From an uncultured Nitrospiraceae bacterium (GTDB taxonomy: Bacteria; Nitrospirota; Nitrospiria; Nitrospirales; Nitrospiraceae): a stretch of 64,000 nucleotides of DNA. A program made the position numbers and the translations under genes. Location of the stretch: contig CAWJWJ010000001.1 of the NCBI GenBank assembly GCA_963846575.1, positions 1 to 64,000 on the forward strand, in the 5' to 3' direction. How positions within the stretch are numbered: position 1 is the stretch's first letter; every line of letters begins with the position of its first letter. Below the pieces are notes generated by a model. The model did no database searches. It saw only the letters and a list, made by a program, of their open reading frames with translations, and had not been told where the DNA came from. Below are positions 1 to 64,000 of this stretch, one piece after another.

Positions 1-495
1 TACTTCGGGAGTCGAGAGAGTCAAACGATGCTCCGTGTCTATGACAAACGCCTAGAGCTCCAGGCCAGAGGCCGAGAAGACGCGGGCTTGTACGGCGTCC
101 GATGGGAACTGGAATTCAAACAGGATCGCGCCCAAGCCTGCGCGAAGGCCCTCCTCACGCTCGATCCGGAAGATTGGCGGGCCTTCTTAGTCGGCGTGCT
201 GCGTTCCTATGTGGATTTCCGAGAAACCACCCGAGAGGCGGAATCCTATGAAAAGTATCGAGCGCCGTTGGTGAGCTGGTGGAAAGCCCTCACCGAAGGC
301 TTTATGCGATGCCGACTCGTCGTCGAACGCATCCAGCAACGCCTTGATGACGTGGCCGCCTGGCTGGCGAATGCGATCAGTCCTATGTTGGCGGTGGTGG
401 TCGCCTGTCGAGGGGATCAGTTTCTGTTCGAGATGATCTATGCAGGTACCAAACGATGGACACAGAAGCACTATGCGTTGCTGAAAGCAGCGTAA
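1..495 (+). CDS. Rolling-circle replication initiation protein (Rep_trans family), 5'-truncated by window
   Basis: Frame 1 is open from base 1: YFGSRESQTMLRVYDK...RWELEFK, matching the YxGS...R.YDK...RxExE signature of Rep_trans. Confidence 0.85.
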   Translation, partial: YFGSRESQTMLRVYDKRLELQARGREDAGLYGVRWELEFKQDRAQACAKALLTLDPEDWRAFLVGVLRSYVDFRETTREAESYEKYRAPLVSWWKALTEGFMRCRLVVERIQQRLDDVAAWLANAISPMLAVVVACRGDQFLFEMIYAGTKRWTQKHYALLKAA

Positions 496-509
496 GCGAG
501 GGACCCCCT

Positions 510-730
510 ATGTCCTTAGAGTTTCATAACGGATCGTGGCGACGCATGTGTCCAGGATGTGGAACCAGAGGTTGTCGGTGCAAGTGGGTACAAGGCGCCC
601 TGTATCTGAGCTGTACGGCATGCGATTCGGAATTCTGTCTTAGGCCAAAAGCCCGGTCCGAAGGCCGGGGCGTGTGGGTCAGGCGCTTGGCTGACTCGAA
701 TTCATTCATATTGAGGAGGGTCGACGATGC
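510..730 (+). CDS. Small Cys-rich putative Zn-ribbon protein (end uncertain)
   Basis: ATG 510 after GAGGG; CPGCG and CTACD motifs. Confidence 0.4.
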
Positions 731-991
731 AAGTCAAAGCGGAGGGTGCGGTGCAGGGGTATGTGGAACGGAGGAGCCGGGGAGGGGGAGGTCTACCGAT
801 CGGTGGACTTCTATGTGAAGGGCCGAGATCCGGGGGTGCTTCGATTGGGGATTCCGGACGATCAGATGCCTTGATCGACGTCTGCAAGCAAGCCGAGGGG
901 AAGCAGGCGAAGTGCGTCGATCGAAGTGCGGAAGTTCGAACAGACGGGCGGCGTCTTCTTCGATTTGTACGGATTGGAAGTCTTGAAATAA
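727..991 (+). CDS. Putative ssDNA-binding protein (pV-like), frameshifted in this sequence
   Basis: GAGGAGG RBS; joined frames read MQVKAEGAVQGYVERR..VYRSVDFYVKGRDPGVLRLGIP..IEVRKFEQTG..FFDLYGLEVLK*; ~87 aa beta-rich protein in the canonical position after rep. Confidence 0.55.
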
Positions 992-1011
992 CGGCAGAGG
1001 GAGGAAGGCCA

Positions 1012-1087
1012 GTGGATCTCACCATTATTCTCGTGGCGGTCTTGTTACTGGCCTTCCTCGCCGGGCCTTGGAGTCGGACGGATGTGA
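1012..1087 (+). CDS. Tiny single-TM minor coat protein candidate (pVII/pIX-like)
   Basis: GGAGGAAGG RBS, GTG start, MDLTIILVAVLLLAFLAG...; one apparent indel. Confidence 0.45.
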
Positions 1088-2348
1088 AGGTGATGTCGCT
1101 CATGACGTATCTCGGTTTGTCTGGGCCTTTCGTCTCACTTGTGCGTGGCGCCGGGTGAAGCCTTCGCCATAACCGCAGACGCAGTATTCGAGGGTGGTCG
1201 CTCAAGCCGAACGCATTGCCTACCTGGCCGCACACGGTCCGCGCTCGCCGGTCAGGTCGCCTCAGCTGCGTGGCGCCCTCTGCCGCCTCGTTGGCCGTCC
1301 GCATGGTCGCCGGCCCGGTTGGCTGGGCGGCCCTCGGTGTGGGGGCGGGTTTGGTCCTGGCTCAGATGTATTACTCACAATCCGACCTCTCGGCAATCAA
1401 GTCGGCGGCCTCGACGCCGGGCGGCTGGCAAGTCACGAGCAGCAATGCCGGCATGCAGACCTTTCCGGGTCTGGGGACGAATACTCCGGCAATCCCGGTT
1501 ATCCCAACGCGAGCATTCAATTCAGCGCGACCAATGTCCCGCTCTGTGCGGTCGATTCAGAATATCAGCATGATTGGATGGTCGGGACCGTTTCAGAGCA
1601 TCAGCACGGCCGTGTACTTCTCCGGCAACTTCTTCGTCAATGGCCCGCCGGTCGGGGGACACAGCCTCTATGTCTGCCATCGAAAGGGCATCCCGGGTGA
1701 GCCTGCTCCCCTGCAAGAGCCTCCACTCCGCCGACGCAGCAGCAGGCGGCTAACTATGTTCGGGGCCTACCGGCGAAGTCGATCCGAAGTCCATCGAAGC
1801 CCATACGAATCCCGTCGGGACCACGGGCACGACCCAACCGGCGGACAACACCGTCTCGCAGCCGGTCTCGCCGAGTGAGATGCCGACCACGGTCAAACCG
1901 AAGCCGGTGCCTGCCGGGGATATCTCGTGGTCGACAACGTCCCCCCTCCGGCCAGTACGCCGCAGCAGAACACGCAACAGCAAACCACGACGACGACCAC
2001 GACCACGACCCAGAATCCCGACGGCTCGACGACGCAACAGGAAGAAACCCAGGCCACCACGTCCTGTACGGCCGGGGCACATGAAAACCGGACTTTCGGG
2101 ACCGTTCTGCAAGCGCATCAAACCATCTGGGCGACGAGCGGCTGCTCAGTACGCTGAATCTCCTCAAGTCCCTCACCTGGCCCTCGACCTTGCCGGTGAT
2201 TGCGCTGCCGTCAGCGTTCTTCGGCAGCCAGCACGTGGATTTCAATCAATGGGCCTGGTTCTTCACGGTGCTCCGCACATTGGTCATCGCGCCGCGTCCA
2301 TTGCCGCCTACCGCATCATTTTTGTCGGGAGGCCAGACCAGCTCATGA
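1085..2348 (+). CDS. pIII-like adsorption/minor coat protein, multiply frameshifted; boundaries approximate
   Basis: Pieces in ORFs 1194, 1216 and 1927: signal-like N-terminus, GPVGWAALGVGAG, Pro/Thr-rich linker (QQQTTTTTTTTTQNPDGSTT), C-terminal ..VDFNQWAWFFTVLRTLVI..ASIAAYRIIFVG anchor. Confidence 0.65.
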
Positions 2349-2622
2349 CCGCTATTCTGACGCTCATCTATTGCTGGCTGCAGGAGTTCTTCTTCTCCCT
2401 CACCGATTGGGGACTCGGGCATCTTGGGACTCCCTGCTCTCCGTGGCGGACAGCACGCTCGCGACCCTCGGCACGGCAGGCCTCACCCTGCCGGTGATTC
2501 CGGATCAGTACGCGTGGGTGCTGGGCGCGACGGGCATGAGTCAGGCGCTGGCCATCGTGGCGAGCGCCATGGGGACGCGGTTCATTCTGCAGACCATTCC
2601 GTTCGTCCGGTGGGGCTCATGA
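2345..2622 (+). CDS. pVI-like minor coat protein, one frameshift
   Basis: MTAILTLIYCWLQEFFFSLTDWG..WDSLLSVAD..YAWVLGATGMSQALAIVASAMGTRFILQTIPFVRWGS*; ~92 aa hydrophobic protein between pIII-like and Zot genes. Confidence 0.7.
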
Positions 2623-2706
2623 ACCAGCTCGTGATCGGGCTGGGCCTATGCCTGGACCGTCGTCTTAGCCCTGTGGATCTGGGTGTATCTCAGGAGTCTT
2701 CGATGA
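2619..2706 (+). CDS. Tiny hydrophobic peptide, coupled to both neighbours
   Basis: ATGA overlaps at both ends; reconstructed MNQLVIG.WAYAWTVVLALWIWVYLRSLR*. Confidence 0.35.
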
Positions 2707-3710
2707 TCGAACTGTATGAAGGCGTGCCAGGCTCGGGCAAGTCGTATCACGCGATCTGCGAGAAGTTCCTGCCCTGGGTGAGGCAAGGCCGGCGACTCTA
2801 CATCGCGGTCGATGGGATCTATCTGGATCGGCTGGCGCTGTTCACCGGCATCGAACTTGCCGACGCTCGAACAGCAGATCACGATCTGGAAGGATTCCGT
2901 GGAAGTCCTGCAGGCCTTTCCCCATGTCGAACCGGGCTCAGCCGTCATTATCGACGAAGCGCAAACCGTGTTTCGGTCGATGCAGAAGGTGGAGCCAGGT
3001 CTCCTCCGCTGGCTCGAAACGCATCGGCATTACGGCGTGGATATTCTGCTCATGAGCCAGGACTTTCGCCAGATGTCGCAAGGCGTCACCCGGCTGATTG
3101 AAGCGACGGTGAAGTTTCGCAAGCTGGCCTTTGTGGGTCTCGCGAAAAAGTATCAGGGCAAGGTGCGGGGGAACCCGGAAGACCACGAAGTCATCCGGGC
3201 CTTCGTCGGGACCTACTCGCCGGCCATCTATGCCTACTATTCGAGTTACGCGTCGGCAGCGATCCGAGAAGAGAAACGCAGCCATACCGTCTTCAAGTCG
3301 GCGCGGGTGGCGATCGGTATTGCGGTGGGCTGTTTGCCATGTGGCCTCATGGTCTGGCGGCCCTGGTCGTCGCTGGGCAGCACGAAGGGAGCTGCCGGCA
3401 ACAGCGGAGTCACCGCACGACTGACTCTCTTGCCCTCGGCATCGGCGCCGGGCAGTCTGCGTGAATCCCTTGGGCGCGTCGATCCCCTGTAGCCGACATC
3501 CCGTCACTTCCCAAACGCCCCGTGCGCATTCTCGGCGGCGCCGGCACGTCGTCGAATCGTCAGGGCTGGCGCTATCTCTTGGACAGCGGGGAGATCCTCA
3601 CGGCGGCTCAGATCACGGGACGGTATGGCGTCGTCGTGTCGGAAGTCTATGAGGAGGGGTCGATGCGGCTGATCGGCGAAGGAGTGTTCTATGGACCCGC
3701 CGGCGATTGA
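2703..3710 (+). CDS. Zot-like / pI morphogenesis ATPase, frameshifted
   Basis: MIELYEGVPGSGKS (Walker A), VIIDEAQ (Walker B), ETHRHYGVDILLMSQ motif, then a TM segment; ORFs 2424, 2812 and 3522 join. Confidence 0.9.
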
Positions 3711-3711
3711 G

Positions 3712-3795
3712 ATGATGACTTACTTCACGGCGATCTTCTGGCTCGGTGGTTTTGCCGTCGGCCTGATCATCAAGTTGATTCTGCCTCAGCACTGA
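3712..3795 (+). CDS. Tiny single-TM protein (minor coat candidate)
   Basis: Intact 27-aa ORF MMTYFTAIFWLGGFAVGLIIKLILPQH* directly after the Zot stop. Confidence 0.5.
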   Translation: MMTYFTAIFWLGGFAVGLIIKLILPQH

Positions 3796-3875
3796 GCTAC
3801 TGAGGCGCTCGACCGTCGGCGAGGATTCCGGCGGCGTGGGTGGACGTGACCACCAACAGCACAAGGAGGTGCGGT

Positions 3876-4089
3876 ATGAAGGGATGGGGTTGGGTCGAAG
3901 GGGCTTGGGGGCGTGCTCATGGCGTTCGTGTTCGCCCTGGGCGTCCCGGCGCTGTCGCAGGCGCAGTTGTTTCCGGTGTCGGCGGATGTGGCCACGGTGC
4001 GGGCCGATCTGCTCTTGTGGGCCACGGCCCTGATCGGCGTGGCGCTGGCGATCTACGCCTTTAAGCGCGTGCGCGCGATTGTGGGCTAG
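3876..4089 (+). CDS. Major coat protein (pVIII-like) with signal peptide, one extra base near the 5' end
   Basis: AAGGAGGT RBS; MKGWG..GGVLMAFVFALGVPALSQA / QLFPVSADVATVRADLLLWATALIGVALAIYAFKRVRAIVG*: leader, amphipathic N-terminus, TM, basic C-terminus. Confidence 0.8.
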
Positions 4090-4102
4090 GAAGAGCCCGA
4101 TC

Positions 4103-4133
4103 GAGGCAGGCTGGCAGCAGCCTGCCTCCTTTT
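4103..4133 (+). terminator. Intrinsic terminator after the major coat gene
   Basis: GAGGCAGGCTG-gcag-CAGCCTGCCTC (perfect 11-bp stem) followed by CTTTT. Confidence 0.75.
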
Positions 4134-4180
4134 CTCGCATCAAGACAGGATCAGATGGGACCGGCAAAGGAGTTGCACGG

Positions 4181-4309
4181 ATGACGGCGCAACAGATTCA
4201 AAACATCGGGAACGCGTTGGCCACCGACCTGGTCGCCTGGGGCACGGCCGCGATCGGGCTCGCCTTGGTAGCCGCCGGAGCGGCCTGGGTGTTGCGGCTG
4301 CTCCGCTAG
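4181..4309 (+). CDS. Second, leaderless major-coat-like protein (42 aa)
   Basis: AAGGAG RBS; MTAQQIQNIGNALATDLVAWGTAAIGLALVAAGAAWVLRLLR*; shares DLxxWxTAxIGxAL with the preceding coat protein. Confidence 0.65.
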   Translation: MTAQQIQNIGNALATDLVAWGTAAIGLALVAAGAAWVLRLLR

Positions 4310-4809
4310 GCGCCAGGCCAGCCCTGGTCGGCGAAGCTGTAGTAGCGGTCTTCAGCGAGGATGAGATGGTCCAGCAGCGGAATGCCGAACAGATCGGCCG
4401 CTTCGCGCAGCCGTGTGGTCAGGACGCGATCTTCGGGGCTGGGCGTGATGTCGCCAGAGGGGTGGTTGTGCGCAGCAAATCCAGGCGCCGGCATTCATCA
4501 GGATCAGCGGTTTGAAGACTTCGCGGGGATGGACAATGGCCAGGGTGAGCGACCCGGTGGACACCACGTTGATGCCGATAAGCCGATGCTTCGCATCCAG
4601 GCCACAGACCAGGAACTGTTCCCGGTCCAGACCGGCGAACAACGGACGCAGGAGCTCCGCAGCGCCCTCCGACGTCGTGATGGACTCCGCGCGGGAATGG
4701 CACGGCCCTCGCGCACGAGCGTGACACGGTACCGAGGCACTCCGTAGCGGGATGTCGGGCTCAGTGGCCGTCCACCGTTCGAGGAACCGAGAGAGCTATC
4801 AACGGCCAT
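4306..4809 (-). CDS. radC: RadC-like JAB/MPN domain protein, two apparent frameshifts
   Basis: DREQF..VHPREVFK..AHNHPSGDITPSPED..LLDHLI motifs; AGGAGG RBS before ATG at 4809. Confidence 0.9.
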
Positions 4810-5053
4810 GTGCGCCTCCTTCTTCATTGCTATGTAGCCCCACCCTTCACACACCGAGGGTGGGGCGTAGAAGAAGAGGCGGCACGGGGCTCTCGCAGCG
4901 GGCAGGCCTGGACGAACGGACGGGAAGGCCTGACCCCTGCTCTCCAGCCACGAGACGCACCAGAATGGAAACGTTTTCTGAGTCTGTTTTCGATGAAATC
5001 ACCAGACCAATGAGTGCACGGGATGTTGAGGGCCTTCACGATTGGAACTAGCC

Positions 5054-5380
5054 ATGCAGATGTTGTTGACCGTCAAAGAAGTATCCGGATGGCTGAACGT
5101 CAAGCAGTCCACGCTCTACCTGTGGGTGTCACGGGGCAAGATTCCCTATCGTCGATTGAACGGACTGATCCGCTTCGAAACCCCTGCCATCCAGGCTTGG
5201 TTGGATGGATCGCCCCGCCCCCATTCGCCCGTGTCGTTTGGCCGGCGCCCCCAATTCCAAACAGTCGATGCGATCATTGAAGCCGCCAAACGCGAGGTCT
5301 ATACTCCCCGCCACGGGGAAACCAGACCGAAATCAGGCCTCATCGGAAAGGAGGAGCAGGATGGGGCTCACGAAGCGTAA
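5054..5380 (+). CDS. Excisionase-like HTH (HTH_17) protein
   Basis: LLTVKEVSGWLNVKQSTLYLWVSRGKIPYRRLNGLIRF; directly upstream of the integrase. Confidence 0.85.
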   Translation: MQMLLTVKEVSGWLNVKQSTLYLWVSRGKIPYRRLNGLIRFETPAIQAWLDGSPRPHSPVSFGRRPQFQTVDAIIEAAKREVYTPRHGETRPKSGLIGKEEQDGAHEA

Positions 5381-6442
5381 TGATGTATGGTGGATGAGTT
5401 TCATGTATCAGGGCCGGCAAGTTCGTCGAAGCACCGGGACGAGCAAGAAGCAATTGGCCGAAGCCATCTTATGCCAAGGTGAAGGTCCAGATTGCCGAAG
5501 GTCAGTTTTTCGAGCGGCGTGAGGAACAGGAGCGCACGTTTCAAGGAGCTGATGGAACGGTACGTCGCGGAACGAGCCACCCTGAAAGCGGTCAAAAGCC
5601 GTTTGCGCGATCATGCCGCGCTGGGACATCTCCTCCCTGTGTTGGGAGAGAAAGTCTTAGCCCACGATCACGCCGAAGGTGATGGCCAGCTACAAGGCGC
5701 AGCGTCGGATAGAACGAGCGGCTCCAGCCACGATCAACAAGGAGCTGCAGCTTGTCCGGCATGCCTTCAACCTGGCCATGCGGGAATGGGAATGGTGCCG
5801 GGAAAACCCGATGCACCGGGTCTCCATGGAACAGGTGAGGAATGAAGTGGACCGTTGGCTGACGGCCGAGGAAGAAGACCGTCTCATGGCCGTGTCGTCA
5901 CCCTGGCTTCGAGAGATCATCGGTCTTTGCCCTTAATACCGGGCATGCGGCAAGGCGAGATCCTGAACCTGCAATGGCAGGATGTGGATTTCTACGCGGG
6001 GAACCCTGATCGTGATGAAGAGCAAGAACGGCACACGCCGCACCATTCCCCTTGAACACCACGGTCTATGAACTCCTGGCCGCGAAACAGGCCGCGAGCC
6101 GGACGTCATCGTGGACCGGTGTTCAAGACGCCGCTCGGCAATCTCCTCCAGGTGCGGTTTCTGGTGCGGGAGTTTTGTGAGGCGCGCGATCGGGCCGGAA
6201 TTCCGGATTTCCGCTTTCACGACATGCGGCACACGTTCGCCACGCGATTGGTGCAACGCGGGGTCGATCTCTACAAGGTCCAACGGCTGCTCGGTCATAA
6301 GACCGGTATGATGACGCAACGCTATGCGCATCATTCGCCGGAGAGCTTGAGAGACGGTGTGAAGGTGCTGGATGAGTGCCAACCGCAGCGAGTTAGCACA
6401 AATTTAGCACAAGGGGCGGTTTCTGAAGATTTCGAGGCGTGA
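5361..6442 (+). CDS. Tyrosine recombinase/phage integrase, multiply frameshifted
   Basis: Joined frames give GMRQGEIL, SKNG, FRFHDMRHTFA, LLGH and TQRYAH, so all catalytic motifs are present; GGAGGAG RBS. Confidence 0.92.
6393..6412 (+). repeat. Direct repeat TTAGCACAA x2, candidate integrase arm-type site
   Basis: 6393-6401 and 6404-6412, ~60 nt from the tRNA 3' end. Confidence 0.45.
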
Positions 6443-6468
6443 ATGCTTCGTAAGTCATTGATTTTAGA

Positions 6469-6544
6469 TGGTGAGTCGGCTGGGATTCGAACCCAGGACC
6501 CTCGCCTTAAAAGGGCGATGCTCTACCAGCTGAGCTACCGACTC
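6469..6544 (-). tRNA. tRNA-Lys(UUU); probable integration target
   Basis: GAGTCGGTAGCTCAGCTGGTAGAGCA-TCGCC-CT-TTT-AA-GGCGA-GGGTCCTGGGTTCGAATCCCAGCCGACTCACCA, 76 nt with encoded CCA. Confidence 0.97.
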
Positions 6545-6655
6545 TCCTGAACACTTATAAAACACATCGTCTCGCGCATGGCGCGACGGGGGATCATACC
6601 ACCGATGCTTGATAGTTCGCTATGGCAGCGATGTCGGAAGAATATTCTTTGTACG

Positions 6656-8058
<1,403 letters not shown>

Positions 8059-8060
8059 TC

Positions 8061-8089
8061 ATGGTAGGACCCGTCTCTCGGTTTGTCAA
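8061..8089 (-). promoter_or_regulatory. sigma-70 promoter for purA
   Basis: TTGACA-17 nt-TACCAT on the minus strand. Confidence 0.7.
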
Positions 8090-8300
8090 GCTAGGTTTTC
8101 TCATTCTGCCAATCCATCCATGAGATACGACCACCCGGCAACTACCCTTTGCTCACTAGCCATCTCTCGACACTCCCCTGCGATCGTGACAATCAGCAGT
8201 TCTGGGCAGACTTACCCATCTATCCGGACACACGCGTACCTGAAAATACTGCGCGCCACCTCCGAAGCCTGCGGGGATGATTGAAATCTCAAGCCTTTTC

Positions 8301-8330
8301 TTGACTGAGAAAAACAGGCCGTGCTAGATT
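8301..8330 (+). promoter_or_regulatory. sigma-70 promoter candidate for tRNA-Ala
   Basis: TTGACT-18 nt-TAGATT with an extended TG. Confidence 0.45.
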
Positions 8331-8397
8331 GCAGAGTTACATCTGCAGCGGTTGCCTTTTTTTCCGTGCCTGTGCACATGTAAATGCAAGCCTGTGT

Positions 8398-8473
8398 GGG
8401 GCTGTGGCGCAGTTGGGAGCGCGCGTGAATGGCATTCACGAGGTCGCCGGTTCAATCCCGGCCAGCTCCACCA
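8398..8473 (+). tRNA. tRNA-Ala(GGC)
   Basis: GGGGCTG..CAGCTCC-ACCA acceptor with G3:U70; anticodon arm CGTGA-AT-GGC-AT-TCACG; GGTTCAATCCC T arm. Confidence 0.96.
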
Positions 8474-8622
8474 AACAACGCTTGCTCGAGAACACTCCGA
8501 CTGTGTGCGGGATGCCTCCTCACATAGGCCTATGCCGACCGCGCTTAACAAGCGGACGCTGACAGGCCATGACGGCGGCCCTGTCGAACTTTTCACCCAA
8601 TAATACACACTACTCGTAATCC

Positions 8623-10464
8623 ATGCTTCAGCTCGAGTCCGTCCATAAGCAATTTGCCACGAAGGTCCTGCTCGAAGGAGCCACCGCTCATCTGCGTCCT
8701 GGCGCACGCGTCGGCCTCGTCGGGCCGAATGGTGTCGGGAAAACGACGCTCTTCCGGATGATTCTGGGAGAAGAATCCCCTGATAAGGGGTCCATTCGCA
8801 AACGCCCGCGACTGCGGATCGGGTATCTCCCGCAGGAATTGGAAACCATTGTCGGAAAAACGGTACTGGACGCCGCGCACCGGGACCTGTACCCGGAACA
8901 TGAAGCCGAACGCATTCTTTCCGGCTTGGGATTCTCGGAAGCTGATTTCGTGCGACCGATCGAGAATCTCTCCGGTGGATATCGCATGCGAGTCGCGTTG
9001 GCGCACCTGCTGCTATCCAATCCCGATGTCCTCATGCTCGACGAGCCGACGAACCACTTGGACAAACCGACGCAACGGTGGTTCGAGCGATTCCTTCTCG
9101 ATTCGAACCTCACGCTACTGGTGATCAGTCACGACACGAAGTTTTTAGACGGTATTGCCACGCACATCTGGGAACTCCGGGACCGAACCATTCAGGAATT
9201 CCGTGGGAACTATACTAAGTTTCAGGAATTGCGCGCAGCCCGCGACGCCCAGATTGAGTCTGCCGCTACTCGGCAGAGCAAAGAAGTAGCCCGCGTCCAG
9301 AATTTCATCGATCGCTTCCGTTACCAGGCGAATAAGGCCAAACAGGTTCAGTCGCGCATCAAACAGCTCGACAAGGTAAAGCTGATCGAGCGACAACGCG
9401 ATAACAAACGCGTACGCTTCAAGTTTCCCCTTCCTGCGGCCAGCGGACGCCATGTCCTCGAGCTGAAAGGCGTCGCCAAAAGCTATGGAGAGAAGGTCAT
9501 TTATCGCTCTCTGGACTTCACGGCGGAACGCGGCCAGCGGATCGCGCTGGTCGGTGAAAATGGGGCCGGCAAGAGTACGCTCCTTAAAATCCTGGCCGGG
9601 GTACTACCCTTCGAAAAGGGATCCCGCCACGTCGGCCATGGAGTCACGCTGCACTACTTTGCCCAGCATCAAGCGGAGTCACTGAGTCCGGAACATACGA
9701 TTCTCGAATCATTAGCGGAGGTGTCGGCACGGGCGGAAATGAATTTTCTGCGCGGCATTGCCGGTGCGTTTTTGTTTTCCGGTGATGACCAGAAGAAACC
9801 GATCAAGGCACTCAGCGGTGGCGAACGAAACCGCGTGGCCCTTGCTCGCATGCTTGTAGAGCCAGCGAATACCCTGCTTCTCGACGAGCCGACCAACCAC
9901 CTGGATCCCGCCTCGGTGGATATGTTGACCGATGCCTTGACTGATTTCCCCGGCACGATTGTGTTCATTTCGCATGACCCGACCTTTCTTACCCGCGTCG
10001 CCACATTGGTGGTCGAAGTCGATGAGGGCCAGGCGAAGAATTATTTCGGGGACTACGAATACTTTCTCTGGAAGAAAGCCCAGGAATTCGAATCGATTAA
10101 GGAATCGAGCGCGGAACTCGGCGCCGCCCAATCCGGGAAGGCCGCGGGACCGACGAAGGCCATGGCATCACAGGTTCAGCCGAAGATTGAAGGCGGGGAG
10201 CGACGAGATCTCACCAAGACTCAGGCGCGACTCGAAAAGCAGGTATCCCGCGCAGAGGCCGACATCGCCTCCATGGAAACCAAAGTGAAAGCCCGCGAGC
10301 AGGAATTGAGCGATCCCGCGTTATACCAGGAATTCAACCGATGGGGTGAGTTACAGCGAGAGCAGGAGGGGTGGAAGAAAGAACTGGAGCGGCTCACCGC
10401 GCGCTGGGAATCGTTATCGGAAGAACTGCAAGGGGTGCGGGAAAAACTGACTACGGCGGGTTAG
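8623..10464 (+). CDS. ABC-F family ATPase
   Basis: Two NBDs (GPNGVGKT/LSGG/DEPTNHLD; GENGAGKS/LSGGE/DEPTNHLD), no TM segments, C-terminal coiled coil. Confidence 0.93.
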   Translation: MLQLESVHKQFATKVLLEGATAHLRPGARVGLVGPNGVGKTTLFRMILGEESPDKGSIRKRPRLRIGYLPQELETIVGKTVLDAAHRDLYPEHEAERILSGLGFSEADFVRPIENLSGGYRMRVALAHLLLSNPDVLMLDEPTNHLDKPTQRWFERFLLDSNLTLLVISHDTKFLDGIATHIWELRDRTIQEFRGNYTKFQELRAARDAQIESAATRQSKEVARVQNFIDRFRYQANKAKQVQSRIKQLDKVKLIERQRDNKRVRFKFPLPAASGRHVLELKGVAKSYGEKVIYRSLDFTAERGQRIALVGENGAGKSTLLKILAGVLPFEKGSRHVGHGVTLHYFAQHQAESLSPEHTILESLAEVSARAEMNFLRGIAGAFLFSGDDQKKPIKALSGGERNRVALARMLVEPANTLLLDEPTNHLDPASVDMLTDALTDFPGTIVFISHDPTFLTRVATLVVEVDEGQAKNYFGDYEYFLWKKAQEFESIKESSAELGAAQSGKAAGPTKAMASQVQPKIEGGERRDLTKTQARLEKQVSRAEADIASMETKVKAREQELSDPALYQEFNRWGELQREQEGWKKELERLTARWESLSEELQGVREKLTTAG

Positions 10465-10838
10465 TCCGTGGATTTCAAGGTCTCTTCGAGATAGTAGTAC
10501 AACCAGCGGTTCTTTTCTTTCGTTACCAAATCGTCCCACACAACCCCGATCAACGTCCCCTTCTCCCAAGGCTTCGCCCAGGCCACGGTGGCGCCTAATT
10601 TCTCTTGTTGTTCGACTCGGTCGGGATCCAGGAATGCCAGTGACACGGTTATCTTGGCGCCGATCGGTAGGGTGTCTTTCGAATGAAGGCCGGCACCGAT
10701 CTTGTTGACGTTGTTCAGGACGGCCGTAAAGCCCTTCGCACCGCTGCGAGGCGAGACCAATGCCGAGCCAACCAGCATGGCTCGAACATACTTTCGTCGT
10801 TCGTTCAGACTCTCGGCCGGGTCAGAGTGACGCGCCAT
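10461..10838 (-). CDS. PilZ domain protein
   Basis: ERRKYVR (RxxxR) and NVNKIG (variant D/NxSxxG). Confidence 0.7.
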   Translation of the reverse strand: MARHSDPAESLNERRKYVRAMLVGSALVSPRSGAKGFTAVLNNVNKIGAGLHSKDTLPIGAKITVSLAFLDPDRVEQQEKLGATVAWAKPWEKGTLIGVVWDDLVTKEKNRWLYYYLEETLKSTD

Positions 10839-10884
10839 AGCTACCTCGGTCCTAAGTATAACCGTATAACCACCTTTGTCCAGC

Positions 10885-12189
10885 CTATTTTTCATCAATA
10901 GATGGATTTCGGGGGCGATAGTACCGCTTGCCTTGGAGCTGGTCCGGAAGATGTCCCTGATCAGCTTTGGCTGCCGGATCATCATGCACGTACCGATAGC
11001 CTTTGGCGTAACCAATCCCTTTCATCAGCGATGTCACCGCATTACGCAGGTACAATGGCACCCCTAGATTGCCGTATTGGCGGGCATCCTGAATGGCTTC
11101 CTTCAGCCCTACATAGGACGCGTTGTCCTTGGGTCGAGACGCGAGGTACGTGGCGCCGTGAGCCAGATTAATTTGGGCTTCAGGCAATCCCACGTATTCC
11201 ACCGCCTGCGCCACGGCGTTGGCGATGACCAGGGCTTGCGGATCGGCGTTGCCGATATCCTCCGACGCGAAAATGACCATGCGTCGGGCAATGAACCGCG
11301 GGTTCTCCCCGCCCTCCAGCATGCGCGCGAGCCAGTAGAGTGCCCCATCCGGATCGGAATCTCGCAAGCTCTTGATGTAGGCCGATATCAGATTGTAATG
11401 CTCTTCGCCTGACTTGTCGTAACGAAGCGCCTTCTTGAGTAGAGCAGCTTCCAGTATCGATTCATCGATTATTCGTGAACCATCCGGTCTGAGAGGCGAC
11501 TGGCTCGCGACGAACTCCAGTGCGGTCAAGAGGCTCCGGGCATCGCCATTACTGAAGGTGATTAACCGTTCTCGCGCAACGGGAAGCAGAACGAGTCGGA
11601 GGGCACCGAGCCCGCGTTCAGTATCTGCGACGGCGCGATCCAGAATCGCACCAAGCGCCTCATCCGTCAATGGCGTCAATACCACAACGAGCGACCGAGA
11701 CAGAAGCGGAGCAATCAGTTCAAACGACGGATTCTCGGTCGTCGCCCCAATCAGGACGACCGTTCCTCGTTCGACGTGCGGAAGAAATGCATCCTGCTGT
11801 GCCTTGTTGAATCGATGAATTTCGTCGACGAACAGCGTGGTCCCTCGTCCCATGGCTCGCCGCTGCTCCGCAGCCTTGATGATTTCCCGTAATTCCGGAA
11901 TGCCGCCGGTTACCGCGGAAAATGGAACAAATTGAGATGCTGTATACTGCGCCACCAGGCCGGCCAGGGTGGTCTTTCCGCACCCGGGCGGACCCCAGAA
12001 GATGACGGAAGACAATTCGTCCCGCTCGATCGCATTCCTGAGTGGACGGCCAGGCCCTACCACATCGTCCTGGCCGACAAGGTCGGCGAAGTCTCGCGGA
12101 CGCATTCGTTCGGCCAGGGGAATCTTTCCCGGACGGGTCGTCAGCCGGGGAGCGGCGAACAGATCTCCTGTGGAATCATGGGATGACAT
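10885..12189 (-). CDS. rarA: Replication-associated recombination protein A (MgsA/RarA)
   Basis: PLAERMRP, WGPPGCGKTT, FVDEIHRFNKAQQD, GATTENPSF, ASEDIGNADP. Confidence 0.95.
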   Translation of the reverse strand: MSSHDSTGDLFAAPRLTTRPGKIPLAERMRPRDFADLVGQDDVVGPGRPLRNAIERDELSSVIFWGPPGCGKTTLAGLVAQYTASQFVPFSAVTGGIPELREIIKAAEQRRAMGRGTTLFVDEIHRFNKAQQDAFLPHVERGTVVLIGATTENPSFELIAPLLSRSLVVVLTPLTDEALGAILDRAVADTERGLGALRLVLLPVARERLITFSNGDARSLLTALEFVASQSPLRPDGSRIIDESILEAALLKKALRYDKSGEEHYNLISAYIKSLRDSDPDGALYWLARMLEGGENPRFIARRMVIFASEDIGNADPQALVIANAVAQAVEYVGLPEAQINLAHGATYLASRPKDNASYVGLKEAIQDARQYGNLGVPLYLRNAVTSLMKGIGYAKGYRYVHDDPAAKADQGHLPDQLQGKRYYRPRNPSIDEK

Positions 12190-12338
12190 TGTGAAGTTTT
12201 TCCAGGATCGTTGCCGACATTCTAGCCGCCTCGGTCAAAACACCGCAAACGGCTTTCGCCTGCAGTATGATGGAACGCTTGATTCCCCACCGGGGCAATG
12301 GTACGACCCCAGTACCACCGACTTACAAGGAGTCGCTG

Positions 12339-13127
12339 ATGTTCTATGACACCAATGGCGTCCGGCTCGCATTTGCCGACCACGGCACAGGTCTTCCGCT
12401 GGTCTTCCTCCACGCCTTTCCCCTGAATCGATCAATGTGGGCGCCACAGGTCGACATGCTTTCACAACGATTTCGGGCAATCGCAATCGACCTGCGTGGG
12501 CATGGTCAATCTGATGCCCCGCTGTGGAACTTCTCACTCGACAATTATGCCGATGATGTCTGTGCCTTGCTGGATCATCTTGGGGTTCCACAGGCCGTAC
12601 TGATCGGACTGTCGATGGGGGGCTATGTGAGTTTTGCGTTCGCGAAGAAATATGCGAACCGGCTCAAGGCACTGGTATTGGCCGATACCCGAGCGCAGCC
12701 GGATACGCCAGATGGCCGGATCGGACGGTTCAACTTGGCCCAGAAAGCCTTCAGGGGAGGCGCGAGCACGGTTGCGGAAGTCATGCTCCCCAAACTTCTT
12801 GGCCCGAGTTCCATGCAGAACAATCCCGATCTGGTGGCATATGTCCGAGAGACCATTTCCTGCGCGCCGGTCAGCGGCATCGTCACCGACCTGATGGCGA
12901 TGGCTGATCGACCGGACTCCGTCTCTCACCTCCGTACCATTACCTGCCCTACACTCATTCTGATCGGCGAAGAAGACTCCACCACCCCCCTTTCCGATGC
13001 CCAATTGATGGCAGCTGAAATCGCCGGCGCCGGATTGGCCGTTATTCCTGCCGCCGGTCATTTGAGCAATTTGGAACAACCCGAGGTATTTAATGACTTG
13101 GTCAGCCGCTTTGCAGAAAGATTATGA
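12339..13127 (+). CDS. Alpha/beta fold hydrolase (PcaD-like)
   Basis: DLRGHG, GLSMGG nucleophile motif, GHLSNLEQP; AAGGAG RBS. Confidence 0.88.
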   Translation: MFYDTNGVRLAFADHGTGLPLVFLHAFPLNRSMWAPQVDMLSQRFRAIAIDLRGHGQSDAPLWNFSLDNYADDVCALLDHLGVPQAVLIGLSMGGYVSFAFAKKYANRLKALVLADTRAQPDTPDGRIGRFNLAQKAFRGGASTVAEVMLPKLLGPSSMQNNPDLVAYVRETISCAPVSGIVTDLMAMADRPDSVSHLRTITCPTLILIGEEDSTTPLSDAQLMAAEIAGAGLAVIPAAGHLSNLEQPEVFNDLVSRFAERL

Positions 13128-13150
13128 GAGGGAGCGGAGTGGAAGCGTCA

Positions 13151-13801
13151 CTAGCTCCCGTCCCTTCCGCTGTTGCCACGGATGAGTTTTAAAAACTCTT
13201 CGCGGGTCTGTTGTTGCGTGCGAAAAACACCTAGCATCGAGCTACTGACGGCAATCGTGTTCTGCTTCTCGACACCTCGCATCATCATGCACAAGTGACG
13301 CGCTTCCATAACCACGCCCACACCATGCGCGTTCAATTTCTTCTTAAGCGTTTCGGCGATTTGCACGGTCAGCCGTTCCTGCACCTGCAGGCGACGACTG
13401 AAGGCGTCCACCACCCGGGGGATCTTGCTGAGTCCGACGACTTTCTTATTGGGAAGATAACCCACGTGACATTTGCCAAAGAACGGCAGGAGATGGTGCT
13501 CGCACATACTGAAAAAATCGATGTCCTTAACGATGACCATCTCGTCATACTCAATCGGAAACAAGGCGCCATTCAGTAGATGATCGATATCCTGGCGATA
13601 TCCCTGTGTCATAAATCGCATGGCCTTTGCCACCCGCTTGGGCGTATTCAAAAGGCCGTTGCGGTCCGGAGCCTCTCCTACCTGCAGCAGGAGTTGCGTC
13701 ACCAACGCCTCAACCGGATCCTGATCCTCATCGATCGAAGGCTCATCGCGCGATGAAAGGCGTGCTCGTTTGGCGCGAACCCCTGGAACCACCTTAGCCA
13801 T
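13151..13801 (-). CDS. folE: GTP cyclohydrolase I
   Basis: [42 protein letters not shown]. Confidence 0.96.
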
Positions 13802-14243
13802 GCCTGACCTCATGTTCTGTCCGCCGACCCTTGGCGGAACCGGTATATTCAAAATAGTTGTCTCGAGTTTCGATCAAGCCCACCTTCGCTAGTCGTCCCA
13901 CAGGAATTTCCTTGGCCAACAGCTCCCAAATGAGCAGCACCAGATTCTCCCCGGTCGTGGTCTTATTCGAAAATCCTGTGTCTTGATTCAGATCTCGATG
14001 ATCGAACCGCCGTACCACCGTTCGCTCGACGATTCCATCAAGCCGTTGTCCATCCAGTACCTCATGGGTAACTGGATCTATCTCGCCCGAGACGGACACA
14101 AACACGACATAATTATGACCATGTCCATTGGCATTATTGCACTTCCCGAAGATGGCTCGATTCTCCTCGGGTGAGAGATCATCTGCATGCAGACGATGCG
14201 CCGCGCAGAAACGATAGCGGCGGGTAATCGTGGCCTGAGACAT
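13794..14243 (-). CDS. queD: 6-pyruvoyl-tetrahydropterin / 6-carboxytetrahydropterin synthase
   Basis: [32 protein letters not shown]. Confidence 0.88.
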
Positions 14244-14374
14244 TGAACGAGGCTCCAGGAGAATGGTCAAAACGAACAAGCCGGGAGGACTCCCCACCAT
14301 ACGAGGAGCCACTCCCGGCTTGCTACTTCACCGACTACATCCCGTATTCCGGTCGCGCGACAACCGGAGACGTC

Positions 14375-14695
14375 TTACGCACTGAAAGAGCTGCCACAAC
14401 CGCAGGTCGTCTTCGCTTGGGGATTCTTGATCGAAAAGCCGGATCCCTGCAGACTGTCGACATAATCAACTTCTGCGCCCTGGAGTAACGGAGCGCTTTG
14501 GGAGTCCATGATGACTTTCACGTCCCCCTTTTCGATGACCGTGTCGTCGTCCGCCATTTTGGATTCGAAGGCCATTCCATATTGATAACCGTGGCACCCG
14601 CCTCCGCGCACATAGACCCGAAGCCCGACCACATCCTTTTCCTCGGCCATCAGTTCTTTTATCTTCTGCTCTGCCAATTGCGTAATCGTCACCAT
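14375..14695 (-). CDS. erpA: A-type Fe-S carrier protein (ErpA/IscA)
   Basis: GGGCHGYQYG, NPQAKTTCGCGSSF. Confidence 0.92.
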   Translation of the reverse strand: MVTITQLAEQKIKELMAEEKDVVGLRVYVRGGGCHGYQYGMAFESKMADDDTVIEKGDVKVIMDSQSAPLLQGAEVDYVDSLQGSGFSIKNPQAKTTCGCGSSFSA

Positions 14696-14758
14696 ATTGG
14701 GTCCTCCTTGTGAACTACCTGTTCCGCACGTTGTGTCAGTTTACCATCTCTCTGAAGC

Positions 14759-15115
14759 TTACGGAAGTCCGGCACCCCTTTTGCCAGTCTCAGTCGAGGC
14801 GGCCGATGTGGGTTGTACCCATTTGGTTTCCGGAACCCGAACCACGACGTCACCCAGGATCTTCGCCTGACAGCCAAGCCGGTGCCAGGGCTCAGAAAGA
14901 GCCTCGCGATCCAATAGGTCCTGTTCGTCAAAATCAATCTCGGACAAATTATCTTCTCCCAGCTGCACTTCGACCCGACAGGTCGTGCAGGACGCGTTGC
15001 CCCCACAATCATGGTTTAGCTCGAACCCGAGAACCTTGGCGGCTTCCAACAATGTCAGATTGGCCTCGACCTCTCCGCTCTTGCCCTCCGGATGGAGAAA
15101 GTTCACACGCGGCAT
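14759..15115 (-). CDS. [2Fe-2S] ferredoxin (adrenodoxin/ISC type)
   Basis: CGGNASCTTC...RLGCQ. Confidence 0.92.
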   Translation of the reverse strand: MPRVNFLHPEGKSGEVEANLTLLEAAKVLGFELNHDCGGNASCTTCRVEVQLGEDNLSEIDFDEQDLLDREALSEPWHRLGCQAKILGDVVVRVPETKWVQPTSAASTETGKRGAGLP

Positions 15116-15127
15116 GCGACAACTCCT

Positions 15128-16429
15128 TTACGCATTGACGCCGACACCAGCCCGGGCCGGCTGAAACGGACAGCGCTGCAGCCGGATATGCTCCTCAAAC
15201 TCGTGCAGGAACAGTCTAAGAGCACTTTGCACCAATACTGCCGCACCGGTGATGAGTGTGCAATATCCGGTACCCTTGACAAATCCACAGAGCTGCAGCA
15301 GCGAGTCGAGGTCCTTCTGGCTGCCTTCGCCTCGTTCGATTTTTTCGACCAAGGTCGCTAAGTTGATCGTGCCCATCCGGCAGGGGGGACACTGCCCACA
15401 ACTTTCGCCCTTAAAAAAATTGGAATATTTGAGAGTAGCCGCAACCATACAGGTGGCATCGTCGATTACGATCGTGCCCGCGGAGCCTAAACCGGTACCG
15501 GCTTTTTTCAGAGAGTCGAAATCCATGGGAAGATCCAATTGATCGGCCGTCACCATGGAGAATGCCGGACCGCCGGGAAACACGGCCTTGATGGTACGCC
15601 CATTCGGCACGCCGCCACCGCATCTCTCGATGAGGTCCCGGATCGTAATCCCCATGGGCATTTCGTACACACCGGGCTTATTCACAGCACCACTCAGGGA
15701 AAAGAGCATGGTACCGGGACATTTCTCCGTTCCCACCTGCCCGAACCATGCCGCGCCATTCCTCAGGATCTGCGGAATATTACAAAGCGTCTCGACATTA
15801 TTCACGAGGGTCGGCTTCCCGTATAACCCGAAATCAGTCGGGTAGAATGGTGGCTTTTGACGGGGCATTGCGGGACGGCCCTGCATGGACTCCAGCATCG
15901 CCGTCTCTTCACCCGCGACATAGCTGCCGTGGCCGGAAAACACTTCAAGGTCGAGATCGATACCGGTCCCAAGAATGTCCTTGCCCAACAAGCCACGCTC
16001 GCGCGCCTGGGTAATCGCCTTCCTCAGATTGGCTTCTTCTTCCTCATACTCGTGATTCACATAGATATAGGATGCCTTGGCATTCACGGTTCGGGAAGCA
16101 ATAAGGCACCCCTCAATCAACTGGTGAGGGATAAGTTTGAGTAAGTGACGGTCTTTGAAGGTCCCCGGTTCATGTTCGCCTGCATTGCAGACGAAATACC
16201 GCTCTTTCACACGATGGTTGAGGACTTTATCCCATTTCGTGCCGGTGGGAAACCCAGCCCCTCCGCGACCGCGTAAGCCGGCTTTCTTGATCTCCCCGAC
16301 GATATCTTCCGGTGTGAGCTCCTTCAGGCACTTCCGCCAGGCCTCATACCCCCCGATGTTGAGATAGGGATCAATCTCCCAGGGAGCGCCTTCCAGCTTC
16401 TGTAACACCCTTGCTTCAGGTAGGGTCAC
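15128..16429 (-). CDS. nuoF: NuoF-like NADH-binding flavoprotein (FMN, [4Fe-4S])
   Basis: GLRGRGGAGFPTG, EPGTFKDR, YVAGEETA, NNVETL, ESCGQCPPCR..C. Confidence 0.9.
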   Translation of the reverse strand: MTLPEARVLQKLEGAPWEIDPYLNIGGYEAWRKCLKELTPEDIVGEIKKAGLRGRGGAGFPTGTKWDKVLNHRVKERYFVCNAGEHEPGTFKDRHLLKLIPHQLIEGCLIASRTVNAKASYIYVNHEYEEEEANLRKAITQARERGLLGKDILGTGIDLDLEVFSGHGSYVAGEETAMLESMQGRPAMPRQKPPFYPTDFGLYGKPTLVNNVETLCNIPQILRNGAAWFGQVGTEKCPGTMLFSLSGAVNKPGVYEMPMGITIRDLIERCGGGVPNGRTIKAVFPGGPAFSMVTADQLDLPMDFDSLKKAGTGLGSAGTIVIDDATCMVAATLKYSNFFKGESCGQCPPCRMGTINLATLVEKIERGEGSQKDLDSLLQLCGFVKGTGYCTLITGAAVLVQSALRLFLHEFEEHIRLQRCPFQPARAGVGVNA

Positions 16430-16473
16430 GTTGTTCCCTTTCAGGGGTCACAGCCCCAGGTTTGCTGGCCTGT

Positions 16474-16503
16474 ACTATACGGCTGCCTCCGCGAGGCCGT
16501 CAA
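16474..16503 (-). promoter_or_regulatory. sigma-70 promoter candidate for the nuoF-like gene
   Basis: TTGACG-18 nt-TATAGT on the minus strand, ~45 nt before the start. Confidence 0.5.
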
Positions 16504-16615
16504 GCCAACAGAGCCTGATTAGGCCTGAATCTCAACCGGTTAGGACTGATAGGCCTAGCTCACATCCGCCCAAAGACTCCCAGGCGAAGGCCGTAGGGCT
16601 GCTGGCCAAAGCAAG

Positions 16616-16655
16616 AAAAAGGGGATTGGGCGTCCTCTTGGATGCCCAATCCCCT
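16616..16655 (-). terminator. Intrinsic terminator
   Basis: Long GC stem (GGGGATTGGGCGTCC/GGATGCCCAATCCCC) with a T-tract on the minus strand. Confidence 0.8.
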
Positions 16656-16678
16656 GACCGCCCCTTCCACTCGATTCT

Positions 16679-17266
16679 CTACTTGAAGTGACTCCCCGCA
16701 CCCATGAAGAACAGCATAGGAATGGACAACAAGAAGTTGATCCTCGAGGCGAGCAAGGCCGTTCTCCCCCACTGGGCCATCTCCGGTGGAGCGGGAGTAC
16801 CTTGGGCGGCAGCAGCCACAGCCGCAATCACCTTCTTCTGGTTCGGCCAGATAATTGCGTGAACATTTCCCATCATGATGATTCCGAGCAGACCGCCGAT
16901 CCCTAACGCGATGGCGCCGGTTCCGCCTTTTGAATAGAGGTAGCCGTACAGCACAACACCAGCGAGGACAGTGACCGTGGCTCCATGACGGAACCAATTC
17001 AGGGCAACCGGCATCAGCTTCGGAATGACGATGTTTTTCGTCGGCCCATCCAAACTTTTCAGAAAGCCTGCGTTGATCACGTTAAAGAAGTACAACAATC
17101 CAATCCAGGTGATGCCGGCCAGGAAATGGATCCACCGGACGATGAGGCCAAACCAGTCGGCCTCACCCGCCCCCACACCAGTCATACCTAAATACACAAC
17201 TATCAATCCGACAGAGAGCGCAAAACCTGCACCCAATGTCTGATACGGATCCTCAAGGAATTTCAT
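16679..17266 (-). CDS. PuuD/Urate_ox_N-like membrane protein without a cytochrome c domain
   Basis: RWIHFLAGITWIGLLYFFN, WFRHGA, MGNVHAIIWPNQKK, SRINFLLSIPMLFFM..SH. Confidence 0.75.
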   Translation of the reverse strand: MKFLEDPYQTLGAGFALSVGLIVVYLGMTGVGAGEADWFGLIVRWIHFLAGITWIGLLYFFNVINAGFLKSLDGPTKNIVIPKLMPVALNWFRHGATVTVLAGVVLYGYLYSKGGTGAIALGIGGLLGIIMMGNVHAIIWPNQKKVIAAVAAAAQGTPAPPEMAQWGRTALLASRINFLLSIPMLFFMGAGSHFK

Positions 17267-17363
17267 AGGTCCCCCAGCTAACGGTTTACTGCAAGCCACG
17301 TTGTGTACTGTAGGCTATAGAGCCTTGTCAAGCGGCCTGCCTGTCACGGGACATCCGGAGTCG

Positions 17364-18305
17364 TCAGGCAGTCAGCAGACGGTCGACAACCCGGCACAAA
17401 TCTCGCACCGCTTCGGCAGACGCCTGCAGTGCGGTCCGCTCCTCGACAGTCAGGTCATATTCAACAATCGATTCTCCCCCCTTATGACCCAACCTGACAG
17501 GCACTCCGACAATGACGTCCTTCAACCCGTATTCGCCTTCACAGAGCATCGCGCAAGGCACCACGCGCTGCTGGTCATTGATAATTGCCTCCACCATATC
17601 AACCGCAGAGGCCGAAGGCGCATAAAAGGCGCTTCCCGTCTTGAGCAATCCCACAATTTCAGCGCCTCCGTCTTGGGTGCGCTTGATCAGTTCCGCCAGT
17701 CGTTTTGGCGCCAGCCGTTCGCTGATCGGCGCTCCTGCCACGGTTGTCTGCCTGACCAGCGGTACCATGGTGTCCCCATGCCCCCCCAGGACCATGGCGT
17801 GCACATCCGTCCCCGGCACCTTCAGCTCTTCCGCGACGAATGACCGTAGCCGTGCCGTATCAAGTACGCCGGCCATACCGAGCACCCGGGATTTCGGCAA
17901 GCCGCTGACCTGCAGTGCCACATGCACCATCGCGTCCAACGGATTCGTCACCAGGATCAGGATGACGCTCGGGGAACGCGCGACCAGTTCCTTCACAACC
18001 GTCTGCACAATTTTGGCATTCGTCACCAGGAGTTCATCCCGACTCATCCCGGGTTTTCTAGGGATGCCCGACGTAATGACAGCGATGGATGACCCTGCCG
18101 TCTCTTCATAGCCGTTCGTGCCGACGACGCACGTACTATACCCACAGACAGGCCCGGCCTGTGTGATATCCAACGCCTTCCCTTGCGGGATCCCTGGCAC
18201 AATGTCGACCAGCACGACATCATAGGCATTCTTCTCAGCCAACCGTTGCGCGACGGTCCCCCCGACGTTGCCAGCGCCCACTACCGTAATTTTCGGTCGC
18301 CCCAT
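17364..18305 (-). CDS. mdh: Malate dehydrogenase (LDH-like)
   Basis: GAGNVG, PRKPGMSRDEL, VTNPLD, LDTARL, GGHGD. Confidence 0.95.
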   Translation of the reverse strand: MGRPKITVVGAGNVGGTVAQRLAEKNAYDVVLVDIVPGIPQGKALDITQAGPVCGYSTCVVGTNGYEETAGSSIAVITSGIPRKPGMSRDELLVTNAKIVQTVVKELVARSPSVILILVTNPLDAMVHVALQVSGLPKSRVLGMAGVLDTARLRSFVAEELKVPGTDVHAMVLGGHGDTMVPLVRQTTVAGAPISERLAPKRLAELIKRTQDGGAEIVGLLKTGSAFYAPSASAVDMVEAIINDQQRVVPCAMLCEGEYGLKDVIVGVPVRLGHKGGESIVEYDLTVEERTALQASAEAVRDLCRVVDRLLTA

Positions 18306-18395
18306 TTCAACTACTCCTCATCAGGCATGCTGAGTGACCATCAAACGTAAGAAGCGGCAACCGCTTTCCGCTCCCAACGCTTCACAACTCACCTG

Positions 18396-18806
18396 TCATG
18401 CGTGGTCATGTCCGGTCCATCCCCCGACCTTGAAATTGATCGTGCAGACGAAATTATCACCGTCGTAAAAATTCACTTTGATCTTTTTCTTGCCATAATT
18501 CGCCGCGAGAAAATCTTCTGGCGTGTCGACCAAGCCCTGATATCCGCCGGCGGGATATTCACCCAGCTCGTGAAACACCACGATCATGCCGGCTTTGACT
18601 TCCTCAAGAATCTTGGCGGTACAACGCGGGTAAATCTCCCAAAACTTGGCATCGATCTCGGTTCGCGTCGGTTCGGGCCGTTCCTCGCCCGGCTTGAAGT
18701 CGCGATTCGCAAACTTGGCCTGCCGCCGGACATAGGGATATTGGTGGCCGGTAAACAATTTGTAAAGCCATGGCGGCACGGCCGGTCGTGAAGGCTGTTC
18801 ACTCAT
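18396..18806 (-). CDS. Hypothetical protein
   Basis: 136-aa ORF with GGAG RBS between the vWA gene and mdh; globular composition. Confidence 0.7.
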   Translation of the reverse strand: MSEQPSRPAVPPWLYKLFTGHQYPYVRRQAKFANRDFKPGEERPEPTRTEIDAKFWEIYPRCTAKILEEVKAGMIVVFHELGEYPAGGYQGLVDTPEDFLAANYGKKKIKVNFYDGDNFVCTINFKVGGWTGHDHA

Positions 18807-18849
18807 TGTGCGTCTGCTCCAGTACTGTGAGGGTATCGGTTACGACCAT

Positions 18850-21800
18850 TCAGGCGGTCAGCCGATGGTAAATCCCCGGGAGCTTCTCCGGCAACCCCTC
18901 TACCCGATCAATCACGACATATCGCACATCGCCGTACATCCGACGCAAATAGGGGTCCGCCTGCTTGTCGATGGTGATACACACAGGCTCAATGCCACGG
19001 GCGCGGGCTTCACGCAACGCCATGCGCGTATCTTCCAGCGAATATTCGTCCTTATAACCGTCATCTAGCGGGCGGCCGTCGCTGAGGATCACCAGGATCC
19101 TGGTCTTTGTCTGACGGGCAAGGAGCTTGTTCGTCGCATGCCGGATAGCGGCGCCGTCGCGGTTCTGCTGTAGCGGCACCATTCCACCCAATTTGGCCGC
19201 GGCGCGACCGGTCACGATTTCGTCAAACGCCTTCACGATCACAAAATCCACCTGATGGCGTCCTTGCCCTGAATACCCGTAGACGGCAAATTGGTCTCCG
19301 ATTGCCGTGAGCGCCTCACAGAGAAGAACCAGGCCCTCTTTTTCGATATCGATGATCCGCCGACCCTGATCGACTTGCCGACTGGTAGACCCGCTGAGAT
19401 CCACCAAAAACGCCGCGGCAACGTCGCGCTCTCGCTTTTCACGCCGTATGTACAACCGCTCCGAGGGTTCAATACCCGCGGCGAGATCGGCCAACCGACC
19501 GATGACCGCATCCATGTCCAGCTCTTCCCCATCAAGTTGGCCGGTCACACGTCGCAGCCCTGGGGGGCGAAGGCTTTCGAAATAGCGTCGCAGCAATCTC
19601 ACTGCCCCCCCCTGTGCCGACAGAGTTTGCTCGACGAAATCAGAGGGTCCCTCAGTGGCTTCACGCTCCACCACGCGGCACCAGTTCGTCCGATAATCCT
19701 GTATGGCAGCGTCCCACTCATGATACCGAACGACCCTTGCGGCTCCGGCTTGTATGTCCTCCGGCCGCGGCCCTTCGCCGTCCACCGCCAGAACCTCCTC
19801 GACGAGCGAGGGCTGACGACGACCGGGAGCCAGCACATCCTGAGAGGCTCCTTGCGAACGAGCGGTTCCGCCACGAGACGCCCCTCCGGAATCACCGGCC
19901 AGACCGGCACCGTTCTCCCCATCACCTTGAGCAGAAGCCGATGTCTGATCAGCAGCACGTTCGGTCCGGTCGCGGACCAGATCGGGATCCATTTTCCCGC
20001 GGTAGTCCCAGTTGTCCATCGGCCGGTAACTATCTGAGAGGTCTTCCGACGATCTGGGCGCAGGAAGGGACTCCTGTTGGGCCTCCGATTGATCCTGAGG
20101 CGGGACTGCTTCCCGCCTGATGGCGAGCAGTTCGTCCATACGCACATACAAAGAATCGGCCAGCCGCACGGCGTCTTCGGCGCTCGACGCCGGGCGAAGG
20201 ACTGTCTGACAGAGCTTCCAGAGCTCGTTGACCTCGTCTTGTACCACAGCAGGAATCGTGAGGGTTCCGGCCTCAGCCGTCGATAAGAGCAAAAGTTGAT
20301 CGACGACCAATTCACGCACCGTCATTCCGTGGGCAAGACTACGAATGCTGACGGCATCTTTGGCCATTGAGGCTAAATCGCGGCTCAAGCCGGGGTATTC
20401 GGTGCGCAACAGATACTCGACCCGGGCATCTTCGACGAGGGTCCAGAGATCGCGAATCAGGCCGGGGTGCGGATAATGCGCGAACACGTCTCCCAATGTG
20501 CGGGCTTTCGTTGGACTGCGACGCCCGTAACGCAGTTCGAGCAGTTCGACGAGATCCCGCAGCCTGGCGATGGGCAAATCAAAGGTGCCGAACTCCAGAT
20601 GTCCGGCCTCATGCGCAGCCATCACCATATAGAGTCGAACATTTTCGTCGAATGTCGGAAAACGCCTGATGATCGACGGCAAGCCGATGCTCTGGCCGTC
20701 CTCGCTCACCGTGGCACGAACCATCGCCTGTCCCGGCTCCAGGGAGTCCGGCAGATCGTAGATGCGCAGGTCTCTCCCACAGAGGGCTTGCGCAAACAGC
20801 TTGATGCGGCGGGCAATCTGTCGCAACGGGACGCCGCTCAAGGCTTGAGAAACCGCGCCCAACGCCTTCTCGGTCTCCATGGCAAAGTAGGCTCTGCCGC
20901 CATCGGGGCTGTACTCCAGCACCTCCATGCCGGAAGCGAACCAGGACTGGAACTTCTCCTCCGCTCCCTCCCCGGCTCCGATCAGTGCGATCAGTTCCGG
21001 ACATCGTCGTATGTACGCCAGGGTCGTCTCGGCGTCACGCTCGGAGAGCAGCAGACCATATCGAAGGGTCTGGCGCCGCCAGTCCTCGGTGGGAAGCCGC
21101 CGAAGAATCGCGGGAGCCTCCGCCAGGAGTGCAATACCTGCCTCCGGGGATCGCTCCGCCAGTTGTGCACCTACCCGAATCACGTCGTTTCGCAAAACCC
21201 GCTCCGGGATATCGTCCAAAATGGCGGGGCTCGTCCGGAAGAACTCCAACGCGCCCAGATAGTCCGGCTTCCCCAGACTGTTCTCCACGATCAGTTTCGT
21301 CCCGAACTGCACCCAGGAACGAACCCCGTCCAGTGACAAAACCCGGGCGATAGGGGGAATTTGCCGGATGTACTCAACCGCCAAGGCAAAATCGGCGTCC
21401 GCCAATTCACACGCTATTTCCATCCATGTGGACCAGTCAATCGAGGGCAAGACACCGGCCGCCTCCGGCGCGATACGGATAAATTCCACCGCCACATTGG
21501 CATTGCGATCAGCCAGCTCCAACCCAGTCTCGAGCACGGCCGTTCGTTTCGAGGCCTCGAGCAGACCGAGAAGCAACGGACTCTCCTTGAAAAATCTCAT
21601 CGCTAATGCGCCGGACTCCCCGGCAAGAGCCACCCCGAGGTCAAGCCATGGGAGAACATCCCCCAGCAGCCCTCGATGTTGCATCTCTGCCAAGGCATCG
21701 ACTGCGCTCCTGGCCGCCTTGGGTGCCTCCTCTGTGAGTTCGCCCAGCAGCACAAGGATACCGTCCAGAGCATCATGCCTGCTCACCAATTCCGAAATGC

Positions 21801-21885
21801 CATTGACCACCGCTGCAGCGGAATCCTGTCCGAGCTGCAGAGCTAATTGGTCGAGCAGTTGTTGCCGAGAGTGCGCCGAAGCCAT
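18850..21885 (-). CDS. NorD/CbbO-like vWA protein with N-terminal helical repeats
   Basis: HEAGH, EDARVE, YHEWD, DGEELDMD, MIDAS DLSGST, NRDGAAIRHA, SDGRPLD. Confidence 0.88.
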   Translation of the reverse strand: MASAHSRQQLLDQLALQLGQDSAAAVVNGISELVSRHDALDGILVLLGELTEEAPKAARSAVDALAEMQHRGLLGDVLPWLDLGVALAGESGALAMRFFKESPLLLGLLEASKRTAVLETGLELADRNANVAVEFIRIAPEAAGVLPSIDWSTWMEIACELADADFALAVEYIRQIPPIARVLSLDGVRSWVQFGTKLIVENSLGKPDYLGALEFFRTSPAILDDIPERVLRNDVIRVGAQLAERSPEAGIALLAEAPAILRRLPTEDWRRQTLRYGLLLSERDAETTLAYIRRCPELIALIGAGEGAEEKFQSWFASGMEVLEYSPDGGRAYFAMETEKALGAVSQALSGVPLRQIARRIKLFAQALCGRDLRIYDLPDSLEPGQAMVRATVSEDGQSIGLPSIIRRFPTFDENVRLYMVMAAHEAGHLEFGTFDLPIARLRDLVELLELRYGRRSPTKARTLGDVFAHYPHPGLIRDLWTLVEDARVEYLLRTEYPGLSRDLASMAKDAVSIRSLAHGMTVRELVVDQLLLLSTAEAGTLTIPAVVQDEVNELWKLCQTVLRPASSAEDAVRLADSLYVRMDELLAIRREAVPPQDQSEAQQESLPAPRSSEDLSDSYRPMDNWDYRGKMDPDLVRDRTERAADQTSASAQGDGENGAGLAGDSGGASRGGTARSQGASQDVLAPGRRQPSLVEEVLAVDGEGPRPEDIQAGAARVVRYHEWDAAIQDYRTNWCRVVEREATEGPSDFVEQTLSAQGGAVRLLRRYFESLRPPGLRRVTGQLDGEELDMDAVIGRLADLAAGIEPSERLYIRREKRERDVAAAFLVDLSGSTSRQVDQGRRIIDIEKEGLVLLCEALTAIGDQFAVYGYSGQGRHQVDFVIVKAFDEIVTGRAAAKLGGMVPLQQNRDGAAIRHATNKLLARQTKTRILVILSDGRPLDDGYKDEYSLEDTRMALREARARGIEPVCITIDKQADPYLRRMYGDVRYVVIDRVEGLPEKLPGIYHRLTA

Positions 21886-22018
21886 AGAGCCATCGTCCTA
21901 TTTTGGCGGAAGTTGTGGATTGTAAAGGACACAATTTCGCTTGTAAACTGTGTCGTAGGGTGCGGGCAACGCTCTTGAGAGCAACTTATTAGGGTGCGAA
22001 TGTCACGCGGGGGACTGG

Positions 22019-22462
22019 ATGACTGAGCCGAGCAAAGAAAGTCTCGACAAAATGTGGAAGTATGTAAAGGGCTTTGCCGAGAAGAGCGGCACGGCCATGC
22101 ATCCGAATCCGGCGGTTACTAATGCGGTGGTGCAGGGCCTCGCCGCTCACGTCGACGAGCTGGGCAAACCTTTATGCCCCTGCAACTTTTACCCGGACAA
22201 GCAGGCCGAAGCCAAGCTGAGACGCTGGATGTGCGCTTGCGACGAAATGCAGATTTATAAGTACTGCCATTGCCTGCTCTTCGTCCGAGAGGACGGCATG
22301 CCGATCACGGAGTATCTGCCTGAAGACCATGAAGGCCGCCAATGTTACGGCCTCATCACCGATCCGACTCCCGAGAAAGGCCGAGCACTCCGGCACAAGG
22401 CGCTTCCCATGGCGCCCAAAGATGCCCCCCCGGCCCCCTCAGATCCCGCCGCCCAGCCGTGA
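22019..22462 (+). CDS. ftrC: Ferredoxin:thioredoxin reductase catalytic subunit
   Basis: PLCPC..CAC..YCHCLLF. Confidence 0.85.
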   Translation: MTEPSKESLDKMWKYVKGFAEKSGTAMHPNPAVTNAVVQGLAAHVDELGKPLCPCNFYPDKQAEAKLRRWMCACDEMQIYKYCHCLLFVREDGMPITEYLPEDHEGRQCYGLITDPTPEKGRALRHKALPMAPKDAPPAPSDPAAQP

Positions 22463-23706
22463 AACCGGGTATTCGGGTTGCGCCGCATCACTGTTTCTCT
22501 TTCCTTGCTCCGCTCTTCTTGCTGCTGTCCTGTCTGGCCGTTACCGGCTGCTTGAGCACGATGGAGGCAGTCGACCCACGGTTCCTGCCGATCACGACAG
22601 CCTCTGGCCAACACCTACAACAGCATGTGGCTTTCCTGGCCAGTCCGGAACTCATGGGCCGCCGGCCTGGCACACCGGGCAATCGGCAAGCGGCCAGCTA
22701 CATCGAAGACCAGTTCCGGGCGGTCGGACTCCGCCCCCTGCCATCTCTTGGCGGCTATCGACAGGTCATCTCACCACAAATCGGCGACAACCTGATCGGC
22801 TTCCTGCCCCCGGCGTCCGGTGATGGCTCCGTCCGCTGGATCGTGATCGGCGCTCACTATGACCATCTTGGCTATCCGTTCCTCGGCGCGGACGACAATG
22901 CTTCATCCGTCGCCATTCTCATTGAAACCGCGCGGAACATGGCGGACCTGTCCCGGTACGGAATCATGTTCGTCGCATTCAATAGCGAGGAATCACCGTT
23001 CTTCGGTACAGCTGAGATGGGATCTGAGTACTTATTCCAGCATCTGCCGAAGGAAATCGGCGACGCGAGCAATCTCCAGGCCGTGATCATCATGGACCTT
23101 ATGGGTGGCGTGCAATGGGCTCCGATACAAGACGCGATTTTTGCCACCGGCGCCGAAAAAAGTCCTGAGTTATACCAGCGATTCCGTAAGGCGGTCGTGC
23201 CGCGACTCATGGTCCTTCCGGTTGGAATCCACCTCGTCGAGGAAATTCCTGAACAGGGCCATAAAGCCTTCAGCGACTACGACGTCTTTCGCAATCATGG
23301 GCTGCCGTTTCTCTTTCTCTCCGCCGGGCGCACCCCGCGGTACCACACACCGGGAGACGTCGCCAGCACCTTGCATTACGACCGCATGGCCGCAACCGTC
23401 GAATGGCTACGCCGCCTCTTCACCCTGATAGATCAGGATGAGGCACCCTACAGCTTTGATGCACGTCGTGTGGAGTTCGCTGATGAGGTCGCGTCATTCC
23501 GGAAGATCGTCGATCTGGCCTCACAGGACCCGACGCTCATTCCCGGCACCTCGCGATGGTCGCTGAAGAAATTGAAGACGGATGCGGAGTGGCTGCAGAA
23601 CGTCGACAGCTCAGTGCCGACACCTCAAAAACTGGATCGGTTGGAACGGATTTCGATACGCGTGCAGTGCCTGTTGGCCGATTACTCGGGCTGCTTTACC
23701 TTCTGA
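22459..23706 (+). CDS. M28 family peptidase, probable lipoprotein
   Basis: GAHYDH, GADDNASS, NSEE, SDY, YHT; lipobox-like VTGC. Confidence 0.85.
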   Translation: MKPGIRVAPHHCFSFLAPLFLLLSCLAVTGCLSTMEAVDPRFLPITTASGQHLQQHVAFLASPELMGRRPGTPGNRQAASYIEDQFRAVGLRPLPSLGGYRQVISPQIGDNLIGFLPPASGDGSVRWIVIGAHYDHLGYPFLGADDNASSVAILIETARNMADLSRYGIMFVAFNSEESPFFGTAEMGSEYLFQHLPKEIGDASNLQAVIIMDLMGGVQWAPIQDAIFATGAEKSPELYQRFRKAVVPRLMVLPVGIHLVEEIPEQGHKAFSDYDVFRNHGLPFLFLSAGRTPRYHTPGDVASTLHYDRMAATVEWLRRLFTLIDQDEAPYSFDARRVEFADEVASFRKIVDLASQDPTLIPGTSRWSLKKLKTDAEWLQNVDSSVPTPQKLDRLERISIRVQCLLADYSGCFTF

Positions 23707-23744
23707 CCCTTCTCTACAGCACACCCGTTCCGTGACAGGTTCAT

Positions 23745-24176
23745 TCATTGCCAACCGGCAGTTTCGTATCCCTTTTCCTTGAGGCAGCGTTCGACAAAAG
23801 ATGCGTAGTCCTGCTGCGGCTCCAACGGCCTATAGGTGCCGGCAAGTAGACCCAGCACCCCGCCGACCGCTCCTCCCGCCGCCGCACCGATTGCCATACC
23901 CGTCGGGCCACCGATCAGCCCGGTAGACGCTCCCACGGCCGCCCCGCCGACGACGCCCAACGCGATGCCGGCACCCGCATTCCCACTGCGGTTCGTCCCA
24001 TGCCTGAGCCCGGCGCGCTCAGCCTTCACTCCGCACACTGCCACCTCTTGCGCGGCCATCTCCTTGCCATACAGTTGCAGTTTTGCATTGGACCTGAGAA
24101 CGGGCTCAGGCCCCGCACAGGCTACCAGGCCGACCGCGAGCAGCAGCATGATCACCGAGGAGCGAACAGCCCTCAC
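23745..24176 (-). CDS. Glycine-zipper lipoprotein
   Basis: LVAC lipobox, GxxxG repeats, C-terminal RCLKEKGYETAGWQ. Confidence 0.8.
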   Translation of the reverse strand: MRAVRSSVIMLLLAVGLVACAGPEPVLRSNAKLQLYGKEMAAQEVAVCGVKAERAGLRHGTNRSGNAGAGIALGVVGGAAVGASTGLIGGPTGMAIGAAAGGAVGGVLGLLAGTYRPLEPQQDYASFVERCLKEKGYETAGWQ

Positions 24177-24240
24177 TCCCGACCCTCTCTGAATGAGCAG
24201 CAGTTGAGGGCATCGTGGGGAATTGAACCTGCGCGCTGCG

Positions 24241-24684
24241 TTATTGCCATCCGGCCACCTCGTATCCCTTTTCCTGCAGACAGCGATTCACAAGATTCAC
24301 GTAGGCCTCGCTCGGCTGCTGTTGTCCCGATGTGAAGAGGCCGCTCAGGAATCCCCACAGAGCACCGCTGATAGCTCCTACCGCCGCGCCGATTCCGGAG
24401 CCGCCCGTGATGGCGCCGCCCACTGCTCCTCCCGCGGCTCCCACTCCGGCCCCGACGGCGGTGCTGGTGGCGACTTGCGCGCCTTTCCCGGTCCCCTCTC
24501 TGGCTCCGGCCACCTCGGCCTGCTCCCGGCACAGGCTGAGATCCTCCTCAGCCTGTGCCGCCCCGGCTTGCTCGTAGTGCTGGTTCGGCTGGAAAATCGG
24601 CTGGGGACCCGTACAGCCTGACGTGGCCATGGCCAGAGCCATCGTCACGGCTAGGAATTCTGTGTTGCGCGGTGATGCCATCAA
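24241..24684 (-). CDS. Glycine-zipper lipoprotein (paralog of the neighbour)
   Basis: TSGC lipobox, GxxxG repeats, RCLQEKGYEVAGWQ. Confidence 0.8.
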   Translation of the reverse strand: MMASPRNTEFLAVTMALAMATSGCTGPQPIFQPNQHYEQAGAAQAEEDLSLCREQAEVAGAREGTGKGAQVATSTAVGAGVGAAGGAVGGAITGGSGIGAAVGAISGALWGFLSGLFTSGQQQPSEAYVNLVNRCLQEKGYEVAGWQ

Positions 24685-24694
24685 TCAACTTTCG

Positions 24695-25014
24695 TCATTC
24701 GGCCTGGAGTCGTTGGAGCACTGCTCCGGCTGACTGTCCGCTCACACATCCACGTTTCTTTCTACTACCCATCCCGCTCACTATCTGTGCCGCGTTGAGC
24801 GCCACGCCGCATTGTCTGGCGAGGAACCGACATAACTCGACATCGGCGGCACCGTCAGCCGGAGGTGCGGACGCTCGAAGCTTGAGCGCGCCACCATGGA
24901 TACCGACGGATGCCGACGCATTCGGTGCGGGTAGCCTGGTTGCACATGCACTGAGATGACGACTCCCCCCGACATTGCGCCAATGACTGATTTCCATGCT
25001 GTGGCTGTGGTCAC
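24695..25014 (-). pseudogene. Disrupted DUF167/YggU family gene
   Basis: VISVHVQP / ATRTECVGI / VGIHGGALKLRASAPPADGAAD lie in different frames; 10-bp tandem duplication at 24899-24918. Confidence 0.7.
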
Positions 25015-25084
25015 CCGGTCGGATTGGAGCGGGTCACGGAATTTCCTCTAGCAGTCTGACTCTGGTGGCGAATGGCTGCGCCGC

Positions 25085-25924
25085 TCAGAACATCGCCTTC
25101 ACGACCTCGACGATGCTGCGCAGCATGTCCGGATCGTCAGTGATCGGGCGAGCAATGGCGACTTCACAGGCTCGGTCCGGCGGGACACCCTGTTTGATCA
25201 ACAGGGCCGCATAGATCAGCAGCCTGGTACTGACACCCTCTTCCAACCCGTGATTCTTGAGGTTTCTGACCTTCTGAGCGATCTTGACGAGCCGCTGCGC
25301 AATATCAGGGCTCACCCCGGCTTCGTGCGCCACGACCCGCCCCTCGATGTCCGGGAGAGGATACTCGAACTCAATCGCCATGAACCGCTGCTTCGTGCTC
25401 TGCTTGAGGTCTTTCAGAATACTCTGATATCCCGGGTTATACGAAATGACCAGCATGAAGTCATCGACCGCTTCGATGACTTGGCCTTTCTTTTCGAGGG
25501 GTAGTAGCCGCCGGTCGTCGCTCAGCGGATGAATGATGACCGTCGTATCTTTGCGGGCCTCGACGATTTCATCCAGGTACACGATGGCCCCATGTTTGAC
25601 CCCGAGGGTCAACGGACCATCCATCCAGAAAGTCTCTTGCCCCTTTAACAAATAACGCCCGACAAGATCGGACGCGGTGAGGTCTTCGTGGCAGGCCACC
25701 GTGATAAGCGGGCGACCCAGACGATGGGCCATGTGTTGCACGAACCGCGTTTTACCGCAACCGGTCGGCCCTTTCAGCATCACCGGCATGCGAGTCTGCG
25801 CGGCAATCGTAAACAGACCGATCTCACCGCGAACCTCGGCATAGAACGGTTCGCTCGCGATACGATAGCGATCGATGTCCAGTTCCTGCCCTTTCAAAAC
25901 CGAAGTCACACGCCCCTCGTTCAT
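25085..25924 (-). CDS. CbbQ/NirQ/NorQ family AAA+ ATPase
   Basis: [49 protein letters not shown]. Confidence 0.93.
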
Positions 25925-26045
25925 GGCCGGTACCCCCGCGTTGCCTATCATGAGCCGCGGTCGTCACGATAAACGGAAATGAACCGGAAGTTCAAGCCGC
26001 GCGAGGATGGGGGAAGCAGCATCATCGTCCGCGCCGGCACCTCCG

Positions 26046-29000
26046 TCAGACGACGGCCGAGCGGTCGAGTACTTCTCGAACTTTTTGAGCCAGTGTGCTG
26101 GGGGTGAAGGGCTTCTGCAGGAATGAATGCTCGGTATCGATGCCGCCCTTGGAAAAGGCCGGGTGATCCGGATAGCCCGACATATACAGCACCTTGACCT
26201 CCGGACGAACCGTGGCCAGTTTCTCGGCGACTTCCGGACCGCTCATCTGTGGCATCACGACATCGGTTAAGAGCAAATGAATGGGTCCGGCATGTTTGGC
26301 GCCGGTCAACAATGCCTCGATCCCATGCCGGGCCTCCAAGACGGTGTAGCCGTGCAGGCGAAGCGTTTCGTTGACGAGCCGGCGCACGCCTGGCTCATCT
26401 TCCACGAGCAGCACCGTTTCCCGTCCTTTGACTGAATCACCGCCGACCGTAGAGGCTTCAGCGCCCTGGCTCGCACCTTCAACTCGCGGGAAGTAAATTT
26501 TGAAGGTGGCCCCCCGTCCCGGTTTGCTCTCAACTTCAATACACCCCCCGCTTTGTTTCACGATTCCGTAGACGGTCGAGAGCCCGAGCCCCGTGCCCTT
26601 CCCCTTTTCCTTCGTCGTAAAAAACGGCTCAAAGACATGCGATTGCGTATCTTCATCCATCCCATGGCCCGTATCCCGAACGATCAATGCGATATACGCA
26701 CCCGGTTCGGCCCCCATGGGTGGACGATTCCTCCGCTGCCCAAACTGCACGTTGCTGGTTTCCACCGTGAGCCGGCCGCCGCTTGGCATCGCATCGCGGG
26801 CATTGACGGCCAGGTTCATGATGACCTGCTCCACCTGCCCGGGATCGGCCTTTAGTTGTCCCAGATCGGGATCCAGGACCGTGCAGAGTTCGACAATGTC
26901 CTCTCCCAACAGCCGCCGAAGCATCCCTTCCATATTATGAATCACCGCATTCAGGTCCAACACTTTCGGAGCGATGAATTGCCGGCGGCTGAAGGCCAGG
27001 AGCTGTCCGGTCAGGCCGGACGCGCGATCAGCCGCCTTCTTCACCTCTTCCAGTTCCTTCCGAAACGCATCGGTTGGAGCAAGACGGCTCAATACCAGCT
27101 CACTGTATCCTCGAATGACGGTCAGCATGTTGTTGAAATCGTGGGCCACGCCGCCGGCCAGCCGTCCAACGGCTTCCATCTTTTGCGACTGCTGCAACTG
27201 CGCCTCGGTGCGTCGAAGCGCATCCTCCGCCCGCGCCCGCTCGCCGAACTGTCCGATCTTCAGCCCGACGTCGGCAACCATCTTCAACAGCTGCTCATCC
27301 GGCTCCTTGATCTCGCGGCGGAACAATTCGATCACGCCCTCGACTTCGGTACCGACCCGAATGGGAAATCCGAAGGCTCCATGCAAACCCACCCTCGCTG
27401 CGGCGCCGCCACGCGGGAAATTCGCTTCATGCACGACATCGATAATCCAGGTCGGTTGCCCGGCCTGCCAAATCCGTCCCGGCAAACCTTTGCCGAGGGC
27501 AAAGGTATGCTGCCAGGTCGAGAGAACAAATTCTTCGGCGTTCAAACCGGGCAATTGCCAAACGTCGAGACAACGGAGCACACTTCCCTGCCGGTCAAGG
27601 CGCCAGAAGACCCCCAACTCCCATTCCAAACTTTCGCAGATGGCCTGAAGGATTTTCGGCCCCGCCTCTTCGAGCGTACGAGACTCCGCCAGGACCCGCG
27701 TGACGGCGTATTGCGAGGCCAACTGGCGCTCCGTGCGTTTCCGGGAGGTGATATCCCGGATGAACGCGCTGAAAATGTAGGCGTCGCCAAGTCTGGCAGG
27801 AGAGATGGTAATCTCAACGGGGAATTCGTGCCCGTCGCGGTGAGTGCCGAGCATCTCAATTCGCCGGTTAAGAATTCCTCCCTCGCCCGTTTTCAGAAAA
27901 TGATGCAAGCCGCGCTCATGCGCCTCCCGTGCGCGAGCAGGTATGACGGTCTCCGAGACGCGACGACCGAGGGCTTCCTCGCGCTGCCACCCGAAAATGT
28001 TGACTGCCTGAGCATTCCAATCCGTGATAATCCCGGCCGCATCCATGGAGATCACGGCATCCAACGCCGTGTCGACGATGACGCGGTTACGTTCCTGGCT
28101 CTGCAGCAGCGCCGCCTCGGCTGCCCGCGCCCACTCACTCTCCTGCTGCGCCTGGCGGTGCTGATCACGCAACCGTCCCGTGGCCCACAACAATAATCCC
28201 ACCATCGGGAACCAGACAACCACGCCGGCAATGCCCAGCTTCCACATCATGGCGCGAATCGGCAGCAGAATGACGTCCCGATCCATGCGCAAGAGAATCG
28301 TCCACTGCAAGCCGGTGTACCCGCTGTACCCGTTGGTCTGGGCATACCCCGTCACGACCGGCACCTGGCGCCGCGCATGAACTTCTTCGATATACCCTGC
28401 CTTGCCAGACCCGCTGAGCATTGCGGACGACAAACCCATCTGCTTCAAATTGACCCGATCGACATCGGCGAAGGCGGAATCCACAAACACCAGGCCTTCT
28501 TTGGTCAAGAACTGATACTCGAAGGGACCTGAGATTCCGTCGGTATGCTGAATCTCGCGCACGGTTTCCAGGAGCACGTCCTCGAGTCTCGCCAGCCCGA
28601 CTCGTGATGTCACGACGCCGATGAACGCCCCCTGCGCATCCAGGATGGGAGCCGTAAACGCGACCGATTCGATCTTATGATTCGATTCATGGATTTCGAC
28701 TTCATCCACCCGCACTAACCCCGTCCGACGCACCCCGTCGAACCAGGCGGTGCGCGCGACATCCTGGCCGACCATTGCCGGTTCCGTGGCCACGACCATG
28801 CGTCCCTGCGCATCGGCCACGCCCAACCAGAGATAGACGGGCGCATAATTTTCCTTGGTCCATCGCACATATTCGCCGAGATAGTCTTTATCGAGGGTCC
28901 GGCCCGAGAAGGCGCGAGCCAGCATACGGACATCGCCGTGCCGCTCGAACATTAAGCGATCGAGCTTATCCGCGATTTCAGCCGATGCCAGCGTGAGATT

Positions 29001-29147
29001 TTCTCCGGTTGCCTCGACCATTCGCACTTCGATCGACCGGAGCATGACCAAGCCGATGACAAACGCGACGATCGTCATGCCGACGATCAAGACGGGCAGC
29101 CAGGGGTACGAACGTCGGTATGACGCAGGTGGCGAGGAGGCGGACAT
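26046..29147 (-). CDS. Hybrid sensor histidine kinase (Cache-PAS-GAF-HisKA-HATPase-REC)
   Basis: Two TM segments around a periplasmic domain, PAS, GAF, AHDFNNML, NARDA, FTTKEKGKGTGLGL, LLVEDE..TDVVMP. Confidence 0.93.
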   Translation of the reverse strand: MSASSPPASYRRSYPWLPVLIVGMTIVAFVIGLVMLRSIEVRMVEATGENLTLASAEIADKLDRLMFERHGDVRMLARAFSGRTLDKDYLGEYVRWTKENYAPVYLWLGVADAQGRMVVATEPAMVGQDVARTAWFDGVRRTGLVRVDEVEIHESNHKIESVAFTAPILDAQGAFIGVVTSRVGLARLEDVLLETVREIQHTDGISGPFEYQFLTKEGLVFVDSAFADVDRVNLKQMGLSSAMLSGSGKAGYIEEVHARRQVPVVTGYAQTNGYSGYTGLQWTILLRMDRDVILLPIRAMMWKLGIAGVVVWFPMVGLLLWATGRLRDQHRQAQQESEWARAAEAALLQSQERNRVIVDTALDAVISMDAAGIITDWNAQAVNIFGWQREEALGRRVSETVIPARAREAHERGLHHFLKTGEGGILNRRIEMLGTHRDGHEFPVEITISPARLGDAYIFSAFIRDITSRKRTERQLASQYAVTRVLAESRTLEEAGPKILQAICESLEWELGVFWRLDRQGSVLRCLDVWQLPGLNAEEFVLSTWQHTFALGKGLPGRIWQAGQPTWIIDVVHEANFPRGGAAARVGLHGAFGFPIRVGTEVEGVIELFRREIKEPDEQLLKMVADVGLKIGQFGERARAEDALRRTEAQLQQSQKMEAVGRLAGGVAHDFNNMLTVIRGYSELVLSRLAPTDAFRKELEEVKKAADRASGLTGQLLAFSRRQFIAPKVLDLNAVIHNMEGMLRRLLGEDIVELCTVLDPDLGQLKADPGQVEQVIMNLAVNARDAMPSGGRLTVETSNVQFGQRRNRPPMGAEPGAYIALIVRDTGHGMDEDTQSHVFEPFFTTKEKGKGTGLGLSTVYGIVKQSGGCIEVESKPGRGATFKIYFPRVEGASQGAEASTVGGDSVKGRETVLLVEDEPGVRRLVNETLRLHGYTVLEARHGIEALLTGAKHAGPIHLLLTDVVMPQMSGPEVAEKLATVRPEVKVLYMSGYPDHPAFSKGGIDTEHSFLQKPFTPSTLAQKVREVLDRSAVV

Positions 29148-29149
29148 AG

Positions 29150-30598
29150 TCAGGACTCCATCACAATGTAACTGGGCAGCAACTGCGCAGGGTGATACCA
29201 CTGTTTCGAACGCGCGAGAGAGGGTAGACCCGAATCGTCCATGGTATTGATCCACCATGCCCCGTTGGCGCGAGCTTGGCGACAAAATTCACGAAAGATG
29301 AACGGTGCCAGTCCGGCAACCGTCCGGTCCGCAACCTCCAGCAACACGCAAAATACGATCGGATTCAGCCACAGTCCCATCGTGTAGGCCCGGATCCGAC
29401 CGCCAACCCGGACCACGGCGCCGGTAAGGCCCAGCTCTTGGGGGAAAGACAAGGCTGCTTCATGCGCACCGGCCGCATCCTGAAGCAATGCATGTCCCCA
29501 TGCATCGGTAGCCGGCTGTTTCTGCTCGCTCCATTCGTGAAACAGACTCAGGCAGGCCGTTCGATCCCGCAAGTCGTAGGGTTCCAGGACTCCTGCCTGC
29601 TCCCGCACAAACCGGTTGCAGGCTGCGCGGGGAGATTTGTACGGATCACCTGATAGCTCAGCCACCTCGTTCGCAGCATAAAGATAGTCGGGATCTTTGG
29701 CGGTCACCCGGTAGCCCAGCGACCTGAGCTCAGCCACGCAGGCCTCGGGTACGTTTTCGATGCGCGTCGCCGAGGAGTCGCCGTTCCGTTCCCGCATGAA
29801 GCGAAACGCGGCGGCCAGCGGCTGCCGGAGCGGGCCAGGACCCAACGGGGGCATGGCCATGAACAGGCCATCGGGAGATTCGGCAAATAGACAGATGTGA
29901 CCGTGTAATTCAGTCCAGGAATAGGACAACAGATGCCGCCACACATAGTGATACGCGAATGATGCCGCCGCGAGAGGCAGGTCATGTCCGACAGTGAGCC
30001 TCATCCCTGTTTCAACGCGAGTTCGGTCCGACAAGGTAAGGGCACGCATCGGCACAACAACACGCCCCTGTTGCAGCCGCTTCGTGAGCCGTTGAAGTGG
30101 CTGCAGGGCAATCACGTCACGCTGGAATCGTCCGATCAACCGGGGATAACGTGCCAGAGTCTCAACCCTGCTGTCCGCCTCGATCCATTGGGCGATCTCT
30201 TGCGCCGCCTGATTGACGACCGGCGAGGCCACATCGCGCATGTAGGGACACTTGGAATCCCAACCGAGCAGCACCTGCGCGTGCGTGGCATCCCACATCA
30301 ATGCAAAGGGATACAACCGGCAATCCAGTGGGCGGACGTCATAAATGCGGCAGTGTGAGGTTGTCACGTCGAACGCGGGGCACACGTACCCCTCGCCAGC
30401 CGGACTTGGCACCAGATCGATGGGTGTGCCCGCAGCAGTGGGAAAGTGTTCAGATGAAATACCGGCCGCCGTTGCGGCCCGAATTTCATCGGCGGTGAAG
30501 AACGGCCGCAGGAAACTATCCCGGTCTGGAAATCGGCAACACACGTCGCAGTGCAGACAGGTCGCACTCGGAACGATTTGTAGGGGAGAACCAGTCAT
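29150..30598 (-). CDS. YkgJ-type CxxCxxCC domain fused to a DUF2156-like (aminoacyl-transferase/GNAT-fold) domain
   Basis: CLHCDVCC..CPAFD..CRIYDVRPLDCRLYPF, then DYLY..ELSG..ACNRF..INTMDDSGLPSLARSKQWYHP. Confidence 0.75.
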   Translation of the reverse strand: MTGSPLQIVPSATCLHCDVCCRFPDRDSFLRPFFTADEIRAATAAGISSEHFPTAAGTPIDLVPSPAGEGYVCPAFDVTTSHCRIYDVRPLDCRLYPFALMWDATHAQVLLGWDSKCPYMRDVASPVVNQAAQEIAQWIEADSRVETLARYPRLIGRFQRDVIALQPLQRLTKRLQQGRVVVPMRALTLSDRTRVETGMRLTVGHDLPLAAASFAYHYVWRHLLSYSWTELHGHICLFAESPDGLFMAMPPLGPGPLRQPLAAAFRFMRERNGDSSATRIENVPEACVAELRSLGYRVTAKDPDYLYAANEVAELSGDPYKSPRAACNRFVREQAGVLEPYDLRDRTACLSLFHEWSEQKQPATDAWGHALLQDAAGAHEAALSFPQELGLTGAVVRVGGRIRAYTMGLWLNPIVFCVLLEVADRTVAGLAPFIFREFCRQARANGAWWINTMDDSGLPSLARSKQWYHPAQLLPSYIVMES

Positions 30599-30853
30599 GG
30601 GTCGCGAGCAACTCGTCAGGGAGAACTGGAGCGAATAGGCTCGTCATGAAATGTGGCCGCATTGTAGCACTAACACGCGCAAGGTCCTACTGTTGGAATC
30701 TTTTCGCCAGCGTATCCGAAGGCAACCCGGAAGACTCTGACTGTCACGCCGACTTGTACCGACGCAAGAGGCCATGGTACGATTTGCTCCACCTCGAATC
30801 CCATCTGCGCGTGCGATGCAGGCGATGGCGCTGCGAGCATCGAGGACATTGCA

Positions 30854-32368
30854 TTGGCACTAGCACAATATTCACCTGAGCCGTTGAACTCCGACGAAGC
30901 CCGCCGACGATGTCACGCAATCCGTGATGACCTGGTCCGTGCTGGGGTCTACGGCGTTACCGAGCCGGAGGACAGGAGGTCGTCGACTGATTCTGCGACC
31001 CTGCCGCCACGCTTCCGCCTGTCTCCGGCTCCCCTCTCACTTGCTCCCTCTGATGTGGCATTTTTTCAACATCTGGGACAGGATCTCCTCGCTTTTTATC
31101 GGGGCCTGAACCGCCTCTACCAGGAAAGCGTGCGGGGCGTCCAGCCAAGTTGGGTGGCCGCCTATCTCGACCTGGGCAAGCCGGAGTCACTGGTTACCTA
31201 TAGCCGAATGAATCGCTTCCGCAACCTCATGCCCGGCATCATTCGACCGGACGTCATTCCAACCGCCGACGGCATGGTCATCACGGAACTCGATTCCGTC
31301 CCCGGCGGAATCGGGCTGACGGGGTGTTTGACGCGCGCGCATGACAACCAGCTTGCACAAATTCTTCCCACACCCGTCTCGCAGCCTCACCATTCCTCAC
31401 TGATCGCAGGTCGCGACGGCATGTTGCAGGGATTCGCCGCCATGGTGCGGGCCCAGCAGGGCGACCAGGAAGGGTGTCTCGCGATCGTCGTGTCGGACGA
31501 GGCCAAGGACTACCGGTCTGAAATGGAGTGGATGGCCCAGCAACTCCGGGAGATCGGCTGCCAGGCCCGCTGTGTCGAACCCAGAGCCATTCATTTTACT
31601 GAGGACGGGCTTTTTCTCCAGGAACCGGACGGACCGTTGCGTATCGGCCTCCTGTATCGTTTTTTTGAACTCTTCGATTTAAGAAACATCCCGAAAGCCG
31701 AACTGGTTATGTATGCGGCCAAGAAAGGTCGTGTCTCCGTCACACCACCGTACAAGCCCGCGTTGGAAGAAAAGCTGGCCTTTGCCCTGTTCCATCATCC
31801 GGAACTTACACCTTTTTGGCAGGAGACGCTGGGCTCTGACACCCATACGAACTTGCACCGCCTCCTGCCGCAAACCTGGATCCTTGATCCGCGACCCGTC
31901 CCTCCCTCGGCGGTCATCCCAGACCTTACGATCGGCGGGCGAGCGGTATCAGACTTTCGTCGCCTGGCCCAGACCACTCAGAAGGAACGACAACTGGTCC
32001 TCAAACCTTCTGGATTTTCGGAACTGGCCTGGGGAAGCCGAGGCGTGTCCATCGGGCATGATCTGCCACAGGTCGAATGGGCCGCGGCCCTGGAGCAAGC
32101 CCTCCAGTCCTTTCCGTCGACCCCCTATGTCCTGCAGGAATTTCATAAGGGCCGACTGTTCGAGTCAGCCTATCTTGACGAACGAACCGATACCGTAGTG
32201 CCAATGTCCGGTCGGGTCCGCCTATCCCCTTATTATTTCATCGTCGGTGACAAGGCCGAACTCGGGGGCATTCTCGCCACTCTTTGTCCTGCGAACAAGA
32301 AGATCATCCACGGCATGGTCGATGCGATCATGGCACCCTGTGCCTTGACGCCGAACAGCCTTGCTTAG
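30854..32368 (+). CDS. ATP-grasp-like peptide ligase (glutathionylspermidine synthase/circularly permuted type); start uncertain
   Basis: IRPDVI..ITELDSVPGG, LEEKL, LVLKPSG..WGSRGVSIG, YVLQEF. Confidence 0.6.
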   Translation: MALAQYSPEPLNSDEARRRCHAIRDDLVRAGVYGVTEPEDRRSSTDSATLPPRFRLSPAPLSLAPSDVAFFQHLGQDLLAFYRGLNRLYQESVRGVQPSWVAAYLDLGKPESLVTYSRMNRFRNLMPGIIRPDVIPTADGMVITELDSVPGGIGLTGCLTRAHDNQLAQILPTPVSQPHHSSLIAGRDGMLQGFAAMVRAQQGDQEGCLAIVVSDEAKDYRSEMEWMAQQLREIGCQARCVEPRAIHFTEDGLFLQEPDGPLRIGLLYRFFELFDLRNIPKAELVMYAAKKGRVSVTPPYKPALEEKLAFALFHHPELTPFWQETLGSDTHTNLHRLLPQTWILDPRPVPPSAVIPDLTIGGRAVSDFRRLAQTTQKERQLVLKPSGFSELAWGSRGVSIGHDLPQVEWAAALEQALQSFPSTPYVLQEFHKGRLFESAYLDERTDTVVPMSGRVRLSPYYFIVGDKAELGGILATLCPANKKIIHGMVDAIMAPCALTPNSLA

Positions 32369-32441
32369 AGAAGGAACCGATGGCACAAGTACTACGACCG
32401 GAAGCCCTCGCGAATTTGCAACCGCCTCACCAGTGGTACCC

Positions 32442-32687
32442 ATGGCACTGACCCTCTATCATGTCGAATGGTGTCCGGACTGCGCACTGGTCCGGGATCG
32501 CCTCAGCGAGTTGAACATTCAATACGACGAGATCGTGGTCCCCGACTTTCGCCCGATGCGCAAGCAGGTCTATGAAGTGTCGGGGCAGTACTATGTGCCC
32601 GTTTTGAAGGATGGGGACATTGTTTTAACGGAAACCCACGATATTCTTGCCCACCTCGACCAGCGCTCCGGCATGGCCAACCCGTGA
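32442..32687 (+). CDS. Glutaredoxin-like protein
   Basis: WCPDC, SGQYYVPVL. Confidence 0.85.
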   Translation: MALTLYHVEWCPDCALVRDRLSELNIQYDEIVVPDFRPMRKQVYEVSGQYYVPVLKDGDIVLTETHDILAHLDQRSGMANP

Positions 32688-32806
32688 GGAAATGGCCCAG
32701 ACCGGTGCGCCGGGCAGCGTGGATCACGACCAACCCCGGAGCCGAGAACAGGCGTCAGCCTGAGGAATAGAACTGATCAGGTCAGCATCAGCGAAAGGAT
32801 AGCGAC

Positions 32807-33940
32807 GTGGAGGAATGGAGACGCATTCTGGCTCAAAGCGTGGTCAAGCCGAAGGACTTGGCCGACCGGCTTGGTGTCGATCCCAAAGAGATCGAAGACA
32901 TCGTGGGGGAGTATCCCATGCGGATCACGCCAACCGTATTGGCCACGATCAAAGAGAAGGGTGATGCGATTTGGAAACAGGTCGTCCCGGATCGTTTGGA
33001 GATGGCAGACGCCGACGCGGAGAATGACCCTCTCGAAGAAGACCTGATGAGCCCCGTGCCGCATCTGGTTCATCGCTATCCCGACCGTGTCCTTTTGATG
33101 GTGACCAACCAATGCCCGATCTATTGTCGGTTTTGTACGCGTAAGCGGCTTGTGGGCAAACCGGGATTTCTGAAAAAGGGAGAATTGGACCGGGCCATCG
33201 CCTACCTGCGCGAACATCATGAGGTGCGCGACGTGATTCTTTCCGGAGGCGACCCCCTCCTGTTGCCGGACAACCTGTTGGAGCGAGTGCTGAAATCGCT
33301 TCGAACCATCCCGCACCTGGAATTGATCCGGATCGGCACACGCGTGCCGGGCAGCCTCCCCGAGCGTATAACGCCCAAACTCTGCGAACTCGTGAAGAAG
33401 TACCACCCGATCTATATGAATCTTCACTTTAACCATCCGGACGAGTTGACGCCTGCGGTCAAACGCGCCTGTGGCATGCTCGCCGATGCAGGGGTGCCCC
33501 TCGGGGCCCAGACGGTCTTGCTCAAGGGAGTCAATGACGACCCCGAGATCATGAAACGACTCATGCATCAACTGCTGTTGGCGCGCGTGAAACCATACTA
33601 TCTGTATCAGGCTGACCTGACCAAGGGAACGAACCACTTCCGGACTTCAGTGGAAACGGGGCTCCACATCATCAAGTCCTTGCAAGGCCATACAAGCGGG
33701 ATGGGAGTGCCGCACTTCGTCATTGATGCGCCGGGAGGAGGTGGCAAAATTCCGTTGCTCCCCGCTGAATACCTGGTCCATCTCGACGAGGATGGCGCCG
33801 TGTTGAGAAACTACGAAAACAAAACGTACCACTATCCTCAGCCAGGAGCCGGCCAGGGCCGGGAATTACCCATGGTCGGGGCTCACCCCTCGTGGGGCAC
33901 GACCAACAACGGATGCGAGGGAGGAGGGGACCATCTGTGA
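32807..33940 (+). CDS. KamA family radical SAM (lysine 2,3-aminomutase-like)
   Basis: HRYPDRVL, CPIYCRFCTR, SGGDPL, HFNHP, PYYLYQ, DAPGGGGKIP (PLP lysine). Confidence 0.92.
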   Translation: MEEWRRILAQSVVKPKDLADRLGVDPKEIEDIVGEYPMRITPTVLATIKEKGDAIWKQVVPDRLEMADADAENDPLEEDLMSPVPHLVHRYPDRVLLMVTNQCPIYCRFCTRKRLVGKPGFLKKGELDRAIAYLREHHEVRDVILSGGDPLLLPDNLLERVLKSLRTIPHLELIRIGTRVPGSLPERITPKLCELVKKYHPIYMNLHFNHPDELTPAVKRACGMLADAGVPLGAQTVLLKGVNDDPEIMKRLMHQLLLARVKPYYLYQADLTKGTNHFRTSVETGLHIIKSLQGHTSGMGVPHFVIDAPGGGGKIPLLPAEYLVHLDEDGAVLRNYENKTYHYPQPGAGQGRELPMVGAHPSWGTTNNGCEGGGDHL

Positions 33941-35088
33941 AACGTGCCGCCCCCTTGAAAGGCATTTTGCCTTATCAGCAGATCACAGATCTTATGACCC
34001 GTGGCGTCATCAAGGCCGACAGGCCGATGGAGACCCGACAGATCCAGCCGGCGAGCCTGGACCTGCGGCTGGGGAAAAAAGCCTATCGATTGATCAGCAG
34101 CTTCCTCCCTGAACTGTCTCCCATCAGCAACCGTCTTAATGTCCTCGATTTCTATCAGTCTGATCTCGTGATGTACGAGATGGATCTCACGCAAGGTGCG
34201 ATTTTAGAGAAGGGACATGTCTACCTCGTCCCGCTGCTGGAGCATCTGGAGCTGCCGGCCACGGTTCGCGCCCGTGCCAACCCCAAGAGCACGACGGGGC
34301 GGCTGGATGTCTTCACCCGGGTCGTGACCGACTTAAATGCGGGCTTCGATGAGATCCGGGCCGGGTACCGGGGGCCACTCTATTTGGAAGTCGTACCCCG
34401 CTCGTTCGCGATCAAAGTGCGCACAGGCGACTCGTTGAATCAGATTCGCTTCGTGCGCGGGGACGCCACGGTATCCGATACCGCCTTACAGAAAATCCAC
34501 GCTGCGGAACCGCTCCTGTTCCATAATTCGGCCAGTTCCAAACCGCTCCCTGCGAGCGAGTTCCGAACCGAGCGGGGGCTGTTTTTGCGGATCGAACTGA
34601 CAGGGAGCGACCGCGAAGACCAGGTGATCGGTTACAGGGCGAAGAAGAATAGCCATGTTATCGATCTGTCTAAAATAGGACACTATGCGGCCTTGGACTT
34701 CTGGGAACCTCTGAAACGGCACCGGCACGATAGTTTGCTCTTAGAGCCGGAAGAGTTTTATATCCTGGCCTCGAAGGAACGGATCCGGGTGCCGCCCGGT
34801 TACGCTGCCGAAATGGTGGCCTATGAAGCGGCCTGCGGTGAGTTACGCACGCATTATGCAGGATTTTTTGACCCCGGGTTTGGCCATGGTGACGGCCGAA
34901 TGCGCGGGACGCAGGTCGTCCTGGAGGTCCGCCCGCACGATGTCCCGTTCCTCATTCATGACGGGCAAACGTTCTTCAAAGTAGTGTATGATCGAATGTT
35001 GGCAGTACCGACGCAGATGTACGGTACCACGCTCGGCTCGTCCTACCAGCGACAAGCCCTCACCCTGAGCAAACATTTTAAGGCCTAA
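33937..35088 (+). CDS. dcd: dCTP deaminase, long two-domain form
   Basis: IQPASLDLRLG, NPKSTTGRLDVF, HYAGFFDPGFG, VLEVR; GTGA overlap with the KamA gene. Confidence 0.85.
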   Translation: MKRAAPLKGILPYQQITDLMTRGVIKADRPMETRQIQPASLDLRLGKKAYRLISSFLPELSPISNRLNVLDFYQSDLVMYEMDLTQGAILEKGHVYLVPLLEHLELPATVRARANPKSTTGRLDVFTRVVTDLNAGFDEIRAGYRGPLYLEVVPRSFAIKVRTGDSLNQIRFVRGDATVSDTALQKIHAAEPLLFHNSASSKPLPASEFRTERGLFLRIELTGSDREDQVIGYRAKKNSHVIDLSKIGHYAALDFWEPLKRHRHDSLLLEPEEFYILASKERIRVPPGYAAEMVAYEAACGELRTHYAGFFDPGFGHGDGRMRGTQVVLEVRPHDVPFLIHDGQTFFKVVYDRMLAVPTQMYGTTLGSSYQRQALTLSKHFKA

Positions 35089-35090
35089 TC

Positions 35091-35495
35091 ATGGCACCCA
35101 GCGACCTCCCAGATCCTTCTAGCCGACCGGTCAGGCCTCCTGGTCACCGGCCTGACGACGAGAGCAACGCCGACCGCCAGGCCCATGTCATCGGTATGAT
35201 GATCGGCACGGCCCTGATGTTCATCGGATTCCTCGATGTGTTTCTCTCGATCAGCGGCGGTTTTGAGATCAATGTCGTCCCGCTGTTGATTTACTTCGGC
35301 GGAATTGCCGTGTGGGCCAATGCCGTGGTCGAGAATCCAACCGTCCGTTACTCCTTAATGGCCGGCTCGGTTTTGATCAGTCTGGCGTTTTTTCACTATG
35401 GCGAGGTGCTGTTTTGGCACAAGCAGGTGGTGTTTTGGTCCACCATCGTCGTGGTCATGTATTTTATGTTCCGCGAACCCAAACGAGCGGCCTGA
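35091..35495 (+). CDS. Small membrane protein (about 4 TM)
   Basis: Four hydrophobic segments; starts 2 nt after the dcd stop. Confidence 0.75.
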   Translation: MAPSDLPDPSSRPVRPPGHRPDDESNADRQAHVIGMMIGTALMFIGFLDVFLSISGGFEINVVPLLIYFGGIAVWANAVVENPTVRYSLMAGSVLISLAFFHYGEVLFWHKQVVFWSTIVVVMYFMFREPKRAA

Positions 35496-35561
35496 AATAG
35501 ACCGGTGCAGCAGAGGCCATCGAACGTCGGCGTTGGACAGATCGATCCGCATCCCTCTTTG

Positions 35562-36290
35562 ATGACGGTGGCCGTCATCATTCCGGTTCTCAACGAAGCC
35601 CGACTGATCGGCCGGACCCTGAGCCACACCGCGGCTCTCGGATTCGACGAAATCCTCGTCGTGGATGGAGGCAGTACCGATCAGACCTTCGCCCTGGTGC
35701 AATCCTTCGCATTTCAACCTCGCCCCATTGCCTCCGCTCCTCGCGCGATACACTCCGTCCCCATTCGAATCCTGTCTTCGTCGCCAGGGCGGGCTGGCCA
35801 GCTGAATACAGGAGCCGCCGCGAGCCACAGTGAGGTGTTGCTGTTCCTCCATGCCGACACCCGACTACCGCCAGATGCCAAAGGAGCCATCTCCCGTGCC
35901 CTGCTTGACCGTACTGTTGTCGGCGGACGGTTCAGCGTTCGTTTCGACTCTGATCTCCCCCTGGCCCGCCTCATCGGAGGCATGATGAACTGGCGGTCAC
36001 GATGGAGTGGCATTGCGACAGGTGACCAGGCAATCTTTGTCCGACGGGAAACGTTCGAACACATTGGCCGGTTCGCGGATATCCCCGTCATGGAAGATAT
36101 CGACTTCACCCGCCGCCTCAAACGAGCCGGCCGCCTCGCCCCGCTCACAGAGCAGGTCGAGACCGCCTTTCGTCGCTGGGAATGCGGGGGACCCATCCGC
36201 ACAATTCTGTTGATGTGGGCCCTGCGCTTCCTGTACTGGATCGGAGTAAGTCCCCATCGGCTCCAACATTATTACAGGAACGTGAGATAA
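35562..36290 (+). CDS. GT2 glycosyltransferase, TIGR04283-like
   Basis: IIPVLNEA, VDGGSTD, GRAGQLNTGA, LFLHADT, GDQAIF, MEDIDF. Confidence 0.85.
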   Translation: MTVAVIIPVLNEARLIGRTLSHTAALGFDEILVVDGGSTDQTFALVQSFAFQPRPIASAPRAIHSVPIRILSSSPGRAGQLNTGAAASHSEVLLFLHADTRLPPDAKGAISRALLDRTVVGGRFSVRFDSDLPLARLIGGMMNWRSRWSGIATGDQAIFVRRETFEHIGRFADIPVMEDIDFTRRLKRAGRLAPLTEQVETAFRRWECGGPIRTILLMWALRFLYWIGVSPHRLQHYYRNVR

Positions 36291-36294
36291 CCCT

Positions 36295-37047
36295 ATGCGC
36301 GAGAAACCGTCAGAGCGACAGGACAAACAGCCGGCGGCTCTGGTGATCTTTGCCAAGGCCCCTATACCGGGACAAGTCAAGACGCGGCTCAGCCCCGCCC
36401 TGACCGAAGACGAGGCTGCGACGCTCCATGGGAGCTTCGTCCTCGACACCCTTGAACGCACCAAGGCTGCGATCGGGAAGTTCAAGATTCCGGTTGCCCG
36501 ATTCCTCGCCTGTGCGCCATCAAGCACCCACGTCTTTTTCCGCATCATGGAAGCGCGCCATGGCGTCACGCTGCTCGACCAGCAGGGCGACGAACTCGGA
36601 GCACGGATGCATCACACTTTCGACCACCTTTTCTCACAAGGGTACCAGCGGGTCATACTCGTCGGGACCGACGCTCCGTCGCTCCCGCTCACGCACTATC
36701 GCGACGCGATGGAAGCGCTCAGCCGGCATGATCTGGTAATCGGTCCGGCCAGTGACGGTGGTTATTATTTAATCGGTATGACGCGGCCTCAGGCCAGTCT
36801 CTTTGAGAGTATCCCCTGGTCGACGGACCGCGTGATGCCCCTTACGCAGGAAAAAGCTCTCGCGGCAGGGTTAAAAACTGCCCTCCTCCCAACATGGAGC
36901 GATGTCGACACGGTGGACGATCTCCAGGCCTTGATTCAGGATAGTCTGATGGACAAGAAACGCCCCAAGCAGGAGCGGGTGTTTTCCATGAGGACCGCAG
37001 GGACCCTGGAGCTGCTGGCGAAGCGGCTTCGAACTCGCCAAACCTGA
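36295..37047 (+). CDS. DUF2064/TIGR04282-like GT-A fold protein
   Basis: FAKAPIPGQVKTRL, QQGDELGARM, GTDAP, GPASDGGYYLIG, DVDTVDDL. Confidence 0.85.
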   Translation: MREKPSERQDKQPAALVIFAKAPIPGQVKTRLSPALTEDEAATLHGSFVLDTLERTKAAIGKFKIPVARFLACAPSSTHVFFRIMEARHGVTLLDQQGDELGARMHHTFDHLFSQGYQRVILVGTDAPSLPLTHYRDAMEALSRHDLVIGPASDGGYYLIGMTRPQASLFESIPWSTDRVMPLTQEKALAAGLKTALLPTWSDVDTVDDLQALIQDSLMDKKRPKQERVFSMRTAGTLELLAKRLRTRQT

Positions 37048-37354
37048 GAGGACTGGTGAATCGGTCTGGCTGCGGCGTTCGCTGCTCCCCATGTCGGGAG
37101 GAATTGCGGAAGTGTCCGGCCCTGCAGGGGGAGCGCGGGAACCTCCATCTGACGTCCCGGAAAGTCGGGGCGCCGAAACTCCGGTTGCTGGGAACACGTG
37201 GGGCCCATCATCTACGCACCCTGGACCACCTGCAGCCTCAGCGAGAAGCGTTGTGATGATCCAGTGGAAGAACGGTCCTGTCATGGCGTATCCGCGAGCC
37301 ATCGTCAGTGTGCGGTAGTATCGGACAATTCAGCCATCTTCTAGCGAGGACTCT

Positions 37355-38089
37355 ATGTCGAACAAGGTCGCTCTCATCACCGGCGGTGCCAAGGGCATCG
37401 GACGCGCAATTGCTTTGGATCTGGCGACACAACATTGGTCCGTCGCCATTTGTTACCGCACGAGTGCGGCGGCAGCTGATGACACCAGCGAGGCAATTAC
37501 GGCGAACGGCGGAAAGGCCCTCGCCGTGCAATGCGATGTGTCCGATCCCGAAGCCGCCGCACAACTGGTCGCCCAGGTCGAGAGCCAGTGGGGCAAAATC
37601 GATGCGCTGATCAATGGAGCAGGCCCTTACCACCGGGTGAATCTGTTCGAGGAAACGACGGCTGGCTGGCGTGAAATGTTCGATAGTAATTTGCACCCCA
37701 TTTTTTACCTGGGGCAGGCGGTGGCACCCGGGATGAAGGCCAGGAAGCAGGGACGAATCATTAACTTCAGTATGGCCAATGCGGACCAGATGGTCGCGCA
37801 ACCGGAGGTGACGGGGCACTATATCGCCAAGGCCGGAGTTCTCATCCTGACCCGCACTCTGGCGAAACTCCTTGCTCCCTATGGCATCACGGTCAATGCC
37901 ATCTCTCCTGGGTTCATCGATTCGGGGAGCGCGCCGCCTGAGGAACTGGCCGGAGTGATCAAAAGAATACCGGCAGGGTATGTCGGAAGTGTGGCAGACA
38001 CGGTCGCTGCGGTGCGATTTTTTCTCAGTGAAGAGGCCCGATATGTCAATGGTGCCAACCTGCATCTCAGCGGTGGATGGGGAGTTTGA
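37355..38089 (+). CDS. Short-chain dehydrogenase/reductase
   Basis: TGGAKGIG, YIAK (YxxxK), VNAISPG. Confidence 0.9.
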   Translation: MSNKVALITGGAKGIGRAIALDLATQHWSVAICYRTSAAAADDTSEAITANGGKALAVQCDVSDPEAAAQLVAQVESQWGKIDALINGAGPYHRVNLFEETTAGWREMFDSNLHPIFYLGQAVAPGMKARKQGRIINFSMANADQMVAQPEVTGHYIAKAGVLILTRTLAKLLAPYGITVNAISPGFIDSGSAPPEELAGVIKRIPAGYVGSVADTVAAVRFFLSEEARYVNGANLHLSGGWGV

Positions 38090-38101
38090 ACCAGCCTGCA
38101 C

Positions 38102-39544
38102 TTATTTGGCAAGGAGGAGAATCACGCCGATCATCGCCGCCATCCAATAACTCTTCGGGTCTCGAACGGCAAACACGACCGGGTCATCGTCCATCTGGTT
38201 CCGATAGGCCAGCATCCAGATCCGACTGATCCAATACAGCATCACCGGGCAAATCAGCCACAGCAGTTCTGAATGGGAATACAGCAGCAAGACCTCTCTG
38301 CTGCTGATGTAGAGTGCCAGGACCAGCACGGCCAGCAGGCCGCTCGCCGAGCCGATGCTCGAAATATGTTCCACATCCGTCACCCAATAGCCTCGTCCAT
38401 GCAACCCCTTGCCCTCGACCTGGCTCATGAGGCGAAGTTCGGTAAATCGTTTAACAAGCGCCAGGCTGAGGAAGAGAAACAACGAAAATGTCAGTAACCA
38501 ATGCGATGGCACCACCCCGGCTGCGGCGCCGCCCCCATAAACCCGCACCGTATAGAGCTGCGCCAACACGATCACGTCCAGCATCACGAACTGCTTGAGA
38601 TAAAACGAGTAACCCGTTGTCAGAGCCAGATACCCGGCCAATACCAGTAGAAATATCGGTGGAAGCAAGAAGGCCAGAATGACTCCTGCGAGGAGGCAGC
38701 CCAGGGCCAGTAGCATCCCGGAGGGAATCGAAAGGCGTCCAGAGGCAAAGGGACGATTCTTTTTTCGTGGATGCCGGCGATCGGAAGTCAGGTCAAGGCA
38801 ATCATTGAGAATATAGACTGAGGACGCCGAAAAACTGAAGGACAAGAACGCCAAGCCGGCCTGGAGCAGCAGCCGCTTGTCTGTGATTTGATGTGATGCC
38901 ACGACCGGAATGAACACCAGCACATTCTTGGCCCATTGATGTACACGCAAGGCCTTAGCCAGAGTTTTCAACCAGCTTACCGGCTCGCTGAAAACCCGGC
39001 TGACCGTGGTCATTGCTTGCGCGCGAGTGACCAACCCCGGAGAGCCGTTGACGACAATCGCCTCATCGGCCTGCGCCCAGACCGGCAGGTCGGCAGTGGA
39101 ATTTCCCGCATAGGCAAAACGGCGCACGCCATAGCGCTCCACCAGCAGGGCCAGCTTTCGGGCACCCTTCAGATTTACTCTGCCATCGCTGCCATAGGCC
39201 CGGTCATCAAAAAATCCCAGGTGATCCGCGACCGCGCGTGCGAATGTCACATCACTGGCAGTGGCCAATACGAGCTCTCGGCCGGACTCGCGCTCCTTGG
39301 ATAGAAACTCCACCAGATCCTGCTGATAGGGAAGGGTCGTAACGTCCAGCGTCACCCGGCGAGCGATTTCGTGTTTGAGGCGGGCCTTTCCCTTGAACAA
39401 CCAGAAAGGAAGCTTGAAGATCGAGAGCGGGCTCTGCTTGAGAAGAGCCAGCAGAGATTCCCACAGCAGGTCAGTCTTGATGAGTGTCCCATCAAGATCG
39501 ACGCAAAGCGGACTTTTGCCGGACAAATCCTCACGCGTGGGCAT
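38102..39544 (-). CDS. UbiA family prenyltransferase with an N-terminal HAD-like domain
   Basis: VDLDGTL; RVHQWAKN, YILNDCLD..DRRHPRKKNRPFASG, MDDDPV. Confidence 0.88.
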   Translation of the reverse strand: MPTREDLSGKSPLCVDLDGTLIKTDLLWESLLALLKQSPLSIFKLPFWLFKGKARLKHEIARRVTLDVTTLPYQQDLVEFLSKERESGRELVLATASDVTFARAVADHLGFFDDRAYGSDGRVNLKGARKLALLVERYGVRRFAYAGNSTADLPVWAQADEAIVVNGSPGLVTRAQAMTTVSRVFSEPVSWLKTLAKALRVHQWAKNVLVFIPVVASHQITDKRLLLQAGLAFLSFSFSASSVYILNDCLDLTSDRRHPRKKNRPFASGRLSIPSGMLLALGCLLAGVILAFLLPPIFLLVLAGYLALTTGYSFYLKQFVMLDVIVLAQLYTVRVYGGGAAAGVVPSHWLLTFSLFLFLSLALVKRFTELRLMSQVEGKGLHGRGYWVTDVEHISSIGSASGLLAVLVLALYISSREVLLLYSHSELLWLICPVMLYWISRIWMLAYRNQMDDDPVVFAVRDPKSYWMAAMIGVILLLAK

Positions 39545-39656
39545 AAGGCAGGATTCTATCGGCAAGAACCAAACGGCGCAAGAAATTCGTGCCATTCCAG
39601 GGCGCAGGCCTGGACATCCAGCGATGGGCGGGATTCAGTCGTGAGGCGACGGACAG

Positions 39657-39983
39657 CTATTCGGCGCCGAAGGCCTTCTTCAGCAGAGGCACTACTTCAC
39701 CCTTGGCTTCCATCGGATCCAGGATGTCGGTATCGCCGTAGAACTGTCCATCGATAAAGACCTTGGGAAGAGTCGGCCAATTCGTCAACTTGGTCAACGC
39801 ATCGCGTTTGGCCGGCTGCGACAGCACGTCGATGAGTTCGTACGGATATCCGTACTTTTCAAAGAATTGCATGGTCTCCCGGGTGAAACCACACATCGGC
39901 ATCGTTTTCGTGCCCTTGCCATAGATCAGAATCTTGTTCGCCTTGATTTCTTTTTGAATTTCTTCATCGATTGGATTGGACAT
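39657..39983 (-). CDS. Monothiol glutaredoxin (Grx4-like)
   Basis: KGTKTMPMCGFT, NWPTLP. Confidence 0.9.
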   Translation of the reverse strand: MSNPIDEEIQKEIKANKILIYGKGTKTMPMCGFTRETMQFFEKYGYPYELIDVLSQPAKRDALTKLTNWPTLPKVFIDGQFYGDTDILDPMEAKGEVVPLLKKAFGAE

Positions 39984-39993
39984 ATATCTCTCC

Positions 39994-40239
39994 CTATTGC
40001 CCGGCCTCAGCCTTAGTCTTGGCCGAAATTTCCAGGGCATGAATCCGACCGTCTTTCATTGGAACTGCTAATGCCTGGTACACCATGCGATGACGGTCAA
40101 GAAGATTCTTGTCTAAGAACCCGTCCGAGGTCACCCGCACGATCAGGTGATCTTGCGTGCCGGTCTTGTCGATCACGGTCACCAGGGCGTCAGGAAACAT
40201 TTGGCGTATGAAGGTCGTCACGGCTTCAGAGCTGATCAT
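39994..40239 (-). CDS. BolA family protein
   Basis: RHRMVYQAL..IHALEI; adjacent to Grx4. Confidence 0.9.
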   Translation of the reverse strand: MISSEAVTTFIRQMFPDALVTVIDKTGTQDHLIVRVTSDGFLDKNLLDRHRMVYQALAVPMKDGRIHALEISAKTKAEAGQ

Positions 40240-40752
40240 CGTTCCGAAGAATAACGCATCTGTCGAGTCGAAGGCAATTCTGAACCACTGCGATCCACGG
40301 GACAAACAACAATTTTTTAAGCAGGACTTCGAACTGGTGCGACCGGACTCGCGCTAAGCTGCCCCGGCAAGGGTTGGGAGATTGACCGCAAGGCTCACAT
40401 TCGGAGGTCATGGCGTGGACACGCACCGGCAGATCGAATCAAACGCCCGTGATTGGAGTGGTTATCCCATTGCGCCAAACATCCTCGGCGGCGTGATCCA
40501 ATCGCATGACTTGGAGAACGTCCTATTGTCACGGTTTATGTCTTCGCGGAGAGGGCTGGCCTTGTGATCGGTCCCGTTCAGATCTCCCCGTCCACCACCG
40601 CTCAACCCTGCACTGCTGAGAGTTTCTGAGTTTCGAAACCATTCGGTGGTGTATTTCACCATCTCTGGTGGTTACCAACCACCGACGCCGTATCCGGCAA
40701 TTGACCCTAATCATAACGGACTGACATTAGGGCACTTTTTACCTGTCGTCAG

Positions 40753-40768
40753 TGGCACGGCTGTTGCT
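40753..40768 (+). promoter_or_regulatory. sigma-54 (-24/-12) promoter
   Basis: TGGCACG-GCTG-TTGCT, a full consensus match ~60 nt before the response regulator. Confidence 0.8.
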
Positions 40769-40829
40769 GCTCTTCAAAAGCAAGAGGGAACGAGCAAGCA
40801 AAATCCTTACAACCACCAAGGAGGGTACC

Positions 40830-41264
40830 ATGGGAGAATTCAAATCTGGCTTCTTCATGAGCGATTCAGCCTGCAATGGTCGCGTGCTTGTCGTAGACGA
40901 TGAGCCGGACATTCGCAAAGTTGTCCGAATGACCCTGCAGAAAGCGGGATACGAAGTGATCGAAGCCGAGAATGGCGAGAAAGCCATTGAGGCCATCAAC
41001 ACGGGCGAAAATCGGCTGTTGCTGGATGTGCTCGTGTGCGACATCCGCATGCCGAAGATCAACGGTGTCGAAGCCATTGCCTACTTCCAACAGGAATGGC
41101 CACGCGTGCCAATCATCGTCCTGACCGGCTTTCCGGATACGGACATGGCGACTTCGTTTTTGCGCAGCGGTGTCGTTGATTATCTGGTCAAGCCGGTCGA
41201 AGGGGAAAAGCTGCGCACCGCGGTGGCCAGAGCGATGGAACAGCGGGAACTGGCTCGACTCTAG
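40830..41264 (+). CDS. Single-domain response regulator
   Basis: VLVVDDE, DIRMP, LTG, YLVKP; AAGGAGG RBS. Confidence 0.92.
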   Translation: MGEFKSGFFMSDSACNGRVLVVDDEPDIRKVVRMTLQKAGYEVIEAENGEKAIEAINTGENRLLLDVLVCDIRMPKINGVEAIAYFQQEWPRVPIIVLTGFPDTDMATSFLRSGVVDYLVKPVEGEKLRTAVARAMEQRELARL

Positions 41265-41409
41265 CCGCACTTGATGCCCGCACGCACTGCCTCCTCGAAT
41301 CCGGGAAGGTCACCCAGACCTTCCCGGAACAATGGGAGGTCGGGAACGTCGGCATTTGTAGAAGAGGCTCGTCTGCGCCGATTTCTCTACTGGGTCATGG
41401 ATCAGGACT

Positions 41410-42459
41410 ATGAACAATACCCGGACTAAAATCGCCATCGTCGGTGCAGGGAAAGGCGGTGTCGCCCTCTTGGAGCTGCTCCACCAAATACCGGACGTCG
41501 AAATCATCGGCATTACCGATAAGGATCCCGACGCCGTGGGGCTCAAGCGGGCACGGGATTTAAACGTGCGGATTGCCGATGAGGTGGAGGACCTGGTCCA
41601 GAACCACGGAGTCAATCTGATCATGGACGTCACGGGCGATCCCTCCATGGGGTCCTCCATTGATACCATGAAGCGGCCGGGCTCGGAGGTGCTGAGTGGG
41701 GCGACGACGCGATTGTTATGGAATCTTGTGCAACACCAATCGAAATTGGAGGCCGAACTGTTTCAAGCCGACAAATTGGCCGGCCTGGGTTCCTTCGCAG
41801 CCGGCATTGCGCACGACATGAATAATCCCTTGCAACTGATCCTCGGCCTCGCCGAGAACCTCATCGACGAGCAGAATTTGGAGGTCGTCCACGAACAGGC
41901 CCGCGACATCACCGAGGCCGTCAAGCGTACCAGTGCCATCTGCCGCGATCTAACCAGTTATGCCAGGCGTAACGGCACCAGCGAAGCCGTCATGGTGGAC
42001 CTCAACCTGAAAATGGACGAGGCGCTGAAAATCGCCCGTTATGCGGTCACGCTGCAGGACATTACGGTCGTCAAGGATTACGCGGCGGAGGCCGCCGTGA
42101 TCGGAAACCCGGATGAACTACTCCACGTGTTCGTCAATTTAATCACGAATGCCGTCCAGGCTATTACGCATCGAGGGACCTTGACCCTCCGCACCGGCGT
42201 CGGCCAGGAAGGCGGGGTCATCGCCTCCGTCAGCGATACGGGTTGCGGAATCCCCAAAGAAGATCTGTCCAAAATCTTTGAACCGTTATACACCACCAAA
42301 CCACCGGGAAAAGGCACCGGGCTGGGATTGTACAATGTGATGTCGGTGATCTCGAAAATGGAAGGTCACATTTGCGTCGAAAGCGACGTCGGCGTCGGCA
42401 CGACCTTCCGCATCGAGTTTCCCCAAGTCCAGTTGACGATGCCGGGCGCGGCCATATGA
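41410..42459 (+). CDS. Cytoplasmic histidine kinase with an N-terminal Rossmann-like domain
   Basis: IAIVGAGKGG; AHDMNNPL, NAVQA, TTKPPGKGTGLGL; no TM segment. Confidence 0.88.
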   Translation: MNNTRTKIAIVGAGKGGVALLELLHQIPDVEIIGITDKDPDAVGLKRARDLNVRIADEVEDLVQNHGVNLIMDVTGDPSMGSSIDTMKRPGSEVLSGATTRLLWNLVQHQSKLEAELFQADKLAGLGSFAAGIAHDMNNPLQLILGLAENLIDEQNLEVVHEQARDITEAVKRTSAICRDLTSYARRNGTSEAVMVDLNLKMDEALKIARYAVTLQDITVVKDYAAEAAVIGNPDELLHVFVNLITNAVQAITHRGTLTLRTGVGQEGGVIASVSDTGCGIPKEDLSKIFEPLYTTKPPGKGTGLGLYNVMSVISKMEGHICVESDVGVGTTFRIEFPQVQLTMPGAAI

Positions 42460-44936
42460 CCATCACCTCGCTCCCGTTTTCAAAAGCCCTTGGGTGGGGA
42501 CTCAAGCGCAAATTGATTGTGTCCATGCTGTTGGTCGGCGTAGTCCCGCTTTTGCTCGGTCTCAGCATGGCCTTCCTGCAAGGGTCGAAGGAAATCCAAG
42601 TAGTCAGTGGCGAAAGTTTTCAGGCCTTGGCCACTGAAGCCGCTCGAAAATTGGATTTGCTAGTCGCGGAGGAGGTGGCCAGGACCTCACGGATCGCCAT
42701 CCATCCGGACATTGTGCGAGAGCTAGAACATCGTCGTGACGTCCTGCATACGCCGGAGAAGACGCCGGCGCATCTCGCCCTCACCCAGATGAAGACGCAT
42801 TGGGATGCGCGCGAGCCCGCGGCGTTGAAGGCGCTCACGGAGAATCCCACTGCCGTGCTCCTACGCGGATTCTATGCGGGCGCCCAGAATGAATCCGACC
42901 TGCTGCTGCCCCAAGTCGTGCGCGCCGCCACCAAGAAATTGTTCATCACGGACGTACAAGGGAATCTCTTCGCGGCCTTAACCGCAAAACCCGCTTCCAC
43001 ACATGCCGAGAGCCATTGGTGGCAAGGCGCCTACAACAAGGGAGTCGGCCAACTCTACATCGAGGACCTTCATTTCGATGATCAGGTCAATACCTATGTG
43101 GTCAGCCTGTCGCTTCCCATCATGGACAGCCTCCGGTACGAAGTGGTTGGCGTCCTCCATCGGGTGATCGATGCCAAGGAATTTTTCTCTCCCGCCACCC
43201 ATCCCATTCGATTCGGCAAGACCGGGCATGTCATGTTGATCGACAGCCGGGGAACGGTTCTCAGTTGTCCCATCCTCCCGACCGGCGTGAGGTTGTCAGA
43301 CCCCGCGCTCATCCCCCATGTGACGGTACGCGAGCCGGGCTGGGTCACAGCCGACAGCGACGGACACGGCGGCAGCGGAACCGCTATCATCGGATTTGCT
43401 CCCCTTCCCGAAACCAGCCGCGCCACGAACGGCGCTCTCGACAAGGGAGCATGGCATACATTCGTCTGGCAGTCGTCCGACGAGCTCTTCGCGCCGATCC
43501 GCCATCTCATGCTGTGGATGGGTATCCTGGCTCTCGTGGCGCTCGGCCTACTCGCCACGCTGGGGTATTTCGCGGCCAGCCGGATTGTGACGCCGGTCCG
43601 CAGACTGCAAGAAGCGGCCCGGCTCATCGGACGGGGAGAGTTGCACGAGCCGATACAGATTCGCACGGGCGATGAACTGGAGGAACTCGCGGTGGAGTTC
43701 AACCGGATGCATACTCAACTCGAAGCCGCCTTTGCCGGGTTGAATACGCAGGTCGAAGAAAAAACGCAGGAAGTTCAATATCTGCAGAAATCGACCGATC
43801 AGGTCCTCGACGCCGTCCCCACTCCGATCATCATGATCGATCAACAGGACCGCATCCAATATATGAACCGGGCATCGCGGGAGGCCCTCAACACAAGCGA
43901 GGATGGTTGGTTGACGCGCCCTCTCTTCGACCTGCTGCCGATCGACCAGGAACACCTCGACGCTCTACGGCACCAGCTGCGCGCCGTGGAGGATGGCGTC
44001 TCCACTGGCACCTCTCTTCCTGACCGGGAACAGGCAGTCCCGGTCGCTCGCGATCCCCTGAACCCAACCATCGCCCAGGCAGCGGCTTCAAGCCGTCGTG
44101 AAGTGTCCATCGGCCCGCATCTGTACCACTATGAGTGGTTCCCTCTGGAAACCCGTATCGGAGCCGACAAGCGATTCGGACTTGTGCTCCGCGACACGAC
44201 CGATGAGAGCCGGTTGCAGGATCAGCTGATTCAAGCGGAGAAATCCGGCAGTCTCGACGTGTTGACCGCCGGCATCGGACATGAGCTCAACAATCCACTC
44301 TTCGGTATTCTTGGTCTCGGTGAGGCGATTCAGGAAGAGGGCGATCTGGCGCGCGCCAAGGGCTACGCACAGGACATCATCGGTCACGGCCGTAAGATGG
44401 CAGCCATCATTCGAGACTTCACCGGAGTGGCAACGCGTGAATCAAAGAGCCAGCGGATACCAGTGGACGTCACGGCGCAATTGGAGCAAGCGCTGGCAAT
44501 TGTGCAAACGTCGCACGATTGCCTGGGGCTGAACGTTCAGAAACATTATGTCCCGCTCCCCCCTGTGACGGCGCTGCCGGACCAACTCCGGCTGGCCTTT
44601 ATCAACATTCTCACGAATGCCATCCAGGCCATGGGCGGACGGGGCGATTTATGGTTGAGCACAGAAGAACAAGGCGGGGTGGTCACCATTAAAATCCGCG
44701 ATAACGGGCCAGGCATTCCCAAGCAGCATCTCGGGAAGGTCTTCGACCCGTTTTTTACGACCAAAGGCCAGGGAGAAGGCTCCGGACTCGGTCTCACCGT
44801 GGCACAACGACTCATCAAGAAATTCGGCGGCGACATCCGGCTTGAGTGTCCGGAGGGCAAAGGCACGACCTGTGTGATGACCCTGCCGGCGGACAAGGCC
44901 GGTGTGCGAAAGGAGGAGCCATGCGTTCCATCCTGA
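42456..44936 (+). CDS. Membrane histidine kinase (Cache-HAMP-PAS-HisKA-HATPase)
   Basis: Two TM segments, HAMP (PVRRL..GDELEELA..FN), GHELNNPL, FTTKGQGEGSGLGL. Confidence 0.9.
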   Translation: MTITSLPFSKALGWGLKRKLIVSMLLVGVVPLLLGLSMAFLQGSKEIQVVSGESFQALATEAARKLDLLVAEEVARTSRIAIHPDIVRELEHRRDVLHTPEKTPAHLALTQMKTHWDAREPAALKALTENPTAVLLRGFYAGAQNESDLLLPQVVRAATKKLFITDVQGNLFAALTAKPASTHAESHWWQGAYNKGVGQLYIEDLHFDDQVNTYVVSLSLPIMDSLRYEVVGVLHRVIDAKEFFSPATHPIRFGKTGHVMLIDSRGTVLSCPILPTGVRLSDPALIPHVTVREPGWVTADSDGHGGSGTAIIGFAPLPETSRATNGALDKGAWHTFVWQSSDELFAPIRHLMLWMGILALVALGLLATLGYFAASRIVTPVRRLQEAARLIGRGELHEPIQIRTGDELEELAVEFNRMHTQLEAAFAGLNTQVEEKTQEVQYLQKSTDQVLDAVPTPIIMIDQQDRIQYMNRASREALNTSEDGWLTRPLFDLLPIDQEHLDALRHQLRAVEDGVSTGTSLPDREQAVPVARDPLNPTIAQAAASSRREVSIGPHLYHYEWFPLETRIGADKRFGLVLRDTTDESRLQDQLIQAEKSGSLDVLTAGIGHELNNPLFGILGLGEAIQEEGDLARAKGYAQDIIGHGRKMAAIIRDFTGVATRESKSQRIPVDVTAQLEQALAIVQTSHDCLGLNVQKHYVPLPPVTALPDQLRLAFINILTNAIQAMGGRGDLWLSTEEQGGVVTIKIRDNGPGIPKQHLGKVFDPFFTTKGQGEGSGLGLTVAQRLIKKFGGDIRLECPEGKGTTCVMTLPADKAGVRKEEPCVPS

Positions 44937-45514
44937 CAATCGTCCGGTCACGCCCACTCTGGTGTGCGTTGATTCTAGCCTGTGCCTCAACCTATTCCCT
45001 GCAGGCGAAGGATGTCCCGCCGCCTCCAATGATTGCCCCCGAAAAAGTCGCGGACTACGTACATGCCGTACTCGATGCCGACCGCACGATCTACACGAAC
45101 CAGGTCGTGAACCGGATGCAGGCCAAAGGCATTGTGTCCGCCGCGGAACATTGGGAACACGAAAATGCCTTGCCCTTGCCCGCGCAATTTCTCCAGCACT
45201 CGGGAAAACTGGTGGCTGAATCCGGCCGAGGCATTCGCTACCGGCTCATCAGCCTCTGGCCGGTGTACCAGCGGAACGCTCCCGCCACTGCACTGGAACG
45301 ACAAGCGCTCGAAAGTTTTGCCAAAACGCCGGATCGGCCCTTCACCGGCATTGTGTCGAGCGGCCGCAAACAATACTTTCAGGCCATCTATGCAGACCGT
45401 GCAATTTCCAACGCCTGCGTCAAATGTCACAATAGTCATCCCCTCAGCCCGAAACGAGACTTTGCGCTTAACGATGTGATGGGCGGGATGACGATTACCA
45501 TCCCCTTGGACTGA
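44921..45514 (+). CDS. DUF3365/Tll0287-like periplasmic heme c protein
   Basis: Signal peptide, LPLPAQF, YRLISLWP..NAP, CVKCH, DVMGG. Confidence 0.8.
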   Translation: MRSILTIVRSRPLWCALILACASTYSLQAKDVPPPPMIAPEKVADYVHAVLDADRTIYTNQVVNRMQAKGIVSAAEHWEHENALPLPAQFLQHSGKLVAESGRGIRYRLISLWPVYQRNAPATALERQALESFAKTPDRPFTGIVSSGRKQYFQAIYADRAISNACVKCHNSHPLSPKRDFALNDVMGGMTITIPLD

Positions 45515-45768
45515 GCCAGGCGCCTTGCCGTTACAGGGCGACCGTCCGCGCAAGGAGGATGACGGTTAGTCTCAGCAGACTCCTCACACCTTTCTTCCCG
45601 TTCTAGCCAGATCCTTCGCAGGGTTGCCTGACTTCATGCACCAGAGGAGTCGGAACGGAGTCTGCTCCTAGCCGGGAGCAGGAAACTGCCCGGCGAACGG
45701 CTCGCCGGGCAGAAGCCACGTTCAAGAAGGGCAGATGTCGGAGAGACGATGGGATGAAAGAGGCAGGA

Positions 45769-46209
45769 TCAGGCGTTTTCGCCGAGCGCTGCGAGGACCT
45801 TGGGGCGCTGGGCGGAAAGCTCCCGCACGTTGCCCGGAAGTTTCTGCGTCTCATCCCCCCACGAGGCGACACCCATGTCCGACAGCCCTTGGAACTTTGC
45901 GCCATCCTCCATGGAAAACGACGGCGCATGGACCTCGCCGACGAGGATGCCGGTTTTCAACAGCTGCAGGCGCTCGGTTGCGGTCACAGTCGCCTTGATC
46001 CTTCCACTACTGATGATCGTCCCGGCATGGATCGTCCCCTGCACCACGCCGTCTTCGCCGATGACGACGGTGCCGGTGGTGTGCAGATCGCCCTCGAGTC
46101 GGCCATCGATACGAACCGTGCCCTCCACCCGTATTTCACCTCTGAGCAAGACGCCTTTGGCCAACAGAGTGATATTGTCGCTCTCCGCAAAACCGGACTT
46201 CTTCATCAT
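45769..46209 (-). CDS. Bactofilin (polymer-forming cytoskeletal protein)
   Basis: Beta-helix pattern TLLAKG..GEI..VRIDGRLEGDL..IGEDGVVQG..MEDGAKFQG. Confidence 0.9.
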   Translation of the reverse strand: MMKKSGFAESDNITLLAKGVLLRGEIRVEGTVRIDGRLEGDLHTTGTVVIGEDGVVQGTIHAGTIISSGRIKATVTATERLQLLKTGILVGEVHAPSFSMEDGAKFQGLSDMGVASWGDETQKLPGNVRELSAQRPKVLAALGENA

Positions 46210-46296
46210 TGCAAGCTCCTTGTCGTAGACAGTGACGGAAGAACTGAAGGACCATCCCAACATGAAAGCGAGCCTACACCAGGATTTTGATCGCAT

Positions 46297-48594
46297 CTAG
46301 GAAAAACCAAAACTGCGCTTCAACCGTTCCCAAAATCCGCTGCCATGCACCTCGCAATACACCGCGGGCTCCGTGCCTTCAATAAACAGCTCCGATACTC
46401 GTTGCGGACAGCGCGAGGTAGCCAATTGCGCGGTCTTGGGATCGATGTCGCGTGTCAGCACGGCCGGAGGCACCGCCACCGCGCGCGGGGAGGCCGGCAG
46501 GATCTCGCGCATGAATTCCACCCACATGGGGAGCGCCGCTTGCGCCCCCGTCAGATGCAGCGCCGCCTCCTCATCGAAGCCCACCCACACGCCGACGACG
46601 ACGTCAGGCGTATATCCGACGAACCAGGCATCGCGGTAGCCGTCAGTCGTACCGGTCTTTCCCGCCACGCTGCCACGGAGGCCCATCGCCCTCGCTTTCG
46701 ACGCCGTGCCGCGCTCGACCACGCCGGTGAGCATCGACGTCATGACAAACGCAGCCTGCGGGGAGACCGCCTGATGCCGTTCGGGCGTGTGACGCCAGGC
46801 CGGGTCTCCTTCCGGCGTCATCACAGCCTGTGCCGCCGTCGGTGCCACAAAAACACCTTCGTAGGCCAGGGCGCCGAAGGCCGCGGTTATTTCCAGGAGC
46901 GAGACGCCGGAAGTGCCCAGGGCAATGGAGAGATTGTCCGCTAGAACACTACGAATACCGAGACGCTTGGCCAGTTGTAAGATTCGCTTCGTACCAACCG
47001 TCTGCGCCACCTTGACCGCAGGCACGTTCAATGACTGTTCCAAGGCGGTCCGTAACGAGACGGTGCCATGAAACTTATGGTCGTAGTTCTGAGGTTGCCA
47101 GAGCCGGGCGCCGGATTCAAACGTGACCGGTTCATCGACAATCAGCGTGGCGGCCGTGATCGGCTGCCCGTCGGCCAGTTCACGCCCCGCGTCCAATGCC
47201 GCGAGATACACCAACGGCTTGAACAATGATCCCGGCTGCCGCTTCGCTTGCACCGCCCGGTTGAACTGGCTGGCTCGATAGTCCCGGCTGCCCACCATGG
47301 CCAGGATGGCTCCGGTTGCAGGATCGAGGGCGACCATGGCGCCCTGTACCACATCGCCGTGGCCGGCCAAGGCCGGATAGGCCGTTTCAAGTTTCACAAG
47401 ACCGCTGCTTAGCATCTGCGTGGCCAGACGCTGCAAGATGGGGTCGAGCGTCGTATAGACCCGGACTCCATCCGGCAACGGAGCGCCCGTCGTCTCCTCC
47501 ATTTGCCGCAGCAGATAATCGACAAAGAAGGGAGCGTCAGCCAACGTGTCTTGAAGCGGTACGACCTTGACCGGCGCCACGGTACCCTGCTGCCATTCCT
47601 GGTCGGTCACCAAGCCCTGGTCGTGCAGTCGTCCCAGGACGACATCGCGACGCTGTTTGGCGAGGGCGGGATTTCGAATGGGTGAATAGGTATTGGGCCC
47701 CTTGATCATGCCGACCAGAAGGGTCGTTTCCCCGAGAGTGAGCGCATCCATGCGTTTGCCGAAATACCGGTGAGCAGCCTCGCCCACCCCATAGATTGAG
47801 ACGGACCCCACCTGGCCGAGATAAATTTCGTTCACATAACTCTCGAGGATCGCTTTCTTCGGATATTTCGCCTCCAGGACCAACGCCGCGATGGACTCTT
47901 TGAGCTTTCTGCCGAAGGTGCGTTGCGGTGAATAAAAGAGATTCTTGGCCAATTGCTGCGTAATGGTGCTGCCGCCCTGAATGACCGTGCCGCGAACGGC
48001 GTTCGTCCACACCGCCCGGGCGACGGCGACGGGATCGAGCCCCGGATGGCTGAAGAACCGCCGGTCTTCGATCGCAAGCAATACATCGATAAATCGGGCG
48101 GGCATGTCGTCATACGGCACCCATTCCCGAACCTGGCGGGAGGCGCCGCGCAGGCCACTGACCAACTGCGGCTCCAGATAGGCGGGAAACAGCTCGTCAC
48201 CATGCTCGATCGAAAGAACTTTGACCACCCTCCCTCGATCGAGCACCAGCCGGGTCGGGATCGGCCTCAGATGCAGATCGGCGAACTCATGCAGATAAAT
48301 GTCGATTTCCTGAGGCGTGGCGCGGTAGTCACCGGGCAGGCGCACCGCGGTATCGACGGCGCGATATCCGAGTTGGTTGAGGCGTTCGAGAAGATGCGAC
48401 GCAGCGATGTCCAGGTCCGGCTTCAGAAGAAACGGCGCGCCGTAAATGAGGCGAGGGGGATGGTCGTCGCCGGTGGGCAGTGCCAGGCTGGCCGACAAGT
48501 AGAGGCCATAGGCCAATGCCATCCCCCCCACCAGGGCGACGACACCGATTAAGCCGAAAACTGCACGTACAACCCAGCGTCTGCCGAACGTCAC
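46297..48594 (-). CDS. mrcB: Class A penicillin-binding protein (PBP1B-like); start approximate
   Basis: UB2H-like region, EDRRFFSH, GGSTITQQLAKN, RQPGSLFKP (SxxK), SLN, KTGT. Confidence 0.88.
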   Translation of the reverse strand: MTFGRRWVVRAVFGLIGVVALVGGMALAYGLYLSASLALPTGDDHPPRLIYGAPFLLKPDLDIAASHLLERLNQLGYRAVDTAVRLPGDYRATPQEIDIYLHEFADLHLRPIPTRLVLDRGRVVKVLSIEHGDELFPAYLEPQLVSGLRGASRQVREWVPYDDMPARFIDVLLAIEDRRFFSHPGLDPVAVARAVWTNAVRGTVIQGGSTITQQLAKNLFYSPQRTFGRKLKESIAALVLEAKYPKKAILESYVNEIYLGQVGSVSIYGVGEAAHRYFGKRMDALTLGETTLLVGMIKGPNTYSPIRNPALAKQRRDVVLGRLHDQGLVTDQEWQQGTVAPVKVVPLQDTLADAPFFVDYLLRQMEETTGAPLPDGVRVYTTLDPILQRLATQMLSSGLVKLETAYPALAGHGDVVQGAMVALDPATGAILAMVGSRDYRASQFNRAVQAKRQPGSLFKPLVYLAALDAGRELADGQPITAATLIVDEPVTFESGARLWQPQNYDHKFHGTVSLRTALEQSLNVPAVKVAQTVGTKRILQLAKRLGIRSVLADNLSIALGTSGVSLLEITAAFGALAYEGVFVAPTAAQAVMTPEGDPAWRHTPERHQAVSPQAAFVMTSMLTGVVERGTASKARAMGLRGSVAGKTGTTDGYRDAWFVGYTPDVVVGVWVGFDEEAALHLTGAQAALPMWVEFMREILPASPRAVAVPPAVLTRDIDPKTAQLATSRCPQRVSELFIEGTEPAVYCEVHGSGFWERLKRSFGFS

Positions 48595-48717
48595 TCCCGC
48601 ATCCCCATATCCGCGAGCATACGCGATCCGGGAAACGAAATCACATGTGTCTACCACGCCCGACGCAGAAGAAAGCAGGTCTCTCGACCTTGACAAAACC
48701 TCTCCTGTCATCTTAGA

Positions 48718-48733
48718 TGGCGCCAGCATTGCG
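48718..48733 (+). promoter_or_regulatory. sigma-54 promoter candidate
   Basis: TGGCGCC-AGCA-TTGCG (GG-N10-GC) ~95 nt before the FadL-like start. Confidence 0.45.
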
Positions 48734-48827
48734 ATTCTACGCTCTAGTACCTAGCTCAGGGGTGATGAGGACCATACCGGTGGCTACACGACATCCGCTC
48801 CGAAACCTGGAAGCGCAGGAGTCCGTC

Positions 48828-50267
48828 ATGCCCCATCTCTCTCCACCCCGCATCGCCGAATCCCCCTCCGCTTTCCCGAGGCGTGGCACCACGCGCCCGG
48901 TCGCCGGACGAACCATAGCCTGGAGCCTCCTCACGGTCGCCATGTTGGCGAGCGCTCCGTCCCCGGTCCGGGCCGGAAGTCTTCGCCTCTACGATCAAAG
49001 CGCCTCCGCTACCGGTCAGGCTTCGGCGTTCATCGCTCAGGCCGACGATGCCTCGGCAGGCTATTACAATCCGGCCGGCATGACTCAGCTCCGGGGCGTC
49101 CAGTTCTCGGCCGGTACGACATTCTTAGGCGGGGGATTTTCCTTTCAGAATGCGGCAGGTGCGCAGGCGAATGGTGACCTCCGGGGTAGCGTGGCACTCC
49201 CGCCCCCTTCGAATCTCTATGTGACGGCCAATCTGAAGGATCTCGGACTCGGAACGTCCGACAGCACCACCATCGGCCTGGCCGTCTTCAGTCCGTTCGG
49301 TACCTTGACCCGCTGGTCCGATAGCGGGCCCTTTGCCACGGCCGCGACCAAAACCGCATTGGAACTCATCGACATTCGCCCGTCCATTGCCTTTAGACCG
49401 CTGCCGAACCTGGCCATCGGGTTGGGGGCCGACATCTACACGTTTTCAGGCGCATTCGGCGAAGGTCAGGTCGAGCGGCAATTCCGTTGGCCCGGGGGGC
49501 TCGGCATTCCGGGAGGCACCGGCATGGAGTTGCAGGGACGAGACACTGCGGCAGGATTCAACGCGAGCCTGCTCTATACACCATTGCGAAACGGAGACGG
49601 ACTACCGCTCGTCAACATCGGGTTTATGTATCGCAGCCAAGCCACCCTTCATCTGAATGGGCAATTGCTCGCCGGTGGCGCCCTTGTCGCAGATGCCCGC
49701 ACGACCTTCGTACTCCCGCAGGTCTTCACCGGCGGCATCGCCCTCTGGCCGGTTCGTGATCAGGATCGTGAATGGAAATTGGAAGTGGATATCGATTACA
49801 CCGGCTGGAAATCGGTTCGCAACCTGGATACGACGCTCTCCAACGGTCTGACGATCGCCACTCCCGCCAACTGGATCAGCGGCTACACCGTCATGATCGG
49901 CACGGAATACAAATGGCTCAGGCCCAAGCCTCTCCCGGATTGGGATGTCGCGTTGCGTGCCGGCTACTGGAATTCCCAAAAAGCCATTCCGGACCAGACG
50001 TTCAACCCAGCCATTCCCGATGGCGACCAGCACGCCGTCTCCGCGGGCGTGGGATTCATGTGCCGGGAGAAAGGCCAATTTCTAGGCGTCATTCCCTGTG
50101 GCGGGTCGGACAAACCGTTTAGGCCAAAGGGATTCGGGATCGACCTGGCCTACCAGGCTATTCTGTATGAAACGAGAACCATTGCCGGCAATCTGAATCC
50201 GACGGTCAATGGAACCTATCGCAGCACCTTGCACGTGGGCTCCCTCAATCTGCGAGTCAATTTTTAG
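48828..50267 (+). CDS. OmpP1/FadL family outer-membrane transporter
   Basis: QSASATG..ADDASAGYYNPAGM, SPFG, C-terminal Phe. Confidence 0.88.
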   Translation: MPHLSPPRIAESPSAFPRRGTTRPVAGRTIAWSLLTVAMLASAPSPVRAGSLRLYDQSASATGQASAFIAQADDASAGYYNPAGMTQLRGVQFSAGTTFLGGGFSFQNAAGAQANGDLRGSVALPPPSNLYVTANLKDLGLGTSDSTTIGLAVFSPFGTLTRWSDSGPFATAATKTALELIDIRPSIAFRPLPNLAIGLGADIYTFSGAFGEGQVERQFRWPGGLGIPGGTGMELQGRDTAAGFNASLLYTPLRNGDGLPLVNIGFMYRSQATLHLNGQLLAGGALVADARTTFVLPQVFTGGIALWPVRDQDREWKLEVDIDYTGWKSVRNLDTTLSNGLTIATPANWISGYTVMIGTEYKWLRPKPLPDWDVALRAGYWNSQKAIPDQTFNPAIPDGDQHAVSAGVGFMCREKGQFLGVIPCGGSDKPFRPKGFGIDLAYQAILYETRTIAGNLNPTVNGTYRSTLHVGSLNLRVNF

Positions 50268-50489
50268 ACGCACGTTTGAGGGGCCTGCTACCGACACGCA
50301 CCTAGACGTTGCTGCACATCCGCGTCCTGGTACCGATGACAGCCGGAGGAAGGTCCTCCCCGTCGGCCTCCCTGAATGCGCAACGACACCTGGCCGGCGC
50401 CCTTCCTCTCACTGGTCATCTTTTATTGTTCAGCGGAAGCATTGATCGGCCAGGTCAGGACATTCCCGTTGCGACCTCTCCCGACTGAG

Positions 50490-51953
50490 TCACTCGACGG
50501 GAGTAGTGGGCGACGGACAGGGACCAGCACCGGCAAGGTCTGCGGAGTGCTCGATCCACTGGGGGAGCAGCGATCCCGCCACCATGCCGGCCGCAGCCAC
50601 CAAAAATCCGACAAGCTGCGGGGGCCAGACCGGATCCGGAGCGCCGGATAGTTCCAGGACCAGCCATGTTGCAAGGCCTGTCCCGATCGCCACGAGCGCG
50701 CCTTGCGTTGTCGCGCGCGCCCAGTACAAGCCGGCAACCAGCGGCACGAAGGCCGCGACGAGCGTGATTTTGTACGCGCCCTCCACCATTTTGAAAATGC
50801 TGGCTTCCGAACGGAGCGCGAAGAGCAGCACGATGGCGGCAAATCCGATCAGCACAGTCCGCATAACCCGCAACAGACCCCGGTCACCGATCGTCGGGAT
50901 GAACCCCTTGACGATATTTTCGCTGAACGCGACCGACGGGGCGAGCAGCGTGGCCGAGGAACAACTCATGATGGCGGAGAGCAACGCGCCGAAGAACACG
51001 ATCTGCGCGACCATCGGGGTGTGCTGCACGATCAAGGTCGGCAGGACCAACTGGGAATCCCGTTCCAGCAAGCCGGCCACCTGCGCCGGATCGATCAGGG
51101 TGGCGGAATAGGCTAGGAACATCGGCACAAAGGCGAAGAAAAAATAGAGCGATCCGCCGAGCACGGATCCCCGCACTGCGGTCCGTTCGTCCCGCGCAGA
51201 CGTGATCCGCTGAAAGACATCCTGCTGAGGGATGGACCCGAACATCATCGTCACCCACGCCCCGAGAAAAGGAATCCAGGAATCAATCCTGGCGGGCGGA
51301 AAAAAATCCAACTTGCCCGCCGCCGCTGCATGGGTCACCACGGCGCCCACCCCGCCGGCTAACCCGCTGACGACCGATCCGATATACAGCATCCCGCCCA
51401 TGATCACGGTGATTTGAACGAAATCAAGAATCGCCACGGAAAACATGCCGCCGAACGTGGTGTACGTCAGCACAATCAGCGCCCCCAGCATCATGCCGAT
51501 CGACTGGCTCATCGCACCGTCCGTCACGATATTGAAGACCAGACCGAGCGCTTTGATCTGCGCCGACACCCAACCGAGGTACGAGGCCACGATGCAGAGG
51601 GTACACAGGACCTCGACGGCACGGTTGTACCGCAAGCGGTAATAGTCCCCGATCGTGAGGAGATTCAATCGATACAGGCGACGGGCAAACAGCAATCCGG
51701 CGAGAATCAAACAGAGGCTTGATCCGAACGGATCAGCGACCACGGCACGCAGCCCGTCCTTCACAAAGGTCGCGGAGATGCCCAGCACCGTTTCGGCGCC
51801 GAACCAGGTCGCGAAGACGGTGGCCGTGACCACAGGCAGGGGGAGGCAGCGTCCGGCGACGGCAAAGTCCTTAGTGTTGTGGACCCGGGTGGCCGCGTAC
51901 AATCCGATTCCGGTCGAACCGGCCAAGTAAAGAATCACGAACAACAGCAACAT
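50490..51953 (-). CDS. Sodium:solute symporter family protein
   Basis: DFAVAGR, ATWFGAE, YTTFGGM, QDVFQR, SAIMS; ~13 TM segments. Confidence 0.9.
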   Translation of the reverse strand: MLLLFVILYLAGSTGIGLYAATRVHNTKDFAVAGRCLPLPVVTATVFATWFGAETVLGISATFVKDGLRAVVADPFGSSLCLILAGLLFARRLYRLNLLTIGDYYRLRYNRAVEVLCTLCIVASYLGWVSAQIKALGLVFNIVTDGAMSQSIGMMLGALIVLTYTTFGGMFSVAILDFVQITVIMGGMLYIGSVVSGLAGGVGAVVTHAAAAGKLDFFPPARIDSWIPFLGAWVTMMFGSIPQQDVFQRITSARDERTAVRGSVLGGSLYFFFAFVPMFLAYSATLIDPAQVAGLLERDSQLVLPTLIVQHTPMVAQIVFFGALLSAIMSCSSATLLAPSVAFSENIVKGFIPTIGDRGLLRVMRTVLIGFAAIVLLFALRSEASIFKMVEGAYKITLVAAFVPLVAGLYWARATTQGALVAIGTGLATWLVLELSGAPDPVWPPQLVGFLVAAAGMVAGSLLPQWIEHSADLAGAGPCPSPTTPVE

Positions 51954-52153
51954 GGGATGCATCGCGCGAGGGTGAGAGCGGAACCGACAACCGACGACAT
52001 GCGGGGGGATTGTACCTACAGCGTCGCGCGCGCGCAATCGGTGAAGAGTCACGGGCTTTGGCGCGCATCAACTCCATGACAACGTCTGCAGCATCACGTT
52101 GCCGCGAACGGCCGTTTCGTTGACTTCCCGTTTCTCTATGGTAGAAATAGTCC

Positions 52154-52384
52154 ATGCGGTACTCAATCTATTTCGCCTGGTTCCTGACCGTTCTGTCGCT
52201 CGGCATTCTGACGACGCTTGCCTCGCTTCCTGGATTCACGACCGGGGAGCCGGCGCCGGAATCGAAAATCGTCCTGGGGGCGTACGGCTCCCGCTCGATT
52301 AAGGTCCAGCGCGTGCGATGCCATGCCCTCAAACCCGCTTGTCATACCCCCAAACAGAAGTCGCAACAAAAAACGCCGGTCTGA
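52154..52384 (+). CDS. Small hypothetical exported protein
   Basis: 76 aa with an N-terminal hydrophobic segment. Confidence 0.35.
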   Translation: MRYSIYFAWFLTVLSLGILTTLASLPGFTTGEPAPESKIVLGAYGSRSIKVQRVRCHALKPACHTPKQKSQQKTPV

Positions 52385-52666
52385 TCTGCACGCTCCCCAT
52401 CCGCTGCCCCCAGGCCTTTCAGCAGACTCGTGACATCCCGAAGGTCGGCCGGAATCGCCTCCGCGCCCGGTCGCCGAGATCCCCTCGCCTTGTTAGGCTC
52501 CAATTGGCCGCCATCCTCAACCTCGATTTTTTGCGTACCGTGGGCAAGACCTCATTCCCGACGACATAGGTCAACGCACGGAAGCATGATGCGTTGTATC
52601 GTCAGGCGCTATTCTGGTCTTCACCGGCGTCGGCATGATAGGCTAGGTTGTACCGAGCCTGGGAGG

Positions 52667-53167
52667 ATGATGATGAGACCTCTCCTGATCCACGGAATGG
52701 CCGTTCCCCAGCGCTGGTGTTGCTCCGTGCTGCTGGGGGTTTGCACTCTTCTCCCTGCATTCGCCGTTCAGGCCGCCGACTCTTCCGGCCCCTGGGAATG
52801 TTCAAACTACAGCGGCGACGCACACACCCGTTGTCTCCAAGCCTTCATCGACATTCAGCGGGAAAAAATCTCCAAGCTGGAAGCGGAAGTCCGTGTCCAA
52901 CAAAGCACCGTCGGGCAGCTGAAGGATCAGGCCGACCGACAGAGTGCCGCGACTGCCGACCTGCAGCGCCAAATGTCGGAACAATCCTCCTCCGTCTCCA
53001 CTTACGGCTATGTGGCCCCCGGGTTACTCTATGGATATCCCTCCGTGGGTTTCGGCCTCTACCTCGGTCGCCCCTGGTTATATGGATCGCCCTTCTATGG
53101 TCGGCCATTTGGTTGGGGCCCGCGCTACTATCGGCCCTACTTTGGTCGATGGCACCGGCGCTGGTGA
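52667..53167 (+). CDS. Hypothetical secreted protein (Cys pair, coiled coil, Tyr/Gly/Pro/Arg-rich tail)
   Basis: Signal peptide ending VQA; followed by a terminator. Confidence 0.7.
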   Translation: MMMRPLLIHGMAVPQRWCCSVLLGVCTLLPAFAVQAADSSGPWECSNYSGDAHTRCLQAFIDIQREKISKLEAEVRVQQSTVGQLKDQADRQSAATADLQRQMSEQSSSVSTYGYVAPGLLYGYPSVGFGLYLGRPWLYGSPFYGRPFGWGPRYYRPYFGRWHRRW

Positions 53168-53172
53168 CTCTG

Positions 53173-53202
53173 CGCCGCCGGTCCCACGGGGGGCGGCGTT
53201 TT
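53173..53202 (+). terminator. Intrinsic terminator candidate
   Basis: CGCCGCC..GGCGGCG followed by TTTT. Confidence 0.5.
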
Positions 53203-53466
53203 GCCCGCCATTTCAGGCGACTTGTTCCGGCGGAACACCTCTGACCGACGTCCCCATACCTTGCATCCCCCGCTCAACTCTGTAAGCAAAAACCGCAGAC
53301 CGTCTTCTCATGCCGTTGAGATGACGGGGACGGTTGAGCGCTATCCCGACAGTGACCTCCGCTCCCTCGGGCCCCTTCCAGTTCCAATCCGCTAATGACG
53401 GCAATTCTCGCTGTATGGTAAACCATACAGCTCTTCATGGCCGACCCGGTTTTTCGTGGGGCATCC

Positions 53467-55335
53467 ATGCATCGCATACCATGCACCTCCAGCCTCAGCG
53501 TCACGACCTTTCTCCTGGTCTTCCCATTGCTGGCCATGAGCCACGCTCGATCAGAAGAACCATCAGCCAGGCCCTCCATACCGGCAGAGGCGGCAGAACA
53601 GGCGCTGCATCGGTCACTCACCAAAGCCTCACCCGATCGGGCCAAGCTCCTGCTTGAACGAGGGGCGAACATCGAAGCACGCAATGCACAGGGTGCAACC
53701 GCGCTGATCACGGCATCGGAACAGGGCAACCTCGCGATGGTAACTCTGTTGCTGAACGAACGGGCCAACGTTGAGGCCACCGACCACGAAGGCAATACCG
53801 CTCTGCATAAAGCGAGTTTCTACGGGCATGTTCAATGCGTGGAGGCCGTCCTTGCCGCGGGCGCTCGCACGTCCACCCGGAATGACCTCACGTTCACCCC
53901 GCTCCACCAGGCGGTCAGGCGATTCTGGGAAATATCCGGTGAATCCATCGACGAGCGACTCCAGCGGCAGGCGGCGATAGTCCGTGTACTTCTCCACTAT
54001 GGAGCCGACCCGACCCTGCGCGACGGGAGCGGGCGAACCCCGATAGTCCTGGCCTCCGAAAGCACGAATGGCATCCTGCGACAGACCTTCGATGCACCGG
54101 TCATTCCTCTGACGGCTGTCACCCCTCAACCGGAGTTCACTGCTACACTGCACGTTCCGGATAGTCGGTCCGAAGCAGGCACTGCTCCCGCATCCAGCCT
54201 CCACCCGGACCCGTTCCACGAGAGCACATCGGAAAGGCCGACCTCAATGCGACCTGTGCCGGCTTCGCCTTCACACCAAACGATGAAAGAAACCCATAAA
54301 GTAGAGCCGGCCTCCCCTCCCATACCTACCATTCCGAAACCGGCCCCACCCCGTACGACGACCATAGAACCGCCGCGGCAGACCGCATCAGCAGGACCAT
54401 CCGAAGAAACCCCTTCGACGGCCTCTACTCCGCCGCAGTCCATGCCACCGAGGGGAGAAGAACACGCGTCTCCCCGGCCGGCGCCTGCTCCGGAGTCACC
54501 TTCAACCGTGCCATCTCAGAACCCTGAACCCTCCGCCGCGACCGCATTGCCGCCTCCCGTATCACCAGCCACATCCAACCCCGGAGAGAGCGCCCCAGCC
54601 ACGACCTCTTCGGCAGATCTGCGACGACGGGATCTGACGCCGGTCCCCCCGGTAGCTGAACCTCGCGATGAACCTCGGCCAGCCCATCCCGATCAGCGGG
54701 TTCCTGCTGCCGACACCTCCCCGTCTCAAGCCCCTGTTGCCGGGATAGACCGTGCGGGACCGGCCAGGGATCGCCAAACGGCGCCGGCTCCCTCGGCCGC
54801 TGTCCTGGATTCGACAACCGAGTCACAAATGGAACCAAGTCGGGTCCCATCGATATTTCAGAACCTTGGATTCGGACTCGGTTTGGGGTGGACTCATAAT
54901 CTCGGGCCGCGCCGGGTGGACTCGGCCACCGTTGTGAACCGCATCGTCCGGATCGACAGCGAACACAACGACCTCGTGCGTTTCATGCCGGAGGTGCACC
55001 TCTGGCTTGACCGCTGGGATGAGCAGCGGTGGAGTTGGGGACCGTTCCTTGCGATCGCTCCAGGGTCCCGGGTGATCGACGCCGTAGGATTCGGCCTGTT
55101 GCTCGGCTACCGCCCGCACCGGGTCAGTCAATACAGCTTCAACCTCGGGATCGGCGGCACGCTCGATTTGGACGCGCGCGTCCTGGGCGACGGACTCGTC
55201 GCCAACGAACCCTTGCCCCCACAGGAAAACACGGTCCGCACTAAACAGACCACCGCCGCCGGTCTCCTGATCCTCTTTTCCGTCGGATGGGACCTCTCGG
55301 CTCCCCACAGACCCGCCCAGAGCGATGGCAGGTGA
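53467..55335 (+). CDS. Ankyrin-repeat protein with a long Pro-rich linker and a C-terminal beta-strand domain
   Basis: GATALITA, GNTALHKA, FTPLHQA and GRTPIVLA repeats; P/S/T/A-rich middle; amphipathic beta-strands at the C-terminus. Confidence 0.8.
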   Translation: MHRIPCTSSLSVTTFLLVFPLLAMSHARSEEPSARPSIPAEAAEQALHRSLTKASPDRAKLLLERGANIEARNAQGATALITASEQGNLAMVTLLLNERANVEATDHEGNTALHKASFYGHVQCVEAVLAAGARTSTRNDLTFTPLHQAVRRFWEISGESIDERLQRQAAIVRVLLHYGADPTLRDGSGRTPIVLASESTNGILRQTFDAPVIPLTAVTPQPEFTATLHVPDSRSEAGTAPASSLHPDPFHESTSERPTSMRPVPASPSHQTMKETHKVEPASPPIPTIPKPAPPRTTTIEPPRQTASAGPSEETPSTASTPPQSMPPRGEEHASPRPAPAPESPSTVPSQNPEPSAATALPPPVSPATSNPGESAPATTSSADLRRRDLTPVPPVAEPRDEPRPAHPDQRVPAADTSPSQAPVAGIDRAGPARDRQTAPAPSAAVLDSTTESQMEPSRVPSIFQNLGFGLGLGWTHNLGPRRVDSATVVNRIVRIDSEHNDLVRFMPEVHLWLDRWDEQRWSWGPFLAIAPGSRVIDAVGFGLLLGYRPHRVSQYSFNLGIGGTLDLDARVLGDGLVANEPLPPQENTVRTKQTTAAGLLILFSVGWDLSAPHRPAQSDGR

Positions 55336-55429
55336 TTCACATTGTTTTCAGAAACCTCGTGCGTCACGGCGACGATTGACGCCGAGAAGAGGTTCCGACT
55401 AAGGTGAGAAGGTTCTGGAGACCCATCCC

Positions 55430-56374
55430 ATGTGCGCCCAACCACAATTTCCGGACGAACAGACCGAGGCAGGCGAATTCCAACGTCAGGACGATGCCTT
55501 CCGCGACCGGGTCACCGACGACAGCCAATCCGCCCATCCAGCCGCGGACGGGCGGTATCATCTGTACGTGTCCCTCGCCTGTCCCTGGGCGCACCGGACC
55601 ATCATCGTCCGCACACTCAAGCATTTGGACTCGGTCATCGGCATGACCGTCGTCGACCCCGTTCGCGACGAGCGCGGCTGGGCCTTTCATGATGGCCCGG
55701 GCCATTCCGGTGACCCGATCAATGGCTTCCATTTTCTCAGCGAGGCCTATCACGCGACCGATCCCGGCTATCGCGGCCGCGTCACCGTACCGGTGTTGTG
55801 GGATACCGTCACGCGTCGAATCGTATCCAATTCAGACGACGATCTCATGCGGATCCTCAACGGAGCGTTCAATCGCTTCACAGACAGCACGCTCGATTTG
55901 TATCCCGCCTCGCTACGTCCCCAGATCGATGCCCTGAACGATGTCATCTATGAGCAAGTGAACAACGGCGTGTATCGGGCGGGGTTTGCCACCTCCCAAC
56001 CGGTCTATGAGAAAGCCGCCCGCCAGCTCTTCGACGCGCTGGACCAATTGGATCTCAGACTCCGCGACCGCCGGTACTTGTTCGGGCCCCAGTTCGTCGA
56101 GTCCGATTGGCGACTCTTCGTCACCCTGGTCCGGTTCGATGCCGTCTACCATGGGCACTTCAAATGCAACCTCCGGCGCATCGTCGACTATCCCCACCTC
56201 TCCGGCTATCTCAAGGATCTGTATCAGGTGCCACGGATCGCCGACACGGTCAATCTGGACCATATCAAACGGCACTACTACGTGACCCATGCCGACATCA
56301 ACCCGAGCGGTATCGTTCCCCTCGGCCCTCTCCTGGATTTGGCCGGCCCGCATGGACGGGGCCACCTCTCCTGA
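55430..56374 (+). CDS. yqjG: Glutathionyl-hydroquinone reductase (GST Xi/omega class)
   Basis: YVSLACPWAHR, VTVPVLWD, NNGVYRAGFA, RFDAVYHGHFKCN, HIKRHYY. Confidence 0.9.
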   Translation: MCAQPQFPDEQTEAGEFQRQDDAFRDRVTDDSQSAHPAADGRYHLYVSLACPWAHRTIIVRTLKHLDSVIGMTVVDPVRDERGWAFHDGPGHSGDPINGFHFLSEAYHATDPGYRGRVTVPVLWDTVTRRIVSNSDDDLMRILNGAFNRFTDSTLDLYPASLRPQIDALNDVIYEQVNNGVYRAGFATSQPVYEKAARQLFDALDQLDLRLRDRRYLFGPQFVESDWRLFVTLVRFDAVYHGHFKCNLRRIVDYPHLSGYLKDLYQVPRIADTVNLDHIKRHYYVTHADINPSGIVPLGPLLDLAGPHGRGHLS

Positions 56375-56474
56375 TCAGCCTTCTCCAGCATGGTCACCAA
56401 GAATTTTCTTGAGCCGCGGGGGCTGTCTGGCATAAGGTGAGCGAAGGTTCGTTTTTCAGCAGAAAGGATCGTCC

Positions 56475-57152
56475 ATGCGTCATGTGATCGGTGCCGTCTT
56501 TGCATCCGTACTCCTCCTGTCTTCATCCACCTGGGCTGCGGCCGCCGAACCGGCCAACGATGAACAGAAAACCCTGTATGCCCTCGGCGTGGCCCTCAGC
56601 CAGTCGCTCGAGCCATTCACCTTAAATGAGAGCGAACTCGAATTCGTAAGGTCCGGCCTGACGGATGGGGTGACGAAGCGACCGCAGAAGGTCGACATGC
56701 AGGTGTACGGTCCGAAGATCCAGCAGATGCAGCAGGTGCGTTCATCGGCGCTGGCCGATGTCGAAAAGAAAGCCGGAGCCGGGTTCATCGCCAAGGCCGC
56801 GGCAGAACCAGGCGCCAAGAAAACGGAATCGGGCGCCATCGTCACCACCATGAAAGAAGGCAAAGGGGCGACCCCGAAAGCCGCCGATACCGTGAAGGTC
56901 CATTACCACGGCACCCTGATCGACGGCACCGTCTTCGACAGCTCCGTGAAGCGAGGCGAACCGGCCACCTTTCCCCTCAATCAGGTGATCAAGTGTTGGA
57001 CCGAAGCCGTGCAGTTGATCAAGGTCGGCGGCAAGAGCCGGCTGGTCTGCCCGTCCGGAATCGCCTACGGCGACCGGGGCTCACCTCCCGTCATCAAGCC
57101 GGGCGCGACCCTGATCTTCGAAGTGGAACTCCTGGACATCGTCAAGAAGTAG
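56475..57152 (+). CDS. FKBP-type peptidyl-prolyl isomerase (FkpA/FklB-like)
   Basis: Signal peptide, VKVHYHGTLIDGTVFDSS, LIFEVELL. Confidence 0.93.
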   Translation: MRHVIGAVFASVLLLSSSTWAAAAEPANDEQKTLYALGVALSQSLEPFTLNESELEFVRSGLTDGVTKRPQKVDMQVYGPKIQQMQQVRSSALADVEKKAGAGFIAKAAAEPGAKKTESGAIVTTMKEGKGATPKAADTVKVHYHGTLIDGTVFDSSVKRGEPATFPLNQVIKCWTEAVQLIKVGGKSRLVCPSGIAYGDRGSPPVIKPGATLIFEVELLDIVKK

Positions 57153-57270
57153 CCTGCGCTCTCAGGAGGACTCTGCGGGCAACCAGTGCGCAGGGTCCTC
57201 CTGATTCTTCCCCCGACAACTCACTACCGGTGCCACGCTCGGCGAAGCAGACAACGCCCGCTCAAACGGC

Positions 57271-58701
57271 TTACCGGATCCTGACCCTGGATACGGAGTA
57301 CCACCGATCCGCACGTTTCCCCTCGATCGCCAGATCGACATGGGGCGCACGCCCGTCCTCCGATAGAATTGCCACATCAATGAAGTAGGTACCGGCCTGA
57401 ATGTCCTCCGGTACGACCAGACTGTCGACGATCTCCGGAGTCGGCCCGGGCAACCACCGCTTCACATCGGCATGACTGGTCCACTGGGCGACCACCTGAT
57501 CGGAACTCGACCGCAGCCGGTAGGCCAGCGGCCAGGGATGATAAATCGGAGCCACCCCGACATTGTCCCAGTGCGAGCGGAGCATGAGGGGTTCGCCCCT
57601 CCGGCCTGCCAAGGGGTGGGTCATCTCACGTAATGCGAATCGATAGCCGATCTTTTTCAGGAACTCGTTGAAGCGCGGCCGCCAGGCGAGGGGCACCGGC
57701 TTCGACTTTGCGTTCAGCACCGACATGTGCCACTCCGACCCTTTCGCCAGGATGCGGTCGAGATCAAACCCGCGATCGTACCAGTCCTGGATGTACCCGC
57801 AGACCTCCATCTGAACCGGTCCCCGCTTCCAGGCATCCGCGACCACCGGGTCCTCCAGCACCGGAGCATAGGCATGCTCCATGTGATTCCAATCGGGGCG
57901 GAAGTAACCATAGTCGCCGAAGCAGTCTGCGCGCCAGCCTGCTCCCTTGGAAGCGGCATACTTGAGCGGCCCGCCGTGGAGCATGACGAGCGGTGTTCCC
58001 GCAAAATATTTGAGATACCAATCCGTAATCGCAATCTGGTTGGCCTCAGTCGGATACAACTCTTTGCACTGAGTTTCGACGCCGACGCAGCAGGCCACAT
58101 TCCACTCGCCCCAGCAACCCACCGATCCGATATCCACGTGATCGATGTCCACCGATCGCCCGTACCGTTCGCCGAAGGCGCGGATGAGCCGTTCATGGTA
58201 GTCGAGAAAGACCGGATTATTGTAATCGGGAAAGATGCCATCCGACTCCTTCACGCTGGCCACGCCCTTGTCGAGCAACCATTGCGGACTGCCGGTCTTG
58301 TATTCGGACACGATCCGGATCGCGAGCGTCTCGCCCTTGGCCTTGGCCTGTTCGATGACGCGATCGACGAGGGCAAAGTTGTACTGTCCCTCGGCCGGTT
58401 CGAGTTCAGCCCAGGGCCAGCGGAAATACGCCACCGTCGCATGTGGATACTCGTCCACGCCGGGCGGATGGCCGAACCCGAAATGAAAATCGGCAAATCC
58501 CATCCCGGGGTTGTAGAGCAGGTCGTCAATTTCGCGTGGATGCACCGTTACGACATCCTCATCGCGCGGCGCGCTCGCGGACTCGGGAGCCCCCCGCTCA
58601 TGCTGAGCAAGGCCCGGCGAGCCTGACCCCGCCCCGGCACAGGCACTCACGCTGCACAACAGCGCCAGCAGCACGGATTTAGGCCACCCTCGTCTATCCA
58701 T
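57271..58701 (-). CDS. DUF4832-containing glycoside-hydrolase-like lipoprotein
   Basis: VSAC lipobox, NPGMG, WAELEPAEGQYNF, GCWGEW, KKIGYRF, NVGVAPIY. Confidence 0.7.
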   Translation of the reverse strand: MDRRGWPKSVLLALLCSVSACAGAGSGSPGLAQHERGAPESASAPRDEDVVTVHPREIDDLLYNPGMGFADFHFGFGHPPGVDEYPHATVAYFRWPWAELEPAEGQYNFALVDRVIEQAKAKGETLAIRIVSEYKTGSPQWLLDKGVASVKESDGIFPDYNNPVFLDYHERLIRAFGERYGRSVDIDHVDIGSVGCWGEWNVACCVGVETQCKELYPTEANQIAITDWYLKYFAGTPLVMLHGGPLKYAASKGAGWRADCFGDYGYFRPDWNHMEHAYAPVLEDPVVADAWKRGPVQMEVCGYIQDWYDRGFDLDRILAKGSEWHMSVLNAKSKPVPLAWRPRFNEFLKKIGYRFALREMTHPLAGRRGEPLMLRSHWDNVGVAPIYHPWPLAYRLRSSSDQVVAQWTSHADVKRWLPGPTPEIVDSLVVPEDIQAGTYFIDVAILSEDGRAPHVDLAIEGKRADRWYSVSRVRIR

Positions 58702-58924
58702 CTCGCCTCCTTTGCTAGCCTGAACCGACTCAGGCCTCTCTGCCTCCGGAAGACAGTCTCGAGTGGCGCCCGCCTCATGACATTCCTCCCGGATCGTCAT
58801 CGGCACCATCGCTGGCAGAGCGACCGCACCACTCCCTGCGTGACCCCACCGTTGGAAACGGCTGTGGGGTCACGCCGTGAATTATGATAGGGTACGCGAC
58901 CAGACCCGAGGAGCGGCGACCCAC

Positions 58925-59809
58925 ATGGTGAATCTCTTTTCCCGACCTCCGAAATCCGACGGCGTATTGATCACCGGCGCCTCCACCGGCATCGGCGCCG
59001 CCTGTGCCCTCGCGCTCGACACACTCGGATACCGGGTCTTCGCGGGCGTCCGCAATCCGGCGGACGGGGAGCAACTCCAGCGACAAGCCGGTCCACGCCT
59101 CATGCCGATTCGCCTCGATGTCACCGACCAAGCCTCCATCTCCGCCGCGAACCATACCGTGACGGCCATGATGGGCGACTACGGTCTGGCCGGATTGATC
59201 AACAACGCGGGTATCGGCGTCGCCGGTCCCATCGAGGCGCTGCCCCTCGCTGACTGGCGGCGGCAATTCGAAGTGAATGTCTTCGGGCTCATCGCCGCGA
59301 CCCAGACATTTCTTCCGTTGATCCGCAAAGGCCGGGGACGCATCATCAACATGGGATCGATTGCCGGCCGCGCCAGCATGCCCTTCATGGCCCCCTATGC
59401 CGCATCAAAACATGCCCTGGTCGCCATTACCGATGCGCTCCGCATCGAACTGCAACCATGGGGAATCCGCGTGGCGCTCATCGAGCCGGGAGCCATCGCC
59501 ACGCCCATTTGGAGAAAGACCCGGAACGAGGTGGACAAGTGGGACGCGTCCTGGAACCACGGCCTCAAAACGATGTATCAAGAAGGGTTCACCCGGGTCA
59601 AAGAAGCGGCCACGGCTGCCGGAGAACAGGCACAGCCGGCGAAACTCGTCGCCGACGCCGTAATCCATGCGCTGAGGTCCCGGTGGCCGAAACCCCGCTA
59701 CCTGCTGGGCTCGGATGCGGCCATCCGCGCCTATCTCTCCCTGCTGCTCCCGTCCCGTCTGAACGACTGGCTCGTCACCACGATCGTGGACCTGCCGCGG
59801 CGTCGTTGA
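58925..59809 (+). CDS. Short-chain dehydrogenase/reductase (RDH/BDH-like)
   Basis: TGASTGIG, NNAG, YAASK, IEPG. Confidence 0.9.
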   Translation: MVNLFSRPPKSDGVLITGASTGIGAACALALDTLGYRVFAGVRNPADGEQLQRQAGPRLMPIRLDVTDQASISAANHTVTAMMGDYGLAGLINNAGIGVAGPIEALPLADWRRQFEVNVFGLIAATQTFLPLIRKGRGRIINMGSIAGRASMPFMAPYAASKHALVAITDALRIELQPWGIRVALIEPGAIATPIWRKTRNEVDKWDASWNHGLKTMYQEGFTRVKEAATAAGEQAQPAKLVADAVIHALRSRWPKPRYLLGSDAAIRAYLSLLLPSRLNDWLVTTIVDLPRRR

Positions 59810-59813
59810 CAGT

Positions 59814-60602
59814 TCACCGGCTTGTCACTCGCACCATATCGATCACCTGTCCCTGCCCGTCGAGATAGACCGATACCAGTTCGTTGGGAGCCAGCTGCTC
59901 GATGGCGGGCTGGAGCAACGGCCGCACAGGAAAGGTCTGAATCTTATCGAGCTCCATACGAAGACGAACGCGGCCGTCTCCGATGGTCACGAACGCGCCT
60001 TCCACATGTCCTTCCGGAGCTGCCGGCGATGAGCCGGCCGCCAGCTCGCGCGGTTTCCCCAACGAAAAGACATCGACCAGGAGATAGGCTCGATCCACGG
60101 CGAAATCGGCCGTTTCGCCAACTTCCAAGGCGGCTAGTTTTTCCAAAGCTACCGTGCGCGCATAAAACCCGACATCGCGGCCGGTATCGAGGCGAATCGT
60201 CACGCGCTCCTTCTGCGGGTTAAAGGGCTTACCCAGGGCACCCCGAAAGACTTTCGTCGGCGAAGTTCGGGCGGGACGCTGGTAGGTCACAATCTCATCA
60301 CGATCATTCACCATGATCTCGACCGCCCCCCCGACTTGGAGGCCGCGGGCCTCGTCTCCTCCGGCTTCGATCGAGAGGTACCGGGGAGTTTGTTCAGCCG
60401 TGGCAACTTCCACGCGGTCGCCTGACATGCTGCGGATGGTCCCCTTGACGAGCCTGGCACTGGGCAGAATTCCCGGCACCGGTTTCAATTCCTCAATGCT
60501 GAGTCCATGAATCAACGCGGCCGAGCTCCCGCAGCCCGCGAGAGCGCCGGCCATGATGATCACGCCGGTTAGTACACAACGTGCCGCTCCTGTCCTACGC
60601 AT
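59814..60602 (-). CDS. Hypothetical lipoprotein with three small beta-domain repeats
   Basis: LAGC lipobox, GGAGG RBS, three similar ~60-aa units. Confidence 0.7.
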   Translation of the reverse strand: MRRTGAARCVLTGVIIMAGALAGCGSSAALIHGLSIEELKPVPGILPSARLVKGTIRSMSGDRVEVATAEQTPRYLSIEAGGDEARGLQVGGAVEIMVNDRDEIVTYQRPARTSPTKVFRGALGKPFNPQKERVTIRLDTGRDVGFYARTVALEKLAALEVGETADFAVDRAYLLVDVFSLGKPRELAAGSSPAAPEGHVEGAFVTIGDGRVRLRMELDKIQTFPVRPLLQPAIEQLAPNELVSVYLDGQGQVIDMVRVTSR

Positions 60603-60963
60603 CGTGCCTCCAATTCTCTATGGTCCGATGATAAAACAAACCGCCCGGCCGAGGCGAGAGTCCATCCATCGAGCCTCGCCCGAGGATCGCCGGCAGCCCG
60701 GGCCGACCCGAACTTCACGGGGACCGTGATTAATCGCATGGCGCGGCCCCGCGCATGGAATGTCTCGAATGGATCAACATCGTGTTGTTCGCCATGTCCA
60801 TTGGCCTTTCGTTCCTTCCCTCGGTCGGCCATATGACTGCTGCCCGTCGTCCGGCCCAGGCCCGGCCGGGGAACCATCCCGCCGGATCCGCCCCGGACTA
60901 GGCATCCGGGGCCGGCTGTGCTAGAAGACTGGGCTGCTGAAGACAACTCTCATCTCCAAACCG

Positions 60964-62163
60964 ATGCCTCATTCGCTCATGACCAGATTATGCCGCCGCA
61001 GTATCGGCCTGCTCTTCGTCCTGAGTTTGACTGGCTGCCTGTCTCCTCCCACCCTGAACCGCGCCGTGCTCGCCTATGATGACGCCATTAACGACGCGAT
61101 CTCGAAGCAACTCCTGATCAATATCGCCCGGGCACACCATCACGAGCCCATTCACTTCACCGGCGTGGCCAACGTCGCGGCCACCTTTGATTTCCGGATC
61201 AACGCCGGCGCGACCCCGGCGCTCAGCGGCGAACATGGCCGGACGCTGGTGCCCCTCTTCGGAGGCTCCATCGCCGAAAATCCTACGATCAGCATCACGC
61301 CGATCGAAGGCGAAGAATTCACCAAACGTCTCCTGACGCCGTTTCAAGAAAGCAAATTGACCTTGCTCCTCCGGCAGGGAGTCGATATCGATTTGCTGCT
61401 GCGACTGATGGCGAAAGAGCTTCGTCTGCAGAATGGCGGAGAAGCGGTGGCCTATCGCAACAGTCCCGGCGACCCTGTGGGGTACGACATGTTCCGCAAA
61501 GTTGCGCTTCATTTGTCGGCGATCCAAGATGCCAACCACCTGTATGCGGAGGCTCTGACGTTCGAACGCACCTGGACGATCCCGGCGGAGTCCGTCACCG
61601 CAGAAGGCTTTGTGGCGCTCGAGCAGCAATACCTCGTCAGCTATCAACCGGACCGGCGCACCTACACGTTACGCAAGCCGATGGTCGGGCGCATCCTCAT
61701 TACCAACTATGATCCCTCAACCCTTCCGGAACTGGAGCGTATCCGCCTGCACGAACTCGCGGATCAGGAACCGGTGAACAATGTCTCCTTCGACATTCGA
61801 CCCGGACATTACGGCGGGGATTGGGCGCTCGATGGCGACTTCAGGTTGCGAAGTTTCAATGCGATGTTGAATTTCCTCGGGCAGTCGCTCGATGAGGACC
61901 GAGAATACGTCGTGGAGAAAGACCCGCGCACGCCGCCGGTCGCTGAGAACCCGGTAAAGACCATGGACCTGCTCCTGCTGGACCGGGCTCCTGCCGACTC
62001 GGACCTGGCCGCAAAATCCCACGGTCTCTATTACGCGATCAACGCGACCGGGCCACAGGCGCGCTGGAACCGCGAAGCGTTCAAACTGCTTTCCCAATTA
62101 TTTCAAATGACCGTCACCGACATCCCGCGGACCGGCGTGCCCAGCATTACGATCGCGAAATGA
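60964..62163 (+). CDS. Hypothetical lipoprotein
   Basis: LTGC lipobox; QLLINIARA, ENPTISITP. Confidence 0.75.
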   Translation: MPHSLMTRLCRRSIGLLFVLSLTGCLSPPTLNRAVLAYDDAINDAISKQLLINIARAHHHEPIHFTGVANVAATFDFRINAGATPALSGEHGRTLVPLFGGSIAENPTISITPIEGEEFTKRLLTPFQESKLTLLLRQGVDIDLLLRLMAKELRLQNGGEAVAYRNSPGDPVGYDMFRKVALHLSAIQDANHLYAEALTFERTWTIPAESVTAEGFVALEQQYLVSYQPDRRTYTLRKPMVGRILITNYDPSTLPELERIRLHELADQEPVNNVSFDIRPGHYGGDWALDGDFRLRSFNAMLNFLGQSLDEDREYVVEKDPRTPPVAENPVKTMDLLLLDRAPADSDLAAKSHGLYYAINATGPQARWNREAFKLLSQLFQMTVTDIPRTGVPSITIAK

Positions 62164-62316
62164 TCCGCGCCTCGCACGACTCACCGCGTGATTTTTCCCG
62201 GTTTCGTCCCTTGCAACTCCACGGCGGTTTCAATTAGGGTGGGGCCTGATCGAACAGATCGCGGCAACCAGCCTTACGTAGCCGTTGCAGGCCCATCTGT
62301 ACTCCGATTCACATCC

Positions 62317-63342
62317 ATGCAACGCGATCGTCTTTACCAGTCCCCGCCCTGGCGGTGGGTCACGCTTATCCTTACCATCTGGCTCTCGACGCCGTGCTGG
62401 GCGGACGAAGTGTATATGCAGAACGGCGACCGGCTCACCGGCACGATCGAAAAGTTGGAAGAGAAGGTTCTGATCCTGCATACGGAGTACGGCAACACCA
62501 TCAGGATCGACTGGACCAAAGTAAAACGGGTGACGTCAGACAGCCCGCTGAAGGTGTTGGTGCCGGACCAATCCCGCGACGTAGTCCGGGATTTCTTTTA
62601 CGGCGCGAACGGCCTCAAACAGGTTACGGAATTGGGACCGGATACGCCGATATCCCTGGCGGACGTCACCGCCATCAATCTCGAACCGGTCCGAATGACA
62701 GGTACGGTCACGATTGGGGGAAACAGCACCTCCGGCAACAGCAGCACCAAAGCCGTCAACGCCGCGACCCGCATGACCATCTTTGCCTACCGGCAACGGC
62801 TGCTGATCGAAGGTAAATACAATTATGGTCAAGCCGGAGATCAGATCACGGCCAGAAATTCCATGGCGAGTCTGAAACACAATTATTTCCTGACTCAGAA
62901 AATTTTCATCGAAACGTTCGGCATGCTCGAAAAGGACACCCTGCAGCGGTTGCAACTCCGGAGTACGGTCGGAAGCGGCTTGGGTTACCAGTTCTACGAG
63001 AGTCCCCGCACGACCCTCTCGCTCTCCGTGGGTCTGGCCCATGTCAGCGAGCATTACTCGACCGCTCCGAATACCCAAACTCCATCCGGGCGCTGGAGCT
63101 TGCGGTGGGAACATGCGCTCCTGCCCGACCGGATCAAGGTCTTCCACCGGCACGAAGGGTATTGGGACGTCAATGCCGGCAATGCCTTCCGATTCAACGC
63201 GGACCAGGGCATCCGTATCACCGTCTACAAGAACCTCTTCTTCAACGTCGAATATGACCTTCGCTTGAACACCCAACCGGCTCCGGGACGGAAAACCACC
63301 GACGAGTCGGTTATTTTCGGCGTGGGGTATGAACTCAAATAG
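62317..63342 (+). CDS. DUF481-like outer-membrane beta-barrel protein
   Basis: Signal peptide, DEVYMQNGDRLTG, GSGLGYQF, C-terminal FGVGYELK. Confidence 0.8.
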   Translation: MQRDRLYQSPPWRWVTLILTIWLSTPCWADEVYMQNGDRLTGTIEKLEEKVLILHTEYGNTIRIDWTKVKRVTSDSPLKVLVPDQSRDVVRDFFYGANGLKQVTELGPDTPISLADVTAINLEPVRMTGTVTIGGNSTSGNSSTKAVNAATRMTIFAYRQRLLIEGKYNYGQAGDQITARNSMASLKHNYFLTQKIFIETFGMLEKDTLQRLQLRSTVGSGLGYQFYESPRTTLSLSVGLAHVSEHYSTAPNTQTPSGRWSLRWEHALLPDRIKVFHRHEGYWDVNAGNAFRFNADQGIRITVYKNLFFNVEYDLRLNTQPAPGRKTTDESVIFGVGYELK

Positions 63343-63360
63343 ACGCGGGGGAGCCGCCGG

Positions 63361-64000
63361 TCAGGTCGCGCCGGACGCCGCGGCCCGACCCGCCAGCCGG
63401 CCGGTCGCCCACGCCCATTGAAAATTGAATCCGCCGATCCGGCCGTCGCAATCCAGCACCTCACCGACCACGTACAATCCCGGCACCAGCTTGGATTCCA
63501 TCGTGCGGAAATTGATCTCCTCCAACGGAAGTCCTCCGGCCGTGACTTCCGCAAAGTTCCACCCTCGATCGTGCAGGACGGGAAACCGGAAGCCTGTGAG
63601 CCCCTTGATGAGACGATCACGAACAGATCGTGACACCTGTGCGCTGGCCTGCAAGGGGTCGCCACCGGCGTGGCGGCAGAGAGCGTCGCCCAGCCGTTCT
63701 GGCACCAGCTCGGCCAGTTGCTTCAATACCGACCGGCGCGGATGAGAGGCACTTTGAGCCAGAAACCAGGCGCGCGCCCGCTCCGCGGTCAGGCCGGGCG
63801 AAAAATTTCCATACACCTCGACGGCTTCTCCCCGGCTCTGCGCGAGACTCCAAAACCGGCTGGCATCCATGACCACCGGCCCGCTGATCCCGAAGTGGGT
63901 CCACAGGAGGCTGCCGGTCCGGCGATCAGCCACACGACCCTGCACGAGCGTTTGCACCTCGACCTCGTGCGAAAGCCCCGACAGCTCCCCATGAAAGCAG
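63361..64000 (-). CDS. HI0933/BaiN family flavoprotein, 5'-truncated by window
   Basis: THFGISGP, AEVTAGG, MESKLVPGLY..GEVLDCDGRIGGFNFQWAW. Confidence 0.9.
   Translation of the reverse strand, partial: CFHGELSGLSHEVEVQTLVQGRVADRRTGSLLWTHFGISGPVVMDASRFWSLAQSRGEAVEVYGNFSPGLTAERARAWFLAQSASHPRRSVLKQLAELVPERLGDALCRHAGGDPLQASAQVSRSVRDRLIKGLTGFRFPVLHDRGWNFAEVTAGGLPLEEINFRTMESKLVPGLYVVGEVLDCDGRIGGFNFQWAWATGRLAGRAAASGAT

Follow-up and report, generated by a model that had tools for sequence, protein, structure and literature searches.

The window (the whole stretch of 64,000 nucleotides that we analyzed) corresponds to positions 1-64000 of contig CAWJWJ010000001.1 from an uncultured Nitrospiraceae bacterium (GCA_963846575.1). 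It begins within a small temperate inovirus that has a Rep_trans initiator, an Ace-like coat protein, and Zot (Table 1). Specifically, we found a Zot/pI ATPase (PF05707), a rolling-circle initiator (PF02486), members of phrog_197 and phrog_453, and an Ace-like protein (phrog_306). About 5.5 kb is common to the copies of the element, and the integrase module is added to this; an inovirus genome is expected to be 5-8 kb. There are four paralogous copies in this genome. Throughout the family, the gene order is a regulator, Rep_trans, the coat genes, Zot, a terminator, one reverse-oriented cargo gene, the hairpin module, and an exchangeable integrase. In the window, Rep_trans is truncated by the start of the contig, and full-length copies are present elsewhere in the genome (Rep of copy D belongs to phrog_453). 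Zot is in pieces at 2661-2861, 2854-3480, and 3456-3707, as judged by alignment to the intact protein of copy D (phrog_197, E = 1.5e-46).

Table 1. Features of the inovirus element and its flank, in window coordinates.
Feature	Position	Strand	Evidence
Rep_trans rolling-circle initiator, C-terminal part	1..495	+	PF02486, E = 6.6e-22, profile positions 59-190 of 201
Zot-like pI morphogenesis ATPase, three frame pieces	2424..3707	+	PF05707 in two ORFs
Intrinsic-terminator-like hairpin that closes the plus-strand gene block	4103..4128	+	11-pair stem, then T run CTTTTCTCGC
42-codon ORF, small hydrophobic protein with a basic tail	4182..4309	+	Read from sequence
radC-like JAB gene, interrupted	4306..4809	-	PF04002 in the C-terminal piece, E = 1.9e-20
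Hairpin 1, basal 5' arm; contains the complement of the radC Shine-Dalgarno (SD) sequence, CCTCCTT (4815-4821)	4810..4825		Sequence and DNA folding
A+T-rich one-sided bulge ATTGCTATGTA, unpaired on the radC-template arm	4826..4836		DNA folding
Hairpin 1, inner stem-loop; 10-bp G+C stem and 10-nt loop beginning TCACA	4837..4866		Sequence
Hairpin 1, basal 3' arm; run of purines resembling the SD, GAAGAAGAGGCGGCAC, the would-be anti-SD partner	4870..4885		Sequence and DNA folding
Spacer with invariant TCGC core, CTCTCGCAG	4886..4898		Invariant columns T100, C101, G102, C103, and G105 of alignment A1
Hairpin 2; CAGGCCT/AGGCCTG core and GCAG.GGG/CCC.CTGC extension	4895..4940		Sequence and DNA folding
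Conserved tail GCTGCTC...CGCACC, up to the junction with the exchangeable integrase module	4941..4964		Homology of the four copies stops at 4920-4964
Excisionase-type HTH_17 gene of the integrase module	5054..5380	+	PF12728, E = 9.5e-10
Tyrosine integrase, three frame pieces	5205..6442	+	Arm-DNA-bind_2, Int_N, and Phage_integrase in three separate ORFs
tRNA-Lys(ttt)	6469..6544	-	ARAGORN

The tRNA-Lys(ttt) gene is the probable target of integration. Copy C and two IMG/VR contigs also have homologues of the HTH_17 gene after their hairpins, and within one genome, four different recombinase modules are attached to the hairpin module. Three Rep-Xis-Int mini-elements of the genome contain Rep_trans and have no copy of the hairpin. 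On the other side of the module, the stop codons of the 42-codon ORF and of radC overlap (CTAG, 4306-4309). A profile search gave no family match for the 42-codon ORF; homologous small ORFs are present in two relatives (L248 and L252, see below). The sequencing runs gave small shares only, and we drew no habitat from them.

The original prediction described radC as the only recognizable minus-strand gene of the element, and among the 29 ORFs that we scanned in positions 1-10464, no other one on the minus strand has a family match. The start codon is on the minus strand (CAT at 4807-4809). The gene is not one open frame: compared with copies B and C, it has a 1-base deletion near 4690 (-1) and a 1-base insertion near 4487 (+1), and three frames are required to read it. 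Overall, radC is interrupted in two of the four copies in this genome and is intact in copies B and C (167 amino acids in copy C). Zot and the integrase of the window copy are split as well, and so is the nearby purA, which is single-copy in the genome. Because radC, Zot, the integrase, and the sole purA are all split, the breaks may come from decay or else from consensus errors close to where the contig begins; an assembly artifact is possible.

The C-terminal piece of the window's radC includes HNHPSGD and scores 73.4 bits against PF04002 (cut-off of 22.1), and the intact proteins of copies B and C score 133.6-133.8 bits. Across 76 RadC sequences, the metal-binding motif HNHPS..D..PS.ED is at least 90% conserved, and the gene is under purifying selection (median dN/dS of 0.17 across 1297 pairs). 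These proteins belong to PHROG 10276, and the closest solved relative is PDB 2QLC (E = 1.5e-20). The inovirus RadC aligns to positions 88-211 of a 212-position RadC model, with a score under that model's cut-off, so the N-terminal part of the chromosomal RadC is missing. There was no match to RadC in PADLOC, and the sole match in the plasmid collection was to 62 nt of the radC coding sequence. A RadC family of six sequences (iPF_01453 of Roux et al. 2019) is listed among inovirus proteins with the function “Unknown” in supplement file 6 of PMC6813254. Elsewhere, RadC domains are described in polyvalent proteins that belong to conjugative elements (in a passage of PMC5512222) and have been tied to competence regulons (in references cited in PMC12826799). 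Our literature search found no description of an inovirus radC with a fixed reverse orientation behind a conserved hairpin.

The hairpin module (4810-4964) lies between radC and the integrase module and not at the end of the prophage. Both of the predicted hairpins, including their arms, their cores, and the adjoining start codon of radC, can be read directly at the positions in Table 1. In hairpin 1, the arms of the inner stem are GCCCCACCCT (4837-4846) and AGGGTGGGGC (4857-4866), and the 3' arm reads AGGGTGGGGCGTAGAAGAAGAGGCGGCAC. The ribosome-binding site was claimed to be inside the stem, and the complement of the SD is indeed in the basal stem. In hairpin 2, the core pairs CAGGCCT (4903-4909) with AGGCCTG (4926-4932), and the loop ranges from 16 to about 45 nt among relatives, which differ by indels. 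The inner stem-loop has a single copy per phage and is absent from the rest of the genome. The hairpin stretch is 65% G+C, and the bulge that separates its two stems is the sole segment rich in A+T. When we folded 4800-4970 as DNA, as the original prediction had proposed, both hairpins formed on either strand (-42.5 kcal/mol and z = -3.90 for the plus strand; z = -3.74 for the minus strand; none of 200 shuffles was as good in either case). For the minus-sense RNA, z was -2.72, and 4 of 200 shuffles were as good.

We considered several familiar identities for these hairpins. A terminator reading was rejected, as there is no T run on either strand. A leader peptide or other ORF within the module was rejected because the minus-strand ORFs there begin outside of the conserved part. 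An integron attC site or a dif/XerCD-type single-strand site was also rejected: inspection by eye revealed no motifs like their core sites, and the presence of four unrelated recombinases beside an identical module counts against such a site. The module has no Rfam family, and there was no match to it in the phage DNA collection. The matches listed from a scan with a loose pattern for the inner stem included G+C-rich hairpins of unrelated high-G+C bacteria.

The hairpins are conserved in homologs. The 160-nt module, searched for alone, has matches in 87 of 371 genomes from the host family, from 10 of 39 genera. In a sample of the order, 47 of the 159 genomes from the host family had a match to the module, and none of the 141 genomes from three sister families did. 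The expectation that relatives would share the orientation of radC was also borne out: the hairpins adjoin a reverse-oriented radC at 93 of 95 related loci, and radC is reversed at all nine of the Zot loci in five genomes. Alignment A1 of the module has 22 invariant and 42 nearly invariant columns, and the adjoining codons of radC are variable. For example, in the inner loop, C55 and C57 are invariant and A56 is nearly invariant, and CTGCTC in the tail is nearly invariant as well. The Zot proteins of the same clades are merely 46-50% identical. That the module keeps these columns while Zot has diverged this far favors recognition by conserved host machinery over recognition by phage proteins.

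The base pairing of the hairpins is under selection. Among the relatives, 95.1% of the paired cells in the alignment can pair, versus 40-58% in slid controls, and six pairs show compensatory changes, which was equalled by 0 of 500 shuffles. In the inner stem, 98.4% of cells are paired and 3 of 10 pairs have compensatory changes; in hairpin 2, the corresponding values are 92.8% and 3 of 14 pairs. For the basal stem, the two arms of a sequence pair better with each other than swapped arms do in 80 of 90 cases, and better than shuffled arms do in 89 of 90 cases, and the SD side covaries with the 3' arm (for instance, CCTCCTTC/GAAGGAGG versus TCTCCTTG/CAAGGAGA). In 83 of 88 sequences, at least four of the five bases of the SD complement are paired; the basal stem of one clade also takes in the start codon of the reverse gene. 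The bulge is asymmetric: across 90 relatives, its 5' side has a median of 12 nt (range 5-20), its 3' side has a median of 2 nt, and the 5' side is the longer one in 90 of 90. It is also rich in A+T (0.76, versus 0.35 for the whole stretch). Overall, the hairpins are a real and conserved control module of a family of small filamentous prophages. The original prediction had asked whether the hairpin arms covary among relatives, and they do.

Among the 40 Zot loci that we fetched, two that were long enough to judge (L248 and L252) lack radC. Both have a different small Cys-rich reverse gene in its place, and both keep a diverged G+C stem-loop (8-9 pairs, with a TCACA-type loop) and a stem that occludes the SD. 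In L252, the occlusion is rebuilt in another topology (AGTGCCTC...GAGGCACT); in L248, it is rebuilt more weakly. That SD occlusion was kept in a different topology suggests a role at the RNA level. The module is conserved independently of its neighboring genes, as it is found with a different reverse gene and with four recombinase modules. It is an element of the phage backbone and is not specific to radC.

For the analysis of strands, we assumed that the plus strand of the window is the packaged strand. This strand is sense for Rep and Zot and is the template for radC. We found no promoter-like sites (sigma-70-like -35 and -10 hexamers) on either strand of 3900-5300, and the hairpin stretch has no A+T-rich UP element upstream of a -35. 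In PMC11541004, candidate promoters of the Frpo type are called by hexamers like TTGACA at -35 and TATAAT at -10, with a spacing of 16-18 nt within the stem, and by an UP element. As the hexamers are absent, the module does not fit this type of promoter. A sigma-54-like GG...GC pattern was rejected as its spacing is wrong (judged by eye).

Other indications of strand were mixed. By free energy, the plus strand gives the more stable hairpin 1 in 41 of 90 sequences and the minus strand does so in the other 49, and the counts of G.T pairs in free folds (82 vs 93) show no strand preference. If the structure is fixed, the count leans towards the plus strand (92 G.T versus 26 A.C cells, and 10 versus 6 pairs), with most of the cells coming from a few clades. 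At four-fold sites, on a plus-strand basis, the skew of G over C is +0.084 in Zot and +0.077 in radC, versus -0.033 in the host; this fits exposure of the plus strand, and the A/T skews contradict it. The skew profile of the window is weak. Contigs from four RNA libraries cover the relatives' radC and both hairpins in all 30 bins; this coverage is blind to strand and to transcript ends and may reflect carry-over of DNA. The depth of these contigs falls beyond 4934, which is where conservation ends, and we draw nothing from this fall. Finally, in a ranking of structure along the phage plus strand, which was computed without shuffles, the terminator-like hairpin at the end of the gene block is among the top three places, and the strongest structure is not the radC module but a cluster of hairpins at the junction of the regulator and Rep. 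This cluster could hold one or both origins.

As the best explanation for these observations, we tentatively propose that the module is a host-recognized start site for the complementary strand, joined to a leader that occludes translation. While the plus strand is single-stranded, its hairpins would stay folded, host enzymes would begin the complementary strand at them, and RNA synthesis would head towards radC. In RNA that reads in from upstream, the anatomy suggests that the basal stem would pair the SD of the cargo gene with the SD-like copy about 50 nt upstream. This would mask the ribosome-binding site, so that only RNA that starts inside the hairpin, past the anti-SD arm, would be translated. 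The position of the module after the morphogenesis block and the terminator supports this proposal, as Ff phages have their packaging signal and minus origin after the morphogenesis block. Several observations argue against it. Occlusion of the SD requires an RNA that includes the 3' arm, and we found no promoter upstream of this arm. The minus origin of Ff has sigma-70-like hexamers, which we did not find here. And the strand tests are neutral, with the strongest plus-strand structure lying elsewhere. In a bolder form, the complementary-strand origin would double as a promoter-independent start in the bulge of hairpin 1; an mRNA with a short leader would yield the RadC-family JAB protein, or, in some relatives, a small zinc-ribbon-like protein, before the duplex forms, and the same stem would silence read-through. 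We think that this bolder form is unlikely.

The module might instead be a device of the RNA only, that is, a structured 5' leader of 155 nt in a reverse-gene mRNA made from duplex DNA, with no role in replication or packaging. Its basal stem would then throttle or insulate translation, by standby-site control or by IS10-like protection from read-through. The SD, and in one clade the AUG, is always in the stem and covaries with the partner arm; the occlusion that is rebuilt in L252, and more weakly in L248, is sensible only for ribosome access; and the SD is directly preceded by an A/U-rich stretch that would serve well as a standby site. The contigs from the RNA libraries fit as well, within the limits on strand and DNA carry-over given above. 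But there is no promoter upstream within the conserved stretch, the wobble count for the fixed structure leans towards the plus strand and not the mRNA strand, and the inner stem, the CAC of the loop, and two single-stranded motifs are more invariant than a translational throttle would need (given Zot proteins at 46-50% identity and two cargo genes). We consider this explanation possible but rather doubtful. The silencing that the original prediction had listed as an alternative has the occluded SD in its favor, even in a different topology, and the missing promoter upstream of the 3' arm against it. The original prediction's main idea was that hairpin 1 is a promoter on the entering single strand, from which the host RNA polymerase makes translatable radC mRNA before the second strand is made, with RadC as the first phage product and an aid to establishment. 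The computational checks that it had called for were all either favorable to it or neutral: the orientation of radC is right and conserved, and the hairpin is conserved and covaries. In addition, radC is under purifying selection (median dN/dS of 0.17), and RadC domains are otherwise linked to elements that enter as single strands (PMC5512222 and references cited in PMC12826799). The geometry of the template is also suitable. In each of the 90 sequences, template bases are left exposed by the bulge between two duplexes (a median of 12, about the size of an open-complex bubble), and an RNA begun at its downstream edge would have the SD without the anti-SD arm. However, the would-be non-template arm has neither -35 and -10 hexamers nor a UP-like element, and as the bulge is only 2 nt long (median) on its non-template side, there is no -10 strand available. 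Furthermore, the module precedes a non-RadC gene in two relatives, radC is broken in two of the four copies in this genome, RadC has no match in PADLOC, and the occlusion of the SD also speaks against a simple promoter. Such a promoter seems improbable to us.

Two other explanations were considered. One is that it is a packaging signal, or a plus-strand origin in which Rep_trans nicks the loop of the extruded G+C stem-loop. The packaging signal of Ff is an imperfect hairpin just after the morphogenesis block, and here an imperfect hairpin of about 76 nt directly follows that block. Similarly, initiators of the pT181 type nick in the loop of an extruded stem-loop, and here the initiator belongs to the Rep_trans family and there is a G+C inverted repeat that is perfect and whose loop has an invariant motif. 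Yet both functions need phage proteins, and these, unlike the stem-loop, are strongly diverged; immediately in front of Rep there is another hairpin that is stronger, just as conserved, and better placed; and the three Rep-Xis-Int mini-elements have Rep_trans without the hairpin. We consider this quite unlikely. The other is that the 10-bp inverted repeat, with its 10-bp spacer, is an operator in duplex DNA that is bound by a dimeric regulator of the reverse gene. The repeat is perfect and is at the would-be -35 position relative to the A+T-rich segment, and coevolution with a dimer would also yield symmetric changes. But T.G intermediates occupy the closing pair in 21 of the 90 sequences, and further one-sided changes to G.T are seen; both fit nucleic-acid pairing better than protein half-sites. 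Also, the HTH proteins of the phage differ between copies that have an identical repeat, and each phage has just a single site, with no others in the genome. An operator is highly improbable.

That filamentous phages have hairpin-rich intergenic regions, and that RadC appears in one catalogue of inoviruses, is already known. What is new is the precisely conserved architecture, in which the most conserved non-coding hairpin of the phage has the ribosome-binding site of a reverse cargo gene as its base. This architecture occurs in roughly one in four genomes of one bacterial family, with interchangeable integrases and occasionally with other cargo. At 155 nt plus a 167-codon gene, it is a small system that can be cloned, and it bears on two questions: whether single-stranded phages express genes from the entering strand, as plasmids do, and what RadC-like JAB proteins do upon entry of single-stranded DNA. 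If the bolder form of our proposal holds, then the widespread RadC would gain a defined setting, the entry of single-stranded DNA, which conjugation and competence have in common with it. Should the module be no more than an origin and a translational lock, it would still be a tidy overlap of replication and expression signals in a genome of 6-7 kb.

Several known systems resemble parts of this module. Like the Frpo/ssi elements, which are from the leading regions of plasmids, the phage module has a long imperfect hairpin on the presumed entering strand, directly before a gene that is templated by that strand, and the region equivalent to the -10 is incompletely paired. Judged by their described features, the module differs in having no TTGACA- or TATAAT-like hexamers and no UP element, and its stem is G+C-rich, has only about 30 pairs, and includes the SD of the gene. 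The RNA from Frpo doubles as a primer, as the title of the 1997 paper by Masai and Arai states (cited in PMC11541004). The minus origin and packaging signal of Ff (f1/M13) are likewise adjacent hairpins of the plus strand that follow the morphogenesis genes (if plus is the packaged strand here), and only host enzymes are needed. Priming at the Ff minus origin is antisense to the plus strand, which here is the direction of radC. In Ff, there is no gene downstream in the direction of priming, whereas here the base of the hairpin overlaps a translation start; and unlike the Ff origin, the radC module has no elements like a -35 or -10 and is followed by an integrase module. In PMC7948647, initiation at the M13 origin is described as resembling that at a promoter and as independent, in part, of sigma region 4.

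At the RNA level, the module has what is expected of a leader that sequesters a ribosome-binding site, namely an SD or start codon in a stem whose arms covary (83 of 88 and 80 of 90 sequences, respectively). In the fold-back control of IS10 and IS50, an upstream arm that is complementary to the ribosome-binding site silences read-through transcripts of the transposase. The radC module also has such an upstream arm, and a start inside the repeat would escape silencing; in contrast to IS10 and IS50, its stem encloses a separate invariant stem-loop, and the gene behind it is the cargo of an inovirus. The cargo itself resembles the short RadC-like JAB proteins (PF04002) of other mobile elements: the inovirus RadC consists of the JAB domain only, with the motif HNHPS..D..PS.ED.

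The contig begins within an inovirus-like prophage, which is truncated by the contig start inside its Rep_trans gene (the window covers the contig's first 64 kb). PHROGs identified a replication initiator, an Ace-like minor coat protein, a Zot-like protein, an integrase, and a "DNA repair" (RadC) protein in an intact paralogue. As originally predicted, radC is the sole recognisable minus-strand gene: no further minus-strand ORF of the element has a family match. At 4306–4309, the palindrome CTAG provides the overlapping stop codons of radC and of a 42-codon plus-strand ORF. Beside the start of radC is a conserved non-coding stretch, the module, with two hairpins. Hairpin 1 has a basal stem that includes the Shine-Dalgarno (SD) sequence of radC, a bulge, and an inner stem.

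Features of the prophage and of related elements (G, genome; C, contig; L, fetched locus; G000 is the genome of the window)
Feature	Location	Strand	Remark
Rep remainder	1–495	+	then unannotated plus-strand ORFs
Zot-like pI gene	2424–3707	+	split
Terminator-like hairpin	4103–4128
42-codon ORF	4182–4309	+	hydrophobic
radC	4306–4809	-
Two hairpins	4810–4940		conserved tail on to ~4964
HTH_17 excisionase gene, tyrosine integrase, tRNA-Lys	right of hairpins, in this order		integrase in three pieces
purA (adenylosuccinate synthetase)	6656–7977	-	just past prophage; two frames, break near 6930–6960
Four paralogous inovirus prophages, G000	C2:436561–441792; C2:1344108–1349918; C2:2085420–2090953; window 1–4964
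Three small Rep_trans + excisionase + integrase elements, G000	C1:850109–852163; C2:524897–527000; C2:129293–131382
Cys-rich reverse gene, L248 (G123:C8)	~1830–2006		orientation with Zot on +
Cys-rich reverse gene, L252 (G347:C265)	1785–1970		orientation with Zot on +

The original prediction overlooked that the window's radC is spread over three frames. Relative to its paralogues, it has lost one base and gained one base, at sites about 200 nt from each other. The Zot and integrase genes are likewise split, as is purA, which is single in the genome. Because all four genes are broken, we suspect indel errors in the consensus over the contig's first 8 kb; alternatively, this radC may be a pseudogene. 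The genome has three further copies of the prophage (88–91% identity), with radC intact in two and frameshifted in one.

Homology among the four copies ends at window positions 4920–4964. Rightward of each copy is a different recombinase and then a tRNA-like stretch: two copies have an excisionase with a tyrosine integrase, one has a 433-aa integrase, and one has a large serine recombinase. Two IMG/VR contigs have the same order of radC, hairpins, excisionase, and integrase. These borders place the hairpins not at the end of the prophage but between the reverse gene and an integration module that is exchangeable. The four recombinase modules are all joined at one point (...CGCACC), which looks like integrase swapping that would allow several copies to coexist. 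The three small elements in the table have no morphogenesis genes, radC, or hairpins, and their xis-int parts are 68–76% identical to window 5069–6411. The strongest plus-strand structure of the phage is just before the Rep start in the other copies, B, C, and D (e.g., oriented coordinates 3990–4140 of copy D). This structure, a candidate plus-strand origin, has within it a conserved CCCCCG-11 nt-CGGGGG stem-loop. At the left ends of copies B and C, 3–4 tandem TGTCCCC-type repeats are found at the homology start, upstream of a small HTH gene; these may be iterons or part of an attachment site.

Both the hairpins and the orientation of radC proved to be conserved. The 160-nt non-coding stretch alone was found in 87 of 371 genomes (at most two places were scored per genome), from 10 of the 39 genera of the family. 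The Zot-like protein is spread equally (68 of the 371 genomes, again in 10 of 39 genera). When the order was sampled, the stretch was present in 47 of 159 genomes from the host family versus none of 141 from three other families. When we searched with radC and the hairpin DNA together, 136 of 201 sampled family genomes had matches (a tally that takes in the unpublished G076), the majority to radC only. We assembled 95 loci: the four copies in this genome, 29 loci from the radC-plus-hairpin search, two more fetched from the same search, and 60 of the 125 places listed for the 160-nt stretch, which were chosen to cover genera and are not a random sample. In 93 of the 95, the hairpins have a radC homologue starting immediately to their left, in the same arrangement; the exceptions are L223 and a locus that is cut by a contig end. 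Similarly, in five near-complete genomes, all nine Zot loci have an opposite-strand radC at 1.1–1.5 kb. In 76 of the 95 loci, radC remains open over at least 150 codons and has the HxHP motif; the other 19 include four long ORFs that fail only the motif filter and three cut by contig ends. The median dN/dS of radC is 0.17 (1,297 of 2,850 pairs had usable dS). By these measures, radC is a working gene in the lineage.

A few loci are disrupted. In L269 (G116:C1:3657481–3661724), radC is in two pieces separated by about 2.2 kb, as an inserted element would leave it. In L276/L054 (G101:C17:122000–131000), Zot is separated from the hairpin-bearing radC by another radC piece, which is divergent, and by a 504-codon ORF; we take the start of this ORF to resemble a group II intron reverse transcriptase. 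L051 (G132:C1:926770–926840) is a module remnant that lacks radC; the 5' arm of its inner stem is degenerate, and it resembles the product of a truncating deletion with one end inside hairpin 1.

We also fetched the downstream DNA of 40 further Zot loci. Twenty have radC and the hairpin core, radC runs into the contig end in five, it is interrupted, fragmentary, or divergent in three, and ten are too short for judgement. The remaining two (L248 and L252) are long enough and lack radC. In its slot is a Cys-rich (CxxC...CxxC) reverse ORF of 59 or 61 codons, with the integrase on the same strand. The two ORFs are weakly similar to each other (29% identity over 45 residues, E = 1.4e-4). In both, the ORF has its SD before it in a small stem and, further upstream, a G+C stem-loop whose loop again begins with (T)TCACA. 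Since these structures are kept before a gene other than radC, the module is part of the phage backbone and would serve any gene in the reverse slot.

Re-reading the sequence, we found all of the predicted hairpin coordinates to be correct. Either strand of 4800–4970 folds as DNA into the two hairpins (z = -3.90 and -3.74; in neither case did 200 shuffles give a fold as good). Of the 95 loci, 92 contain the full stretch (three are too near a contig end); after merging two identical pairs, we aligned 90 distinct sequences. The arms covary: six of the 24 pairs in the inner stem and hairpin 2 have changed on both sides, and none of 500 shuffles reached six. For instance, at the inner stem's second pair, 78 sequences have C-G and 10 have T-A, and at its closing pair, 38 have T-A, 30 have C-G, and 21 have T.G. 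Overall, 95.1% of 2,156 cells in these stems are standard pairs, versus 40–58% if partners are slid by 1–3 columns. Because of indels, the basal stem was scored per sequence and not by column. Its arms pair better with each other than with arms swapped between SD contexts (80 of 90 sequences) or with shuffled arms (89 of 90). The ribosome-binding site is indeed inside the stem, with at least 4/5 of the SD complement paired in 83 of 88 sequences; in one genus, the start codon is within the stem as well (GCCAT/ATGGC). The bulge has a median of 12 unpaired bases (range 5–20, 76% A+T) on the radC-template arm and of 2 on the opposite arm; in all 90 sequences, the 5' side is the longer one. In the alignment, 22 columns are invariant and 42 nearly so, while Zot proteins from the same clades are only 46–50% identical.

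What might the module do? Complementary-strand synthesis on the entering strand is the sole step of the inovirus cycle known to use host enzymes alone, and in the filamentous phages f1 and M13 (Ff), the packaging signal and the minus origin come after the morphogenesis genes. That the stretch is far better conserved than the surrounding phage proteins, and occurs beside four unrelated recombinases, fits recognition by conserved host machinery. Host enzymes would start the complementary strand at the module on the entering single strand, and priming at such an origin would run in the radC direction. The SD stays occluded as the arms covary, and its occlusion recurs even in another topology, which only ribosome access seems to explain; this argues that RNA containing both basal arms must exist at some stage. 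The basal stem would then hide the SD and silence translation of read-through RNA. Given the conservation, the direction of priming, and the SD occlusion, we tentatively favor a dual use of the module, as a complementary-strand start site and as a translational silencer.

The minus-sense RNA of 4800–4970 has identical pairing (z = -2.72; 4 of 200 shuffles were equally good). A purely RNA-level leader is a somewhat unlikely account of the module. Free-energy and wobble comparisons are even between strands, and four-fold-site skews are ambiguous as to the folding strand. With the structure fixed, there are 92 G.T versus 26 A.C cells, at 10 versus 6 pairs, but most of the cells come from a few clades. 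RNA-library contigs, which carry no strand or end information, span the hairpins of relatives. The original prediction went further: RNA started on the single strand would itself be a radC mRNA fit for translation. The bulge is bubble-sized, and passages of PMC5512222 and PMC12826799 associate RadC with DNA entering in single-stranded form, but promoter elements are absent, and we consider this unlikely. Frpo-type promoters, the hairpin single-strand promoters of plasmid leading regions, are described in text from PMC11541004 as a hairpin plus -35, -10, and UP elements. We found no such hexamers on either strand of 3900–5300, and the arm that would be non-template is rich in purines and in G, which rules out a promoter of this type as so defined. 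A packaging signal or Rep nick site is improbable, as a stronger, conserved hairpin cluster lies directly before Rep, and a duplex operator is more improbable still. A terminator was rejected because the hairpins have no T run. Searches with the module found no Rfam family, no match among phage records, and nothing in plasmids past a short radC match.

In supplement file 6 of PMC6813254, RadC appears once among the inovirus protein families (iPF_01453, with 6 sequences and "Unknown" as its function); the terms JAB, DNA repair, and intergenic are absent from the main text. In a Pf-phage paper, RadC is named only in a figure legend on neighbouring genes. Our literature search, which paired RadC with inovirus, filamentous phage, leading region, or ssDNA promoter, turned up no study of the arrangement (bioRxiv supplements were outside its scope and might hold more). 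Intergenic origin-type regions of inoviruses are a known kind of element; what differs here, and appears to be new, is that a candidate region of this type is fused with the point where translation of a conserved, reverse-oriented cargo gene begins.
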